A stretch of DNA of 32,000 nt from Geotalea uraniireducens Rf4 (lineage in GTDB: Bacteria > Desulfobacterota > Desulfuromonadia > Geobacterales > Geobacteraceae). Shown piece after piece: positions 1 to 32,000 of the stretch. How positions within the stretch are numbered: the stretch's first letter is position 1; each line of letters begins with the position of its first letter. Location of the stretch: contig NC_009483.1 in the NCBI RefSeq assembly GCF_000016745.1, positions 5,070,001-5,102,000 of the forward strand, written 5' to 3'. Position numbers and translations under genes: made by a program. The notes under the pieces are model-generated. The model was not told the origin of the DNA. It did not search any database and saw nothing but the letters and a program-made list of their open reading frames with translations.

Positions 1-1717
1 CATTGTCCCTCACAAAATACACTTTTTGATCCGCGCGGCTTTCCGCACCGAACTCTATCGATGCCAGCGGCTTTTTTAAGGTGTATTTGTAGGCGTTTCC
101 AAGCAGGTTATGCATGCAGATGTTGAGAAGCTTACGGTCGCCACGCGCGAATACGTCCGGGGCAACGCGGAATTGCATGGTTCGCTCGCCATGGACCTCA
201 ATCAATTCAGCCATCACCTGTCGGGAAAGTTCGCTAAGGTTTATCGGCTCCGATGTGATTTCGGTCTTGGACAGCCGATTCATCATGAGAAGCGCATCGA
301 CTGCTGACTTCAACTGCTGGACCGAGCAACCAAGGCGTCCTACGTAATATTGCAAATCGCCATAATCCCCGCTCTTGAAGCATTCGAAAATAACCTCCCT
401 GAAGCCCTCCAATCTGGCAATTGGCGCTCGCAGCTCATGGGATATTGCATAACAGAACGCTTCCAGCTCTTTGTTTGAGTTTTCCAACTCCGCAGTCCGC
501 TCCAGGACTCGCTTTTCCAGGTCTGCATTGAGTATGCGAATTTGCTCCTCTGCCCTCTTCTGCTCGGTCACATCAACCATGACCGCCTGGGAACGGATCA
601 CCTCGCCGGTGGCGTTCCATTCGGCCACGGCGGTGAGAAGCACGTCAACTATCTCTCCGTTCTTTTTCATCATCTGATACGGGATATCCTGGCAATGGCC
701 GGACCTGAAAAATGCTGGAATAACAATCTCTTCGGCATAGCGGCTTGACTCCTCGGTCAAGAATTCCGTCGATTTTCGTCCGATCACCTCGTTTCGTTCG
801 TAGCCCAGGTGGAACAACCAATAATTACTGACATTCACTATGCGCCCGACTCCGTCTATGGAATGCAGCATGACCGGCGTATCTTCATAAAGATGCCGGT
901 AACGTTCTTCGCTTTCCTTGAGAGCGTTATCTGCTCTTTTTCGTTCGGAAATGTCTTCCTTCACCGCCACGTAGTTGGTAATGACCCCTTCCGCATCGAA
1001 TAGGGGAGAGATGGATGCCGACTCCCAGTAAAGTTCTCCGCTCTTTTTCCGGCTCTGAAATTCGCCTTGCCACTCGTAGCCGGCGGTTATCGTGCTCCAG
1101 AGCTTTTCATAAGTATCCGATTCTCTTGCGTTCAATTTCGGAATTCTGGGGGTTTTTCCGATAACTTCTTCAGGGAGGTAACCGGTAATCTCCGTAAATT
1201 TGGGATTAACATACTCTACCACGCCTTTCGCATCGGTTATAATGACCATGCAGGGACTCTGTTCGACTGCGCGGGTAAGCTTGCAGATGTATTCACTCTG
1301 TTTCCGGACATGTCTTTCCAGAGTGATCCGGGCAACACAATCTTCTATGGCCTCAAAAAGCTTTTCTTGGTCAATCGGCTTCAGCACATACCGGTTGATG
1401 CCTATATCTATGGCATTCAGCAGGTAGCGCGTATCGCTGTGAGCGGTAATGACGATAATGCTGGCATCGGGGTTCAGCACCCGAATTTCACTCGCCAAGC
1501 GGATCCCGTCCATGACCGGCATGCTTATATCGGTAAGGACGATATCCGGCCGGTGCTCTTTGTACAACGCCAGGCCGATCTGACCATTTTCAGCAGCTAA
1601 AAGGTTCAACCCCGGAAATTTAACGGGGATCATCGTGCATATGAGATCCCTGGTAATCGGATCGTCTTCCACATAGAGGATCGAAACCTCTGATGTACCA
1701 AGGGTATATGGTTCCAT
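1..1717 (-). CDS. Hybrid sensor protein: response-regulator receiver + PAS domains + HisKA/HATPase histidine kinase. Partial: the 3' end runs off the left edge, so it is absent from the ORF track.
   Basis: My own minus-strand translation from ATG at 1717-1715 gives MEPYTLGTSEVSILYVEDDPITRDL...IVLTDISMPVMDG (receiver with phospho-Asp context). It also shows PAS-type segments (VAVKEDISERKRA), an H-box AISHELRAPI and an N-box NLLGNAYKYT. The frame is open to position 1. The start lies 1 nt after the stop of the upstream kinase gene. Confidence 0.8.
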   Translation of the reverse strand, partial: MEPYTLGTSEVSILYVEDDPITRDLICTMIPVKFPGLNLLAAENGQIGLALYKEHRPDIVLTDISMPVMDGIRLASEIRVLNPDASIIVITAHSDTRYLLNAIDIGINRYVLKPIDQEKLFEAIEDCVARITLERHVRKQSEYICKLTRAVEQSPCMVIITDAKGVVEYVNPKFTEITGYLPEEVIGKTPRIPKLNARESDTYEKLWSTITAGYEWQGEFQSRKKSGELYWESASISPLFDAEGVITNYVAVKEDISERKRADNALKESEERYRHLYEDTPVMLHSIDGVGRIVNVSNYWLFHLGYERNEVIGRKSTEFLTEESSRYAEEIVIPAFFRSGHCQDIPYQMMKKNGEIVDVLLTAVAEWNATGEVIRSQAVMVDVTEQKRAEEQIRILNADLEKRVLERTAELENSNKELEAFCYAISHELRAPIARLEGFREVIFECFKSGDYGDLQYYVGRLGCSVQQLKSAVDALLMMNRLSKTEITSEPINLSELSRQVMAELIEVHGERTMQFRVAPDVFARGDRKLLNICMHNLLGNAYKYTLKKPLASIEFGAESRADQKVYFVRDN

Positions 1718-1718
1718 A

Positions 1719-4040
1719 TCAGACCTCTATCCGAAATTCGGCTCCGCCGTCGAAATTGCGTGCGGTAAGCCGTCCTTTCATGTTTTTCTCAATTATGGTT
1801 TTCGACATGAACAGCCCGACTCCCGTCCCCTTGTCCGGCCCTTTGGTGGTAAAGTAGGGATCGAAAATCTTGTCCATTATGTCCTCGGAAACCCCGCCGG
1901 CGTTGTCGTTAATGGTCACGACAGCCTTGTCGTTTTCCCGGCAGATGGTGATCGTAACCCTCGGGTCGGCGACTTTCGCCTCGGAAAGTGCATCTCTGGC
2001 ATTGACCAGTATGTTAAGGAGAACCTGGGCGTACTCGTTCGGATGGCCATTGATGATCGGATCATCTGACAGATTAACTTCGATCTTGATCCGTTGGTCG
2101 TTAAAACTCCCTTCGATGAGAGACAGTGTTTTTGTAACTACCTCCAGCACTTCGAACTCAACGTATTCCTTGTCTGGTTTGAAGAAATTCCTGAAGTCGT
2201 CAATTGTCTGGGACATATGCCTGATTATCTCCATGGACTTTTTGACACTGTCGTCGAAATAATCCTTGCTGAACTTGCCGACATCATAAAAAACCTGCAT
2301 TTGCTGGAGCATGAGTCCCAGTGTATTTAACGGCTGTCGCCACTGGTGGGCGATATTGCCGATCATCTCCCCCATGGCCGCCTGGCGGTTCTGCTGCATG
2401 AGCAACTGGTCTTTTTTGCGCAGAGCCTCCATGGCCCGCAAACGCTCGGCCGTTTCCTCCCGCAAAGAGTGTTCCGCCTTCCGGCGACGGGCCTCTCGAT
2501 CAATATTGTCGAGGGCGAAGGAGATGTCCGTTGCCATCTGTTGCAGCAGTTCAACGAATTGCCAGCTAAAAAAGTCTTTCTCGTCGGAATATATGTTTAA
2601 GACCCCGACAGCCTTTCCGTTTAATTTAAAAGAGATTGATGCCGAAGAGTTGAAGCCGCGCTTCATTGCTTCTTTCTGCCAAGGAATAGCGCGTGTATCG
2701 TTTATCAAGTCGTTGCTGATAACGATAGTCCCTTCTCGAACGGCTGAACCGACCGGTCTCGTTGATTTTGGCTCTTCCTTGGCGGGAATCCGTATGTCGT
2801 CAATGAAGCCTTCATTGGTGCCGCTCCACGTAACCGGTTTTATCACATCGGATTCTTCGTCAAGAAGTCCTATCCAAGCCAACTGGAAACCTCCATGCTC
2901 TACGGTGACCCGGCAGATTTCATGAAATAAGGATTCACGGTCGACGGATCGCACGATTGCCTGGTTGGTCTCGCACAACACTGCGTAGAGCCTGTTCAGG
3001 CGCAGCAACTTTTCTTCGGTAAGCTTACGCTTGGTAATGTCGGTAATCGCAGTTCGATAGACGGTCTGCCCTGTGGCATATTGAACCGGAACGCTGTACA
3101 ACTGCGCCTGAAGCGTTTTACCCCCCTGTATCGTAATGCCTAACTCCGACACAACTTCCTCTTCGATATGATTGTGCCGCTGAATGTGATTCAGAAATGT
3201 CTGCGTGTCTCCACTATTCACACAGCATATAAACGGCATGCCGATCAGGTGATTCCGGTCAATCCCCAATAATCTCGCACCGGTCAGATTTACATCCTGA
3301 ATTACCCCCTTATCGTCAAGGGTAACATAACTGAGCGGAGCAAAGTTGTATAAGTCCCAGTACCGGTCAAGGGAAGTTTCCAGTTCTTGATGCATTTCCC
3401 GCAACTTCCGGTTCTGCATCTCCAGTTCCTTCTGTTTTTTTTCAAGTTGCGCCGTCCGCTCCGCAACCCGCATTTCCAACTCATCATGAGCCCGCCGAAG
3501 CCGCTCTTCGCTCTCTTGTAACGCCTTTTCTGCCTTCTTTCGTTCGGTAATGTCATGGGCGATCACTGAAACGCCTGTAACTTTTCCTGTTGAATCAATG
3601 ATCGGAGAAAAGGTCAGGGAGACATGGATTTGCCTGCCAGCCTTCGTCATCCGCACTGTTTCAAGGCTATTTACGTGACCGCCACTCTTGATCTTGGTGA
3701 TAATCTGCATAACCTCCCCAAGATGATCAGGGGGAATTAGCGTGGAGAAATGCCTTCCATTGATTTCCTCGGAGGTATAGCCGTATATTTTCTCCGCGCC
3801 CCAATTCCAGCTCGTAATAAAGCCATCCAAGGTTTCCCCTATGATTGCATCATCCGAACTCTCAACAATTGATGCCAAAAACTGCAGACGCTCCTCCATC
3901 CGTTTCCGTTCAGTAATATCTTCCTTAACCGCGACAAAATTGCTGATGCTGCCGCTGGCATCCTTGAACGATGAAAGGGAGGCAAGTTCATAATAAAGTT
4001 CACCGTTCGTTTTTTTGTTGATTAATTCCTTTTCAAACAT
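1719..4040 (-). CDS. Multi-PAS/GAF sensor histidine kinase
   Basis: Track ORF 1719..4097. It has repeated PAS-like blocks ending in (D/H)ITERK, a coiled-coil segment, a GAF-like block, an H-box IAHQWRQPLN and an HATPase_c tail (DKGTGVGLFMSK). The likely start is the internal ATG at 4040 (MFEKELINKK), preceded by GGAAGGAAG; the 19 upstream codons look like read-through. Confidence 0.85.
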   Translation of the reverse strand: MFEKELINKKTNGELYYELASLSSFKDASGSISNFVAVKEDITERKRMEERLQFLASIVESSDDAIIGETLDGFITSWNWGAEKIYGYTSEEINGRHFSTLIPPDHLGEVMQIITKIKSGGHVNSLETVRMTKAGRQIHVSLTFSPIIDSTGKVTGVSVIAHDITERKKAEKALQESEERLRRAHDELEMRVAERTAQLEKKQKELEMQNRKLREMHQELETSLDRYWDLYNFAPLSYVTLDDKGVIQDVNLTGARLLGIDRNHLIGMPFICCVNSGDTQTFLNHIQRHNHIEEEVVSELGITIQGGKTLQAQLYSVPVQYATGQTVYRTAITDITKRKLTEEKLLRLNRLYAVLCETNQAIVRSVDRESLFHEICRVTVEHGGFQLAWIGLLDEESDVIKPVTWSGTNEGFIDDIRIPAKEEPKSTRPVGSAVREGTIVISNDLINDTRAIPWQKEAMKRGFNSSASISFKLNGKAVGVLNIYSDEKDFFSWQFVELLQQMATDISFALDNIDREARRRKAEHSLREETAERLRAMEALRKKDQLLMQQNRQAAMGEMIGNIAHQWRQPLNTLGLMLQQMQVFYDVGKFSKDYFDDSVKKSMEIIRHMSQTIDDFRNFFKPDKEYVEFEVLEVVTKTLSLIEGSFNDQRIKIEVNLSDDPIINGHPNEYAQVLLNILVNARDALSEAKVADPRVTITICRENDKAVVTINDNAGGVSEDIMDKIFDPYFTTKGPDKGTGVGLFMSKTIIEKNMKGRLTARNFDGGAEFRIEV

Positions 4041-4416
4041 GGCTCTCTTCCTTCCTCTTCGGGGAGTTAGAAGCAACAAGCTGAGCAATTTCGGCAAACA
4101 TTTACACCGCTACCTCACTCATGGAAAACGAGAAGGCACGACTAAGCTTAACGCAATCGCACAATAATACAAAATCATTACAAATTAGCGAAGGTTTATT
4201 TTATTAAACTCAGATTTTGTTGTCAGGAAAGGTGATTATAATCGTCAATCACTTAAGTTTTGCAGGCTTCCAAGAAGGGAGAAAGATTGTAACTAATTCA
4301 GCACGCCTAAGTAACGGACTGGTTTTTCAGGAGCGCGGACAACCTGAATAGTTACTTTAAATAAAATGGTTAGAGCGGAAACCAGGTTGTCTTTGTATTT
4401 TCAATGCAGCAAGGCT

Positions 4417-7305
<2,889 letters not shown>

Positions 7306-7450
7306 GAATTGGTGCTCCACATTCGGTTATATTTTGCATTCAAGAGCCTGAGTACGACAGCAGGGAAAGGAAACCGCCCATCAATAATACCGTATTGAGG
7401 GGAGTCAATCCAGTCACATATTAAAGTCTTATCGGCGCATTACGCCAACT

Positions 7451-7530
7451 AGGAGTTTGTCGGACTTAGGAATGAATCTACTGCGAGATTTGCCATTCTC
7501 GTTACGATTCCCTAAGTCCGACAGGCTCCT
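7451..7530 (+). repeat. 20-bp-arm inverted repeat with a 40-nt spacer; a perfect hairpin only as plus-strand RNA
   Basis: AGGAGTTTGTCGGACTTAGG (7451-7470) pairs with CCTAAGTCCGACAGGCTCCT (7511-7530). The two non-Watson-Crick positions are U.G on the plus strand and C.A on the minus strand. Confidence 0.6.
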
Positions 7531-7544
7531 GGGGGTTGCAGAAT

Positions 7545-7577
7545 AAAAAAAAGCCCCGGATCGCTCCGGGGCCTTTT
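7545..7577 (-). terminator. Rho-independent terminator downstream of csp, potentially bidirectional
   Basis: The sequence is AAAAAAAA-GCCCCGGA-TCGC-TCCGGGGC-CTTTTGG: an 8-bp GC stem with a U-run on the minus strand (A8 on plus) and a shorter T-run on the plus strand. It lies 20 nt after the csp stop. Confidence 0.85.
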
Positions 7578-7597
7578 GGTTGTGTTTAAAGATATCT

Positions 7598-7798
7598 TTA
7601 AACTCTGTTGACGTTGGCTGCCTGAAGACCTTTTGGGCCTTTCTGCACTTCGAATGTTACTGCCTCGCCTTCGGCCAGAGATTTGAAACCATCGCCCATG
7701 ATTGCGGAGAAGTGCACGAACACATCATCGCCATTATCCTGCTCGATAAAGCCAAAACCCTTGCTGTCATTGAACCATTTTACCGTACCGTTTGCCAT
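7598..7798 (-). CDS. cspA: Cold-shock protein, CspA family (CSD)
   Basis: The 66-aa product is [33 protein letters not shown]..., with RNP1 (KGFGFI) and RNP2 (VFVHF) motifs. Confidence 0.97.
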
Positions 7799-7862
7799 TC
7801 TAACTTTCTCCTACTACTGCCTTGTTAATTTTACCCAGACGTAATCCCTGGACATCTTGGTG

Positions 7863-7891
7863 AGCTTACGGGTTTCGGCCAATCATGTCAA
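7863..7891 (-). promoter_or_regulatory. Candidate sigma70 promoter for csp
   Basis: The minus strand reads TTGACA-17 nt-TAAGCT about 65-95 nt upstream of the csp ATG. The -10 matches only 3/6. Confidence 0.3.
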
Positions 7892-7906
7892 GCATTTATT
7901 TTCCGT

Positions 7907-9316
7907 TCAGATGCCTGCAATTTCCCGCCCGGCCTGGAGCAGTTCCGCGACAACGCCCGGATCATTTGCCTCGCTGTAAAGCCGCAGCACCGGCTCGGTG
8001 CCGGAGGGGCGAATAAGCAGCCAGGAGCCGTCGGCGAAGATATATTTGAAACCATCCTTGAAGTTCTCCTCGGCCACGGGGCGGGAGGCAATGGTTTTTA
8101 ACCCTTCGTGTTTAAGCTTTGCGATCAGTCGCTCCTTGGCCGCATTTTCGATGGGGGCATCGATGCGGCGGTAGTAGAAATGACCGATCTCGTCCATGGT
8201 TTCATCGAGCAGCTGCCGCAGCCCCTTGCCGCTCATTGCCATGGCCTCAAGAAGCAACAGCCCCATCAGTATCCCGTCCCGTTCCGGTATATGCCCCTTG
8301 ACCCCCAGGCCACCCGATTCCTCCCCCCCCATGAGGATGTCGTGCTCAAGCATCAGTTCGCAGATGTGCTTGAAGCCGATGGGTGTTTCGAACAGCGCGA
8401 GACCGTATTTTTCCGCGAGGAGATCGATCATCCGCGTCGTGGAAACGGTTTTCACCACGTCGCCGCGCAAACCCTTGCGCTCATAGAGATGGCGCAGCAG
8501 CACCGTGAAGATACGGTGGGACGAGAAAAACTCACCCGTCTCATCCACTGCGCCGATCCGGTCTGCATCCCCGTCCAAGGCGAGTCCCACCTTGTAGGCG
8601 CCGCTCTTCACCAGCATGGAGAGTTCGGCGAGGTGCTCCTCGATCGGTTCCGGCGCCTGACCGCCGAAGGCGGGGTTGTCGATGGTATGGATCTCTGCGG
8701 TACCCGGCAGGAGTTCCGGTATGAAGCCGGTCCCGGCGCCGTACATGGGATCGACCACCGCAGGGATTTGTGCCTTGCGGATCAGATCCAGATCCACATA
8801 ACGCGCCAGTTGCCTGAAGTACGGCTCTCTGGCGTTGATCAGGCTCACCTTGCCACCCTTTATCCCATCGGCCAGAGGCATGGCCTGCACACTGCGGTTG
8901 CCGGCCATGTTCCGTGCAACCATTTCCTCCAGCACCTTGGTGGTGGAAGGTCTGGCAGAACCGCCAAAAGCCTCCTTCACCTTGAAACCGTTATATTTCG
9001 GGGGATTGTGGCTGGCGGTAATCATGACCCCGGCGCCGGCGCCCCGTTCGTGCACAGCCCAGGAAACAGCGGGAGTAGGGGCATAGTTGTCAGTCAGCCA
9101 GACATGGATGTCGTTGCCGGCAGCGATCTCTGCCACTCTCTCGGCAAATTCGCGGGAAAGAAAACGCCGGTCGTAGCCGACTACCAGCCCCTTGCCGGCC
9201 AGACCCTCCTTGTGGAGATAGTCCATGGTGGCCTGAGCCACCAGAGAAAGGTTGTCGAAGGTAAATTCCCTGGCAATCACCCCGCGCCAGCCATCGGTAC
9301 CGAATTTTATCTGCAA
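7907..9316 (-). CDS. Phosphoglucomutase/phosphomannomutase family protein
   Basis: The 469-aa product starts MQIKFGTDGWRG, carries the active-site serine loop TASHNPPKYNGFK, a metal loop DGDADR and a C-terminal RPSGTEP. Confidence 0.93.
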   Translation of the reverse strand: MQIKFGTDGWRGVIAREFTFDNLSLVAQATMDYLHKEGLAGKGLVVGYDRRFLSREFAERVAEIAAGNDIHVWLTDNYAPTPAVSWAVHERGAGAGVMITASHNPPKYNGFKVKEAFGGSARPSTTKVLEEMVARNMAGNRSVQAMPLADGIKGGKVSLINAREPYFRQLARYVDLDLIRKAQIPAVVDPMYGAGTGFIPELLPGTAEIHTIDNPAFGGQAPEPIEEHLAELSMLVKSGAYKVGLALDGDADRIGAVDETGEFFSSHRIFTVLLRHLYERKGLRGDVVKTVSTTRMIDLLAEKYGLALFETPIGFKHICELMLEHDILMGGEESGGLGVKGHIPERDGILMGLLLLEAMAMSGKGLRQLLDETMDEIGHFYYRRIDAPIENAAKERLIAKLKHEGLKTIASRPVAEENFKDGFKYIFADGSWLLIRPSGTEPVLRLYSEANDPGVVAELLQAGREIAGI

Positions 9317-9464
9317 ACCAGAATCCTCCTGTGGATAGAATGTATCAAGATATTAGCAGCGGGTCATTTTCTCCATCTGAACCGAATATGTCAACCATTT
9401 GTTGTGATCCAGCTGCCGAACAAGGGTTGACCGGAGGCATGGATTGGCTTATAAATGGCGTATA

Positions 9465-9588
9465 ATTCCAATTTCAAATCAAGGATGAAATCGAGGCGGC
9501 GAGGAGTGAGGCGACGAAGGCGTACAGATAGTACGTTGAGGAGCCGAAGACGAGCCAACGAAGATAGCGCCTTGATTTGGAATTGGAA
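9465..9588 (+). repeat. MITE-like, structured 124-bp element with 19-bp terminal inverted repeats, in the ppiA leader
   Basis: TTCCAATTTCAAATCAAGG (9465-9483) pairs with CCTTGATTTGGAATTGGAA (9570-9588) at 18/19; the mismatch is U.G on the plus strand. There is an inner hairpin CGTAC-AGATA-GTACG. The left arm carries the 30-nt motif also seen at 10306 and 28782. Confidence 0.6.
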
Positions 9589-9614
9589 TAAACTCAAATC
9601 AAGGAGGTAGTACC

Positions 9615-10217
9615 ATGCTGAGAAAACTGGTAGTCGCACTTTCCATTGGACTCTGTCTGGCGGGGACAGCCGGCGCGGAGGATGCGAAGGAGTCCAAATC
9701 CGTTAAAACCGGGCATAATCCGGTAGTGGTCATGGAAACAAGCCTGGGAACGGTAAAGATGGAACTTTTTCAAAAAGAAGCGCCGCTCAGCGTCAAAAAT
9801 TTTCTCGATTATACTAATGGCGGCTACTATAACGGCACCATTTTCCACCGGGTCATTCCCAACTTCATGATCCAGGGTGGGGGATTCACTGCCGAGATGA
9901 AGACGAAGCCGGCCAAGGCCCCGATCAAGAACGAAGCGGGCAACGGCCTGAAAAACGACCGCGGCACCCTGGCCATGGCCCGTTCCATGATGGTGGATTC
10001 CGCCTCATCCCAGTTCTTCATCAACGCGGTCAACAACGACTACCTCAACCACCGCGACAACTCGCCGCAGGGATTCGGCTACGCCGTGTTCGGCAAGGTG
10101 ATCGAGGGGATGGACGTGGTGGACAAGATAGCTGCGGTGAAAACCGGAATGCAGAAAGGTTTCCAGGATGTACCGGAAACGGCGGTGGTGATCAAGTCGA
10201 TGAAGGTCGTAAAGTAA
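9615..10217 (+). CDS. ppiA: Peptidyl-prolyl cis-trans isomerase, cyclophilin type, with signal peptide
   Basis: The 200-aa product begins with signal peptide [21 protein letters not shown] and contains the cyclophilin core [15 protein letters not shown]...RGTLAMAR...SQFFIN. AAGGAGG sits 7 nt upstream of the ATG. Confidence 0.95.
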
Positions 10218-10244
10218 GGCGCTACCGGTAATCCATTTAATCGA

Positions 10245-10282
10245 AAAGGGGCAACCATTCTATTTTTGGTGCCCCTTTTTCT
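10245..10282 (+). terminator. Rho-independent terminator after ppiA
   Basis: AAAAGGGGCAACC-loop-GGTGCCCCTTTTTCTTT: a GC stem followed by a T-run. Confidence 0.8.
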
Positions 10283-10305
10283 TTGCTTTCATTTGTTATT
10301 TTATA

Positions 10306-10341
10306 CCAATTTCTAATCAAGAATGAAATCAAGGCGGCGAG
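10306..10341. repeat. Copy 2 of the 30-nt intergenic motif
   Basis: CCAATTTCTAATCAAGAATGAAATCAAGGCGGCGAG, compared with copy 1 CCAATTTCAAATCAAGGATGAAATCGAGGCGGCGAG. It abuts the stop codon of the minus-strand resB-like gene. Confidence 0.7.
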
Positions 10342-10343
10342 CA

Positions 10344-11051
10344 TTACCTCCCCCGCCGTACCGCCAGGAGCACCACGTTGCCGATGGTGAAGAGGAGCGC
10401 GCCTGCCAGGGCCAGGGCCGCTCCCGGCTCCCGGTGGATCTCCACCAGGGCTATCCTGTAGGGAACAGCCTGCACATCCTTGAGGTAGACTCCGAAACCC
10501 TTATAAAAGAACGGATGGTTGGGGCTGATGGTCTGCTTCACCGTCCCGCCGGATGTTCCATAGCGGACATCGGCGCTGTAGCCGGTCATCATCCCCATCG
10601 GCCCGGTCTCTGCGGTTATATTACCCAGTTCAATTCGGGTCCCGTCGGGAAAGCCGATGGACTCCCCTTCGTTAACCTGCATCACCCCTTTCAAGCCGCC
10701 ATAGGCGCTGAAGAGATGGGCGAGGACGATGAAGAGAAAGCCCGCGTGCATGACCTGCGGGGCAATCAGGGTAAGGAACTTTGCCCGGCCATATTTGCTG
10801 CGGAGCGATTCGATGCTGCACAGCACCGTGTTGAGGGCGAGGACGCCCAGCAGGCCGATGGTGAGCCAGAGCCACCAGGAGAATACAATGGGTGTTTCTT
10901 TCAGCCAGTAAAAGAGCGGCATGTCGTTGATGGAGCTCGATTCCGCGCCGCCGCCGGAAAAAGAGCCGACGCCGAGAAGCACGACCACGCCGAACATGAG
11001 CCAGATGCCGAGAGAGAGCGAAGCGAGACGGTTATAAAAATTGTTGAGCAT
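10344..11051 (-). CDS. ResB-like cytochrome c biogenesis membrane protein (short form)
   Basis: The 235-aa product has N-terminal and C-terminal TM segments, a central soluble part with PNHPFFYKGFGVYL resembling ResB/Ccs1, and lies immediately downstream of a CcsA-type gene. Confidence 0.6.
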   Translation of the reverse strand: MLNNFYNRLASLSLGIWLMFGVVVLLGVGSFSGGGAESSSINDMPLFYWLKETPIVFSWWLWLTIGLLGVLALNTVLCSIESLRSKYGRAKFLTLIAPQVMHAGFLFIVLAHLFSAYGGLKGVMQVNEGESIGFPDGTRIELGNITAETGPMGMMTGYSADVRYGTSGGTVKQTISPNHPFFYKGFGVYLKDVQAVPYRIALVEIHREPGAALALAGALLFTIGNVVLLAVRRGR

Positions 11052-11112
11052 GCTTCAGATCCTTGTGTAGTGTGACCCGTTACCCCATCTGCCCATTAGC
11101 CCTTTTCCCCGG

Positions 11113-11832
11113 TCAAAAACTGTGGGAGCTCTTCATCAGCATGCTTACCCCCAGGTAGGTGAAGAGCGCCGCTGCAAAGCCGATGATCCCCGCCCAGGCA
11201 ACGCCCCTTTCCCACTGGGGACCTTTGAGGCGCAGGTGCAGGTAAAGGCTGTAGAAGAGCCAGAGAATGGAGGTCCAGAGCTCCTTGGGCGTCCAGAGCC
11301 AGTAGGTTCCCCAGGCGTAGTAACCCCAGATGCCGCCGGAAACCATGGAGGCGGAGAAAAAGCTGTAGCCGACCAGGGCGCTCTTGTACTGGAGGTCGAG
11401 GAGCGCCTTCTCCTTATTGAAAAGGAACATCCCCCCCAACAGCGCCCCAACGCCGAACAGGGCGTAAGCGAAGAAAGCCAGCGCCACGTGCAGTTCGAAC
11501 CAATAGGTTTTCAGCACCGGCGGCAACGGCATGTTCAAGGTGGGAAAGGGGAGCGCCAGCAGGGCAAAGAGTGCGGCCATGCAACCCGTTCCCCAGGAAA
11601 ACGAGGCCGATGTGCGGGGTGTTTTCGAGAAAATGAATGGGAGGGCCATCAGGCCGATGGAGGCGGAAAAAAAGGCCAGGGTGTCCTGGGGGCCGATGAG
11701 CGGCAATCTCCCCAGTTCCGCGCCCCTCAAGCCAAGGTAGACGAGCTCCGCCAAGAGAGCGGCAACGAAAACCGGCCTTTTGTATGAGCCGAACAGATAC
11801 AGGACGATGGAGGTCAAAAGGAGCCATATCAT
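11113..11832 (-). CDS. ccsA: Cytochrome c assembly protein CcsA/ResC family
   Basis: The 239-aa polytopic membrane protein has the Trp-rich haem-handling motif GGIWGYYAWGTYWLWTPKELW and conserved His residues. Confidence 0.85.
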   Translation of the reverse strand: MIWLLLTSIVLYLFGSYKRPVFVAALLAELVYLGLRGAELGRLPLIGPQDTLAFFSASIGLMALPFIFSKTPRTSASFSWGTGCMAALFALLALPFPTLNMPLPPVLKTYWFELHVALAFFAYALFGVGALLGGMFLFNKEKALLDLQYKSALVGYSFFSASMVSGGIWGYYAWGTYWLWTPKELWTSILWLFYSLYLHLRLKGPQWERGVAWAGIIGFAAALFTYLGVSMLMKSSHSF

Positions 11833-11864
11833 GGTGTCGCTCCGGGAATCACAGGTAAAGTTAT

Positions 11865-12371
11865 TTATTTATAGCTCTTGCGCCGGAAAAGGCCGGTCTT
11901 CAGGGAGGCGATCCGGTCGAGGAAGAGCATCCCGTCCAGATGATCCATCTCGTGCTGGATGGCCACCGCCTCGAAGCCGCTCGCCTCGATTTCGTGATGG
12001 ATGCCGTCACCGTCCATGAAGCGGATGGTGATCTCCGTTGCCCGCTCAACATCGCCGGTATAATCGGGGACGCTCATGCACCCCTCGCGCATGATGGCGG
12101 CACCTTGCCTCTTGGTGATCTCCGGGTTTATCATCTGCAACAGGCCGTGGTTGTTCTCCTTACCGTTTCTGCTGGCGGAGACGTCCACCACGCAGACCCG
12201 GAGCGTAACTCCGATCTGCGGTGCGGCCACGCCGACCGAGCCGGGACCGGCATGCATGGTATCAAGGAGGTCCTGTAGCAGCCCCGTTATCGACCGGTCG
12301 ATGGCGGCTACAGGGTGGCACATTTTCTTGAGAATGGGATGGGGATATAAGAGTATTTTCTGGACAGGCAT
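11865..12371 (-). CDS. def: Peptide deformylase
   Basis: The 168-aa product has all three deformylase motifs: GVAAPQIG, EGCMSVP and HEMDHLDG. Confidence 0.96.
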   Translation of the reverse strand: MPVQKILLYPHPILKKMCHPVAAIDRSITGLLQDLLDTMHAGPGSVGVAAPQIGVTLRVCVVDVSASRNGKENNHGLLQMINPEITKRQGAAIMREGCMSVPDYTGDVERATEITIRFMDGDGIHHEIEASGFEAVAIQHEMDHLDGMLFLDRIASLKTGLFRRKSYK

Positions 12372-12375
12372 CGGA

Positions 12376-12942
12376 TTAAAGGGAGACCGGCGTGATGACG
12401 CGAACGGAGATCTCCACGCTCAACTCCTTCTTCAGTTTTTCCAGCACGGCCGCCGTATCGTCGACGCTCATTCCATCGGGGAGGGCCGCTTCCAGCATCA
12501 GGACATAGACCGGCTCCTCCTTGGTGCCGATCAGCTTCGTGTTCAGGTCGGCGATGTTGATCTTGCGCTCGGCCAGCTCCTTTGTGACCCGGTAGACGAT
12601 ACCCGGCTGGTCGGAACCGTAAACCGAAATCAGGCAGAGTTCCCCCTCCTCCTTGACCGGACAGATCTCCGCTTCCGAAAGAGCCCTCACGGAAACGGTG
12701 AGCCCCGTCCGCTCGTGAAGGAGCTTGAACTCGTCACCGAGCCGCGCCTTGGTAAACGGTTTTTCGTGGGAGATGATGAGGATCATGGCGAAGTCACCGC
12801 CGAGCATGGTGCAGCTGGAATCCTCCAGGTTGCAGCCGAGGCGGAAAAGGACTTCCGATATATCCGCTACGATGCCGGGACGGTCCTTGCTGATGACGGT
12901 AACGGCGAAATGGGCCAGGTTTTCTTTACGACATTCACTCAT
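12376..12942 (-). CDS. Tandem ACT-domain protein (GcvR-like)
   Basis: Track ORF 12376..12963. It has two ACT-like repeats (VISKDRPGIVADISEVL..., VYGSDQPGIVYRVTKEL...). The likely start is ATG 12942, preceded by AAGGAG. The stop lies 4 nt before the def start. Confidence 0.8.
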   Translation of the reverse strand: MSECRKENLAHFAVTVISKDRPGIVADISEVLFRLGCNLEDSSCTMLGGDFAMILIISHEKPFTKARLGDEFKLLHERTGLTVSVRALSEAEICPVKEEGELCLISVYGSDQPGIVYRVTKELAERKINIADLNTKLIGTKEEPVYVLMLEAALPDGMSVDDTAAVLEKLKKELSVEISVRVITPVSL

Positions 12943-13109
12943 CGGTTCGCTCCTTTGCTTCAAACCGTTCTATCCGTTATTCCTGTCAATGTCAACTCTC
13001 TGCATTAACCTAACTCCGGTTGGACAATGAATGACTTTAGAATGGAGCCCCTATGCCGCATGCGATTCATCACCTGGAGTAACCAGAAGCAAGAAAGCGG
13101 ACATTTTGG

Positions 13110-13619
13110 TCAAGAAACTGATAACTTTTGTCTTAACTTTTCAATCTCCTCAGGCGGAAGTCTCCTTCCGACAGTCGGCCAAACTGAAAGCCAGCGCAAC
13201 AGTTCTACTGCATTCACCAGTCCTAATCTATGGGCTTCTTGTACTATCCAGATACTTCCCCGGAAGTCAACCCCCTCTTCCTCGCATCTCTCTCGTAACG
13301 AACGGTCTCCCGCAAGCACCACGCGATCATGTTCCTGAGCATAGCAAACCGTCATCATATCATTGGTGCTAACCCCGCGCCTGCGCATGGCGGTTGCCCT
13401 TTCTGCCAGTTCGAACGAGGTCTCGATAACGGTAATTCCTGAGCGAATGATCTTCTGCACCAAGTCAGGTTGATCTCCGTGCTCGCATTCAACCAGCACG
13501 ACGTCCAGGACCTCGCACGGGGCCAGCTGCGGCAGTACTTCGATTCCCCCGACATACTCAAGGTCAATCAATATGCTGGTATCGGCCAGGAGAATCAAGA
13601 AGGGTCTTCCGAAAGCCAC
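13110..13619 (-). CDS. PIN-like nuclease domain protein (DUF3368-like), putative toxin/effector
   Basis: The 169-aa ORF starts at GTG 13619. An alternative TTG at 13598 forms a TTGA start/stop overlap with the upstream gene. Acidic PIN-type positions are LLADTSILIDL, VLVECE, STNDMM and VLAGDRSL. Confidence 0.65.
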   Translation of the reverse strand: MAFGRPFLILLADTSILIDLEYVGGIEVLPQLAPCEVLDVVLVECEHGDQPDLVQKIIRSGITVIETSFELAERATAMRRRGVSTNDMMTVCYAQEHDRVVLAGDRSLRERCEEEGVDFRGSIWIVQEAHRLGLVNAVELLRWLSVWPTVGRRLPPEEIEKLRQKLSVS

Positions 13620-14662
13620 TTGGTAAGTTCGTTTCTGACTGTGCGGACCGGCTCTCCAAGCACCTCGGCGGCTTTTGAAGTGGTGATTTTTTCCTGGATC
13701 AGGGCTTGATACACCAGCCTGTCGAGACGGCGAAGCGATCCCGGTGGTTTAAGGTCCACTGCCTCGTTTACCTTGCCATACTTGTCATTGAGCTTGGCGA
13801 TTTGCTGGAATGACTGCCTGGAAGAAATTATGTCCAGTTGGGCAGCACGGACCAGAATCGTCCTCATGCTCACGGAGTAGCGAATCTTGATGTCTGCAAG
13901 CAGGGAGTACGGAAGCCAACGGTTACGGTAGGGGTGCAGCTCGGCCTCGACGATATTGCGCGGCAGAATGACCGCCCCGGCCAGATGATTGGCGGCCTGC
14001 TCACGGGGGTCCGTCCTACCGGTTTTCGGATGCATTGAAGTGGGAGTTTGGTACTCCCGCCGATGAAAAATAAGATGGGAGAGTTCGTGAAGCGCGGTAA
14101 AGTATTGTCTCTCCGTACGGTGATTCGAGTTGACGAAAATAACCCCGCCGACTTCTTCCGTGTAGGCGGAAAACCCGGAGACCGTGTCGGGGAGCTGGTG
14201 CAGAAAAATCTTGAGCCCCTTGGTTTCCAGGAGAGAAAGGACATCTCCCAATGGAGCGTCCTCAACACCCAGCCAATCCCTCACCTCATTAGCAACCTGT
14301 TCGACAATATGTTGATCGAACGCATCAAGGGGCCGGGATACGGGGAGATTTGGCAGAACTCCTGCCAACTTCTCGATCTCGGCGTAATCGTAAGCCTTGC
14401 GGGTCAGCAAGCTTTTCAGGGCTGGTGACAGGGTTTCGGTGGCATCAGCGCGGAACAGCAACACCGGTTCAGTCACATTGCCCGTGCCGAGCATTACGTC
14501 GATGGGTACATGCAAAATCTGACAGAGTTTTACCACCTGCTGCATTGAAGGCTGTCGTTCCCCACGTTCCCAGGCGGCTATGGTTTGTCGGGTAACACCG
14601 GCAAGTTCGCCCAAGGCCTCTTGCTTCATACCGGCAAGCTCTCTAAGCTCCCGTAAAATCAT
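13595..14662 (-). CDS. XRE-family HTH fused to an ImmA/IrrE (M78) zinc metallopeptidase domain
   Basis: Track ORF 13595..14698. The likely start is ATG 14662 (MILRELRELAGMKQ), with GGGAGG 7 nt upstream. The HTH reads QEALGELAGVTRQTIAAWERGERQP; the peptidase has HEXXH (ALHELSHLIFH) plus a downstream EQAANHLAGAVILP. Confidence 0.88.
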   Translation of the reverse strand: MILRELRELAGMKQEALGELAGVTRQTIAAWERGERQPSMQQVVKLCQILHVPIDVMLGTGNVTEPVLLFRADATETLSPALKSLLTRKAYDYAEIEKLAGVLPNLPVSRPLDAFDQHIVEQVANEVRDWLGVEDAPLGDVLSLLETKGLKIFLHQLPDTVSGFSAYTEEVGGVIFVNSNHRTERQYFTALHELSHLIFHRREYQTPTSMHPKTGRTDPREQAANHLAGAVILPRNIVEAELHPYRNRWLPYSLLADIKIRYSVSMRTILVRAAQLDIISSRQSFQQIAKLNDKYGKVNEAVDLKPPGSLRRLDRLVYQALIQEKITTSKAAEVLGEPVRTVRNELTKWLSEDPS

Positions 14663-14713
14663 GGGATACCTCCCTTCCTCTTCCTGTCGATCAATCATTG
14701 TGCAAATTATTTA

Positions 14714-14759
14714 TGTTCTATATGTGTAACATGATATCAATAAATAATATGTTTGACAA
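14714..14759 (-). promoter_or_regulatory. Candidate promoter/operator of the XRE-ImmA/PIN operon, overlapping a divergent plus-strand TTGACA
   Basis: The minus strand reads TTGTCA (14759-14754)-17 nt-TATCAT (14736-14731). The palindrome TGATATCA (14732-14739) overlaps the -10, and TGTT-N10-AACA (14714-14731) covers the expected transcription start. The plus strand has TTGACA at 14753-14758. Confidence 0.5.
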
Positions 14760-14963
14760 CCATCAAATGTTATATTATGTATGTTGTGGTCCAATAGAAA
14801 AAAGCCACAAGATATGGGGATATCCTGTGGCCATCCGCAAGCCCGGCGGGGACCGGGCTGCTTGTCAGAGTGCTTTGGAGGCTCTCTATGGTGTTTTTCA
14901 ATATCATAGATGATGACTTTTGGCAAGCCAGGATAACGCGCCCCTTGAAAGGAGACCCTGGTC

Positions 14964-15086
14964 ATGAAAAAGTCAGCACCGCAACGAAACGGCAAGCGAC
15001 TGATTTTCCGCGAATGGCGGACAATCAACGACAAGCTCGTACATGCTTCAGAGTACGGGCTCAAGGCTTGGCCCTTATGGGTTTGA
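14964..15086 (+). CDS. Small hypothetical protein (40 aa), below the ORF-track cut-off
   Basis: The ATG is preceded by AAAGGAGA at a 7-nt spacing. The product is MKKSAPQRNGKRLIFREWRTINDKLVHASEYGLKAWPLWV. I recognise no family. Confidence 0.4.
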   Translation: MKKSAPQRNGKRLIFREWRTINDKLVHASEYGLKAWPLWV

Positions 15087-15156
15087 GCACTTCACCGTGA
15101 GGGGTGGCAACACCCCTCTCAGTTCAGTTCACCAATTTCAAAATGGGAGAAATACC

Positions 15157-15345
15157 ATGGGAAAACATCTTAAACCGGGCAATACGGCACCGGCATCGGC
15201 ACAATATGAAATCGTCGGACCAAGAGGCGGTCGTACAGGACAAGAACGGACTGTGACCAGAGGGGAGCCGCTACCGCCAACTCCGCAGGCCGGTCAGGGA
15301 TATGTCATTGCTGATCGAACGAAGAATAGAGCTGGCAGAAGATAA
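15157..15345 (+). CDS. Small protein resembling the YjzC-like family (62 aa)
   Basis: This is the internal ATG of track ORF 15043..15345, preceded by GGGAGA. The product is MGKHLKPGNTAPASAQYEIVGPRGGRTGQERTVTRGEPLPPTPQAGQGYVIADRTKN. The pattern KPG..AP.SG.Y...GPRGG......V..GE.LPPT recalls YjzC-like proteins, from memory only. Confidence 0.5.
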   Translation: MGKHLKPGNTAPASAQYEIVGPRGGRTGQERTVTRGEPLPPTPQAGQGYVIADRTKNRAGRR

Positions 15346-15351
15346 CAAATA

Positions 15352-15385
15352 CGAAGGGGCAAGCCGTGCAGGCGGATTGCCCCTT
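15352..15385. terminator. Hairpin between the convergent small ORF and res
   Basis: GAAGGGGCAA-14 nt-TTGCCCCTTC: a 10-bp stem with weak T-runs. Confidence 0.5.
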
Positions 15386-15421
15386 CTTGAAACAACGTTC
15401 AATGTGTTCAGGCGCCAGATA

Positions 15422-17998
15422 TCACGAATTGCGTCCCCTCACTGTCGCCCTTATTGCCTCCCAATCTTTATCTTTGGGCATAATGAAAAGGCACTTTCCG
15501 TTACTCCGCTTCTCCCAGAGTTTGCCCAGTTGACGTTTTTCCACGTTCTCCGGCAACACCCAGTCACGGCTGTTCTTGTATTCCACCGCCAAAATCCGGC
15601 CATCCTCCAACTGACAGAGGAAGTCGGGATAAAAACGGTCGCTGCCGGTTTGCAGCGAAAATGACGTCCTCTTGCACTCCACGTTGCGGACCCAGAACTT
15701 CACCCCTTCGAGTTGCGTTGCCAAAAACAGTGCACACTCGAATTCGTCCCCGTTCCCTTTCAGATTGCCGATTTGCGGAAAGAAATGCTTGGGCAGGTCG
15801 GTAAAGCCGCAATAGATCGAGTCATGGGCGTAGCGCCCCTGTTCAAATACGACCTGGCTTCGGTCATTGACGGTAAAGTCTTCCGGCGCGAGCAAGAGGG
15901 TCTGATGCACCTTCTGCATCGCCTGTTTCCTGGCTTCGCCGATCTTTGTCTCCAATGTGTTGCGCAGCCGAAATTTGGCGTACGCAAGTTCTTCCAGCGT
16001 AAAACCGTTGGTTCGCAGCCAATCCACTGCTTTGTTCAGGAAGGCCGCCTTTTCGTCCGGGAGCAGGGTCTCGTCATAGATGTTCCGCTCCAGCCAGGAG
16101 ACAAGATGCACCTGATCCCACCCCGAGTGATACTCGAAAAGGAGCGGCTCCGCCACGCCGGGCTGGAAAGGGGTGAACTTGACCTTTTCCTTGTCCAGGT
16201 ACATCGTGCCGCCTTGGGGCTGCATGCTTGCCTTGCTGAATGTCGTCAGGTCGCAGGGATAATCCAACAGGCTCCAGTCTCCCTGCAACAGATGGGTGGC
16301 TTCGAACGGCTCCCACAAGTCACCTTGGCGGTACTGGAGTTGTGGGACCTTGAAGCGTTCACCCTGTTCTGCCGGTGACTTGGGTGGCACTTTGCGTGGT
16401 GAGCGCAGGCGGACAATGGCCTCACGAACCGCCTCCTTGCCCGCCGGGGTCTGAAAGACATCCTGCAAGGCCTTTACCTGGGTTTCGGTAAAGGTGCCCT
16501 TCAGGGTAATGGAGCCGTTCTCGGGGGTGATCTCGATCTTCTTTGCCAGATTTTCCGGGATGGCCTCTGGCTCGGGCAGTTCCGGCGTACTATAGGTCAG
16601 GCTGTGCTGGTGAGTAAACAGGTCTTCCGTCTGCTGGTCATCCGGGATATTGATCAGCTCCCTGGCCTCCTGCCGTTCGAAGCCGTTGCGTACCAGACCG
16701 TCCTTGAGGCTTTCGACCGTAGCCGCGAAGTTGCTCGACGTCAGGTAGGCATAAGCCATGTTCAGTTCCGGGTGATCCTTTTTTTCGGCGTACGGCAGGC
16801 GCAAAACCCGTCCCAACACCTGTTCCGCCGCCGTGGCCGAGCTGGTGTTGCGCAACGAGCAGAGCACGTAAGCAAATGGGCAGTCCCACCCTTCTCGCAA
16901 CTTATCCACGGTAATGATGTAGCGGAAACGGCAATCCTCGGCCAGAATATCCTTGCCTGCGATCTCGTCAACCGTGCCGGTGGCAATGGCGATTTCATCG
17001 ACAGGAATGCCGAAATCATCCAGCAGCGCCTGCCTGACCTTTTCCGGTATCAGCGTTTCATGGTCGGCGTCTTTGCGCTCCGCCTGGATAAGCATGATCG
17101 GCCGCAGATATCTCTTGCCCGCCGCCCGTTCCGCTTCAGCGGCCTGCTGCAACCGGCCCAGACAGGCAATTGCGTCGCGCAGGGCATCGAGCCAGTTGGG
17201 GCGCTGGACCAGGGTCAGCGGCATCTTGATCATGAATTCAGTATGCAGTACCGATGCGGAGACGCTGTAAAGCACGTTGCTCGGCTGCCAGGTGCGGTCC
17301 GGGGTCGCCGTCAGTTCCAGGATGGCGCACGGTTCGAAACGGGACAGGGTGTCAAAGGCCAGGGGGGTGCCTTGATTGTGGGCCTCATCCACAACGACAA
17401 AGGGTTTGCGCAGCCGCAGCACATCCACCAGCGAGCCATTGCCGCGCACGGCCGGGTCGGTGATCCCCTCGAAGTGCTCCATCAGGCTGCCGTTTTGCTT
17501 GTAGACGCTCAGGCGGCCGGTTTCCTCCTGCTTGAAGGCCTGCATGGTGGCGACGATGATTACGTTCGAACCGTTCAGCACATGGGGCGTCACCCGCAGG
17601 GCTTCCTCGATGTCCAGCACGGTCACTTCTCCCAGCTTCGACGACACCGCCTGGAAGAGAATCGACTGCGGGGCGCGCAGCGCCTTCAAGGTCTGCTCAC
17701 GGATCGGCTCCGACGGCACCAGCCAGAGAGTCAGGCTGAACGGCACATGCAGCAGACTTCGGTTCACCCGTTCAATGGCCATGCCGGCCACCATGGTCTT
17801 GCCGCCGCCGGTGGGGATCCGCAGACAGACGTAGGGTGTCATCTCCAGGTTGCGCAAGGGGCGATAAAACAGCGCCGTGTTGCACCACTCTTGGGTGGTT
17901 GTGGCATAGCTTTCGCGGGGAACTCCGCTCTCCTGGCAGCGATTGAGGAACTTTTCGAACCAATCCAGCGCGTCGAACTGATAACTCTTGAGGATCAT
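15422..17998 (-). CDS. res: Type III restriction enzyme Res subunit (SF2 DEAH helicase + C-terminal PD-(D/E)xK nuclease)
   Basis: Track ORF 15422..18118. Helicase motif I is RIPTGGGKT, motif II VVVDEAHN, motif III LELTATP, and a late motif is TVDKLREGWDCPF. The C-terminal nuclease motif is YPDFLCQLEDGRILAVEYK. The true start is probably ATG about 17998 (MILKSYQFDALDWF); the 40 upstream codons (TTG start) merely read through a REPIN repeat. Confidence 0.9.
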   Translation of the reverse strand: MILKSYQFDALDWFEKFLNRCQESGVPRESYATTTQEWCNTALFYRPLRNLEMTPYVCLRIPTGGGKTMVAGMAIERVNRSLLHVPFSLTLWLVPSEPIREQTLKALRAPQSILFQAVSSKLGEVTVLDIEEALRVTPHVLNGSNVIIVATMQAFKQEETGRLSVYKQNGSLMEHFEGITDPAVRGNGSLVDVLRLRKPFVVVDEAHNQGTPLAFDTLSRFEPCAILELTATPDRTWQPSNVLYSVSASVLHTEFMIKMPLTLVQRPNWLDALRDAIACLGRLQQAAEAERAAGKRYLRPIMLIQAERKDADHETLIPEKVRQALLDDFGIPVDEIAIATGTVDEIAGKDILAEDCRFRYIITVDKLREGWDCPFAYVLCSLRNTSSATAAEQVLGRVLRLPYAEKKDHPELNMAYAYLTSSNFAATVESLKDGLVRNGFERQEARELINIPDDQQTEDLFTHQHSLTYSTPELPEPEAIPENLAKKIEITPENGSITLKGTFTETQVKALQDVFQTPAGKEAVREAIVRLRSPRKVPPKSPAEQGERFKVPQLQYRQGDLWEPFEATHLLQGDWSLLDYPCDLTTFSKASMQPQGGTMYLDKEKVKFTPFQPGVAEPLLFEYHSGWDQVHLVSWLERNIYDETLLPDEKAAFLNKAVDWLRTNGFTLEELAYAKFRLRNTLETKIGEARKQAMQKVHQTLLLAPEDFTVNDRSQVVFEQGRYAHDSIYCGFTDLPKHFFPQIGNLKGNGDEFECALFLATQLEGVKFWVRNVECKRTSFSLQTGSDRFYPDFLCQLEDGRILAVEYKNSRDWVLPENVEKRQLGKLWEKRSNGKCLFIMPKDKDWEAIRATVRGRNS

Positions 17999-18007
17999 GC
18001 AAACTCC

Positions 18008-18183
18008 ACGTCCCGTGGGGACGGTATGAAGATAGCCGGGGAATTCATTCCCCGGTTCATGGAATAAAACAATCATCACGTCACGTACGTGACGTGGGGA
18101 ATTGGTGGGGCGTCTCAAATCCGTGGGGCGTTCAAATCCGTGGGATGAATCCCACGGCTACCGTCAAACGCCCCTCTGGGGCT
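18008..18183. repeat. REPIN-like composite repeat, copy A, occupying the whole mod-res intergenic region
   Basis: A series of hairpins: GTCCC-GTG-GGGAC; GATAG+CCGGGGA-ATTCAT-TCCCCGG; the 16-nt palindrome CGTCACGTACGTGACG; CCGTGGGA-TGAA-TCCCACGG+CTACC; and GCCCC-TCT-GGGGC. It is collinear with copies B and C, plus a ~20-nt internal duplication. Confidence 0.85.
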
Positions 18184-19779
18184 TTATACACCAGTTTTAA
18201 GCTTGTACGGTAATTGCTTGAAGACGATCTCCTCGCGCCGCTGCCGTTCGTGGTCGATGCGGCAGGCCGTGCCGTATATGACTTTCGGCCCGTCGTGGCC
18301 GGGCAGCGCGGCCAGGATGGCGATTGTCAACACATTGCCGCCCCGTTGCGTCTTGTCCTTGAGGATGCCGTTATAGAGGAGATAGACCGCCGTGCCGTTA
18401 TGGACGCCCAATAGCGGGTTGTCCAGGGTGGCCGTGGCGGGCAGCGGCTCGCCGGTTTCGGTGAAATAGACATGCCGGGCAAGATCGGAAAAGCGCACCG
18501 AGGAGCGGATATTGCCCCGCTCGTCAAAGAGCGGTTCGCTCAGTTCGCAGAAGCGGAAACCGCCACCGAGAGCGGGAACTTTCTCGTAACCTTGCGAAAC
18601 CCGCGAGAGTCGTTGTGCAGTGATCTTGCGGCAGATATGTTCGTCCATCTCCACCAGGATAAAGCGGCGGTTACCGCCGTCTGAGGCGTTCTGCGCCAGC
18701 ACGGCATGGCCTGTGGTGCCGGAGCCAGCGAAGGAGTCAAGAATGAGAGCGTCTTTGTCTGATGAGATTTGCATGAGATGGCGAATGAGACGGGTAGGTT
18801 TCGGTGTAAACTTTACCTCCGGCACAAGCGCCCGTAGCTCTTTTGCCGCTTCATCCGTATGCCCGGCGACCTCATGTTTAAGTAGAGACACCGGTATCAT
18901 TCCCTGCTGTATTTCAGATAAGAAATTTTTCAATCTCGGTGTAGAGCTTTTGCCGTCCTTACCCCACCAAATACGATTTTCTTTCTCATTCTTTTCATGC
19001 ACTTCTTTTGACATTGCCCAAACGCGAGTTTCTTTCGGCCAAATTTCTTCTTCAGTATTTCGATTGATGATGGGATAAAAAAGATTTGGTCTTTCACTAG
19101 CAGTATAGCGACAAGAATAATCCATTGATTGCCAAGGGCCACGTGGGTCATTGTCTGGGTTCTTGTATCTTCCCGTCTGGTCAAAAGTCAACGGCAGCAA
19201 ATTCCTTTGAAACTTTGATGACTTGCGATACGCTAGCAATGTTTCATGTAAGTATCCGATGTCTTTAGTGTCAGGTGGCGGTGAATATCGTTTTTCCCAC
19301 GCAAAGGAGCACAAGAAGTTATTTGCCCCGAAAATCTCATCCATCATCATCCGCAGGAAATGCACTTCGTTATCATCAATACTGATGAAAATAGCCCCGT
19401 CATCCCGCAGAAACTCCCGCAGTAGCGCCAGACGCGGGTACATCATACACAACCACTTGTCATGCCGCGAAAGGTCTTCCGCCTCCTTCCCCACGGCCCT
19501 GCCCAACCACTCCCGCATCTCAGGGCTGTTGACGTTGTCGTTGTAGACCCACCCCTCGTTGCCGGTGTTGTACGGCGGATCGATGTAGATGCACTTCACC
19601 TGTCCGGCGTAGTAGGGCAACAGCGCCTTGAGCGCCAGCAGGTTGTCCCCCTGCACCAGCAGGTTGCCGCTGCCGGGATCGCCCACGGAAAGTTCAGGAT
19701 TTTCCCGCAGCAGGTGAAACGGCACTTCGCGATGATGGTTGACGACGGCTTTCTTGCCGATCCAGTCGAGTCTGGGCAT
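18184..19779 (-). CDS. mod: Type III R-M Mod subunit (beta-class N6-adenine/N4-cytosine DNA methyltransferase)
   Basis: The 531-aa product has motif IV IYIDPPYNTGNE near the N-terminus and motif I LDSFAGSGTTGHAV near the C-terminus (IV-TRD-I order). It lies upstream of res on the same strand. Confidence 0.9.
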   Translation of the reverse strand: MPRLDWIGKKAVVNHHREVPFHLLRENPELSVGDPGSGNLLVQGDNLLALKALLPYYAGQVKCIYIDPPYNTGNEGWVYNDNVNSPEMREWLGRAVGKEAEDLSRHDKWLCMMYPRLALLREFLRDDGAIFISIDDNEVHFLRMMMDEIFGANNFLCSFAWEKRYSPPPDTKDIGYLHETLLAYRKSSKFQRNLLPLTFDQTGRYKNPDNDPRGPWQSMDYSCRYTASERPNLFYPIINRNTEEEIWPKETRVWAMSKEVHEKNEKENRIWWGKDGKSSTPRLKNFLSEIQQGMIPVSLLKHEVAGHTDEAAKELRALVPEVKFTPKPTRLIRHLMQISSDKDALILDSFAGSGTTGHAVLAQNASDGGNRRFILVEMDEHICRKITAQRLSRVSQGYEKVPALGGGFRFCELSEPLFDERGNIRSSVRFSDLARHVYFTETGEPLPATATLDNPLLGVHNGTAVYLLYNGILKDKTQRGGNVLTIAILAALPGHDGPKVIYGTACRIDHERQRREEIVFKQLPYKLKTGV

Positions 19780-19816
19780 AACGGTTATTTACCTTCCATT
19801 GCTGCTTTTCGCTTAC

Positions 19817-19974
19817 GTCCCGTAGGGACAGATTGACGGTAGCCGGGGAATTCATTCCCCGGTTCATGGGACCATAACGTTTCCCACCGTCGCGTACGCG
19901 ACGGATGAATGGGGGATACATCCTCAATCCGTGGGATAAATCCCACGGCTACCCTCAAACGCCCCTGACGGGGC
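19817..19974. repeat. REPIN-like composite repeat, copy B
   Basis: GTCCC-GTA-GGGAC; GGTAG+CCGGGGA-ATTCAT-TCCCCGG (19838-19862); palindrome CGTCGCGTACGCGACG (19888-19903); CCGTGGGA-TAAA-TCCCACGG+CTACC (19929-19953); GCCCC-TGAC-GGGGC. Confidence 0.85.
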
Positions 19975-19987
19975 TTTACCCATTTTC

Positions 19988-20142
19988 GTCCCGTAGGGAC
20001 AGATTGACGGTAGACGGGGAATTCATTCCCCGGACAACATCGCAATGTTTCCCCCCGTCACGTACGTGACGGATGAATGGATGATGCCTCTCAAATCCGT
20101 GGGATAAATCCCACGGCTACCGTCGCACGCCCCTGACGGGGC
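19988..20142. repeat. REPIN-like composite repeat, copy C
   Basis: Same module order as copy B: GGTAG at 20009-20013, hairpin 20015-20032, palindrome CGTCACGTACGTGACG at 20056-20071, inverted REP 20097-20121 and a terminal hairpin 20129-20142. It ends 12 nt from the transposase stop. Confidence 0.85.
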
Positions 20143-20153
20143 TTTGAATATCA

Positions 20154-20605
20154 TTATCCCCATACATACCGTTCATCATATTCAACGCCGTGTTTGCGGA
20201 GAAAATGCACATACTCCTCCTGAAACGACTTTGTACGGTGATGTTCACGCTGTCCTTCGATATAGCGCACGGTATCGGCAATCTGCGAAACCCCGACAGT
20301 GAATGCTCCATAACCATCCTGCCAGGCAAAAGCAGCCATATCGTTGTCTGTCTCATGAATCCATCGCGACGACGCACCCTTGAGCAATTGCACTGCCTTG
20401 CTGATCGGCATGCTTGGCGGCATCGCCAGAAGTATGTGGATATGGTCGTCGTATCCTCCAACCTGCAAGGCTTTCATTGCGTTCGTACGAGCTATGCCGC
20501 AAGGTATTCCCAGATACGAGCTTCCTTCTGCGGGGTAAGCCACGGTTCGCGGTTTTTCGTACTGAATACGATATGGTAATGCAATGCGGTGTATGTATTG
20601 GCCAT
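20154..20605 (-). pseudogene. IS200/IS605-type Y1 (HUH) transposase of the REP-associated (RAYT) kind, disrupted by a 1-nt frameshift
   Basis: The N-terminal piece from ATG 20605 reads MANTYTALHYHIVFSTKNREPWLTPQKEARIWEYLAA-stop (stop at 20492-20494) and carries the HUH motif HYH. The remainder is in another frame (track ORF 20154..20720): ...GIARTNAMKALQVGGYDDHIHILL...KGASSRW...WQDGYGAFTV...VRYIEGQREHH. One extra G near 20495-20503 would restore IWEYLGGIARTN. Confidence 0.8.
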
Positions 20606-20699
20606 TCTGGTTGCCTTGTTCACTCGTCGCCACGCGACGATTGTAGGAGGGCTTCTTCCGTCCCGGCGATGAATCGCCCTCTCTTATCGAAATTTCAAT

Positions 20700-20731
20700 A
20701 AAAAAACGCCTGGCGAACAATTTTCCAGGCG
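20700..20731 (-). terminator. Rho-independent terminator of ftsK
   Basis: The minus strand reads CGCCTGG-AAAATTGTTCG-CCAGGCG-TTTTTTT, 18 nt after the ftsK stop. Confidence 0.8.
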
Positions 20732-20748
20732 GTTATCATATCCTTGTT

Positions 20749-23022
20749 TTAAATCTTATTGATGAACACTTCCCGCGGCTTGCTCGTCCCGTCACTGGGG
20801 CCGACGATCCCTTCCTGCTCCATCTTCTCGATGATGCGGGCGGCGCGGTTGTAGCCGATGCGCAGCCGGCGCTGGACCATGGAGATGGATGCCTGGCGGG
20901 CCTCGGCAACGAGGGCTACCGCATCGTCATAACGATCGTCCACCTCTTCGTCATCGCCACCCTTCTCTTCGCTCGATTTCATCTCCAGGATCGACTTTTC
21001 GTAGACCGGTTTTCCCTGTTTCTTGAGGAACTCCACCACCCGCTGCACTTCGGTATCGGAGACGAAGGCGCCGTGGCTGCGCTGCATCCGGGAGGTGCCG
21101 GGGGGGAGGAAGAGCATGTCGCCCGCACCCAGGAGCGATTCGGCGCCGTTGCAGTCGAGGATGGTGCGGGAGTCGATCTTGGACGACACCTGAAACGAGA
21201 TGCGGGCCGGGAAGTTGGCCTTGATCAGGCCGGTGATGACGTCCACCGACGGCCGCTGGGTGGCGAGAATCAGGTGGATGCCGGCGGCCCGGGCCATCTG
21301 CGCCAGGCGGGCTATGGATTCCTCGATCTCCCGTCCGGCAACCATCATCAGGTCGGCCAGCTCGTCGACGATGACAACGATATAGGGGAGGTGGCCGTGA
21401 TCCAGTTTTTCGTCCTTATTGAGAAAGGCCTGGATGGCTGCTTCGTCTTCAGCCGGCAGATCCTCCACCTCTTCCACCACCACGACCTCTTTAACCTGGT
21501 TTTCGGCCAGCTCCTTTTCTTCCCGTTCCAGCTGCTTGTTGTAGGAGTCGATGTTGCGCACCCCCTTGTCGGACATGAGCCGGTAGCGCCGCCCCATCTC
21601 TTCCACCGCCCATTTCAGGGCCAGCGAGGCCTTCTTCGGGTTGGTCACAACCGGCAGCAGCAGGTGAGGAATGCCCTCGTAGACGGAAAGTTCCAGCATC
21701 TTCGGGTCGACCATGATGATGCGCACGTCGTTCGGCGTGGAGGTGTAGAGAAGCGACAGGATCATGGTGTTGATGGCAACCGACTTGCCGGAGCCGGTGG
21801 CGCCGGCGACAAGGAGGTGCGGCATGCGGGCCAGGTCGGTGACTAGCGGCGCGCCGGCAATGTCCTTGCCCAGCGCCAGAGGCAGCTTCATCTTGCGCTG
21901 GTGGAACTCTTCGCTGTTGAAGATTTCCCGGAGCGATACCATCTCCCGGTCACGGTTGGGGAGTTCGATACCCACCACCCCTTTGCCGGGTATGGGGGCA
22001 ACGATACGGATGGAAAGGGCCTGGAGGGCCATGGAAAGGTCGTCGGCAAGGCCGGCGATGCGGCTTACCTTGATGCCCGGGCCGGGTGCAAATTCGTACA
22101 TGGTGATGACCGGGCCGGGACAGATCTCCACCACCTCGCCATCGACGCCGAAGTCCTTGAGCTTTTTCTCAAGCAGCCTGGCGTTCATGGTCAGAGATTC
22201 CTTGTCCAGTCGCTTTCCCGTCACCTGCGGGGCATCGAGCAGCGACAGGGGGGGCGTCTGGTAGTTGCCGTCGGACTTGATGAATTCGAAGGCCTCCTGG
22301 ATGGCCGCAGTCTTCTTTTCTTCCTGCTTCTTTTCTTTTTTCGCCACCGGCGCAGGGACAGTAATGGGAGCTGCCGCCGGCTTGATCACCGGGGCGCTGG
22401 AGGCGGTCGATTTATTTTCCTTGCCCAGGAGCTCGCGGTTCAATGCCCGGCGCTGCTGAAAACGCGCCCATCTCTCCTTCAGCGCATTAAGCCACCAGTC
22501 GGCAAAGAGGAGAAAGGAGAAACGGGAAAGCACCATGATCGCCGCAGCCAGGAGCGGAAGGATGATGAGGAGCGCACCCGCCTTGCCGAAGGCCCGCTTC
22601 AGGAGGTCGGCGGTCTTGAACCCGACCCAGCCGCCAGTCTGCACCCGCTGTCCGAGGAATTCGGTGAATTCCAGGTTGAAGGCGAACATGGCGGAGAGCG
22701 CCAAGAGAAGGGCAAAGAAGGCGATCACCTTGTAGTATCGCCAGCGCACTTCGTTGTAACGGAGAGTCCGGTAGGTCAGGTAGAGGAGCGCAACGGGCAT
22801 GGCATAGGCAGCCAGGCCGAACAGCTGGAGGAATGCATCGGCCAGCTGTGCGCCGAACCGGCCACCCAGGTTGTGGGTTTCTGCCGCGGCCGAGTAGCTG
22901 TTGAAGGAGAGATCGTTGCCGTCAAAGGAAGCAAGGGCGATGAGGAGGAATATACCCACTGCCCCCATCGCGATCCCCTTGATCTCCTTGGTCAGCTTTT
23001 CTTTTTTAGCCAGCTGTTCCAT
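20749..23022 (-). CDS. ftsK: DNA translocase FtsK
   Basis: The 757-aa product has N-terminal TM segments, a Pro/Lys-rich linker, a motor domain with Walker A GATGSGKS and Walker B IVVIVDE, and a C-terminal gamma winged helix ([21 protein letters not shown]). Confidence 0.96.
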
Positions 23023-23105
23023 TTGTTATCCTCGTGCTGCGTGCCAGGAGATTTTAGACGGTTTTACGCAGCACGCTGAACGCAGCACGCAGCACGTAAA
23101 AAACC

Positions 23106-24782
23106 CTACATCTCCAGGATGAGCGGCAGGATCACCGGCCGCCGCTCAATGGTTTTGTTGAAGAACCGCCGCAGCACGCGGCGCACCTCAAGCTTCACCT
23201 CGCTCCAGTCGGCCAGCACTTCCGTGTTTACCAGCGCCAGGGTGTCGACGACCACTTTTTTCGCCTCGTCCAGGTATTGCTGACTCTCGTCCTCGAAGAC
23301 GAAGCCGCGGGAGACGATGTCCGGTCCATAGATGATCTCGCCGGTCCCCTGGTTGATACCGATGATGACCACCACCATGCCGTCTTCGGAGAGGTGTTTG
23401 CGGTCCTTGAGCACCACGTTCCCCACGTCGCCGACCCCCTTGCCGTCAACGAAGACCCTGCCGGTCTCGACCCGGTCGATGATGCATCCTTCTCCGTCGC
23501 TGAAGGCGATCACATCGCCGTTCACCGCCAGGATGCAGCGCTCCTTGGCAAGGCCTACCTTCTGCGCCAGCTGTGCGTGCTTGACCAGGTGGCGGTATTC
23601 GCCGTGGACAGGGATAAAATAACGGGGGCGCACCAGGTTGTGGAGCAGCTTCAGCTCCTCCTGGCTGGCGTGGCCGGAGACGTGCACCTCGGAAACCTTT
23701 TCGTGGTAGACCTCTGCCCCGCGGCGGTAAAGGTGGTTGATCAGGTCGGAGATGGTCTTTTCGTTGCCGGGAATAAAGCGAGAGGAGAGGATGACCGTGT
23801 CTCCTTCCTCCAGCTTGATCTGCTTGTGGTCATCCATGGCGATCCGGGTGAGCGCCGACATCGGCTCGCCCTGGCTGCCGGTGGTGATCATGCAGATCTC
23901 TTCCTTGGGCAGCCGCGGCAATTCCTTCAGGTCGATGAGGAGCTCGTCGGGAATGCGCAGGTAACCGAGTTCCCGGGCGATCTGGACGTTGGCGATCATG
24001 GAGCGGCCGTTCAAAAGCACCTTGCGGCCGGATCGGGCAGCAGCCTCCACCACCTGCTGCACCCGGTGGATATTGCTGGAAAAGGCGGCAACGATGACGC
24101 GCCTGGCGCAGCGGGGAAAGATCTCGTCGAAGGCATCCCCCACCAGTTTTTCCGAGAGGGTGTACCCTTCACGTTCCACGTTGGTGGAGTCGGCCATCAG
24201 CGCCAGGACTCCTGCCTCGCCGTAGCGGGAGAAGGTGGCCAGGTCGGTCAGTTCGCCGTCTACCGGCGTCTGGTCAAGCTTGAAATCGCCGGTATGGATC
24301 ACCACCCCTTCCGGGGAGCGGATGGCCAGGCCGCAGCCATCGACGATGGAATGGGCGACCCGGATGAACTCCACGCTGAAGACGCCGAGGCTGACTATGT
24401 CGCGGGGCTTCACCACCCGCAGGTCTACCTTGCTGTCCAGGTCGTATTCCTTCAGTTTTTCCTTGACGAAACCGAGCGTCAGGGCCGTACCGTAGATGGG
24501 GGGATTGATCTCCCGCAGCACGAAGGGGAGGGCGCCGATGTGATCCTCGTGGCCGTGGGTGAGGCAGATGCCGCGCACCTTGTCGGCTCGATCGAGGAGA
24601 TAGCTAATATCGGGTATGACGATGTCGATCCCGAGCATGTAGGGCTCGGGAAACATCAGGCCGCAGTCGATGATGATAATGTCATCGCCGTATTCGAAGA
24701 CGGCCATGTTCAGGCCGATTTCGCCCAGTCCGCCGAGGGGGATGATCTTCAGGCCGATTGTGTCGGCAGTTGCAGTTTCCAT
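23106..24782 (-). CDS. rnj: Ribonuclease J (metallo-beta-lactamase/beta-CASP)
   Basis: The 558-aa product has LTHGHEDHIGALP (the HxHxDH motif), beta-CASP region motifs and a C-terminal domain. It starts METATADTIGLKIIPLGGLGEIG. Confidence 0.93.
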   Translation of the reverse strand: METATADTIGLKIIPLGGLGEIGLNMAVFEYGDDIIIIDCGLMFPEPYMLGIDIVIPDISYLLDRADKVRGICLTHGHEDHIGALPFVLREINPPIYGTALTLGFVKEKLKEYDLDSKVDLRVVKPRDIVSLGVFSVEFIRVAHSIVDGCGLAIRSPEGVVIHTGDFKLDQTPVDGELTDLATFSRYGEAGVLALMADSTNVEREGYTLSEKLVGDAFDEIFPRCARRVIVAAFSSNIHRVQQVVEAAARSGRKVLLNGRSMIANVQIARELGYLRIPDELLIDLKELPRLPKEEICMITTGSQGEPMSALTRIAMDDHKQIKLEEGDTVILSSRFIPGNEKTISDLINHLYRRGAEVYHEKVSEVHVSGHASQEELKLLHNLVRPRYFIPVHGEYRHLVKHAQLAQKVGLAKERCILAVNGDVIAFSDGEGCIIDRVETGRVFVDGKGVGDVGNVVLKDRKHLSEDGMVVVIIGINQGTGEIIYGPDIVSRGFVFEDESQQYLDEAKKVVVDTLALVNTEVLADWSEVKLEVRRVLRRFFNKTIERRPVILPLILEM

Positions 24783-25006
24783 TTCTTAACCTTTTGCCTG
24801 TAACGCAGCAAAAACCAAAATAGAAAACCTTTGAACCGCAAAGGACCCAAAGGGCCTAAAAAGCAAAGGGCGCAAAGAAAGATAATATGTTTCAAATTCA
24901 ATCTTTGGGTTTTGAGCTTGGTTACGGCTTTACTTTGCGTTCTTCGCGTCTTTGCGGTCCAGAGACTGGTTTGTTTGTCTGCGTTTTTGGTGTCGTGTCG
25001 GTTAGC

Positions 25007-25405
25007 TCACTGTTTCGCCGTTTGCTTCACCAGCTGGGCGATCTTTCCTTCGCAGCGGGCAATCCATTCCTTGCCGGGGGAAGTAAGACCGCGTACAGCG
25101 TAAAAAGAGCTGCGCAGAGAGCGGTAGGCTATCAGGGCCTTATCCATGTCGCCTGCCTGTTCATAGTGTTCGCCGATGCTCCACAGTTTTTCGGCAGCGC
25201 GTTCCACCAGGTCGCTGCCGGGGGTATACATGTGAATCGACGATTCATAACCGGCGATGCCGGCAATGTAATCGCCGGCAGCCAGCGCTTTTTCACCCTT
25301 GTCGAACTGGGTATGCTGACGATAGAGGGTGTTCCCCCAGATGAGGACTATTGCGATGACGGCGATAAGCGCGATGTTGACGGCGATGGTCTTTGCTTTT
25401 TCCAT
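25007..25405 (-). CDS. Membrane-anchored hypothetical protein with a TPR-like repeat
   Basis: Track ORF 25007..25441. The likely start is ATG 25405 (MEKAKTIAVNIALIAVIAIVLIW), preceded by AGGAAA. It has a single TM segment followed by a helical repeat region. Confidence 0.6.
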   Translation of the reverse strand: MEKAKTIAVNIALIAVIAIVLIWGNTLYRQHTQFDKGEKALAAGDYIAGIAGYESSIHMYTPGSDLVERAAEKLWSIGEHYEQAGDMDKALIAYRSLRSSFYAVRGLTSPGKEWIARCEGKIAQLVKQTAKQ

Positions 25406-25412
25406 AAGTTTC

Positions 25413-25598
25413 CTATGCCAGAAAAAATCCGGGTACGGCAATGAGCAGCGCGCCCACGAGGGCAGCGATCAATCCTGCCAGTGCGAGGAGGGCGGCCAGG
25501 ATGTCAAAGGGGCTCCGCAGCCGATGGGCAGCCGGCAGGCCCCAGGCAATGGCGGCAATGCCGACGACAACCATGGCACAATATAGAATCAGCATCAT
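25413..25598 (-). CDS. Small two-TM membrane protein (61 aa)
   Basis: It lies within track ORF 25413..25694. An ATGATG start sits 1 nt after the plsC TGA, with GGAG upstream. The product is MMLILYCAMVVVGIAAIAWGL...LLALAGLIAALVGALLIAV. Confidence 0.5.
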   Translation of the reverse strand: MMLILYCAMVVVGIAAIAWGLPAAHRLRSPFDILAALLALAGLIAALVGALLIAVPGFFLA

Positions 25599-25599
25599 A

Positions 25600-26298
25600 T
25601 CACTCCAGCCCTGCGGCGATAGCATTTCTGACCTGCTCAAGCAATTCCGGATGCTCTTTGCCATTGTATGTGGCGGTGGTGACCGGTTCGGCAAAAGTGA
25701 TACTGAGTATTCCCGGATAGAGTTCCAGGCGGTTACGCGGGTTTATCCGCATGCTGCCGTTGATGGTGAACGGGACGATCGGCACGCCGGCCTTCACCGC
25801 CAGGAGGAATCCCCCTCGCTTGAAAGGGAGCAGGTTGCCGTCCGCGGTGCGGGTCCCCTCCGGGAAAACAACCACGCTGCTGCCGCTCCTGATTCGCGCC
25901 GCCGCTGCATTCATGCTTTTCAGGGCGCGACGGCCGTCACTCCGGTCGAGGGGGATATAGCCGGCGCGGTGCATGGCGCTGCCGAACAAGGGGACCCGGA
26001 ACAGCTCCTCTTTCGCAATCCATGAAAATCGCCGTGGGATTGCCAGGGACAATGCCAGGATGTCGAAATTCCCCTGGTGGTTTCCCATGTAGATGACCGG
26101 TCCGTCGGTGGGTATCTTTTCCACGCCATCCACCCGGACTTTTATCCCGGCAAAGAAAAGTCCCCACCGGCTCCAGAACCTGGCGCATTTATGGGCAAAG
26201 GCGCCGGTAGCATCGAAGAAAGTGCCGCAAACAGCCATTGCACTGCACATTAAGGTGAACGGGACAAAAAACAGCAGATAAATACGCGCACGTAGCAT
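25600..26298 (-). CDS. plsC: 1-acyl-sn-glycerol-3-phosphate acyltransferase
   Basis: The 232-aa product has the acyltransferase motifs NHQGNFD (HX4D) and VVVFPEGTR, plus an N-terminal TM segment. Confidence 0.9.
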   Translation of the reverse strand: MLRARIYLLFFVPFTLMCSAMAVCGTFFDATGAFAHKCARFWSRWGLFFAGIKVRVDGVEKIPTDGPVIYMGNHQGNFDILALSLAIPRRFSWIAKEELFRVPLFGSAMHRAGYIPLDRSDGRRALKSMNAAAARIRSGSSVVVFPEGTRTADGNLLPFKRGGFLLAVKAGVPIVPFTINGSMRINPRNRLELYPGILSITFAEPVTTATYNGKEHPELLEQVRNAIAAGLE

Positions 26299-26446
26299 AA
26301 ATCAACATAACTCCGAAAATTATCCGAGTTAAAGTACTGTTTTTTATCGGCAGAGTCAAACCAAATATCGCTTGCCTAAAAGGCGCATTTTCTATAGACT
26401 GCCTGCATTCAGTGGTGTGTGAAAAAAGGTGATAAGGAGTTGCCCT

Positions 26447-26896
26447 ATGGCCAGTCTCAATAAAGTTATGCTGATAGGAAACCTCGGCAAGGACCCTGAA
26501 GTGCGTTACACCGCCTCAGGAACGGCGGTTGCTAGTTTTTCCCTGGCAACCAGCGAGAAGTTCAAGAACAAGTCCGGTGAGTGGGAAGAGAAAACCGAGT
26601 GGCACAACGTCACCCTCTGGGCCCGCCTGGCGGAGATTGCCGGCGAATACCTGTCCAAAGGGAAGACCGTATATATCGAAGGACGCCTTCAGACCCGCAA
26701 GTGGCAGGACCGTGACGGCAAAGACCGCTACACCACCGAGATCGTCGGGGAGAAGATGCAGATGCTTTCCGGCAAGGGTGAAGGGGGCGGCGGTGGCCGC
26801 CAGGGTGGCGGCAGACCCAGCAGCGATGAGCACGGCGGCGGTGGCCCGAGCTACGAAGAGCCGGTGTTCAATCCCGATGATGATATTCCGTTCTAA
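26447..26896 (+). CDS. ssb: Single-stranded DNA-binding protein
   Basis: Track ORF 26429..26896. The start is ATG 26447 ([22 protein letters not shown]), preceded by AAGGAG. It has an OB fold, a Gly-rich linker and the acidic tail DDDIPF. Confidence 0.96.
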
Positions 26897-26935
26897 CCGC
26901 TCATATGCGGCGTGTCAGGTTAATGACATTTCAAA

Positions 26936-26960
26936 AAGGCAACCCTCCGGTTGCCTTTTT
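26936..26960 (+). terminator. Rho-independent terminator of ssb
   Basis: AAGGCAACC-CTCC-GGTTGCCTTTTT. Confidence 0.85.
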
Positions 26961-27085
26961 GCTATCCGGGATACGGATTGACGCCTTGCCATACAATTTA
27001 ACTCATGCTAAAAATTTCTTGCAAAAATAAAAATATATAAACATAGTTATTTTTTTGACCTGAGTAAATGCGAGGGGTAGAACAA

Positions 27086-27343
27086 ATGCATATCCGCAAA
27101 AAAATTCTCGATTACGAGTATCAAGAGGTGCTGGACGTGAAGACCCGCGAGCTGATCCGGGTCGGTTGCGCGGTAGCCGTCGGCTGCCCCACCTGACTGA
27201 AAAAGCACTTCGCGGTCGCGAAGGAAGCGGGGGCAACCCGGGCCGAATTGAAAGAGGCCATTGCCTACGGCATCATTGCCCCGTCCGGCCGGGCGAAGAA
27301 CTTTGCCGTGGGGATGGCTGAGGAACTTGATCTGGAGCTGTAA
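27086..27343 (+). CDS. AhpD/carboxymuconolactone-decarboxylase-like small redox protein with in-frame UGA (probable selenocysteine at codon 37, motif C-P-T-U)
   Basis: My own translation is MHIRKKILDYEYQEVLDVKTRELIRVGCAVAVGCPT[TGA 27194-27196]LKKHFAVAKEAGATRAELKEAIAYGIIAPSGRAKNFAVGMAEELDLEL-TAA. GAGGGG sits 8 nt upstream of the ATG. One continuous frame crosses the TGA, and the CMD-family pattern spans both halves. A hairpin follows the TGA. Confidence 0.8.
27197..27228 (+). promoter_or_regulatory. Candidate bacterial SECIS element
   Basis: CUUCGC-GGUC-GCGAAG (27208-27223) starts 11 nt after the UGA. The loop G residues are about 20-21 nt from the UGA, and a short extra lower stem (GC/GC) is possible. 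Confidence 0.65.
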
Positions 27344-27346
27344 GCC

Positions 27347-28708
27347 TTGCTGAAGATGCCGTTTTCGACTACATTTTTTACCGGCCGACCGACGAAGCGT
27401 GTATCCATCCGCCGTAACGTCATCAACCTATCGCTGCCGGTGCTGCTCTCATCGCTGTTTCAGCGGCTCGTTTCCATTGTCGACATCTTCATGGTCGGCG
27501 GGCTCGGCGCGGCGGCCATTGCTGCCACCGGCCTCGGCCAACTCCTCATATTCGTGGTGATGACGGTGTTCTGGGGGTTGGCCACCGGCACGACCGTCGT
27601 AGTTGCCCATCTATGGGGAGCCGGCGGCCGTGCCGAGGCGCGCCGGGCAGCCTTTGCCGCCTGTCTTGCCTGTGCCGGCATGGCGGTCGCTGCAAGCTTT
27701 CTCGGCTGGGCTTTCGGCGACGAACTGGCCCGCTTCCTCGGGGCAAAGAGCGATGTACTGGCCTATGCCGCCGGCTATATCCGGCTGGTGTTCCTCTGGT
27801 TCGCCTTTACTGCCGGCCTCAACATCCTCTCCGCCATCATGCACGGCATCGGCAACACGCGGACCCCCATGGAGGGGATCATCCTCGTCAACGTCCTCCA
27901 TATACTGATCGCCTATCCGCTCATTTACGGAAAGTTAGGCCTGCCGCAGCTGGGAGTTACCGGCGCCGCCTATGCCATCAATCTTTCGGAGATGTGCGGC
28001 TTTCTCTACCTTTTGTTCCAGGCTTTGCGAAAGAACTATATCAAGATCGGCAAGCCGGACCTGCACCTGTTCCGCAAGGTGTGGCGGGTCGGCTACCCGG
28101 TGGCGCTGGAACGTATCGCCCAACAGTCGGGCCAGCTTTTTTATTCCAAGTTCATCATCAGCTACGGCACCGCCGCCTATGCCGCGCACCAGATCGGGCT
28201 ATCCATCGAATCCCTCTCGTTCATGCCGGGTGCCGGGATGGGGATTGCCGCCTCTACGCTCATGGGACAGGCGCTCGGGGCAAAAAAGATCAGCCGCGCC
28301 CGGATCAGCCACATGGAGGCGTTGAGGCTGGCGATCATGGTCATGGCGGTCATGGCGCTCCTCTTCTTCTTTATCCCGCACCTGCTGATCGGCCTGTTCA
28401 CCCATGATCCGGCCGTCATCGAAAAGGGGTGTGTATTCTTGCGGCTGGTGGCCTTTGCCCAGGTGCCGCTGGCCATTTCCTTCGTCTACGCCGGGAGCCT
28501 GCGCGGGACAGGCGACACCCACTACGTATTTCTCGTCACCCTTGCCGCCATGTGGGGGATCAGGGTGCTTATCTCCTATATTGCCGCCGTACCGCTCCAT
28601 CTCTCGCTCTACATGGTCTGGGGGGTGTTCCTCCTCGACTGGCTGTTCCGCGCCGCAGCCTTTGCCTGGCGCTACAAGCAGCGCGACCTGCACCAGATAA
28701 TCCTCTGA
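27347..28708 (+). CDS. MATE family efflux transporter
   Basis: The 453-aa, roughly 12-TM protein shows the MATE-typical N-terminus (INLSLPVLLSSLFQRLVSIVDIFMVGGLG) and an internal duplication. The start is TTG 27347 or ATG 27356, 4-13 nt after the stop of the putative selenoprotein gene. Confidence 0.88.
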   Translation: MLKMPFSTTFFTGRPTKRVSIRRNVINLSLPVLLSSLFQRLVSIVDIFMVGGLGAAAIAATGLGQLLIFVVMTVFWGLATGTTVVVAHLWGAGGRAEARRAAFAACLACAGMAVAASFLGWAFGDELARFLGAKSDVLAYAAGYIRLVFLWFAFTAGLNILSAIMHGIGNTRTPMEGIILVNVLHILIAYPLIYGKLGLPQLGVTGAAYAINLSEMCGFLYLLFQALRKNYIKIGKPDLHLFRKVWRVGYPVALERIAQQSGQLFYSKFIISYGTAAYAAHQIGLSIESLSFMPGAGMGIAASTLMGQALGAKKISRARISHMEALRLAIMVMAVMALLFFFIPHLLIGLFTHDPAVIEKGCVFLRLVAFAQVPLAISFVYAGSLRGTGDTHYVFLVTLAAMWGIRVLISYIAAVPLHLSLYMVWGVFLLDWLFRAAAFAWRYKQRDLHQIIL

Positions 28709-28720
28709 CGATAATAACAG

Positions 28721-28745
28721 GGCCGCACCCTGTTGGGGCGCGGCC
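28721..28745. terminator. GC-rich hairpin between the convergent MATE and MCP genes
   Basis: GGCCGCACCC-TGTT-GGGGCGCGGCC with one A.C mismatch and a weak T-tract. Confidence 0.5.
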
Positions 28746-28781
28746 TTGTCAATTCATGTTCTCCGTCTCATACGGCTAACC

Positions 28782-28811
28782 CCAATTTCAAATCAAGGAT
28801 GAAATCAAGGC
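28782..28811. repeat. Copy 3 of the 30-nt intergenic motif
   Basis: CCAATTTCAAATCAAGGATGAAATCAAGGC, ending 1 nt before the stop codon of the minus-strand MCP gene. This is the same placement as copy 2. Confidence 0.7.
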
Positions 28812-28812
28812 A

Positions 28813-30900
28813 TTACTTTGCCTTGTACCCTATCCTGATCGCTCCCCAATGCCTGTTGTTGATGTAGATCGGCGTGGACATGTCGTTCATGATTTCCCCC
28901 GTATCCCTCATATAGGTCTGGAGGAGGGATGTGTCGCTGCTTTTTGCCGCCCTTATGCCGGTTCGGTCGTCAAATATCCTCTTGGTCCTGTTGTTGACCT
29001 TATCGGTCTCCAAATCCCCTGTCAGCGGCTTGGTATAGCGGAGATTGTGGCAGGGAACGTAACCGTGATCGTCGACGCAAATGGCAAAGAAGATCTCGCC
29101 GCTCTTGGCAGCGATTTCTTCCTGAAGCGGCGAGATGAACTGATCAAAAAACTTGTCGAAGGAAGTGGAGTATTTTTGCGGGGATGTCTTGGGAATCGCC
29201 TGATAGTTCCTGTCGAACAGATCTTCCATCCTTATCCTCTTTTCAGAAATGGCCTTTTCTATCGCTGCAACAGCTCTATCCCGCAATTCACAAGCATAAT
29301 TCTTCATGGTGTCGTGATGATTACCAACGCTGAATTTGCCCACGGTGGAGAAAATCTGCTCGGCAACTTCGGAAAGTTCTTCGAAGGCCTTGCCGCTGGT
29401 TTGCATCTGCGTATGCACGGTCGTCGACGTTTCCGAAACATGGTGAATCTTTGAAGAGATTTCATTTACGGTAGCGCTCTGCTCCTCGGTGGCAGAGGCA
29501 ATCTGATTGATCATGTCGGCAGACTCGCCGGCGATTTGCAGAATTTTTTCCAGGCAATCTCTTGCAGCCAGGGATTTTTCGACCCCCTCTTCGACCCGTT
29601 TCTTCTCTTCAATTATGGAGCTCGCAGCTTCGCGGCTTTCGTTCTGAATGTCGGTGATGATTTTGGCGATTTCCTTGGTGGATGTGGCTGTTTTTGCCGA
29701 AAGGTTTTTCACCTCATCCGCGACAACCGCAAAACCCCTGCCGTGTTCTCCGGCACGCGCCGCTTCGATTGCAGCGTTAAGTGCCAGGAGGTTCGTCTGG
29801 TCTGCGATATCTTCGATCAGAACTACGATCTCGCCGATCTTGTTGGAAGAAGTTTCAAGCCTTTCGACCGTGCCAAGGGTCGTGGCAACGTTGTCGTTGA
29901 CGATTTTTATGCAGTTGCACGCTTCATCTACAACCGTCATGCCCTCGCTGGCAGCCGAATCGACTTGGGCTGAAAATTCTGCCGCACGGTGTGTATTGCT
30001 TGCGACGACGTTAAGTGTTGCCGCCATTTCTTCCGTTGCCACGGCAACCGACATGGCCTGCTCTTTCTGGTCGGTTGTTGCCGATACGGTCTTGTTGGCT
30101 CCCAAGGCTACGGTGCATACCGATACGGAAATATTTCCCGCCTGCTGGTAAAGTGATGAAATTATTTCACGGAGCTTGGAGATCAGATGGTTGATTTCAA
30201 CGGCAAGCTGGCCGATCTCGTCTTTGGAGCGCACCGGAATTTCCTTGGTAAGGTCTCCCTCGCCCCGGGCAATGAGTTTTAATTTTTCCGAGAAATCCAG
30301 GAGGTCCTTGACGATCGTCTTTTTGAAGAAAAAGTACATTGCGCATAACATGACGAGGAAGAAAAATACGCCCGCAGCGGTAAGCAGAATTGTCAGATTT
30401 ATTGCGCTCTTATAGCCGTCTTCCAGGGACGTGGTCAGAAGAATGGCGCCCAGAAATTTGGGCGCTGCGTCGTGGCATTGCTTGCACCGCTCTTCGTTAA
30501 CAAGAGGAACAGCGGAGTTGAGTGTATGAAGACCATTTTCTTTCAGTTTGATTTCCAACGGCTTACCGCTGTTGATTGATTTTATGACATCGGGGTTCAC
30601 TGCGGCACTTGCCGTGGCGGGTTCCTTCCCTTCCGCATCGTAAATTTTCAGGTCAATGGCAAATCGTTTTTCCTTTGCCTCCTTGATAAATTTTTCAACC
30701 GCTTTTGAATCACCTTTCATCATGTATTCGGCAATGTCATTACTGATAATGGCCGCAATGTTGCGACTGTTTTTTACCTGTAAATCCATTGTCGCATTGT
30801 ATTCAAGCCACAGAGCCATGCTTCCCATGGCAGCGAAGCCCAGACAAAGGGTGATGCCGATTATTCCCAGTATTTTATGAATCAGTTTGTTTTTGAACAT
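28813..30900 (-). CDS. Methyl-accepting chemotaxis protein with a periplasmic CXXCH (haem c) sensor domain, HAMP, signalling domain and an extra C-terminal domain
   Basis: Track ORF 28813..30927. The likely start is ATG 30900 ([12 protein letters not shown]), 7 nt after GAGGGG. It has two TM segments flanking a ~150-aa region that contains CKQCH (30472-30486). The highly conserved MCP hairpin tip reads [31 protein letters not shown]. About 190 aa follow the signalling domain. Confidence 0.9.
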
Positions 30901-31078
30901 GTGCATACCCCTCAAATTTTGATGCATTTAACGGTTATAAGTAGTTATCGGCATAAAGAAATAATCCTTTAGCTATGCCGGGAGATTTTTCACCCGGGGA
31001 TAATGCCGTCACACGCTGAATACCGCCCAAGCGATGGGTATGGCTGAAACGGAAAATAAAAGGATTAAGAGAAAAACC

Positions 31079-31156
31079 GATTAGTACCAATCTTCCGAAA
31101 GACCAAGTCCCCCTTTCTCAAAGGGGGGGAACTTCTGCGGAAGATTAGTGCTAATC
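31079..31156. repeat. Nested inverted repeat downstream of the SNF2 gene (possible terminator or structured element)
   Basis: The outer arms are GATTAGTACCAATCTTCCG and CGGAAGATTAGTGCTAATC (17/19). The inner hairpin is CCCCCTTT-CTC-AAAGGGGG (31109-31127). Confidence 0.55.
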
Positions 31157-31210
31157 TGGAGAGAAAAAATGGATGGGAGCGGGTACGGTGAGGCGCTTCT
31201 CCGCAGAGCT

Positions 31211-32000
31211 TCACGGAGCGAGAAGAAAATCAAAATCCTCTTTCGAGAGGGATACTCCGCCGGCGCCGGCCGTGTCGTCGAGAAGCGCCCGGTAGAGCTT
31301 GAGCTTGCGCTCCTTGAGCGCCATCATCTTCTCCTCGACGGTATGGCGCATCAGGAGCCGGTTGACGGTGACCTGGGCCGTCTGGCCTATGCGGTGGGCG
31401 CGATCCGAGGCCTGGTTCTCGACGGCAGGGTTCCACCACGGGTCGAGATGGTAGACGTAGGTGGCGCGGGTCAGGTTGAGCCCCTTCCCTCCCGCTTTGA
31501 GGCTGATGAGAAAGACGAGCGGCTCCTCGCTCTGCTGGAACTGCCGCACCAGCTCCTTACGGCGTGGAACCGGGGTGGAGCCGTCAAGCCTTAAGGTAGC
31601 GAGCCCCCGCTGCTTGAGCCCTTCCTCCACCAGGTCCAGATAGCTGGTGAACTGGGAGAAGACCAGGGCGCTGTGTCCTTCGTCCCGCAGTTCCAGGAGA
31701 TTATCGGCGAGGCATTCCTGTTTGGGGGACTCCCCCTTGACGCCGGCGGTGACAAGGGCGGCGGACAGGCAGATCTGCCGCAGCCGCAGGATGGCGGTAA
31801 GCGCGATCATCCGCGCCTGCCCGGCCGCCTTGGCACGAAATGCCTCGTCCACTGCACCGCGCACCTCTTCGACAGTCCGCTGGTACAGCGCCCGCTGTTT
31901 CGGCGTCAGCTCCAGATAGAGGTCCATTTCAATGCGCGGCGGCAATTCATCGGCAATCATCTGTTTCGAGCGGCGCAGGACGAAGGGGCGGGTGCGGCGG
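31211..32000 (-). CDS. SNF2-family helicase, C-terminal part (5' end beyond the window)
   Basis: Track ORF 31211..31960; the frame stays open to the window edge. It shows helicase C-terminal motifs: LVFSQFTSYLDL, LISLKAGGKGLNLTRATYVYHLDPWWNPAVENQASDRAHRIGQ. Confidence 0.88.
   Translation of the reverse strand, partial: RRTRPFVLRRSKQMIADELPPRIEMDLYLELTPKQRALYQRTVEEVRGAVDEAFRAKAAGQARMIALTAILRLRQICLSAALVTAGVKGESPKQECLADNLLELRDEGHSALVFSQFTSYLDLVEEGLKQRGLATLRLDGSTPVPRRKELVRQFQQSEEPLVFLISLKAGGKGLNLTRATYVYHLDPWWNPAVENQASDRAHRIGQTAQVTVNRLLMRHTVEEKMMALKERKLKLYRALLDDTAGAGGVSLSKEDFDFLLAP

Follow-up and report, generated by a model that had tools for sequence, protein, structure and literature searches.

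Two adjacent genes on the minus strand of a Geobacter-type chromosome raise the question of whether a repressor-like protease and a nuclease-like protein, encoded side by side, form a toxin–antitoxin (TA) or abortive-infection module, and what might release the toxin. A first-pass annotation of the 32-kb window (the whole stretch of DNA analysed here) had proposed a module of this kind, and both of its reading frames were found on the minus strand at the coordinates it gave:

13595 to 14662, minus strand: gene A, 355 aa; XRE-type helix-turn-helix (HTH), linker, M78 zinc peptidase (ImmA/IrrE type, COG2856) and C-terminal helical domain
13110 to 13598, minus strand: gene B, 162 aa from TTG; PIN-like nuclease and predicted toxin of the COG2405/DUF3368 type

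The pair is an intact and well-supported TA-type cassette, but an ordinary one, as its architecture has been predicted in print since 2009. The domain assignments, the PIN fold, the TA-like gene geometry, the conserved palindrome and the co-conservation of the genes, all part of that earlier reading, held up; its novelty did not, and the proposed defence island held only in part. Whether the pair is, more narrowly, a RosmerTA-like two-gene TA or abortive-infection cassette is a judgment that we consider evenly balanced. For the genome annotation, the gain is a cassette with a probable TA or defence role, next to a Type III restriction-modification (R-M) system.

Genes A and B form one operon

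Genes A and B constitute a single operon with translational-coupling geometry and a σ70-like promoter of its own. The following elements were located around the two genes:

13606 to 13610, minus strand: GGAAG, a weak Shine-Dalgarno sequence of gene B, within the 3′ end of gene A (sequence)
14669 to 14674, minus strand: Shine-Dalgarno sequence GGGAGG of gene A (sequence)
14713 to 14732, no strand assigned: operator-like 20-bp inverted repeat (window scan and relatives)
14731 to 14750, no strand assigned: possible weaker second operator copy between the -35 and -10 hexamers (2 mismatches)
14731 to 14759, minus strand: σ70-like promoter with TTGTCA, a 17-nt spacer, TATCAT and an extended -10 TG (10/12 matches)
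14803 to 14832, minus strand: intrinsic-terminator-like hairpin upstream of the A-B promoter, a 13-bp stem followed by a T-run (terminator scan)

Two overlaps between the genes are possible, one of 25 nt with gene B starting at GTG 13619 and one through TTGA with a start at TTG 13598. Both are real, as is the TA-like geometry that had been claimed on their basis. TTG 13598 is favoured as the start of gene B and GTG 13619 is unlikely, as homologues of gene B mostly measure 161–163 aa and the two genes meet in a 4-nt TTGA or GTGA overlap at 12 of the 16 close loci, in most cases closely preceded by a ribosome-binding site of the GGAGG type. Relatives carry GGAGG at the position of the weak GGAAG of gene B. 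The gap between the two genes never exceeded 11 nt among the 79 loci measured.

The start of gene A was placed at ATG 14662, because its homologues are 355 aa long and GGGAGG lies 6 nt upstream; the gene boundary in the first-pass annotation agrees with this, and the GGGAGGTATCCC-ATG context is kept in relatives. Another ATG, at 14698, was rejected, since it lacks a Shine-Dalgarno sequence, would give a protein of 367 aa where homologues have 355, and would follow the operator by only about 15 nt.

The promoter would be a weak call as a lone consensus match, and gains support from where it lies with respect to the operator and the start codon. The palindrome described over this promoter proved real and conserved. 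It reads ATGTTACACATATAGAACAT on the minus strand, belongs to a family with the consensus ATGTTA-N8-TAACAT, directly adjoins the -10 hexamer and extends over the presumed transcription start. With at most one mismatch, it has a single match in the 32-kb window, where 0.03 would be expected by chance; with at most two mismatches, every one of 14 promoters from related pairs contains it (14/14), 57–72 nt before the start of gene A. The sole other match in the window, at two mismatches, is the possible second copy, which may be due to chance given the AT-rich region. The upstream hairpin is predicted to insulate the A-B operon from that of the Type III R-M system. No Rfam family matched in positions 12900–15500.

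Gene A encodes a fused XRE regulator and M78 peptidase

The domains and motifs of gene A were mapped as follows:

14498 to 14656, minus strand: XRE-type HTH, aa 3–55 (HTH_3, 2.5e-17)
14450 to 14455, minus strand: F70-R71 codons TTC CGC in the HTH-peptidase linker, candidate scissile bond (alignment)
13847 to 14227, minus strand: Peptidase_M78 domain, aa 146–272 (Pfam, 1.2e-16)
14075 to 14089, minus strand: HELSH zinc-site motif
14000 to 14002, minus strand: E221, third zinc ligand, in the E..AN motif
13613 to 13822, minus strand: C-terminal all-helical domain, aa 281–350 (AlphaFold secondary structure)

The claimed fusion of an XRE-HTH to an M78 peptidase was borne out, as Pfam detected HTH_3 and Peptidase_M78 in one polypeptide together with the HELSH and E..AN motifs. 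HExxH and the glutamate zinc ligand are kept in all 77 aligned partners of this type (77/77). The AlphaFold model (pLDDT 88) was matched by Foldseek to IrrE, PprI, CapP and the Mycobacterium tuberculosis transcriptional-regulator structures 6cyy and 6cz6, with an alignment to IrrE that spans only about 163 columns, while the HTH matched the P22 c2 repressor and controller proteins of R-M systems in structure. Of the PADLOC models, 15 for RmrA matched gene A, the best at 3.9e-38 and covering aa 8–337, along with capP (6.4e-16) and capH (5e-7). The NCBIfam spr1629 family matched at 2.7e-30, below the family cutoff. By profile, gene A thus resembles RmrA, and we predict that it encodes both an autorepressor and an antitoxin.

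On the C-terminal side of the peptidase, there is no GAF-like sensor domain, and aa 281–350 are modelled as all-helical instead of β-rich. This all-helical domain has a weak HTH-like similarity in Pfam (HTH_23, 4.8e-4, below cutoff), and is possibly a toxin-binding or dimerisation domain. The third zinc ligand lies in EQAAN in the clade of gene A, compared to E-x-A-C-N in CapP, and the cysteine of the CapP cysteine switch is missing.

The linker between HTH and peptidase is modelled with low confidence (pLDDT 56–65) and contains an [F/Y]-R dipeptide that is invariant, being found in 77 of the 77 aligned partners. CapP is known to cut CapH at F82|R83, of which R83 is essential. The aromatic-arginine pair F70-R71 resembles this site and is, by analogy, a candidate cleavage site, which lends circumstantial support to the idea of a self-inactivating repressor or antitoxin. 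The conserved dipeptide could also be structural.

Gene B encodes a PIN-fold protein with a full set of acidic active-site residues

The product of gene B has a PIN fold and all four acidic residues of the active site, encoded at the following positions:

13581 to 13583, minus strand: D6
13488 to 13490, minus strand: E37
13359 to 13361, minus strand: D80
13305 to 13307, minus strand: D98

These residues are invariant among the aligned homologues of gene B, and the motifs ADTS, VECE, TNDMM and AGD, which had been singled out as PIN-type, coincide with their columns. The PIN-like fold itself is present as proposed, with a Pfam PIN score of 25 bits (cutoff 23.6), an AlphaFold model at pLDDT 92.4, and PIN/VapC structures as the best-ranked Foldseek matches in the PDB. 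VapC and PAE2754-type structures matched with a Foldseek probability of 1.0 and target-normalised TM-scores of 0.6–0.73, and the matches include archaeal PIN proteins such as the COG2405 member SSO1118 (PDB 2mdt). A search of PDB sequences with the gene B profile gave nothing at E ≤ 1, and the PIN relationship there came from fold comparison alone.

The protein continues into a conserved three-helix C-terminal extension of about 50 aa, marked by W117, W136 and GRRLP. In PADLOC, gene B matched PDC-S70 models only (5.3e-8, covering aa 10–139) and no RmrT model, and no NCBIfam family matched it. PF11848 (DUF3368) gave no score on gene B in the Pfam copy searched; this family is precomputed on its homologues. 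We predict that gene B encodes a toxin, a putative nuclease.

The two genes are kept together across distant phyla

A profile of gene B alone retrieved 80 public loci, and a homologue of gene A lies directly upstream in every one of them (80/80), so the co-conservation that had been anticipated is found without exception. One locus, L048, had seemed to lack gene A; this was a tblastn miss, and the homologue is present. The loci span Geobacterales, Trueperaceae, cyanobacteria, many Gammaproteobacteria, Bacteroidota, Verrucomicrobia, Cloacimonadota and Chloroflexi, and pairing on this scale is not due to chance. The family as a whole comprises roughly 2,200 clusters. Gene A homologues with 53–55% identity likewise have DUF3368 genes next downstream. 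The pairwise identities of A and B are correlated at r = 0.97. In a domain-wise mirror-tree, the C-terminal domain of A ranked marginally highest against B (r = 0.967), but all domains fell between 0.94 and 0.97, a range too narrow for this method to locate the B-binding domain.

The neighbourhood gives a more mixed picture. The window contains the two genes of a Type III R-M system:

15422 to 18118: res gene, ResIII domain
18184 to 19779: mod gene, N6_N4_Mtase domain

This operon lies upstream of the pair on the same strand, separated from it by the terminator and about 700 bp. The defence-island claim is sound insofar as the Type III R-M system is real and R-M genes are the commonest neighbours in the family, but the res gene of the window was found near none of the related pairs (0/80 loci), and for the mod gene a single weak mod-like match (L013) was found among the 80. 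Control of the adjacent R-M operon by A was rejected in view of the geometry and of an operator unique in the window to the pair's own promoter. Across the family, Type I R-M genes are the most common neighbours, and DISARM, GmrSD and integrase genes also occur, with DrmD in 2 loci; most loci have housekeeping neighbours.

Some relatives carry the pair on integrative islands. In Geobacter, it occupies a conserved chromosomal site beside an ACT-domain gene and def, and has diverged to a degree similar to its housekeeping neighbours (identities of 74% for B, 78% for def and 62% for ACT). The Geobacter pair looks vertically inherited, which is as compatible with a domesticated or addiction module as with immunity. 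No gene B homologue was found in phage records and plasmid records yielded only two weak matches, and a phage- or plasmid-borne reading was dropped on these grounds. A tRNA scan of the whole 32-kb window found none, and hence no obvious integration site.

A self-cleaving repressor-antitoxin and its alternatives

Of the mechanisms that these features suggest, we consider the following the most likely. A, presumably as a dimer, would bind the palindrome and repress its own operon, and would in addition neutralise B post-translationally, as RmrA and RipB do with toxins expressed from separate promoters. A stress or phage-derived signal would then activate the peptidase, which would cut the linker of A, in cis or across subunits, at the F70|R71 bond or close to it, and detach the DNA-binding head. 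With repression and neutralisation both lost, the PIN nuclease would cleave RNA and arrest growth, resulting in aborted infection or in stabilisation of the island on which the cassette resides. A would in that case be a LexA-like self-cleaving repressor-antitoxin, in which one signal-triggered cut derepresses the operon and frees the nuclease at once. We put this last reading forward tentatively, as possible but less probable than the cassette assignment itself. If it is true, A would be the first switch of the ImmA/IrrE type shown to be autoproteolytic, and RosmerTA systems as a class would gain a mechanism; A would then need a trigger distinct from the GAF/ssDNA route that operates in CapP and IrrE.

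Somewhat less probable than self-cleavage coupled to toxin release is a purely transcriptional switch, in which A, the equivalent of a CapH-CapP fusion, responds to damage and cleaves itself without ever binding B, so that B is made in a burst after cleavage; A might then also regulate a neighbouring defence operon. The matches of A to both capH and capP models, the F-R motif that matches the CapH cleavage site, the conserved operator on the A-B promoter, the two loci with DrmD and the existence of CapH-CapP fusions, one of them beside a vapC-like gene and DISARM, are all consistent with this reading. However, XRE-M78 antitoxins neutralise toxins made from foreign promoters, which implies post-transcriptional action, and the strict coupling of the genes and the correlation of r = 0.97, highest for a C-terminal domain that does not bind DNA, suggest a physical partnership. 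Moreover, the operator is confined within the 32 kb to the pair's own promoter, and the R-M operon is encoded upstream in the same orientation, with a terminator between it and the pair, whereas CapH and CapP sit divergently from the genes they control. Alternatively, the substrate of the peptidase may not be A at all. As an enzymatic antitoxin or sensor protease, A may continuously degrade or activate B, or act on a phage or host protein, with the HTH serving autoregulation only. The strict conservation of the peptidase site fits this, as do the known proteases of bacterial immunity whose substrates are effectors from their own operon or which detect phage proteins, and the dependence of RipB on ClpX, a hint that the toxin is under proteolytic control. 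Yet B has no conserved aromatic-arginine pair (FRGS in its own clade becomes CRGA, VHGS or LVQGT in relatives), the invariant [F/Y]-R sits in the linker of A itself, and the characterised M78 regulators ImmA, IrrE and CapP all cut an XRE repressor. We regard cleavage of B or of another protein as improbable, clearly more so than the transcriptional switch.

The remaining alternatives leave the parts as they are and concern their roles. Between the transcriptional switch and the cleavage of B or another protein in likelihood, and still unlikely, is a function in addiction, island stabilisation or domesticated stress regulation instead of phage defence. The conserved Geobacter site with its similar divergence, the mostly housekeeping neighbours, the integrative islands and the near absence of the pair from phage and plasmid records speak for such a role; R-M and other defence genes as the most frequent class of neighbours, the phage protection given by experimentally tested RosmerTA systems and the inclusion of B's family in PADLOC as a defence candidate speak against it. 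A reversal of roles, with the protease fusion A toxic and B a harmless nucleic-acid-binding partner, is very improbable. COG2856 was the predicted toxin in Makarova 2009 (PMC2701414), and the table of Matelska 2017 (PMC5499597) gives an incomplete acidic site for the related COG2405 protein SSO1118 (2mdt), but all four acidic PIN residues of B are invariant, and in tested relatives it is loss of the XRE-M78 gene, not of its partner, that is lethal.

Comparison with known systems

The closest precedents are predictions. Makarova 2009 described fusions of an HTH with COG2856 (DUF955) next to a PIN toxin as a predicted "three-component" TA system, with COG2856 listed as the toxin; Matelska 2017 noted that in Geobacillus sp. 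Y412MC61 a COG2405 gene follows one for an HTH-DUF955 fusion, and proposed that the fused HTH self-cleaves, activating the PIN gene. Ernits 2023 noted pairings of ImmA/Rosmer proteins with PIN proteins. The idea of a self-inactivating repressor is thus not new, and the A-B pair has the architecture, gene order and domain families of the predicted HTH-COG2856 + COG2405 system, including a fusion with HExxH, an adjacent PIN gene and pairing across genomes. The work of Makarova and Matelska was computational, without an operator, a cleavage motif or a measure of how strict the coupling is; what is new here is a pairing that holds at every one of the 80 loci, together with the operator of the form ATGTTA-N8-TAACAT and an [F/Y]-R motif that is invariant in the linker.

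With RosmerTA (RmrT/RmrA; Millman 2022, Ernits 2023), the pair shares a two-gene operon layout and an antitoxin that matches RmrA (XRE and Zn-peptidase) over its full length. B has no RmrT model match, but since RmrTs are heterogeneous, this weakens formal membership and not the functional analogy. Characterised RmrTs have an unknown fold, depolarise membranes or, in the case of RipA, target DnaN, whereas B has a PIN fold. The antitoxin gene comes first in A-B, while the order in Rosmer systems is variable, with the toxin first in 58%. A ΔrmrA construct could not be transformed, and in both RosmerTA and RipAB the antitoxin gene is undeletable while the toxin is present. RosmerTA defends against phage, and RmrA partly neutralises its toxin (Ernits 2023). 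That neutralisation was incomplete, and the sole RmrA-toxin complex described in that study was not predicted (pDockQ 0.05). In the Streptococcus pneumoniae system RipAB (Spr1630/Spr1629), RipB acts in trans to neutralise RipA and needs ClpX, so that A, too, may require a host factor.

The PIN fold, the four acidic residues and the overlapping genes with the antitoxin first are shared with VapBC, but B carries a C-terminal three-helix extension of about 50 aa that sets it apart from VapBC and UPF0175-COG2405 pairs. The antitoxins of these pairs are small (RHH, AbrB, Phd, HTH or UPF0175), and in VapBC have a C-terminal tail that blocks the active site, in contrast to the 355-aa HTH-M78 protein encoded by gene A. 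Gene B also matches the PIN models of PADLOC PDC-S70, a mostly archaeal PIN candidate derived from "guilt by embedding", without experimental support. PDC-S70 is defined as a single gene, whereas the bacterial subfamily of B always has an XRE-M78 partner, as in the 80 loci above. We found no publication for PDB 9vzy.

CapH/CapP, ImmR/ImmA and DdrO/IrrE(PprI) have the M78-type peptidase fold and the XRE module in common with gene A, but switches of the CapH/CapP type use a separate XRE repressor as substrate, where gene A fuses the HTH to the peptidase. Fusions of CapH and CapP are rare variants. The repressors of these switches are cut at a specific site that follows a hydrophobic or aromatic residue, and gene A carries a candidate motif of this kind in F70-R71. 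In CapP and IrrE, a GAF domain senses ssDNA, whereas gene A has no GAF domain and, in its clade, no cysteine switch; and CapH/CapP genes are divergent from the operon they control, whereas the putative target of A is encoded by the co-translated gene B. The A-B subfamily would be a clean model for RosmerTA-type sensing and toxin release, with its strict one-to-one pairing, an assayable PIN activity, a defined putative operator and a single candidate cleavage site that can be mutated. Self-cleavage of A, if shown, would provide a mechanistic link between the CapH/CapP, ImmR/ImmA and DdrO/IrrE switches and toxin–antitoxin immunity.

A conserved gene pair encoding an XRE-M78 fusion and a PIN-like protein

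The first-pass annotation had pointed out a minus-strand gene encoding an XRE helix-turn-helix (HTH) fused to an M78 (ImmA-IrrE) peptidase, here called A, followed directly by a gene for a PIN-like nuclease, here called B, and this observation was confirmed. A search with the B profile alone, in which one genome per species was retained, yielded 80 loci, the hosts of which belong to at least eight phyla. An HTH-M78 gene was found directly upstream of B, on the same strand, in all 80. One of these loci (L014) is truncated by a contig end, while the absence of A from another (L048) was apparent only, and caused by a search miss. The two genes either overlap by 1 to 26 nt or are separated by 0 to 11 nt, and pairwise identity in A is correlated with that in B (r = 0.97). 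The HExxH motif and the Glu ligand are kept in 77/77 A partners. The A-B pair is a conserved unit. In Denitrovibrio and Desulfuromonas, 161-aa DUF3368 genes also follow A homologues (53-55% identity).

Features of gene A
13595-14662, minus strand: gene A, 355-aa product
N-terminus of A, minus strand: XRE helix-turn-helix (Pfam HTH_3, 2.5e-17)
Central part of A, minus strand: Peptidase_M78/ImmA-IrrE domain (Pfam, 1.2e-16)
14075-14089, minus strand: HELSH codons, the zinc-peptidase motif
14455-14450, minus strand: codons of F70-R71, an aromatic-Arg dipeptide in the HTH-peptidase linker

The third zinc ligand of A is the Glu of EQAAN. A longer open reading frame from ATG 14698 is unlikely, as homologues are 355 aa long and GGGAGG lies 6 nt before ATG 14662; ATG 14698 is also disfavoured because it would nearly coincide with the operator. 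Among the PADLOC models, 15 for RmrA, the RosmerTA antitoxin, match A over its full length (best 3.9e-38), and those for capP (6e-16) and capH (5e-7) likewise match. The NCBIfam "spr1629 family repressor/antitoxin" matches with a score below the family cutoff. In the AlphaFold model (pLDDT 88), the peptidase part resembles IrrE/PprI, CapP, and the Mycobacterium tuberculosis transcriptional-regulator structures 6cyy/6cz6, while the head is similar to the P22 c2 repressor and to restriction-modification (R-M) controller proteins. The C-terminal ~70 residues are all-helical, and the model contains no GAF domain. A belongs to the RmrA-type fusions of repressor and protease.

The nearest relative of A with a solved structure is a 393-aa "HTH cro/C1-type domain-containing protein" of recent deposition (PDB 9vzy_A), of which both the HTH and M78 parts are matched by the A profile (1e-15). 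No publication describing this entry was found; it may already contain structural answers for the XRE-M78 class.

Gene B is a predicted PIN nuclease

Two starts had been proposed for B. GTG 13619, with a 25-nt overlap, exists, but comparison favours TTG 13598, which is most probably the start and gives a product of 162 aa; homologues are mostly 161-163 aa long. Of 16 close loci, 12 have genes that overlap by 4 nt (TTGA/GTGA), in most cases with a GGAGG-type ribosome-binding site before the overlap; the equivalent in the window is GGAAG.

Pfam PIN matches B marginally over its cutoff (25 vs 23.6 bits) and reaches E <= 0.01 in half of 32 relatives, while PF11848 (DUF3368) is precomputed on B homologues. 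In the alignment of 32 relatives, with identity down to 41%, D6, D12, E29, D32, E37, D80 (in S-x-x-D), and D98 are invariant, and the ADTS, VECE, TNDMM, and AGD motifs read earlier as PIN-type fall among these acidic columns. AlphaFold models B with confidence (pLDDT 92.4, pTM 0.87), and the best PDB matches of this model in Foldseek are PIN proteins and VapC toxins, among them SSO1118 (2mdt), which belongs to COG2405, with probability 1.0 and target-normalised TM-scores of 0.6-0.73. Outside the PIN core lies a conserved C-terminal extension of ~50 aa with three helices (W117, W136, GRRLP). B also matches the candidate defence family PDC-S70 (PADLOC, 5e-8).

The wider B family comprises ~2,200 clusters at 50% identity. 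In one protein matched by the B profile (P0240, 3,622 aa), profile positions 39-90 are matched 35 times in repeat, which may reflect a PIN sub-fragment repeat protein or a low-complexity artefact.

A palindrome marks the promoter of the pair

Features of the promoter region
14832-14803, minus strand: terminator with a 13-bp stem, dividing the pair from the upstream Type III R-M operon
14759-14731, minus strand: σ70-like promoter after the terminator (TTGTCA, 17-nt spacer, TG-n-TATCAT)
14732-14713: operator-like palindrome ATGTTACACATATAGAACAT, abutting the -10 hexamer

The palindrome, ATGTTA-N8-TAACAT, was found at <=2 mismatches in 14/14 promoter regions of related pairs, Trueperaceae included, at 57-72 nt before the start codon, and is near-absent elsewhere in the related loci; the search of these covered 144 kb and gave 16 matches in total. 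This distribution supports a predicted autoregulation of the A-B operon. Both matches in the window at <=2 mismatches lie inside the A-B promoter, which argues against control of other window genes. Just upstream of the -35, a second conserved element, CAACAT-N8-TAACAT (14767-14786, minus strand), may be an auxiliary operator; by eye, it also occurs in the Geobacter-clade promoters L002-L005.

The Type III res gene stops at 15422, some 590 nt before the strong terminator hairpin (14832-14803). No convincing open reading frame and no Rfam match were found on the minus strand at 14835-15150, which could represent an extended 3' UTR or harbour a small gene or RNA that is missing from the annotation.

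Genomic neighbourhood and spread

Neighbouring features
15157-15345, plus strand: YjzC-like open reading frame, 62 aa, divergent from A (Pfam YjzC 1.1e-3, below cutoff)
15422-18118: res gene of the Type III R-M system (ResIII domain)
18184-19779: mod gene of the Type III R-M system (N6_N4_Mtase domain)
20154-20720, minus strand: IS200-type Y1 transposase flanking the Type III R-M system

The res gene of the window was found in 0/80 related loci, and a weak mod-like match in L013 only. The YjzC-like neighbour is kept in L004 (88% identity) and L006 (82%), and in L003 the pair is followed by an ACT-domain gene and def, as in the window. Since the divergence of B (74%) resembles that of def (78%) and ACT (62%), the pair has probably long occupied this chromosomal site. 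A Y1 transposase directly follows the pair in a Denitrovibrio locus (L081, 5782-6210).

Across the 195 nearest open reading frames of 55 non-redundant loci, the top neighbour families were Type I R-M subunits (HsdS 6, HsdR N-terminus 6, ResIII 8), followed by DrmD, GmrSD, Schlafen/AlbA, and Phd/YefM; the remainder were housekeeping genes. In many genera of marine Gammaproteobacteria (L036-L066), the cassette DNA is 91-96% identical across 1.7-4.9 kb, and in a Vibrio locus (L040, 3696-8533) it is flanked by hsdM/hsdS on one side and by a tyrosine integrase plus YagK/YfjJ gene on the other. Together, these observations indicate that the cassette has recently spread horizontally as part of an integrative island. 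No copies were found in phage records, and only two weak matches in plasmids.

Earlier predictions and proposed mechanism

The interpretation as a protease-gated toxin or abortive-infection module is reasonable, but not new: the XRE-M78 plus PIN toxin-antitoxin reading has already been published as a prediction. Makarova 2009 (PMC2701414) linked COG2856 "fused to HTH" to PIN toxins in 42-60 pairs and proposed a three-component toxin-antitoxin system with LexA-like logic. Matelska 2017 (PMC5499597) placed COG2405/DUF3368 among the PIN-like genes that share a transcript with HTH-DUF955 fusions, with a Geobacillus example, and proposed that the protease degrades the HTH encoded with it in one gene, by which the PIN gene would be activated. 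RosmerTA was described as a Zn-peptidase antitoxin with a toxin of unknown function, and the rmrA deletion could not be made (Millman 2022). In Ernits 2023, the ImmA/Rosmer antitoxin hub was charted and found to be associated with PIN-like domains, and one RosmerTA system was shown to defend against phage. RipAB, a Rosmer system of S. pneumoniae, has an XRE-ImmA protein by which the toxin is neutralised in trans, with ClpX required. No experimental work on any XRE-M78 plus COG2405 pair was found in the literature. New here are the strict coupling of the two genes, the operator, and the invariance of the linker dipeptide.

In the most likely mechanism, A would repress its own operon via the palindrome and would neutralise B, the predicted PIN toxin, and a signal would trigger the proteolysis of A at F70|R71 or close by. 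A transcription-only switch of the CapH-CapP-fusion type is the main rival. As to the cleavage step of the preferred mechanism, the dipeptide is [F/Y]-R in 77/77 A partners, whereas the linker around it is only ~39% identical; residues 69-71 are modelled by AlphaFold, at low confidence, as a short β-strand. ImmR is cleaved by ImmA at F95|M96, and DdrO by IrrE at L106|R107. CapH is cut by CapP between F82 and R83, an aromatic-Arg pair right after the HTH that F70-R71 of A resembles, and R83A blocks this cleavage. These observations lend circumstantial support, short of proof, to [F/Y]-R as a candidate site at which an M78 peptidase would cleave A.

Follow-up and report, generated by a model that had tools for sequence, protein, structure and literature searches.

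A GSU3128-family selenoprotein gene of Geotalea uraniireducens Rf4 with a SECIS-like hairpin inside its active-site codons

Introduction

A carboxymuconolactone-decarboxylase-like selenoprotein was predicted in G. sulfurreducens by Chaudhuri and Yeates (2005). A "distant AhpD homolog" family was then listed by Zhang et al. (2006) for G. sulfurreducens as well as for G. uraniumreducens (Geotalea uraniireducens), where it is one of eight selenoproteins, the other seven being two FdhA, SelD, a Prx-like protein, a thioredoxin, a proline reductase and a thiol:disulfide interchange protein (PMC1794560). The entry for this family in a 2022 review gives the motif CxxU, COG0599 and the accession AAR36519.2. 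Selenoproteins of the AhpD-like or CMD-domain type with a CxxU motif have also been known from metagenomes since 2005 (Zhang et al. 2005; Zhang and Gladyshev 2008).

Bacterial SECIS elements in general have a stem of 6–8 bp and a loop in which a G, some 20 nt past the UGA, is conserved (PMC4605307). The minimal element of E. coli is a 17-nt stem-loop separated by 11 nt from the UGA; its determinants, a bulged U17 and the loop nucleotides G23/U24, are specific to the SelB of E. coli. On the protein side, the proton relay of AhpD-type enzymes is formed by Glu118, Cys130, Cys133 and His137 in AhpD of Mycobacterium tuberculosis, and by Glu36, Cys48, Cys51 and His55 in PA0269 of Pseudomonas aeruginosa (PMC3141380). 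A further AhpD-like protein of P. aeruginosa, RclX, is needed for tolerance of HOCl and HOSCN.

Here we describe a member of the "distant AhpD homolog" family in a 32,000-nucleotide stretch of the G. uraniireducens Rf4 genome (hereafter the window, to which all coordinates refer), and compare it with these systems.

Results and Discussion

A single reading frame across an in-frame TGA

The selenoprotein gene lies on the forward strand at 27086–27343 and comprises 85 codons, an assignment drawn from its translation, from NCBIfam and Pfam profile matches and from the pN/pS values reported below. A single frame runs from ATG 27086 to the TAA at 27341–27343, and the sole stop inside it is the TGA at 27194–27196 (codon 37). 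The conceptual product is MHIRKKILDYEYQEVLDVKTRELIRVGCAVAVGCPT*LKKHFAVAKEAGATRAELKEAIAYGIIAPSGRAKNFAVGMAEELDLEL, the asterisk standing for the TGA, and the region around codon 37 translates as ...VGCPT*LKKHFAVAKEAGATRAELKEAIAYG... The start proposed in the preliminary description, an ATG at 27086 with a good Shine-Dalgarno sequence, agrees with our reading: a Shine-Dalgarno-like GAGGGG is present at 27072–27077, 8 nt 5' of the ATG, and the initiator methionine of the homologues aligns with this codon. A second in-frame ATG is located upstream, at 27068, and has been taken as the start of Gura_4398 (ABQ28541.1), which GenBank carries as a 42-aa "hypothetical protein" running from that ATG to the TGA, that is, as an N-terminal fragment. 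The earlier statements that the TGA breaks the open reading frame and that automated annotation drops the gene are thus borne out, the former by the ORF lists, which break off at the TGA, and the latter as far as GenBank is concerned.

Membership in the GSU3128 family

With U replaced by C in the query, the product scores 156 bits against the NCBIfam equivalog NF041047, "GSU3128 family (seleno)protein" (cut-off 110), and the alignment joins product residues 1–82 to profile positions 1–83 of 84. The AhpD/CMD-like layout attributed to the product on first inspection is likewise recovered by Pfam: the joined sequence reaches 54.6 bits against PF02627 (CMD; cut-off 23), a threshold that neither half attains when scored alone. 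The match to the TIGR00778 core domain amounts to 39.2 bits against a cut-off of 27.8. By contrast, the score against TIGR00777, the model for AhpD proper, is 14.1 bits against a cut-off of 191.95, which places the product outside that subfamily.

The closest described system is therefore the GSU3128 family, or "distant AhpD homolog" (COG0599/YurZ; AAR36519.2 in G. sulfurreducens), to which the full-length equivalog match assigns the protein. Members of this family are about 84 aa long, contain a C-P-T-U motif and are found in the Geobacterales and Desulfuromonadales, and the window protein agrees on each point. No difference of substance separates it from the family, and it is 73–87% identical to the orthologues of other species. 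The selenoproteins known as AhpD-like 1 (COG2128) and AhpD-like 2, or CMD-domain, from marine metagenomes have in common with it a CxxU within a CMD/AhpD-type domain; they are nevertheless separate subfamilies, from which the GSU3128 equivalog match sets the window protein apart. Since a curated model exists, the selenoprotein family was already known, and the description of the gene as hidden does not hold in view of that model and of the papers of 2005 and 2006. The selenoprotein gene is real, ordinary and already described, a member of its family having been listed for the species in 2006. Four further proteins encoded in the window are identical to the G. uraniireducens Rf4 proteins ABQ28525, ABQ28528, ABQ28535 and ABQ28536.

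Conservation of the TGA codon

Protein searches returned 14 full-length relatives (P0001–P0014) together with dozens of half-proteins, which in the catalogues either end in ...GCPT or start with MKKHF. Column 37 is occupied by Trp in P0001–P0013 and by a genuine Cys in P0014, in the context CSEC. The DNA encoding P0006 has TGA at this column, so that the Trp found there does not correspond to a TGG codon and most likely arose because the DNA was translated with a code that assigns TGA to Trp.

A scan of species-representative genomes yielded 181 relatives, of which 80 loci were kept, all of them from Geobacterales or Desulfuromonadales. Addition of metagenome loci brought the number of close TGA-type orthologues to 116, window included. 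Codon 37 is TGA in every one of these 116 recovered orthologues, and the stretch from the TGA to the downstream hairpin is free of indels in all of them. A metagenome scan seeded with the Cys-containing P0014 found close relatives that were all TGA forms. Within the 80 loci, Cys34 and the His41 codon CAC are both invariant (80/80). The preliminary description had proposed checking whether homologues align across the TGA column with Cys or Sec, and this is what we observe: the TGA is shared by 116 loci, and a close homologue, P0014, has Cys at that position.

Comparison of the window with its orthologues gave pN/pS values of 0.153 for codons 8–36 and 0.157 for codons 47–73. The equality of the two values indicates that purifying selection is the same on the frame beyond the TGA and on the one before it. 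Searches confined to the window found none of the genes selA, selB, selC and selD there, and no tRNA either.

A SECIS-like hairpin under selection at the RNA level

The 6-bp hairpin with a GGUC tetraloop that had been noticed 11 nt after the UGA is exact in all respects. It is located at 27208–27223 on the forward strand (CTTCGC-GGTC-GCGAAG; in RNA, stem CUUCGC/GCGAAG and loop GGUC), consists of a perfect 6-bp stem closed by a 4-nt loop, and starts exactly 11 nt past the TGA. This hairpin is the minimum-free-energy structure of the segment 27194–27250, and its assignment as a SECIS element draws further on frozen synonymous sites and on covariation. Counting the U of the UGA as +1, the stem reaches from +15 to +30 and its loop consists of G21, G22, U23 and C24, a geometry that agrees with that of bacterial SECIS elements in general.

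Taken alone, as a single sequence, the hairpin is no more than suggestive. The folding energy of the 57-nt stretch, computed for the single sequence, was no better than that of shuffled versions (z = -0.02). Among the 1029 TGA triplets of the window (both strands), two are followed exactly 11 nt downstream by a 6-bp Watson-Crick stem with a 4-nt loop, and 14 are when the spacer is relaxed to 8–14 nt and the loop to 3–8 nt. An Rfam E-value scan of 26900–27500 gave no SECIS match, a 16-nt hairpin carrying little information for a scan of this kind; the same scan returned weak, spurious matches to SraB and RNAI, which were driven by the terminator hairpin of ssb. It is the comparative data that make the hairpin decisive.

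The hairpin covers codons 41–46, CAC TTC GCG GTC GCG AAG (His41-Phe-Ala-Val-Ala-Lys46). In these six codons pS falls to 0.03, as against 0.59–0.69 in the flanks, and codon entropy to 0–0.29 bits, as against about 0.4–2.2 bits in the rest of the gene. The same amino acids are far less constrained in their codons at other positions of the gene, where Lys and Phe reach 0.8–1.0 bits and Ala 1.1–1.9 bits. Pairing was counted over 96 distinct sequences, giving 672 cells: standard pairs are formed in 100% of them, and compensatory changes occur at two pairs, one in the stem and one at the position that closes the loop, in 10 cells. None of 500 shuffles matched the observed pairing or covariation score, and sliding the structure by 1–3 columns reduced pairing to 39–64% with zero compensatory change. 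One such set of changes is seen in the loci L040 and L114, whose stem reads CCUUGC/GCGAGG: a compensatory replacement of U-A by C-G is accompanied by a change of C-G to U-G, at the cost of the substitutions F42L and K46R.

The loop is more variable than the stem. Across the 116 loci it is GGUC in 83 (81 of these with the standard stem), GGGC in 11, GGCC in nine, CCUG in seven, AGGU in five and GGCU in one, so that the third base varies among U, G and C. Loop positions 1 and 4 are always able to pair (G:C, A:U, C:G or G:U). The CCUG loop characterizes a clade (L084–L088, L090 and L091) that lacks G at the first two loop positions.

Of 26 Cys-type relatives more distant than P0014 (33–51% identity), a single one forms the stem, which is absent from the other 25. 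It should be borne in mind that the peptide F-A-x-A-K by itself forces four of the six stem pairs, so that the evidence proper to the RNA level comes down to five synonymous positions plus a small number of compensatory events, each of which may represent a single clade. Selection is acting on the hairpin at the RNA level, and it is linked to the TGA.

Likeness to the fdhF element of E. coli

A resemblance to the apical part of the fdhF SECIS of E. coli had been suggested in the preliminary description. The fdhF sequence used for the comparison was found under fdhF in 5419 of 5426 E. coli genomes, and the element it contains reads UGA, 11 nt, GGUUGCA-GGUC-UGCACC. The likeness is close: both elements are located inside the coding sequence and share the 11-nt spacer, six pairs and a GGUC loop with G and U at its apex. 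They differ in that the window element has neither the bulged U nor the extended lower stem. Because the bulged U is absent, the window loop (G21 G22 U23 C24) is 1 nt closer to the UGA than that of fdhF (G22 G23 U24 C25). The window hairpin thus possesses the loop GU and no bulge, and the combination of bulged U17 with G23/U24 that characterizes the E. coli type is not found in it.

Other readings of the TGA

Three other readings of the TGA have to be weighed. The gene could be a nonsense-inactivated CMD-family pseudogene whose downstream frame is a decaying remnant, as might be gathered from GenBank, where only fragments are annotated (Gura_4398, 42 aa), and from ORF lists that break at the TGA. 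The same TGA is found in all of the 116 TGA-type loci, the 48 downstream codons are intact, and a decaying remnant would not retain a constraint past the TGA (0.157) that matches the one before it (0.153); this reading has next to no probability in our estimation. Nor is it at all likely that translation truly stops at 27194 to yield a peptide of 36 aa, with a 48-aa product perhaps made separately, the hairpin being an attenuator or terminator. Protein catalogues do contain many separate halves, and a terminator scan flags 27223–27208, followed by a T-rich tail, on the minus strand. Yet neither half scores as a CMD domain without the other, the catalytic His41 and the C-terminal helices come after the TGA, and the codon that follows it is CTG, which the ORF tool used here does not treat as a start; no listed ORF begins at that codon. 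As for the terminator, no minus-strand gene ends at 27223–27208, the T-run is due to Lys codons whose wobble base varies, and the hairpin is tied to the TGA, being missing from nearly all Cys-type relatives.

The remaining possibility is that the UGA is read as Trp or Cys by near-cognate decoding, or under a reassigned code, instead of as Sec. The W at column 37 of P0001–P0013 speaks in its favour, but the TGA in the DNA of P0006 deprives that W of a TGG codon, and the column aligns with a redox Cys and not with Trp. TGA also serves as the ordinary stop of eight of the 16 Pfam-supported genes of the window, which argues against a genome-wide reassignment, and the organism is a documented user of Sec (PMC1794560). 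We therefore regard non-Sec read-through as very improbable as the normal decoding of this codon, although some misincorporation of Cys or Trp at the UGA may occur under selenium limitation. Taken together, the conservation of the TGA, the pN/pS values and the ordinary use of TGA as a stop rule out a pseudogene, a genuine stop and an alternative code. We conclude with high confidence that 27086–27343 is the G. uraniireducens Rf4 member of the GSU3128 family, an 85-residue single-domain selenoprotein of the AhpD/CMD fold, in which UGA specifies Sec and the hairpin serves as the SECIS element.

Active site and fold

The product displays the spacing E22-x11-C34-x2-U37-x3-H41, identical to the proton-relay spacing E-x11-C-x2-C-x3-H of AhpD. 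By motif spacing, Glu22 (codon at 27149–27151, forward strand) corresponds to Glu118 of the M. tuberculosis AhpD relay, and His41 (CAC, 27206–27208, forward strand) to its His137; the third base of the His41 codon is at the same time the first base of the SECIS stem. Cys34 (TGC, 27185–27187, forward strand) is the first residue of the CxxU and aligns with the first Cys in the solved structures 3bey and 7y4r. Both Glu22 and Cys34 are invariant in our alignments A2 and A3, and His41 is invariant in A2 and nearly so in A3. The whole CxxC of 3bey (E = 3e-8) and 7y4r (E = 1e-7) aligns onto C34-P-T-U37, in keeping with the initial proposal that Sec takes the second position of a CxxC motif.

For structural comparison, the modelled protein was the Cys-form homologue P0014 (68% identical) and not the window protein itself. 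The model is helical, with a pLDDT of 84, and its helices 19–33 and 36–48 flank the CxxC. In Foldseek searches with this model the top 41 PDB matches all belonged to the CMD/AhpD family, with TM-scores of 0.49–0.59 and a best E-value of 5e-3. Foldseek E-values were weak overall, as is expected with an 85-residue query.

The AhpD-like peroxidases AhpD (M. tuberculosis) and PA0269 (P. aeruginosa) share with the window protein the proton-relay spacing and a helical active-site hairpin. In contrast to these enzymes, the window protein is about half the size (85 aa versus 144–177 aa), has Sec in place of the second Cys, and carries Thr36 at the position of His132/Tyr50. No ahpC or peroxiredoxin gene turned up among the scanned ORFs of the window, and this, together with the TIGR00777 score of about 14 bits versus 192, shows that the window protein is not AhpD proper.

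The best matches in both sequence and fold are the small hexameric CMD proteins RclX (7y4r, P. aeruginosa) and O27018 (3bey, M. thermautotrophicus), with E-values of 1e-7 to 3e-8, TM-scores of 0.56–0.59 and 31–42% identity over the Foldseek alignments. These are single-domain proteins with a CxxC at the same column; they differ from the window family in having Cys and not Sec and in being 10–25 residues longer. The regulation by RclR that is a feature of RclX is not seen at the window gene. The motif and the modelled fold suggest that the window protein most likely acts as a selenol/thiol oxidoreductase in oxidant defence.

Genomic neighbourhood

Upstream of the selenoprotein gene, ssb (26429–26896) is followed by a terminator-like hairpin, AAAAAGGCAACC-CUCC-GGUUGCCUUUUU, at 26933–26960 on the forward strand, and then by an AT-rich spacer. 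This hairpin, recognized by reading the sequence, would mark the upstream boundary of the transcription unit; it is absent from the output of the consensus terminator scan. Downstream, on the same strand, there is a gene for a MATE family efflux transporter (27356–28708; Pfam MatE, E = 4.5e-63), whose start is ATG 27356 in RefSeq and TTG 27347 in GenBank. The distance from the selenoprotein gene to the pump gene had been given as 4 nt and needs correction: the gap is 3 nt if the TTG is used and 12 nt if the ATG is. With either gap between the TAA and the MATE start, co-transcription of the two genes is predicted to be likely.

The suggestion of a redox-protein/efflux operon stands in part. Of the 70 related loci that have enough downstream sequence, 30 have an orthologous MATE gene next on the same strand, and other lineages have other neighbours, for example a GlnE-like gene upstream in about 17 loci and DUF116, fmt and def downstream. 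As the MATE gene is found in only 30 of these 70 loci, the operon idea fits a subclade and not the family. A universal operon partner was considered and rejected, given that neighbours vary (MATE in 30/70, GlnE-like in about 17).

Proposed decoding and catalysis

By analogy with the established bacterial mechanism, the UGA at 27194–27196 would be decoded as selenocysteine, with the hairpin in the His41–Lys46 codons (27208–27223) acting as a putative minimal bacterial SECIS. It is predicted to tether the complex of SelB, GTP and Sec-tRNA(Sec) at the ribosome while the UGA occupies the A site. The predicted enzyme would cycle through a Cys34-Sec37 selenenylsulfide, with Sec37 as the putative attacking nucleophile and Cys34 as the putative resolving residue, and it may thereby detoxify a peroxide or another oxidant, or re-reduce a partner protein.

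A more speculative proposal, which we consider unlikely, has two separate points. In about 40% of Geobacterales species, this one among them, the selenoprotein and the MATE pump that begins 3–12 nt past it would make up a two-gene module dedicated to detoxification, and the SECIS of the family would be a 7-bp stem with only two exposed nucleotides. In such a module the selenol enzyme would act on an oxidised or electrophilic compound, by reduction or conjugation, and the MATE pump would then export it. A 7-bp stem would account for the covariation between loop positions 1 and 4 and would point to a recognition by SelB that relies less on a loop G, the CCUG clade being a case in point.

Significance

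The comparative data leave existing knowledge of selenoproteins unchanged, and the practical value of the present analysis is one of annotation. The GenBank record of strain Rf4 carries this gene's N-terminal part as a 42-aa hypothetical protein, and metagenome protein catalogues contain dozens of half-proteins as well as forms in which the Sec position shows a false Trp. The gene also provides a clean textbook case of a 16-nt SECIS element overlaid on the codons of an active-site helix, where constraints on the RNA keep synonymous sites frozen in over 100 species.

Pairing and variation in the SECIS hairpin

Loop positions 1 and 4 of the GGUC tetraloop that caps the SECIS (window 27214 and 27217) were found to covary across the orthologous loci L002-L116. 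Among the 96 distinct rows of the alignment, these two positions are occupied by G:C in 86, by A:U in 5, by C:G in 4 and by G:U in a single row, with no mismatch in any of the 96. Such covariation, uninterrupted by mismatches, suggests that a seventh pair closes a two-nucleotide apex of the SECIS.

The hairpin varies among relatives. One clade of TGA-containing orthologues, all of them metagenome loci (L084-L088, L090 and L091), carries a CCUG loop on an unchanged stem, located approximately 20-23 nt past the TGA, and the peptide encoded by its hairpin reads HFALAK. This loop lacks a G at positions 1-2, whereas bacterial SECIS models usually require one. In two further orthologues (L040 and L114), the stem itself is altered to CCUUGC/GCGAGG; all six pairs are kept through compensatory change, at the cost of two amino-acid replacements (F42L and K46R). 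A 6-bp hairpin (UUUCGC-CGAA-GCGAGA) is also retained in a Cys-type relative (NCLPCLRYHFAEARK, 51% identity; L121:1573-1611), where its offset after the TGC is the same as that of the SECIS after the TGA. This hairpin may be the remnant of a SECIS left behind by a Sec-to-Cys change, or else a by-product of the F-A-x-A-R/K peptide.

Genomic surroundings

In window 26929-27092, Rfam gave weak hits to RNAI and to SraB, the latter at E = 0.024. The signal comes from the terminator hairpin of ssb (26933-26960) together with the AT-rich spacer; both hits score far below the gathering level and were judged spurious. Two plus-strand ORFs of 185 and 194 aa (window 24887-26025) have no Pfam match; the second of these is probably, at least in part, not a gene, since an acyltransferase gene with good support (25600-26298) overlaps it on the other strand. 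Farther away, defence and mobile-element genes follow one another on the minus strand of window 13110-20720, flanked by housekeeping genes and coding for a PIN-domain protein, an HTH plus Peptidase_M78 protein, a ResIII helicase (898 aa), an N6/N4 DNA methylase (531 aa; type III restriction-modification-like) and an IS200-like Y1 transposase.

Annotation of the gene and its homologues

Gura_4398, a 42-aa hypothetical protein in GenBank (window 27068-27196), corresponds to the N-terminal fragment of the selenoprotein, begun at an upstream ATG. The start of the MATE gene also differs between records, being TTG 27347 in GenBank (453 aa) versus ATG 27356 in RefSeq (450 aa). Full-length homologues from public metagenome protein catalogues (P0001-P0013) display Trp at the Sec position; in P0006, the only one of these checked at the DNA level (L082:3001-3255), the codon in this column is TGA. 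It is likely that the contigs were translated with a code reading TGA as Trp, and such false-Trp catalogue entries could mislead surveys of Sec and Cys.
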